Of a stretch of DNA of 11,860 nt, positions 1 to 11,860 are shown in pieces. A program made the position numbers and the translations under genes. The number at the start of each line of letters is the position of its first letter. Position 1 is the first letter of the stretch. This stretch comes from Candidatus Woesearchaeota archaeon. Its GTDB lineage: Archaea > Nanobdellota > Nanobdellia > Woesearchaeales > SKGA01. Under the pieces are notes generated by a model, which worked only from the letters and a program-made list of their open reading frames with translations, did no database searches and had not been told where the DNA came from. The stretch spans positions 1 to 11,860 of the forward strand of contig JAFGOT010000018.1 of NCBI GenBank assembly GCA_016926395.1, in the 5' to 3' direction.

Positions 1-445
1 CCATTGTTAATGGTTCTGCTTCTTCAGCACCCAACGCTATAGAGTCTTGCTGAAGTTCAGGAATTTCTTCAATAAGTTTTATATGAAAAAACTTCTCTAA
101 TTTTCTAGCTGTCTTAAAGCTGGGTTTTAAATTTCCAGATTCAATGCTGTGAATAAGCGATTCTTTTTCATTAAGCTCTTTTGCAACTTGTTCTTGTTTC
201 AATTTTGACTTTTCTCTAGCATTCTTAACTAAAGAAGAATAATTTTTTACGATTACTTTATTTTCATCAGGATCAACAAAGGTTCTTTTAGGTCTGGATT
301 TTGTAAAATTATTAACTCTTTGAGACGGTGTTTCTAGTTGTGCGCCGTACCTAGCACAATTAGGACAAACTTTCATTATTGTTCCTTCAATTTTAGCTGA
401 AACAAGACTACCAACACTTAAGCCACACATTTCGCAATCTGCCAT
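1..445 (-). CDS. mbf1: Archaeal multiprotein bridging factor 1 (Zn-ribbon + Cro/C1-type HTH); 3' end runs off the window
   Basis: Not in the ORF track. Manual translation from ATG at 445: MADCEMCGLSVGSLVSAKIEGTIMKVCPNCARYG...YSSLVKNAREKSKLKQEQVAKELNEKESLIHSIESGNLKPSFKTARKLEKFFHIKLIE...PLTM. It has two CxxC pairs, an HTH and the C-terminal 'LT(L/M)G' motif typical of aMBF1. The frame is open to base 1. Confidence 0.93.
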   Translation of the reverse strand, partial: MADCEMCGLSVGSLVSAKIEGTIMKVCPNCARYGAQLETPSQRVNNFTKSRPKRTFVDPDENKVIVKNYSSLVKNAREKSKLKQEQVAKELNEKESLIHSIESGNLKPSFKTARKLEKFFHIKLIEEIPELQQDSIALGAEEAEPLTM

Positions 446-469
446 AACAATTATTATAACAAAACTAGT

Positions 470-477
470 ATTTATAA
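470..477 (-). promoter_or_regulatory. TATA-like box for mbf1
   Basis: The minus strand reads TTATAAAT, 25-32 nt upstream of the ATG at 445. This spacing implies a leaderless or very short-leader transcript. Confidence 0.5.
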
Positions 478-508
478 TTTATTGATAATACATTAATTTT
501 AAAGAAGT

Positions 509-1660
509 CTATTTTTGTTTAAATTTAATCAAATCGTATTTTTGACCACCACTTTGAACAGGAATAGTTTGAAATACTTTAAAACCGTGCTTAGATGCCA
601 TTTCGATTGCTTCATCGCTATGAATAAGAAGAACTGCTAAAACTCCTTTTTTAGAAAGAAGGTATTTGCCTTGATAAAAAAGATCATCATATACTTTGGT
701 TATTTGTTTTTGATTACCATTTCGATTACTAATTTGAGGGGGGTTTGTAATAATTAAATCAACTTCTCCTTGTTCAAATTTTGAATCAACCCAATCAATA
801 TCCACTTTAGAGAGTGTGATTGAAGTAAACACTCCACTTAGTTTAGCATTCTTTTGAGCGCCCTTAATAACTTTTAACATATTATCAAAACCAAAGACAG
901 AGATTTCTTTTGAAAGTTCCTTGTCAAGAATTTGTTTACTAACTTCTTCAAAACTAGATTTAAGGATTGGAATTCTAAATCCTGTAAACTTGTTTTCATA
1001 AGGAAAAGAGCTGGTTTCTTCTTTGTATGTTGCAACTTCTATAGGAATTGTACCTCCACCACAAAATGGGTCCACAATTAAACTATCCTTTGTCATTCCA
1101 GACAAACGCGCAATAGTATATGCGATGACTCCATTGATTGATCCGGAGTGTAGTGCAATTTTATATGGTCTTTTGCTAAGTGAAAAACCAATAACATCTA
1201 ATGAAATAACTAACTCAGAGTCAGTAATTATAGCAAGTATTGGTAAATCTGGATTCTTAAGTTTAACATCTAATTCTTTTTTTGATTGATTAAAAAACCA
1301 TTCTCCAACACTTGATGAAACATCAGGACTCGGTATAGAGACTTCGCCGTCTTTGACAGTTCGAACACCAAAAGAATTTGCATCTTTCAAAAATAAATCG
1401 AGTGTTTTTTGATCAAATTTCTTCTCTATCTTACTAAGGGAGTCTTCAACTGTTCCACTAAATTTATCTTTCCCAAGAAGAACGCCTAAATGAATGGCGC
1501 TTTGAAGTCTAAATGAAAGGATAGCAATCTCTTTAGGACTAACATCTTTTATGATTGTTAGTTTATCTTCGCCAGTAACTTTCTTTTTACCAACTAAAGC
1601 GATGATGTCTTCTTTAACGATGTCTTTAGCGCCCTGATAATGATGAATAATTAAATCCAT
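509..1660 (-). CDS. THUMP-domain class I SAM-dependent RNA methyltransferase (COG0116; RlmL/Trm14-like, probable m2G)
   Basis: 383 aa. It has an N-terminal THUMP-like region, 'AYTIARLSG...IVDPFCGGGTIPIE' (motif I), 'VFGFD' (motif II), 'AQKNAKLSGV' and 'IITNPPQ' (motif IV). The insertion after motif I resembles RlmL-type members. The substrate cannot be determined from sequence. Confidence 0.85.
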   Translation of the reverse strand: MDLIIHHYQGAKDIVKEDIIALVGKKKVTGEDKLTIIKDVSPKEIAILSFRLQSAIHLGVLLGKDKFSGTVEDSLSKIEKKFDQKTLDLFLKDANSFGVRTVKDGEVSIPSPDVSSSVGEWFFNQSKKELDVKLKNPDLPILAIITDSELVISLDVIGFSLSKRPYKIALHSGSINGVIAYTIARLSGMTKDSLIVDPFCGGGTIPIEVATYKEETSSFPYENKFTGFRIPILKSSFEEVSKQILDKELSKEISVFGFDNMLKVIKGAQKNAKLSGVFTSITLSKVDIDWVDSKFEQGEVDLIITNPPQISNRNGNQKQITKVYDDLFYQGKYLLSKKGVLAVLLIHSDEAIEMASKHGFKVFQTIPVQSGGQKYDLIKFKQK

Positions 1661-1682
1661 AAATTAGAAAAACAAAACTTCC

Positions 1683-1690
1683 TTTATAAA
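1683..1690 (-). promoter_or_regulatory. TATA box for the RNA methyltransferase (leaderless)
   Basis: TTTATAAA lies 23-30 nt upstream of the ATG at 1660, with purine-rich GAGAG immediately upstream on the minus strand. No SD motif is present. Confidence 0.55.
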
Positions 1691-1741
1691 CTCTCTGAAT
1701 ATTGATTTATTCCTTTTTTGGAGTACATCTTTGTGTTACAC

Positions 1742-1753
1742 AAAGCTTATTAA
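1742..1753 (+). promoter_or_regulatory. BRE/TATA-like promoter of the pepN-ksgA-MCM-like operon
   Basis: AAAG-CTTATTAA ends 30 nt upstream of the ATG at 1783. Confidence 0.5.
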
Positions 1754-1782
1754 TGAAAGATTTCTGCTTAAAGTTGATTATT

Positions 1783-4635
1783 ATGGCTGAAAAAAAACTA
1801 TTCAAATTCTATCCAGAAGACTTTGGTACACAACCAATTAAGGTCAAACATATGAACTTACATTTTGATGTATTTGATGATTACACTGTTGTTAATTCAG
1901 AACAGATTGTAATTGTACAAACCGATGTGTTATCAAAAGTTTCTTTGAATGCAAAAAACCTTGAAATACATGACGTCTTTTGTAATGAAAGTGAAGTAAA
2001 ATATACTTATGATTTTGAAAAAGACTTGCTTCATATAATGTTTGAAACTCCTCAAGCTTTAGGAACCGAATTGCACATTCACACAAAAAGTACTTGTCGA
2101 CCGACAAAAAATGATTTGGAAGGTTTGTATTATGATCAAACACCAGAGGGTGCACCTCCACAGCAAATAACTCAATGTCAACAATGGGGATTTCAAAAAA
2201 TAGTTCCTTGTATTGATGATATGACAAATAAATGTACTTATAGAACAAAAATAAGTGCTGATTCTAGATATACTAACATAATTACTAATGGCGATCCCTT
2301 GGGTGGTAGAGTTCCTGCCGTTGGAGAGGATGGTAAAGTTGTTGAGGGAAGAGTGACTGTAGAATTTGCAAATGAAACAACTCCTATGGCAACATACTTA
2401 TTTTTCTTAGGAGTTGGAACGTGGGATACGCACGAACGCGTATTTACATATCCAAATGGAAACAAATTCAAATTGGAATTGTTAGCTTTACCTGGTTCTG
2501 ATAAAGTTGCGTGTGGACATTCTCTTGATATGTTAACTGATGGGATAATGTGGATACACTTATTCACTGGCGAGAACAAATATGAAAATGAAAAATTAGG
2601 AAATGAAATATTCCAATTATTCAAAGAACGAGAACAAGCAGAAAAAGATGGAAATGAAGAATTAGTTGAAGAACTAAATCTCAAAATGAAAAAGTTATCT
2701 CAAGACAAGACTTGGGGTTATGAGTATACAGGAACTGTATATAGAGAAATTGCAATGCAAAATTCTAATTTTGGAGGAATGGAAAATGTTGGCAACACTA
2801 CAATTGCAGGAAACAGACTTCTTCCATCAAAAGATGTGTCTGATAGACTAATTCATTACATTATTGGTGTTAAAGAACATGAATTCTATCATAACTTAAA
2901 TGGTTCCGAAGTAACTGGTTATACTCCATTTGAATTTTGGCTTAATGAAGCGATGACTGTATACGAACAAGAACATTATGAAGAATTTCATTTTGGAAGA
3001 GAAGCTAATAGATTTGGTTCTGCTCTTGGAATAATATCTCCTGATTCAGGAACACTATCTCTTGATCGGGGAGCAACAAGCATGCCGATAGTTCCTGATG
3101 GATTTAATACTCCTGATGAGCTAGTGACTGGAATAACTTATGTTAAATCTCCAGAATTCTTAAGGATGATGGCACGTATTGTTGGTAAAGAAAAATTTAC
3201 AAAAGCATTCGCAAAATATCATTCTAAATTTAAACACTCAAATGCACGAACAGATGATTGGATTAATACTATGTCAAAAGAAACGGGTTTTGATCTTGCA
3301 CCGATGGCAAAACAATGGCTTAAACAAACAGGTTATCCAACACTAAAAATAACTTCAGAATATGACAATGGAAAATTAAAACTAAATTTATCTCAATCTA
3401 ACGATGAAGGAAAACAATGGATGTTTCCATTTGCATTTGCAGGATTTGATAAAGATGGGAAAAAATTATTTGAGGAAGAGTTATTTATTAAAGAAATAAA
3501 TAATCAGTTTGAGATTGAAACAGATGAACCTTTCTTTCTATCTTTGAATAGGGAGTTCTCATTTTATGGAATGGTTGAGTACACGCAGCCAAGAGAAAGC
3601 TTAATAGCGCAATACAAATACGATGATGATTTATTTGCAAGATTCTTAGCATGGTATGCCCTTTTAGATACTGAAAAAACAGAATTACTAAAAGGCAGAG
3701 AAGAAGTGGATTCTCAAATATTAGATTTGTATTGGGAAAAATTTAGTGATGAAAAATTAATGTTAGAAGTAGGCTCTGGATTGTTAGTTAACTTTGAATA
3801 TGTGAGTGATAAAACATTCTCGCATGATTATGAAAAATTATATCAAGTGAGAACAAAAATATCCAAAGCTGTTGCAACTAAAAATAAAGAAGGTTTGCTT
3901 AAAATATATAAAAAATATCATGGAAAAACATCTGAGAAAAAAGATTATGTTCAAAAAATAATCGAAGATGGAGATATTAGAGGTTACAAAAACACTGCAC
4001 TTGCACTATTATCTCGACTTGATACTCCTGATATTCACGAAATTCTCAAAGAACAATATTACACTGCAACAAATGGTAGTGACCGGATGAGCGCATTTAG
4101 TATGATTCTTGATAGTAGTATGTCTGATAAAGAAGAAGTCTTAAAACATTATGAATCCCAAGCAATAAATGATTTAGTTAAATGGGAATCTTATCTTGCA
4201 ATGCTCGGACGTGCAGAAAGTGATGATGTCGTTGACATGCTAAAAAGAATAGAAAAACACGAATATTTTAGAATAGATCAAGCAAATGATCAAAGAGCAA
4301 CATATATGCTTTTCACATATAATAAAAGAAAATCATTTCAGACTCAAGAAGGAAGAGAATTTGTAAGAGATAGCCTATTGAAATTATCAACACTAAATGA
4401 ATTTACTACAGTTGGAATCCTAGAAGCGTTTGGTGAAATAGATAAGATGGACAAACAATATCATACGCCTTTAGTTCAGATATTAGTTGATGTGCTCCGT
4501 AATGTTACTGAAGCAAAACAACCAAGTGTTTACAAAACAATAATTAGGATGTTATTATCTTTAAAAGAAGCAGTAAATACTTATACTCAAGAAAAAGGAG
4601 AAATTTCTGAACTACAAACTCTAAATGAAAATTGA
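1783..4635 (+). CDS. pepN: M1-family zinc aminopeptidase N (PepN-like)
   Basis: GGMEN exopeptidase motif (2773-2787), HEFYH-x18-E zinc motif (from 2878) and the 'ITYVKSPE' catalytic Tyr region. It also has an N-terminal 'TQCQQWGFQKI' segment and a C-terminal helical domain. Start re-called to ATG 1783 (MAEKKLFKFYPEDF, 950 aa) rather than TTG 1702, which lies within the promoter region. Confidence 0.93.
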   Translation: MAEKKLFKFYPEDFGTQPIKVKHMNLHFDVFDDYTVVNSEQIVIVQTDVLSKVSLNAKNLEIHDVFCNESEVKYTYDFEKDLLHIMFETPQALGTELHIHTKSTCRPTKNDLEGLYYDQTPEGAPPQQITQCQQWGFQKIVPCIDDMTNKCTYRTKISADSRYTNIITNGDPLGGRVPAVGEDGKVVEGRVTVEFANETTPMATYLFFLGVGTWDTHERVFTYPNGNKFKLELLALPGSDKVACGHSLDMLTDGIMWIHLFTGENKYENEKLGNEIFQLFKEREQAEKDGNEELVEELNLKMKKLSQDKTWGYEYTGTVYREIAMQNSNFGGMENVGNTTIAGNRLLPSKDVSDRLIHYIIGVKEHEFYHNLNGSEVTGYTPFEFWLNEAMTVYEQEHYEEFHFGREANRFGSALGIISPDSGTLSLDRGATSMPIVPDGFNTPDELVTGITYVKSPEFLRMMARIVGKEKFTKAFAKYHSKFKHSNARTDDWINTMSKETGFDLAPMAKQWLKQTGYPTLKITSEYDNGKLKLNLSQSNDEGKQWMFPFAFAGFDKDGKKLFEEELFIKEINNQFEIETDEPFFLSLNREFSFYGMVEYTQPRESLIAQYKYDDDLFARFLAWYALLDTEKTELLKGREEVDSQILDLYWEKFSDEKLMLEVGSGLLVNFEYVSDKTFSHDYEKLYQVRTKISKAVATKNKEGLLKIYKKYHGKTSEKKDYVQKIIEDGDIRGYKNTALALLSRLDTPDIHEILKEQYYTATNGSDRMSAFSMILDSSMSDKEEVLKHYESQAINDLVKWESYLAMLGRAESDDVVDMLKRIEKHEYFRIDQANDQRATYMLFTYNKRKSFQTQEGREFVRDSLLKLSTLNEFTTVGILEAFGEIDKMDKQYHTPLVQILVDVLRNVTEAKQPSVYKTIIRMLLSLKEAVNTYTQEKGEISELQTLNEN

Positions 4636-4642
4636 TGACTAA

Positions 4643-5359
4643 ATGGAAAACAACCTTGACTTAGGACAACACTTCATGAAAGATGAAGAAATATTAGAAA
4701 AAGTAGTTAACTCTTCAGAAATAAAAAATGACGAAATAGTTCTGGAGGTTGGAAGTGGTGAAGGGGATTTAAGCAAAAAAATACTTGAAAAAAATCCTCG
4801 AGAACTTATTTGTGTTGAAATAGATTCTAGATTCAAAATTTATGATGATAGAATAAGTTTTATTCAAGGAAATATTTTAGAAGAAATAGAAGATATAACT
4901 TTTGACAATTTTGTAGCTAACATTCCATATCACATCAGTGAACCATTGCTTATAAAATTAATACTTCGTAGAACAAAAAAAATTAACATGGTTTGTGGGA
5001 AAAAATTTGCAGACGCGTTATTTGGAGATTCAATAATTGGATTAATCACAAGATTTTCTTATGATATAGTTTTAGTTGAAACTATTTCGCCAGAAAAATT
5101 TATTCCTCCTCCAAAAGTCAATTCTGCATTAGTAACTCTAAGATATAAAAAAGAAAGCGATATATTTCTAACCTTTTATGAACATCAAAAACAAAAGGTA
5201 AAAAACTATATTTTGACAATTTCAGAAGGTAAAAAGACTAAAAATGAGGTAAAACTTCTTTCAGAGACTATAGCGGACTTACTTGATAAGAATTTATATA
5301 CTCTAAATTTAGAAGAATACAAACAACTCTATAACTTTATAAATAATAACTTACTTTAA
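4643..5359 (+). CDS. ksgA: 16S rRNA m6,2A dimethyltransferase KsgA/RsmA/Dim1
   Basis: Motifs LGQHFM, VLEVGSGEGDLS, CVEID, ANIPYHIS and FIPPPKVNS. It starts 7 nt after the pepN stop. Confidence 0.92.
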   Translation: MENNLDLGQHFMKDEEILEKVVNSSEIKNDEIVLEVGSGEGDLSKKILEKNPRELICVEIDSRFKIYDDRISFIQGNILEEIEDITFDNFVANIPYHISEPLLIKLILRRTKKINMVCGKKFADALFGDSIIGLITRFSYDIVLVETISPEKFIPPPKVNSALVTLRYKKESDIFLTFYEHQKQKVKNYILTISEGKKTKNEVKLLSETIADLLDKNLYTLNLEEYKQLYNFINNNLL

Positions 5360-5374
5360 TTTCTAGAGGTTAAT

Positions 5375-6571
5375 ATGGAACGCACATTTAAGGATTTGAT
5401 ATTGTCTTTGTTTCCTTTATCAAAAAATCACAAGTTAACAATAAGTAAGTTATCTAATGACTTAAAACCTGAGCAAATAAAAGATATAAAATATTTGTTA
5501 AAAACAAAGAAAATAGGAATTGTAACAACGCCAACAAGAATATCCAAAGAACTGGCTCATTTTTCTGCTTACACACAATTTCAAATAATGATTGAAAATC
5601 CTCAAGTGCAGACTTTCATAAATGATATTAATCATCAAGTAAAAGAAAGTTCTCAAAGAAATTCATATCATTCGTTTTCAAAACATGCATATGAAAGATT
5701 AGTGCGATATATTGCTCCAAACATTTTGGGTCTTGCTGAAATAAAAGAATCAGTATTGTTATTATTATTTTCAAAAGAAAGATTTCACATTTTATTAGTT
5801 GGTGATCCTGGAACTGGAAAAACAGATATAATAAGATCGGCACAAAGATTGGCTCCAATATCTTCGTTCGGACTTGGATCGGGAACAAGCGGTGCAGGTC
5901 TTAGTGTTTCAATGAAAGGAAAAGAATTGGAACTTGGATTACTTCCTCTTGCCCATCAAGGAATTTGCTGTATTGATGAATTAAACTTAATGCAAGTTCG
6001 AGATCGAGCCGCACTATATAGTGCTATGGAAAAAGGTTTTGTAACTTATGATAAAAAAGGAATGCATAAACAAATCCCTGCAGAGATAAGAATACTGGCA
6101 ACGGCTAACCCTGTTGGAGATAAATTTGTTGGAAGAAGTTTAAGTGTATTAAAAGAACAATTACCTTTTGATGCAGCATTGCTATCTCGATTTCACTTAT
6201 CTTATGTTATTAGAGAACCAGACGCTCATAAACTTGCAACCATTGCTAAAAAAATAGTTAAAAGTGATTCAATAAAATTAAGAGAAGAAGACTTAGAATA
6301 CATAAAAGGCTACATTGAATATTCATTAAAACAAGATGTAGAATTTGACAAACGTTATGCGCAATTAATTTCTGATTTTATTGAAGATGTAAAAACTAAT
6401 GAAAGTAAATATGTTGTAGAAATAGGCCCTCGATTAGTTCATGGAATAATGAGATTAGCACAAGCAAGGGCGAGAATAGAATTACGAGACAAGACAACTA
6501 AAGAAGATGTTTTAGAAGCAATAAGGCTTGTTAAAGATTCCCTATATATTGAAGACATAGTTCGTCCTTGA
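5375..6571 (+). CDS. Minimal MCM-family AAA+ ATPase lacking the canonical N-terminal domain and C-terminal winged helix
   Basis: Motifs IAPNILGLAEIKE, Walker A GDPGTGKT (from 5801), Walker B CCIDE (5966-5980), pre-sensor-1 hairpin VTYDKKG, sensor 1 ATANP, Arg finger LLSRF (6188-6190) and sensor 2 GPRLVHGIMRLAQARA. SD GAGGT lies upstream. The protein is only 398 aa. Confidence 0.88.
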   Translation: MERTFKDLILSLFPLSKNHKLTISKLSNDLKPEQIKDIKYLLKTKKIGIVTTPTRISKELAHFSAYTQFQIMIENPQVQTFINDINHQVKESSQRNSYHSFSKHAYERLVRYIAPNILGLAEIKESVLLLLFSKERFHILLVGDPGTGKTDIIRSAQRLAPISSFGLGSGTSGAGLSVSMKGKELELGLLPLAHQGICCIDELNLMQVRDRAALYSAMEKGFVTYDKKGMHKQIPAEIRILATANPVGDKFVGRSLSVLKEQLPFDAALLSRFHLSYVIREPDAHKLATIAKKIVKSDSIKLREEDLEYIKGYIEYSLKQDVEFDKRYAQLISDFIEDVKTNESKYVVEIGPRLVHGIMRLAQARARIELRDKTTKEDVLEAIRLVKDSLYIEDIVRP

Positions 6572-6572
6572 G

Positions 6573-6577
6573 AAAAA
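6573..6577 (-). terminator. Possible oligo(T) terminator of the sRNA
   Basis: TTTTT on the minus strand begins 3 nt after the 3' terminal stem. Oligo(T) runs act as archaeal terminators. Confidence 0.35.
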
Positions 6578-6579
6578 TT

Positions 6580-6643
6580 TCCCTCAGATAACTCTCTTCT
6601 CATCACTAAAAAGTTTCAGACGGGAATAACCTCATCATAGGGA
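6580..6643 (-). ncRNA. Box C/D 2'-O-methylation guide sRNA
   Basis: The minus strand reads UCCC-U-AUGAUGA(C)-GGUUAUUCCCGU-CUGA(D')-AACUUUUUA-GUGAUGA(C')-GAAGAGAGUUAU-CUGA(D)-GGGA. All four boxes match consensus, both guides are 12 nt, and a 4-bp terminal stem UCCC/GGGA with a 3-nt bulge gives K-turn geometry. There is an upstream TATA-like element and a downstream T5 run. Confidence 0.92.
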
Positions 6644-6666
6644 TGTTTTATCAGAATTCTTTTTGA

Positions 6667-6674
6667 TTTAAAAA
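6667..6674 (-). promoter_or_regulatory. TATA-like box for the C/D sRNA
   Basis: TTTTTAAA on the minus strand lies 24-31 nt upstream of the sRNA 5' stem at 6643. Confidence 0.5.
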
Positions 6675-6702
6675 TTATTTGATTGCTCTTACTTTAACAA
6701 AA

Positions 6703-6763
6703 TTTATAAGTGCCGATTTGACTTTTAATGTTGGTTCTTTGGTTAGATTAAACATTTGAGGTG
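6703..6763 (+). promoter_or_regulatory. TATA box (6703-6709) and SD (6758-6763) for the dehydrogenase
   Basis: CAAAA-TTTATAA, then GAGGTG 9 nt before ATG 6773. Confidence 0.55.
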
Positions 6764-6772
6764 TTATATTTT

Positions 6773-7777
6773 ATGCAAATAAGCTTTTTCGAACTAGAAA
6801 ACTGGGAAAAAGAAATTTTTCAAAAAGCATTACCAAAACACAAATTACTTTTCGACCCAAAACCATTAACTGCTAGAAATGCTCTAAAGCACAAAGACAG
6901 CGAAGTATTGGCGATATTTGTTTTCTCAAAAATAACTAAACAAGTTTTAGACAAATTTTCAAAACTAAAATATATTGCGACAATGAGTACTGGATTTGAT
7001 CATATTGATTTAGAGGAGGCAAAAAAAAGAGGAATAAAAGTTTCTAATGTTCCTTTTTATGGACAAAATACTGTGGCTGAACACGCATTTGCTTTACTTC
7101 AAGCATTAAATAGGCACATTGTAGAAGCAGTTTGGAGAACAAGAAATCAAAAATTCGATTACAAAGGTTTGATGGGATCTGATCTTGCAGGAAAAACAAT
7201 TGGTATTTTGGGAACTGGAAACATTGGCCAACACATGATTAGATATGCTAATGCATTTAACATGAATGTTATTGCCTATGATAAATTCAAATCACTGGCT
7301 TTAGAAAAAAAACTTAACTTCAAATATGTGAGTTTGAAGAAACTTTGCACGACTGCTGATTTTATTTCTTTGCACTTGCCTTTGGTTGAAGGAACTTGTC
7401 ACATAATTGGTGAAAAAGAATTTGATGTTATGAAAAAAAGTGCGATGATAATTAACACTGGTCGAGGACCTTTAATTGACACAAAAGCTTTGATTGATGC
7501 TTTGAATAAAAATAAAATTGGAGGAGCTGCTTTAGATGTTTTGGAATTAGAAGATGATTTAAGAAAAGAAGCAAAAATGGCTTCATCAAGTTTTGTTAAT
7601 CCTAACAGACTTCACGGACTTGTAAAAAATCATGCATTACTTCACAAACCTAATGTTATTGTAACTCCTCATCTTGCATTTTATACTCGAGAAGCAGTCA
7701 CTAGAATAATGGATACTTCAGCTCAAAATATTAAAGGTTATATTAATAAAAAGTATAAGAATTTAGTAAAAATGTGA
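6773..7777 (+). CDS. ldhA: D-isomer-specific 2-hydroxyacid dehydrogenase, D-lactate dehydrogenase-like
   Basis: Motifs STGFDHID, VSNVPFYG..VAEHA, GILGTGNIG (NAD-binding), INTGRG (catalytic Arg), ALDVLELE (Glu) and VTPHLAFYT (His). Start re-called to ATG 6773 after SD GAGGTG. The lactate substrate is an inference. Confidence 0.85.
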   Translation: MQISFFELENWEKEIFQKALPKHKLLFDPKPLTARNALKHKDSEVLAIFVFSKITKQVLDKFSKLKYIATMSTGFDHIDLEEAKKRGIKVSNVPFYGQNTVAEHAFALLQALNRHIVEAVWRTRNQKFDYKGLMGSDLAGKTIGILGTGNIGQHMIRYANAFNMNVIAYDKFKSLALEKKLNFKYVSLKKLCTTADFISLHLPLVEGTCHIIGEKEFDVMKKSAMIINTGRGPLIDTKALIDALNKNKIGGAALDVLELEDDLRKEAKMASSSFVNPNRLHGLVKNHALLHKPNVIVTPHLAFYTREAVTRIMDTSAQNIKGYINKKYKNLVKM

Positions 7778-7784
7778 TTAAATA

Positions 7785-8024
7785 ATGGTCGAGAATAAGA
7801 ATACAAAACCGCCTCTAAGTAAAGATTTACTTATTTCTGACGCGGTCTCTTTATATCCTGAAGTAGTGCCTATTTTTATGGAGTATGGTCTTCATTGCGT
7901 GGGTTGTTTCATAAGTGACTCTGAAACAATTCTTGAAGGTTCATTGGCTCACGGGATGAGTGAGGCTGAAGTTGATAATATGATTTTGGATGCCAAGGAA
8001 GCAATTGAGGCAAAAAATAAGTAA
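7785..8024 (+). CDS. DUF1858 / hybrid-cluster-associated redox disulfide domain protein
   Basis: 79 aa, 'LSKDLLISDAVSLYPEVVPIFMEYGLHCVGCFISDSETILEGSLAHGM', with the family CxxC motif. It starts 7 nt after the dehydrogenase stop. Confidence 0.85.
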   Translation: MVENKNTKPPLSKDLLISDAVSLYPEVVPIFMEYGLHCVGCFISDSETILEGSLAHGMSEAEVDNMILDAKEAIEAKNK

Positions 8025-8080
8025 ATGTTACCCCTTCACAATAGAAACCTTTAATAAGGAGCTATGCATTGATTTTCTTT

Positions 8081-8614
8081 ATGGATTTCAAGTTACCAAA
8101 ACCTCCACGTTCATCAAGAGAAAAAGATGCCTATGCTGGAAACTGGCAACTTATAAACCAATTCTCAAAGCTTGATAATATTTTAGTAGATGAATATGAA
8201 CGAAATATTGTTATAGGTCATGGACTAATATATTCGCTTCATGATTTTACAAAATCTAAGCACGCAAAATCTCTTCCATCTGATGAGCTAAGAGCTTATT
8301 ATGATGTTTTATACACGATAAATAGTGGTTTAATAAACAACGTTTTCTCCGTGGATGAAGCTGTTTGGGATTTGCAAGAAGCAGTTGATAGTTATTTACG
8401 AAACTCAAATCCAAATGCAAATTATAGTAGTCCTTTGTTAACAGAAATAATAAATGAAACAAATTTAACTGGTGTGTTAAATCCAACAGAAATATTAAGA
8501 AAAGGAGCCAATAAACTTTATTCTTTAGTACGATCTAAAGGTACTTTAAAAGGAAACAGAGTTATTGAAGGAGAAAATTATTTAGCAATAAAAAATGCGT
8601 TTAGGGTTGTGTGA
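8081..8614 (+). CDS. Hypothetical protein (about 177 aa)
   Basis: Long ORF with genome-typical AT-rich codon use that fills the gap between genes. The start is either ATG 8081 (TATA-like CTTTAATA at 8049-8056) or TTG 8069 (AGGAG upstream). No family was recognised. Confidence 0.75.
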   Translation: MDFKLPKPPRSSREKDAYAGNWQLINQFSKLDNILVDEYERNIVIGHGLIYSLHDFTKSKHAKSLPSDELRAYYDVLYTINSGLINNVFSVDEAVWDLQEAVDSYLRNSNPNANYSSPLLTEIINETNLTGVLNPTEILRKGANKLYSLVRSKGTLKGNRVIEGENYLAIKNAFRVV

Positions 8615-8625
8615 GGGAATAATTA

Positions 8626-9642
8626 TTGACAAAAACAAAATATCATAACATATCGATACTTACTTCTGATGTCTATGCTAAGGCAGGGTCCAAAATATTT
8701 GTTGAATTTGATCGAGGGAAAAAAAGCGATTCTGCTGATGACAAAAATCTGCTAGTTCTTCCAAGAGATATATTCGATGAATTAAAATATTTAAAGAAAA
8801 ATCCCAAATATCAAAATAAGCTCGAAGAATTTTTTTCTGATTTAGATAATTATACTTCTAAAGGAATGAATAATTGCCCGATAGAAAATGATAAAGATAA
8901 AAAATTAAACTTTTCAATAGGTCAAATTTCAACTGGTTTAGATATTGCATTAGTCGATGGAGCTTCTGATTTAAGTTATTTAGTTAATTCTCTTGGTTCT
9001 TTTAATCCTGATGAATTAAAAATAATTTCTTCAAATCCCGAAACAAGATTTGATTACAAATCTAAAAAATTACCTGTCGAAGCTCCAAAAATATTATTGG
9101 GGGATATTTCTATCTTAAATCAAGGAGTAATAAATGGTTCTAAAAACTTGGAAGCTAGATTAAATGAAGTAGAAAATAATATTCTTCCAATTGAAGAAGC
9201 AGAATCATTTTTTGATAAAAAAGAGCTTTATATGAATCAAGTTGTGCGACTTGGAAAAGAAGATTATGCAATAGTTGAAGGCGATATTAGTCGTGGACGA
9301 TGGGGTGCGATAAATAGAGCTGATAATGTGCGTTTGAGATTGTTACATCCTAGAGAAAAGTCAAAAAAAATAATTTTAGGAAAACAAGTAATGCCTTCGT
9401 TTATTGGTTTGACACCAAGAGATATGACTCAGTATATTGCATTACAATATGGTTTATTAAATCCTAATGTTTCGTTGTTATTTTTAGTTGGTGGTGCGGG
9501 TTCTGGTAAAACTCTACTTTCGTATGCTGCAGCAATGTACCAAAGATTGGAATTTTCAGAAAAAGGTTTGAAAGATAAAAACTGGGAAACCCTTTTGCTA
9601 GACCAACTCCTGAACAGGGAACTGATGATCCTTTACACTTAA
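8626..9642 (+). CDS. PIN-PhoH (YlaK/PhoH2-like) protein, N-terminal part: degenerate PIN-like domain, linker and Walker A
   Basis: PIN-like segments 'LLVLPRDIFDELKYLK' and 'LKIISSNPETR', linker 'LYMNQVVRL', and PhoH start 'IGLTPRDMTQYIAL...LLFLVGGAGSGKTLLSYAAA' (Walker A 9490-9513). TTG start with GAGGG upstream. Confidence 0.8.
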   Translation: MTKTKYHNISILTSDVYAKAGSKIFVEFDRGKKSDSADDKNLLVLPRDIFDELKYLKKNPKYQNKLEEFFSDLDNYTSKGMNNCPIENDKDKKLNFSIGQISTGLDIALVDGASDLSYLVNSLGSFNPDELKIISSNPETRFDYKSKKLPVEAPKILLGDISILNQGVINGSKNLEARLNEVENNILPIEEAESFFDKKELYMNQVVRLGKEDYAIVEGDISRGRWGAINRADNVRLRLLHPREKSKKIILGKQVMPSFIGLTPRDMTQYIALQYGLLNPNVSLLFLVGGAGSGKTLLSYAAAMYQRLEFSEKGLKDKNWETLLLDQLLNRELMILYT

Positions 9643-10253
9643 TGTCTAAGTTAAAATATAATGGTAATCGTGCTCCTATTTATTCTAATCTGGTTTTATT
9701 AAAATCGGATAATGCTGCAGGAGGTAGGGAAGTTGGTTTCTTGCCTGGTTCTTTATTTGACAAAATTGTTGATGACTTAAAACCATTTGAAGATGCTCAC
9801 AAGATACTTCATTTTTACAGAGATTTTGAATTTGGAGATTTGATATATCATCAAAACAGAGAGCTACCTAGAATTGGAGGTCCAAGAAGTGCGGCTGCGG
9901 CGAAAGCAGAATATGATAATGGTAAACTACCTATTGGTCCTGCTCTTGAAGTTACTCATTTTTCAAAATTTAGAGGAAGATCTTTTGAGAACACTTTCCT
10001 AGTTGTTGATGAAGCACAAAACTTTACGCCGCAAGAAATGCAAGTTATAATAACTCGAATGGGTACTGGTTCTAAAGTTGTGGTTTTAGGAGATCCAAAC
10101 AAACAAATCGACAATGTTGATTGTACTCGAAACTACAATGGAATTGTCCAACCTGTGGAAGAATTTTTAGATAAACCTTATTCTATGCTTATAAATTTAG
10201 GATCAAAATACCGTTCTGAGATGGCTAAAGACGGTGACGATTGGAATGTATAA
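9642..10253 (+). CDS. PhoH-family ATPase, C-terminal part (frame open from 9579)
   Basis: Motifs REVGFLPGS, FRGRSF, LVVDEAQN, IITRMGTGSKVVVLGDPNKQID and YRSEMA. It lacks a Walker A, which lies in the upstream ORF. Confidence 0.85.
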   Translation: MSKLKYNGNRAPIYSNLVLLKSDNAAGGREVGFLPGSLFDKIVDDLKPFEDAHKILHFYRDFEFGDLIYHQNRELPRIGGPRSAAAAKAEYDNGKLPIGPALEVTHFSKFRGRSFENTFLVVDEAQNFTPQEMQVIITRMGTGSKVVVLGDPNKQIDNVDCTRNYNGIVQPVEEFLDKPYSMLINLGSKYRSEMAKDGDDWNV

Positions 10254-10256
10254 AAG

Positions 10257-10295
10257 CTTAAATACTTCCTGCTACTAAATATTCTGTTAGGGTGA
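10257..10295 (+). promoter_or_regulatory. TATA-like box (10257-10264) and SD (10290-10295)
   Basis: AAAG-CTTAAATA, then GGGTGA 4 nt before ATG 10300. Confidence 0.5.
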
Positions 10296-10299
10296 AACT

Positions 10300-10866
10300 A
10301 TGCGAAAACATGACAAATATGAGTATATAAACATAAGAACGGCATCTATAGCTTTGGTTGTTTTGATCATACTGATTATTGTTATTTGGAGGCCTTTTTC
10401 AAGTGCACCTGAAACTTCAACGGATAATTTTGAAAGTTTAAATCTTAGTTTGGATGTAGCTGCTGATGTGCCTTCTATTCCAGCAACTGATATTCCAACA
10501 AAAAAATTAGGAAAAGACGATTTATGTAAAGAGTATATTTTTAGAGATGGAGATACTCTTAATATTTTAAATCATGAAATATTGGTTGAAGCAATTGGTT
10601 CAAAATCGGTCAAAGTAGTTGTTGATGGAGAACGAAAGATACTTAGTGAAGAAGAAAATGTTTATTTTGAATCCGGTCTTAGATTGGGCATGGCTAAAGG
10701 AAGTTTATTTTATTATGCGGTTGGAAGTGATGAAAACGTTGCAGAAATAATGGTTGGTTGTAAGTATGGTGACAATCTAAATGATAAATATATTCAAGAT
10801 AAAGGGGAATTATTTTGCAGATCTTCATATGAACAATGTTTGAACACATTTGGTGTGGAGAACTAA
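10300..10866 (+). CDS. Hypothetical membrane-anchored or secreted protein
   Basis: 188 aa with a basic N-terminus, one hydrophobic segment (SIALVVLIILIIVIW), a Ser/Pro/Thr-rich linker and a beta-rich-looking domain with 4 Cys. Confidence 0.8.
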   Translation: MRKHDKYEYINIRTASIALVVLIILIIVIWRPFSSAPETSTDNFESLNLSLDVAADVPSIPATDIPTKKLGKDDLCKEYIFRDGDTLNILNHEILVEAIGSKSVKVVVDGERKILSEEENVYFESGLRLGMAKGSLFYYAVGSDENVAEIMVGCKYGDNLNDKYIQDKGELFCRSSYEQCLNTFGVEN

Positions 10867-10870
10867 TAGA

Positions 10871-10896
10871 AAAAGTATATAAATAAATTTGGGGTG
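10871..10896 (+). promoter_or_regulatory. BRE/TATA (TATATAAA 10876-10883) and SD (GGGGTG 10891-10896) for mscS
   Basis: AAAAG-TATATAAA lies about 24-31 nt before ATG 10907, with GGGGTG 10 nt upstream of the start. Confidence 0.5.
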
Positions 10897-10906
10897 TTAA
10901 TTTTTT

Positions 10907-11860
10907 ATGGCATTTTTAGAAATAACTTTTTGGGGTAATACTGTTGCTTCGTATCTGTGGGTTTTAATAATTCTAGCAGTTACATATTTAGGAGTGCGAG
11001 TTGCTTATTTTATAGTTGCAAAAGTAATTGGTGCTTTAACAAAGAAAACTAAAACGCGACTTGATGATTTATTAGTTGAAGCTTTAAGAGCTCCAATTGT
11101 TTTAGCAGTTTTTTTAGTTGGAATAAAATATGCAGAGAATGCATTGGTTTTATCCGCAGGGTTTGAAAGAGTATATTCAAAAATAATTATTGTTCTTTGG
11201 GTATTTGATGTGGCTTGGTTTATAGCAAGACTTGTAGATTCAATACTTGCAAATTATATTCAACCCCTTACGCAAAGTTCAAAATCAAAAATGGATGACA
11301 CTTTATATCCCGTGTTGAAAGTTCTTATTAATTTCATTATTTACGCAATTGCTGCAACAGTGATGCTGCAAAACTTAGGAATAGAAATAACTGGACTTAT
11401 GGCAGGACTTGGTCTTGGAGGTTTGGCATTCGCCTTGGCTGCTCAAGATTTACTGTCTAATACATTTGCAGGCGGAGCAATAATTTTTGATAAACCTTTC
11501 AAAGTTGGTGATCGGTTAAAAGTCGAAGGTTATGATGGCTTTGTTAAAAAAATAAGCATGCGAACAACAACTATGGAAACATTTGGGAAAACACAAATAA
11601 TAATGCCTAATAGTCGAATTGCAAATAATGTTGTTGAAAATGTATCTCGAGAAGATAGACGACGAGAACTGGTTGTTTTGGGTGTTGAGTATGGGACTTC
11701 AACAAAGAAAATGAAAAAAGCAAAAGAACTTCTTCATAAAATTGTTTTGAAGAATGACAAAACAGATGATGATAGTTTAGTTCACTTTATTGCGTTTGGC
11801 CCAACAAGTCTTGATATACAATTGATTTATTATATTAAAGACATGGATCAAATACTTGCA
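10907..11860 (+). CDS. mscS: Small-conductance mechanosensitive channel (MscS family, extra N-terminal TM helices); 3' end runs off the window
   Basis: Not in the ORF track. Manual translation: MAFLEITFWGNTVASYLW...KTKTRLDDLLVEALRAP...GLMAGLGLGGLAFALAAQDLLSNTFAGGAIIFDKPFKVGDRLKVEGYDGFVKKISMRTT...IIMPNSRIANNVVENVSR...GVEYGTS. These match the MscS pore helix and beta-domain signatures. Open frame of 318 codons to the window end. Confidence 0.95.
   Translation, partial: MAFLEITFWGNTVASYLWVLIILAVTYLGVRVAYFIVAKVIGALTKKTKTRLDDLLVEALRAPIVLAVFLVGIKYAENALVLSAGFERVYSKIIIVLWVFDVAWFIARLVDSILANYIQPLTQSSKSKMDDTLYPVLKVLINFIIYAIAATVMLQNLGIEITGLMAGLGLGGLAFALAAQDLLSNTFAGGAIIFDKPFKVGDRLKVEGYDGFVKKISMRTTTMETFGKTQIIMPNSRIANNVVENVSREDRRRELVVLGVEYGTSTKKMKKAKELLHKIVLKNDKTDDDSLVHFIAFGPTSLDIQLIYYIKDMDQILA

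Follow-up and report, generated by a model that had tools for sequence, protein, structure and literature searches.

The window considered here, i.e., the whole stretch of DNA that was analyzed (11,860 nt), belongs to a woesearchaeal genome of 1,016,835 bases with 32% GC. In this window a gene encoding an MCM-domain protein (5375-6571, plus strand) and a gene encoding a D-2-hydroxyacid dehydrogenase (6761-7777, plus strand) are separated by a gap of 189 nt (6572-6760), for which the list of open reading frames contains no overlapping frame of at least 60 aa. On the strand opposite to both flanking genes, the gap holds a predicted box C/D sRNA that measures 64 nt with both stem arms included (6580-6643, minus strand), a designation based on its sequence, on its being the sole match to a four-box pattern in the genome and on the existence of homologs. 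The arrangement KsgA, MCM-like gene, sRNA and dehydrogenase is a neighborhood conserved within the genus.

Regarding the other genes of the window, the MCM-like protein (398 aa) contains only the MCM P-loop and lid domains and shows ~60% identity in three related genomes (G001, G003, and G010); its ATPase module begins near residue 102, so that the N-terminal domain usual in replicative MCMs is absent. Two abutting open reading frames on the plus strand, one without a Pfam match (8626-9642) and the other with a PhoH domain that is matched from profile position 50 (9642-10253), look like a split or frameshifted gene of a PhoH-type ATPase (8626-10253).

Structure of the sRNA Element

Read 5' to 3' on the minus strand, the element begins with the 5' arm of a terminal stem, UCCC (6640-6643), which pairs with the 3' arm, GGGA (6580-6583), located at the opposite end, and both arms covary among homologs. 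An unpaired U (6639) separates the 5' arm from the C box AUGAUGA (6632-6638), in which positions 2-7 (UGAUGA) are invariant in 61 aligned homologs, the first base being A or G. The 3-nt bulge of the K-turn consists of this U6639 and the first two bases of the C box. The C box is followed by the D' guide of 12 nt (6620-6631), which has a core that is invariant in the sRNA family and a predicted target at 23S G2446 or, alternatively, G1908, and then by the D' box CUGA (6616-6619), invariant in the 61-member alignment. A spacer of 9 nt (6607-6615), which varies in sequence and in length (from 3 nt up) among homologs, closes the internal C'/D' K-loop and leads to the C' box GUGAUGA (6600-6606), nearly invariant in the same alignment. 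The D guide, also of 12 nt (6588-6599) and with a predicted target at 23S C1920 in the 3' strand of helix 69, precedes the invariant D box CUGA (6584-6587). Outside the element, a TATA-like box, TTTAAATC (6665-6672, minus strand), starts 34 nt upstream of the C box, and a run of five T (6573-6577, minus strand), which is likely an archaeal termination signal, lies 2 nt past the 3' stem arm, right beside the stop codon at which the convergent MCM-like gene ends.

The initial annotation of this DNA had proposed the C, D', C', and D boxes, two guides of 12 nt, the UCCC/GGGA stem with its 3-nt bulge, and the TATA-like box and T-run, and re-reading of the sequence confirmed every one of these elements at the same positions of the minus strand. 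The assignment to the archaeal guide RNAs made in that annotation was also upheld, as the element displays the canonical C/D layout, with C and D boxes, a C'/D' K-loop with a short spacer, guides of ~12 nt and a covarying stem.

Occurrence of the Four-Box Pattern

A strict four-box pattern matched the whole assembled genome at a single place, 6580-6643, and matched nowhere in 40 genomes simulated with a second-order Markov model that keeps the same trinucleotide statistics; a reversed control pattern gave no match across 41 related genomes. Since the constellation of boxes is unique in the genome and absent from the simulated ones, and the reversed control was empty, it is not explained by chance. 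Neither the strict scan nor two relaxed scanners retrieved a convincing second canonical C/D sRNA in this genome, a result that concerns canonical elements, given that pattern scans of both kinds are blind to sRNAs with degenerate boxes. In 41 relatives of the order the strict pattern matched at most once per genome and always in the same sRNA family, and one genome of 0.6 Mb with 98% completeness (G034) had no sRNA match and neither fibrillarin nor Nop5. Judging from these scans, the guide RNA repertoire of the genome, and of the order, may be minimal.

At the Rfam gathering thresholds nothing was reported for the element of the window nor for 17 related archaeal loci, in agreement with the earlier remark that annotation pipelines usually miss RNAs of this type. 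The matches below threshold belonged nearly all to C/D families and spanned the full element; the best of them was snoR38 (RF00213), with 40.4 bits (E 1.9e-5) over the full length and a gathering score of 45 bits, and snoPyro_CD reached 27.8 bits.

Conservation, Stem Covariation and Promoter

BLAST searches against 40 relatives detected ten genomes with homologs, nine from the same genus or family and one from another family of the order. A pattern scan of public data, with one genome per prokaryotic species, yielded at least 80 loci, the majority of them labeled Woesearchaeota or Nanoarchaeota. Contigs of Methanothermococcus and of Hodarchaeota (Asgard) carry a recognizable sRNA of the same family. 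In contigs of Pyrolobus, Desulfurococcales, and Marsarchaeota the match was limited to the C-box/guide/D'-box motif and, as no C' or D boxes could be parsed, these may not be sRNA genes. Two further loci, L074 (DASPMU010000030.1) and L109 (CAYRAW010000263.1), correspond to one contig binned as Alphaproteobacteria and one match labeled Roseburia. The Alphaproteobacteria-binned contig contains a member of the archaeal-type sRNA family complete with its terminal stem, an indication that the contig is archaeal and was mis-binned, and the Roseburia-labeled match, without C' or D boxes, has the look of a coincidence.

In an alignment of 61 distinct members among the matches listed, the boxes and the core of the D' guide are invariant and the flanks are divergent. 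Within these 61 homologs, 77.6% of the cells of the terminal stem are paired compared to 55.2% in shuffles (none of 500 shuffles reached the observed value), and the covariation score of the stem is 0.621 vs 0.234 in the control. Pairing dropped to 48% or less once the partner was slid, and the mean stem length was 4.57 bp vs 2.58 bp when the 5' flank was paired with the 3' flank of another locus. The family contains 30 different types of 3' arm, with double changes at all 6 stem pairs.

A conserved feature was also found upstream of the gene. Over the 80 non-redundant loci listed, TATA-like 8-mers peak between -40 and -31 from the C box, with 51 occurrences in these two bins vs ~1-8 per 5-nt bin elsewhere. 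The clustering of this motif at a fixed distance supports a promoter belonging to the sRNA gene itself and gives substance to the previous suggestion that the RNA is independently transcribed. Downstream, a run of four or more T within 20 nt is present in just 24 of the 61 aligned homologs, and for this reason the T-run speaks only weakly for a terminator.

These observations bear on the possibility that the motifs came together by chance in an AT-rich intergenic region, or else that the element is a decayed relic devoid of function. Such an origin would be in keeping with the failure to find L7Ae in the assembly and with the silence of Rfam at its gathering thresholds, but it is hard to reconcile with the lack of the pattern in all 40 simulated genomes, with orthologs having invariant boxes and a covarying stem across the whole family and beyond, with a promoter motif kept at a conserved distance, and with a guide complementary to rRNA at 11 of 12 positions. 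The conservation data effectively refute this explanation, to which next to no credence is given here. As far as can be judged from sequence and its conservation, 6580-6643 (minus strand) is a genuine, conserved and previously unannotated gene for an archaeal box C/D guide sRNA.

Relative to its kept neighbors, the sRNA gene has in this genome and in G010 the orientation opposite to that seen in G001, G003, G004, G006, and G012 (positions 6540-6790 of the window; loci L010, L008, L013, L006, L012, and L014). A search for inverted repeats flanking the sRNA gene that could explain the flip returned nothing but weak AT-rich pairs.

The two guides have followed different courses in the family, in which the D guide is exchanged while the D' guide stays fixed (L036-L113, public Woesearchaeota/Nanoarchaeota contigs). 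Among the matches listed, the D guide pairs with 23S ~2435-2444 in 31 of the 61 members and with helix 69 in 7, the type to which the sRNA of the window belongs, and the remaining 23 carry other sequences.

Predicted Target of the D Guide

Because no 16S or 23S rRNA was found in the assembly (82.5% complete), target sites were read on the rRNA operons of ten relatives, five of them of the same genus, with positions numbered by alignment to the annotated E. coli 23S rRNA; the target sequences did not differ among these relatives. The D guide forms 11 of 12 Watson-Crick pairs with 23S 1916-1927, which comprises the loop and the 3' strand of helix 69 and is identical in sequence in the ten relatives examined; one of 400 shuffled guides scores as well. 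At the fifth guide position from box D there is a G-C pair with C1920 (E. coli numbering), and it is predicted from this pairing that the D guide selects 23S C1920 in helix 69, within the intersubunit bridge B2a. The expectation that a guide would match the rRNA of the organism was thereby borne out on the 23S of same-genus relatives, taken in place of its own unassembled rRNA.

The D guides of two homologs, L008 (G003) and L011 (G017), have an A at the fifth position, opposite C1920, and helix 69 of these genomes is unchanged. In both cases methylation may have been lost and pairing kept.

Predicted Target of the D' Guide

Two sites of 23S rRNA are to be considered for the D' guide. At the peptidyl-transferase center (PTC), guide positions 2-11 pair with 2443-2452 by means of 9 Watson-Crick pairs and 1 G-U pair, selecting G2446 through a C-G pair at the fifth position; the G-U pair (guide U with G2447) adjoins the target, and position 1 is a mismatch. 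At the 5' strand of helix 69 all 12 positions pair with 1904-1915, with 8 Watson-Crick and 4 G-U pairs, selecting G1908. Taken alone, the match to the PTC is of modest significance, given that 16 of 400 shuffled guides reach the same score.

Targets outside 23S rRNA were discarded. The best pairing against the 23 tRNAs of the genome has 7 of 10 Watson-Crick pairs, and the 10/10 complements present elsewhere in the genome (3 for the D' guide and 2 for the D guide) were judged to be about as many as chance would give for 10-mers in 2 Mb. Helix 7/8 of 16S rRNA (~G147) was dismissed as a D' target, the best 16S sites in same-genus relatives having at most 7 of 12 Watson-Crick pairs.

If the D' guide were directed to G1908, the sRNA would open both strands of helix 69 and lead to methylation of G1908 and C1920, and the PTC would not be a target. 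The pairing of the guide with 1904-1915 is the sole 12/12 site in the rRNA operons and abuts the D target at 1916-1927, in a helix that is a known methylation hotspot (PMC4644070). Moreover, all 7 members of the helix-69 type end their D' guide in U, which gives a wobble with G1904 and a mismatch with C2442, whereas 24 of the 31 members with a PTC-adjacent D guide end it in G; nevertheless, the 7 members all come from one family and this association is therefore not independent evidence. Other data are at odds with G1908 as the target. The same D' guide core occurs in lineages in which the D guide is PTC-adjacent or unrelated; over positions 2-11 the duplex at the PTC surpasses that at helix 69, which has 8 Watson-Crick and 2 G-U pairs beside the target; and the order of the two targets, with that of D' located 5' of that of D and no linker between them, would be opposite to what is expected from an antiparallel double guide. 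In addition, G024 and Methanothermococcus carry a perfect-complement version of the D' guide, and in the guides of L015 and Methanothermococcus, which have C and not U at position 6 from box D', 11 of 12 positions match the PTC. All things considered, methylation of G1908 in place of G2446 seems doubtful, with a likelihood that is small without being trivial.

The PTC site is thus favored on three grounds, namely that the guide core is kept across lineages with differing second guides (in 31 of the 61 listed members the D guide is complementary to a sequence just 5' of the PTC site), that the members with C at position 6 match the PTC in 11 of 12 positions, and that published sRNAs with the same guide have been assigned there. 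On the strength of these pairings, G2446 (central loop of domain V, at the PTC) is preferred to G1908 as the most likely nucleotide to be selected by the D' guide.

Protein Machinery and Proposed Mechanism

The initial annotation had anticipated that the genome would encode fibrillarin, Nop5, and L7Ae. The first two were found, with 212 bits for fibrillarin and 169 bits for Nop5, in intact and adjacent genes that overlap by 4 nt (contig C33 of the genome, G000; nop5 at L002:1390-2139, plus strand, 249 aa; fibrillarin at L002:2136-2918, plus strand, 260 aa). The third, L7Ae (TIGR03677), was not detected in the assembly (82.5% complete), whereas a search of 20 relatives, 12 of them congeneric, found it in every one; most likely, its gene lies in the unassembled part of the genome. 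The gaps of the assembly, which has no L7Ae, no 16S/23S rRNA, and only 23 tRNAs, are consistent with 82.5% completeness. Two matches to the Pfam L7Ae family were set aside, one being L30e beside nusA and the other, probably spurious, falling in a 157-aa open reading frame that resembles a HAD-type hydrolase by sequence. At the level of the order, fibrillarin was detected in 38 and Nop5 in 37 of 41 genomes.

The Nop5 protein is short. In alignments, its residues 14-237 correspond to 122-363 of the protein from S. solfataricus, and its residues 23-243 to 133-370 of that from P. furiosus, meaning that the fibrillarin-binding N-terminal domain (~120 aa) is missing, and there is no room for such a domain upstream of the gene. 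These alignments to solved Nop5 structures replaced the Pfam profile NOP5NT (PF08156), which matched no control genome and was uninformative. The open frames of Nop5 have 239-287 aa in all members of the same family vs 304-420 aa in most other families of the order. Since the Nop5 of this family is devoid of the domain that normally holds fibrillarin, assembly of the RNP may be non-canonical. Fibrillarin has a basic N-terminal extension rich in Lys, Ser, and Gln of ~36 aa ahead of the Pfam domain; that it compensates for the missing domain of Nop5 is a matter of speculation.

The sRNA, the nop5/fibrillarin pair and the 11/12 match of the D guide sustain the earlier prediction that this organism keeps RNA-guided methylation. 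The preferred reading, to which we assign a probability of about 0.88, is that the minus strand at 6580-6643 holds the gene of an archaeal box C/D guide sRNA of 64 nt that has a promoter to itself and targets C1920 and most likely G2446. By analogy with known C/D RNPs, L7Ae would bind the terminal C/D K-turn and the internal C'/D' K-loop, and a Nop5 dimer would bridge both motifs and position two molecules of fibrillarin. Each 12-nt guide would pair with rRNA, and the rRNA nucleotide opposite the fifth guide base upstream of box D or D' would receive a 2'-O-methyl group; guide binding may also aid local folding of the rRNA. A guide of 12 nt provides the spacing required for methylation by archaeal C/D RNPs. 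It is on this analogy that we infer transcription, RNP assembly and the methylations themselves.

A related proposal would accept the C/D sRNA as real and regard it mainly as a chaperone of rRNA folding in which at least one of the two guides does not direct methylation. A role of this sort for double guides has been discussed (PMC4644070; PMC7994747), and the proposal would accommodate both a Nop5 without its fibrillarin-binding domain and the A opposite C1920 in G003 and G017, where pairing persists without a Watson-Crick pair at the target. It is opposed by the G-C pair that the copy in the window has at the target and by the length of exactly 12 nt of both guides, by the conservation of fibrillarin (212 bits) in a gene that overlaps nop5, and by the coincidence of the sites with known methylated or predicted sites elsewhere. 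A mainly chaperone function is for these reasons quite improbable, and the sRNA is better regarded as a methylation guide.

Comparison With Known Guide RNAs and Methyltransferases

Both predicted sites have precedents in archaea. The RNA-seq-detected sRNAs Mma sR101, Mka sR7, and Iho sR414 have a predicted target at 23S G2720, and Mma sR104 and Sac sR20 at 23S C2186 (Dennis et al., 2015; PMC4644070, supplement); the same work gives the equivalences C2830 = E. coli C2556 and A2178 = E. coli A1912 and describes helices 68-71 and the PTC as methylation hotspots. Conversion by these equivalences places G2720 at G2446 and C2186 at C1920, and with published sRNAs assigned to them both sites are already known as conserved archaeal targets. 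The sRNAs of Methanococcus maripaludis, Methanopyrus kandleri, Ignicoccus hospitalis, Thermoproteus tenax, and Sulfolobus acidocaldarius coincide with that of the window in RNA class, boxes, and predicted sites, and in Iho sR414 and Tte sR140 the PTC guide has essentially the same sequence as the D' guide described here. There are differences as well: M. maripaludis uses two separate sRNAs for the two sites, which in the window correspond to two guides of one sRNA, and in comparison with the published archaeal sRNAs the PTC guide of the window has a U that gives a G-U pair with G2447. A further difference concerns the host, whose mesophile-type DPANN genome (32% GC) yielded no other canonical sRNA.

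A more distant likeness exists with the eukaryotic RF00213 family, for which the sites yeast Gm2812, Arabidopsis Gm2805, and human Gm4362 have been listed (PMC3511168). In yeast snR38, plant snoR38Y, and human snR38A, as predicted for the sRNA of the window, the guide upstream of box D' selects the equivalent G of the large subunit rRNA. We take yeast Gm2812 to be Gm2815 in current numbering and, based on the shared GGGAUAAC context and on the yeast numbering, we presume that G2446 is the site of yeast snR38. The eukaryotic snR38 RNAs exceed the archaeal one in length, the Rfam alignment showing an insertion of 18 nt, and their second guide is unrelated to the one found here. The likeness to snR38 may be due to convergence on a stretch of rRNA that does not vary, and not to common descent.

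As for the second site, the bacterial enzyme TlyA 2'-O-methylates 23S C1920 in helix 69, at bridge B2a (PMC5778110). The nucleotide is the same as that predicted for the D guide and the outcome is alike, but TlyA is a stand-alone protein enzyme that works without guide RNA and the mechanism is different. Within the same sRNA family there is also a paralogous type of Woesearchaeota/Nanoarchaeota, with a D guide containing GUAACU, which has the same boxes, D' guide, and promoter distance. The D guide of that type has its pairing site at 23S ~2435-2444, about two bases of which also belong to the D' target; in the family of the window (7 of 61 distinct members) it has been replaced by a helix-69 guide.

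Significance

The sRNA described here leaves the understanding of the C/D system unchanged. What it contributes is one more gene that escapes standard pipelines, given the silence of Rfam at its thresholds. Two leads would be of greater weight if confirmed, namely the possible restriction to a single canonical guide RNA per genome and the truncated Nop5. In a broader and tentative scenario, which we consider unlikely at present, RNA-guided methylation in the family, perhaps in the order, would have been reduced to a single guide RNA for G2446 and C1920, which rank among the most conserved 2'-O-methylation sites of archaea, operating with a truncated Nop5, and the D' guide would belong to a pan-archaeal lineage (DPANN, Methanococcales, and Asgard, with the motif of the guide also in contigs of TACK archaea) of common ancestry with eukaryotic snR38. 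If this were true, the guide would join the very few guide RNAs with a history that can be followed back beyond the divergence of archaea and eukaryotes.

With regard to the biology of the organism, it is predicted that a DPANN genome of ~1 Mb still invests in RNA-guided methylation of its rRNA, at one nucleotide of the PTC and at one nucleotide of helix 69 at the subunit interface. The same two sites are targeted in M. maripaludis, a mesophile with few C/D sRNAs, which hints at a minimal core of archaeal ribose methylations.

Follow-up and report, generated by a model that had tools for sequence, protein, structure and literature searches.

Among the 23S rRNA segments predicted to undergo C/D-guided methylation in archaea, helix 69 is a hotspot (PMC4644070). 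At its nucleotide C1920, the box D guide of the sRNA Neq sR20 is reported to direct 2'-O-methylation in N. equitans (Seistrup et al. 2017, PMC5389701), and the authors report having confirmed Cm1920 by MS and RiboMeth-seq, stated in that paper as data not shown. Two further guides, Mma sR104 of Methanococcus maripaludis and Sac sR20 of Sulfolobus acidocaldarius, are predicted to act at alignment position C2186 (PMC4644070 supplement), which is C1920, since A2178 of the same paper is E. coli A1912; both of these marks are predictions for which the supplement cites no mapping. In bacteria the mark is made by a protein: TlyA is described in PMC5778110 as a stand-alone 2'-O-methyltransferase of 23S C1920 and 16S C1409. 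In eukaryotes the C1920 site seems unused, since the available tables, whose mapping onto this region is approximate, list no ribose methylation between yeast Am2256 and Am2281 (PMC11542601). For the Gm guided by snR38/snoR38, the tables do have entries in plants, human and yeast (Gm2815) (PMC11542601). Below we describe an archaeal sRNA in which guides for C1920 and for the snR38-type position appear to be combined. The sequence-only reading of this locus suggested that forming Cm1920 with a guide RNA would be a convergent solution. As a new route this is not supported: with Neq sR20, and the predicted Mma sR104 and Sac sR20, other archaea already provide documented guided methylation at C1920, to which the sRNA here adds an example.

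The sRNA lies in a window of 11,860 nt (the whole stretch of DNA that was analysed) from a Candidatus Woesearchaeota archaeon. It is a complete box C/D sRNA of 64 nt on the minus strand (6580-6643), recognized by its boxes, by genome scans and by a covarying terminal stem at the orthologous locus of same-genus genomes. Read from its 5' end, it consists of the 5' half of the terminal stem (UCCC, 6640-6643), a single unpaired U, the C box AUGAUGA (6632-6638), a 12-nt D' guide GGUUAUUCCCGU (6620-6631), the D' box CUGA (6616-6619), a 9-nt loop that separates the D' box from the C' box, the C' box GUGAUGA (6600-6606), a 12-nt D guide GAAGAGAGUUAU (6588-6599), the D box CUGA (6584-6587) and the 3' half of the stem (GGGA, 6580-6583), which pairs with UCCC; all of these elements are on the minus strand. 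The sRNA thus has the archaeal C/D architecture, with C and D boxes joined by a short stem and with D'/C' boxes and 12-nt guides. The sequence-only reading had placed a D-box guide at 6584-6599, and these coordinates proved exact: they cover box D and the D guide, the 3' part of the sRNA, with the complete C/D sRNA around them.

We asked whether the sRNA is real and whether it has companions in the assembly (G000; 1.02 Mb, 40 contigs, 32% GC, 82.5% complete). Strict and loose pattern scans of the whole 1.02-Mb assembly returned this locus alone, and the reversed-genome control returned none. The generic archaeal C/D model of Rfam, run genome-wide at E<=1, likewise found the locus alone. At Rfam gathering thresholds there was no match in the window. 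When the thresholds were relaxed, nearly all matches over the sRNA were to C/D families, with snoR38 (RF00213; 40.4 bits against a gathering score of 45) and snoPyro_CD (RF00095; 27.8 against 45) on top, both below threshold. The sRNA is not filed under either family, and the resemblance consists of the boxes and the D' guide. The terminal stem covaries across 11 homologues, with compensatory changes such as TGCA/TGCA, GTTCC/GGAAC and ATGTT/AACAT. A guide-pattern scan found the same sRNA in MAGs of Woesearchaeota or Nanoarchaeota as well, which places its host among the DPANN archaea. The proteins of the methylation RNP are encoded in the assembly: fibrillarin (PF01269, 212 bits) and Nop5 (PF01798, 167 bits) lie side by side on contig C33, and proteins of the L7Ae family occur as well (PF01248, 46.5 bits on contig C28). 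Although fibrillarin, Nop5 and L7Ae are all encoded, this is the sole C/D sRNA detectable in the 82.5%-complete assembly.

The sRNA sits in a 189-bp spacer between a gene for an MCM-like ATPase (5375-6571, plus strand) and a gene for a 2-hydroxyacid dehydrogenase (6761-7777, plus strand), antisense to both. A TATA-like element (6667-6675, minus strand) lies ~24-32 nt upstream of the sRNA 5' end, and an A/T-rich TATA-like box precedes most homologues at much the same spacing (~25-33 nt upstream). We take this element to be the putative promoter of the sRNA. Some features of the neighbourhood are recorded here for their own sake. The MCM-like protein (398 aa) has only P-loop and lid domains (Pfam), and it adjoins the sRNA in same-genus genomes at ~60% identity. 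Genes for a THUMP-domain RNA methyltransferase (509-1660, minus strand) and an RsmA/Dim1-type rRNA adenine dimethylase (4643-5359, plus strand) lie less than 6 kb from the sRNA; these RNA-modification genes form a loose cluster, and RsmA adjoins the sRNA locus in several relatives too. Further along the window (8626-10253, plus strand) two neighbouring ORFs meet at 9642, the second of which matches PhoH.

No 23S or 16S (LSU, SSU) rRNA was found in this assembly, and pairing of both guides was computed against 12 full-length 23S sequences of relatives (four from the same genus, three from the sister genus and five from other families of the order). All 12 have the sequence GUAACUAUAACUCUCUUAAGG in helix 69 and, within it, the 11-nt target AUAACUCUCUU, so that both the CUCUC form of the 3' strand and the target are invariant around this lineage. 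With AUAACUCUCUU, which corresponds to E. coli 1916-1926, the D guide forms 11 Watson-Crick base pairs; the twelfth position is a G/A mismatch. The G at 6592, the fifth guide base upstream of box D, faces the equivalent of C1920 (N+5); this numbering, in which the C of AUAAC is 1920, follows from a direct count on rrlH of E. coli and from its alignment to the relatives. The complementarity over 11 nt, the D+5 pair with C1920 and the CUCUC rather than CCCUC strand had all been proposed from the window alone, and each of them holds in the relatives' 23S. CUCUC is, however, not a specifically eukaryote-like form, as N. equitans and Ignicoccus hospitalis have this helix 69 too (PMC4644070 supplement alignment).

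The match to helix 69 is hard to obtain by chance. A Watson-Crick run of that length through N+5 occurred in 3 of 2000 composition-preserving shuffles of the guide against a same-genus 23S and 16S, and the duplex has a predicted energy of -13.5 kcal/mol. Besides the sRNA gene itself, the assembly contains no other perfect complement of the D guide, and we found no competing site for it in the relatives' 16S or in the 23 tRNAs found. By predicted pairing, the 3' strand of helix 69 is thus the best and only strong rRNA match of the D guide. Other RNAs were considered as targets of either guide and rejected: the best run in tRNAs was 6 nt, and the best sites in 16S had 9-10 Watson-Crick pairs with internal mismatches. 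As a separate observation, one of the relatives' 23S genes (L013, from genome G024) has an insertion of ~740 nt right 3' of helix 69 (after UAAGGU), past the equivalent of E. coli 1931, presumably an rRNA intron with an ORF.

The D' guide has its predicted target at 23S 2442-2453 (E. coli numbering), with G2446, beside the peptidyl-transferase centre (PTC), at N+5. In the 23S of every relative it faces CCGGGGAUAACA, with nine Watson-Crick pairs and one G.U. The Watson-Crick run alone is not significant (equalled in 1411 of 2000 shuffles), and we assign the guide to the PTC because of its conservation, a perfect match in a distant homologue and the partner guides aimed at the adjoining PTC segment. 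The D' guide is unchanged in all family homologues. Of 400 genomes sampled from the order, 39 have it; two of them (G198 and G350), flagged as unpublished, enter only this count and supply no sequence used here. In the distant homologue (L024) it matches the PTC site perfectly, and the predicted duplex reaches -20.8 kcal/mol. In most of the 39 genomes the accompanying D guide is a complement of AGUUACUC (~2434-2441), which directly adjoins the D' site on its 5' side; together the two make a classic archaeal double guide for neighbouring sites. The commonest D' guide of the order has a U facing G2447, for which C would be the perfect partner, and the G is kept in all 12 of the 23S sequences; a conserved G.U wobble thus adjoins the nucleotide predicted to be methylated.

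How closely does the sRNA resemble the described guides? Neq sR20 is the nearest counterpart of its D half. The guide sequence, taken from the supplement of Dennis et al. 2015 (PMC4644070), is near-identical to the one here, occupies the same C'-to-D slot, shares its register on the 3' strand of helix 69 and has a G at -5 facing C1920; N. equitans is, like our host, a DPANN archaeon with a CUCUC helix 69. The two differ in their other half, as the D' guide of Neq sR20 targets the 3' end of 16S (Gm1530) and not the PTC, and in their fit, as Neq sR20 needs a G.U and terminal mismatches at helix 69 and the guide here matches perfectly over 11 bp. The likeness comes without evidence of common descent. 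The guide core of Mma sR104 is one base apart from ours (G for A), a difference that is compensatory because its helix 69 has CCCUC in place of CUCUC. In Mma sR104, however, the guide is in the C-to-D' slot, and its partner guide has no predicted target.

TlyA would perform the same chemistry on the same 23S nucleotide, but it is a protein-only enzyme that uses no guide RNA and also modifies 16S C1409. A check for tlyA, suggested with the sequence-only reading, found no TlyA, with its S4-like domain and FtsJ-type methyltransferase, in the 82.5%-complete assembly; the best score was 18.7 bits, over profile positions 1-46 only, against a TIGR00478 cut-off of 185.8.

The D' guide, for its part, aligns with the consensus guide of plant snoR38 (RF00213; snR38 in yeast), the guide for 25S Gm2815/Gm2816, and has the same register relative to the CUGA box as in the Rfam family. 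Its target is likewise a G of the PTC region, the second-to-last one ahead of AUAAC. We take E. coli G2446 to be the equivalent of yeast G2815, a correspondence based on the numbering and the shared guide register and not on an alignment; Gm2446 would then presumably be the site of yeast snR38 and plant snoR38. The sRNA differs from snoR38 in scoring below the gathering threshold, in its archaeal size and architecture and in the G.U next to the target nucleotide.

Comparison of homologues revealed that the two guides have had very different histories. The same-genus copies of the sRNA are orthologous, as the flanking dehydrogenase, MCM-like and RsmA genes are common to them. At this orthologous locus the helix 69 guide is intact in three genomes of the genus (G000, the assembly analysed here, G004 and G010) and in two of the sister genus (G014 and G016). 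In G003 and G017 the D guide has an A opposite C1920 and forms a duplex of ~-7 kcal/mol. In G001, G006 and G012 the D guide has been replaced; the replacements in G006 and G012 matched rRNA no better than shuffles did, and that in G001 has a marginal 9-bp rRNA run (28 of 500 shuffles). In the family, 5 of 18 genomes carry a genuine, exact guide to helix 69, and across the order 3 of 400 have this exact guide within its box frame. In one of these three, G045, it sits on another scaffold next to a different D' guide, as it does in L046. Two further guide matches were rejected as chance: L045 (Bacteroides), one of five guide-pattern matches, has no C box, and the match in G011 lies in non-sRNA sequence.

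Judged by this distribution, the helix 69 guide is a replacement, confined to some lineages and repeatedly eroding, that occupies a labile slot, and the PTC guide is the conserved function of the sRNA. The Cm1920 mark is evidently dispensable, since its guide varies at the orthologous locus and is exact in only 3 of 400 genomes. We note that one copy, L044 (CAYRYC010000004.1), is titled 'uncultured Methanosarcinales archaeon', while its sRNA and flanks match the copy of G004 in the stretch compared; the taxonomic label or the binning of L044 looks doubtful.

Taken together, we put the probability at about 80% that this is an independently transcribed C/D sRNA that guides Cm1920 in helix 69 and Gm2446 near the PTC. 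This reading is built on the observed anatomy of the sRNA, its conservation, the covariation of the stem, the complementarity to the relatives' 23S, the numbering and the encoded RNP proteins; it takes for granted that helix 69 of the host 23S reads as in the relatives, and that the cell expresses the sRNA and methylates both nucleotides. The sRNA, transcribed on its own, would bind L7Ae, Nop5 and fibrillarin to form a methylation-guide RNP. In it, the D guide would pair with the 3' strand and loop of helix 69 (1916-1926), and fibrillarin, brought to the nucleotide that faces the fifth guide base counted upstream from box D, would produce Cm1920 in intersubunit bridge B2a. The D' guide would pair with 2443-2452, next to the PTC, and direct formation of Gm2446.

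The turnover of the D slot could instead mean that the sRNA works through the conserved D' guide (Gm2446), with the D slot free and the helix 69 match transient or weakly selected, leading to little or no methylation. Such a reading would account for an invariant D' guide beside D guides that differ among orthologous loci of one genus, for relatives whose D guides fare no better than shuffles against rRNA (G006 and G012; up to four in all) and for the rarity of the helix 69 guide in the order (3 of 400 genomes). It is less easily reconciled with the retention of one and the same helix 69 guide by five genomes from two genera of this family, or with its independent appearance on the other scaffold of G045 and L046. 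A 12-nt archaeal guide can use roughly 10 bp in C/D RNP structures, and the perfect duplex here extends through N+5 to 11 bp, beyond that length; moreover, the same site is a reported or predicted target in three other archaea. We thus regard a free D slot as unlikely. That the D guide is directed at some other RNA (an mRNA, a tRNA or an RNA of the unassembled part), or that the whole element is a chance look-alike, is barely credible. The missing 17.5% of the genome, together with all of the rRNA, leaves some room for another target, but the assembly has no second perfect complement and the best tRNA run is 6 nt, and a look-alike is at odds with zero candidates in the reversed-genome controls and with stem covariation across 11 homologues.

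A different question is posed by the D' guide, which can also pair with GCGGGGGUAACU (1904-1915, the 5' strand of helix 69) at 12 of 12 positions (eight Watson-Crick pairs and four G.U). This segment directly abuts the D-guide site. The guide pairs with both sites because the PTC and helix 69 sequences differ where its U's read ambiguously: two of them can read G-A at the PTC or G-G / A-G in the 5' strand of helix 69. Both guides might then act on helix 69, with the sRNA clamping the whole hairpin as a folding chaperone and also methylating G1908. The pairing is the longest wobble-allowed one of the D' guide in a same-genus 23S, its predicted duplex (-16.3 kcal/mol) compares well with that at the PTC site (-15.6), and from RNP geometry the 1915/1916 junction would fall at the C/D k-turn, where the ends of the guides meet. 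In addition, archaeal double guides often aim at neighbouring sites (PMC4644070). Nevertheless, a wobble-allowed run this long arose in 61 of 1000 shuffled guides, and genomes whose D guide has no relation to helix 69 still keep this D' guide; on these two grounds we consider a double action on helix 69 very improbable. Four G.U among 12 pairs also make a poor guide duplex, and the order-wide partner guide at 2434-2441 argues for the PTC as the selected target of D'. Improbable, too, is the combined form, in which the lone C/D sRNA of a reduced DPANN lineage has been retooled so that both guides seize helix 69 while D' serves G2446 and G1908 alike; if true, a single RNP would chaperone and doubly methylate the bridge B2a hairpin and act on the PTC as well.

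With guided methylation of C1920 and G2446 as the preferred reading, a Woesearchaeota-type DPANN lineage joins the archaea that use a guide RNA for a mark that bacteria make with TlyA. What is new here is that the D' guide is the conserved half of the sRNA, that the helix 69 guide is lineage-restricted and that the sRNA is the sole detectable one of its class. The more useful by-products are evolutionary, namely the turnover of the guide slot and the apparent one-sRNA repertoire. At one orthologous locus, a PTC guide is deeply conserved while the second slot has been swapped, eroded or re-aimed, which makes it a clean natural case of guide turnover. Gm2446 and Cm1920 may form a minimal, two-site guided methylome of this organism; they would be its entire guided methylome if the one-sRNA repertoire holds in the complete genome. 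Such a repertoire, if true, would show which ribose methylations survive longest under genome reduction.
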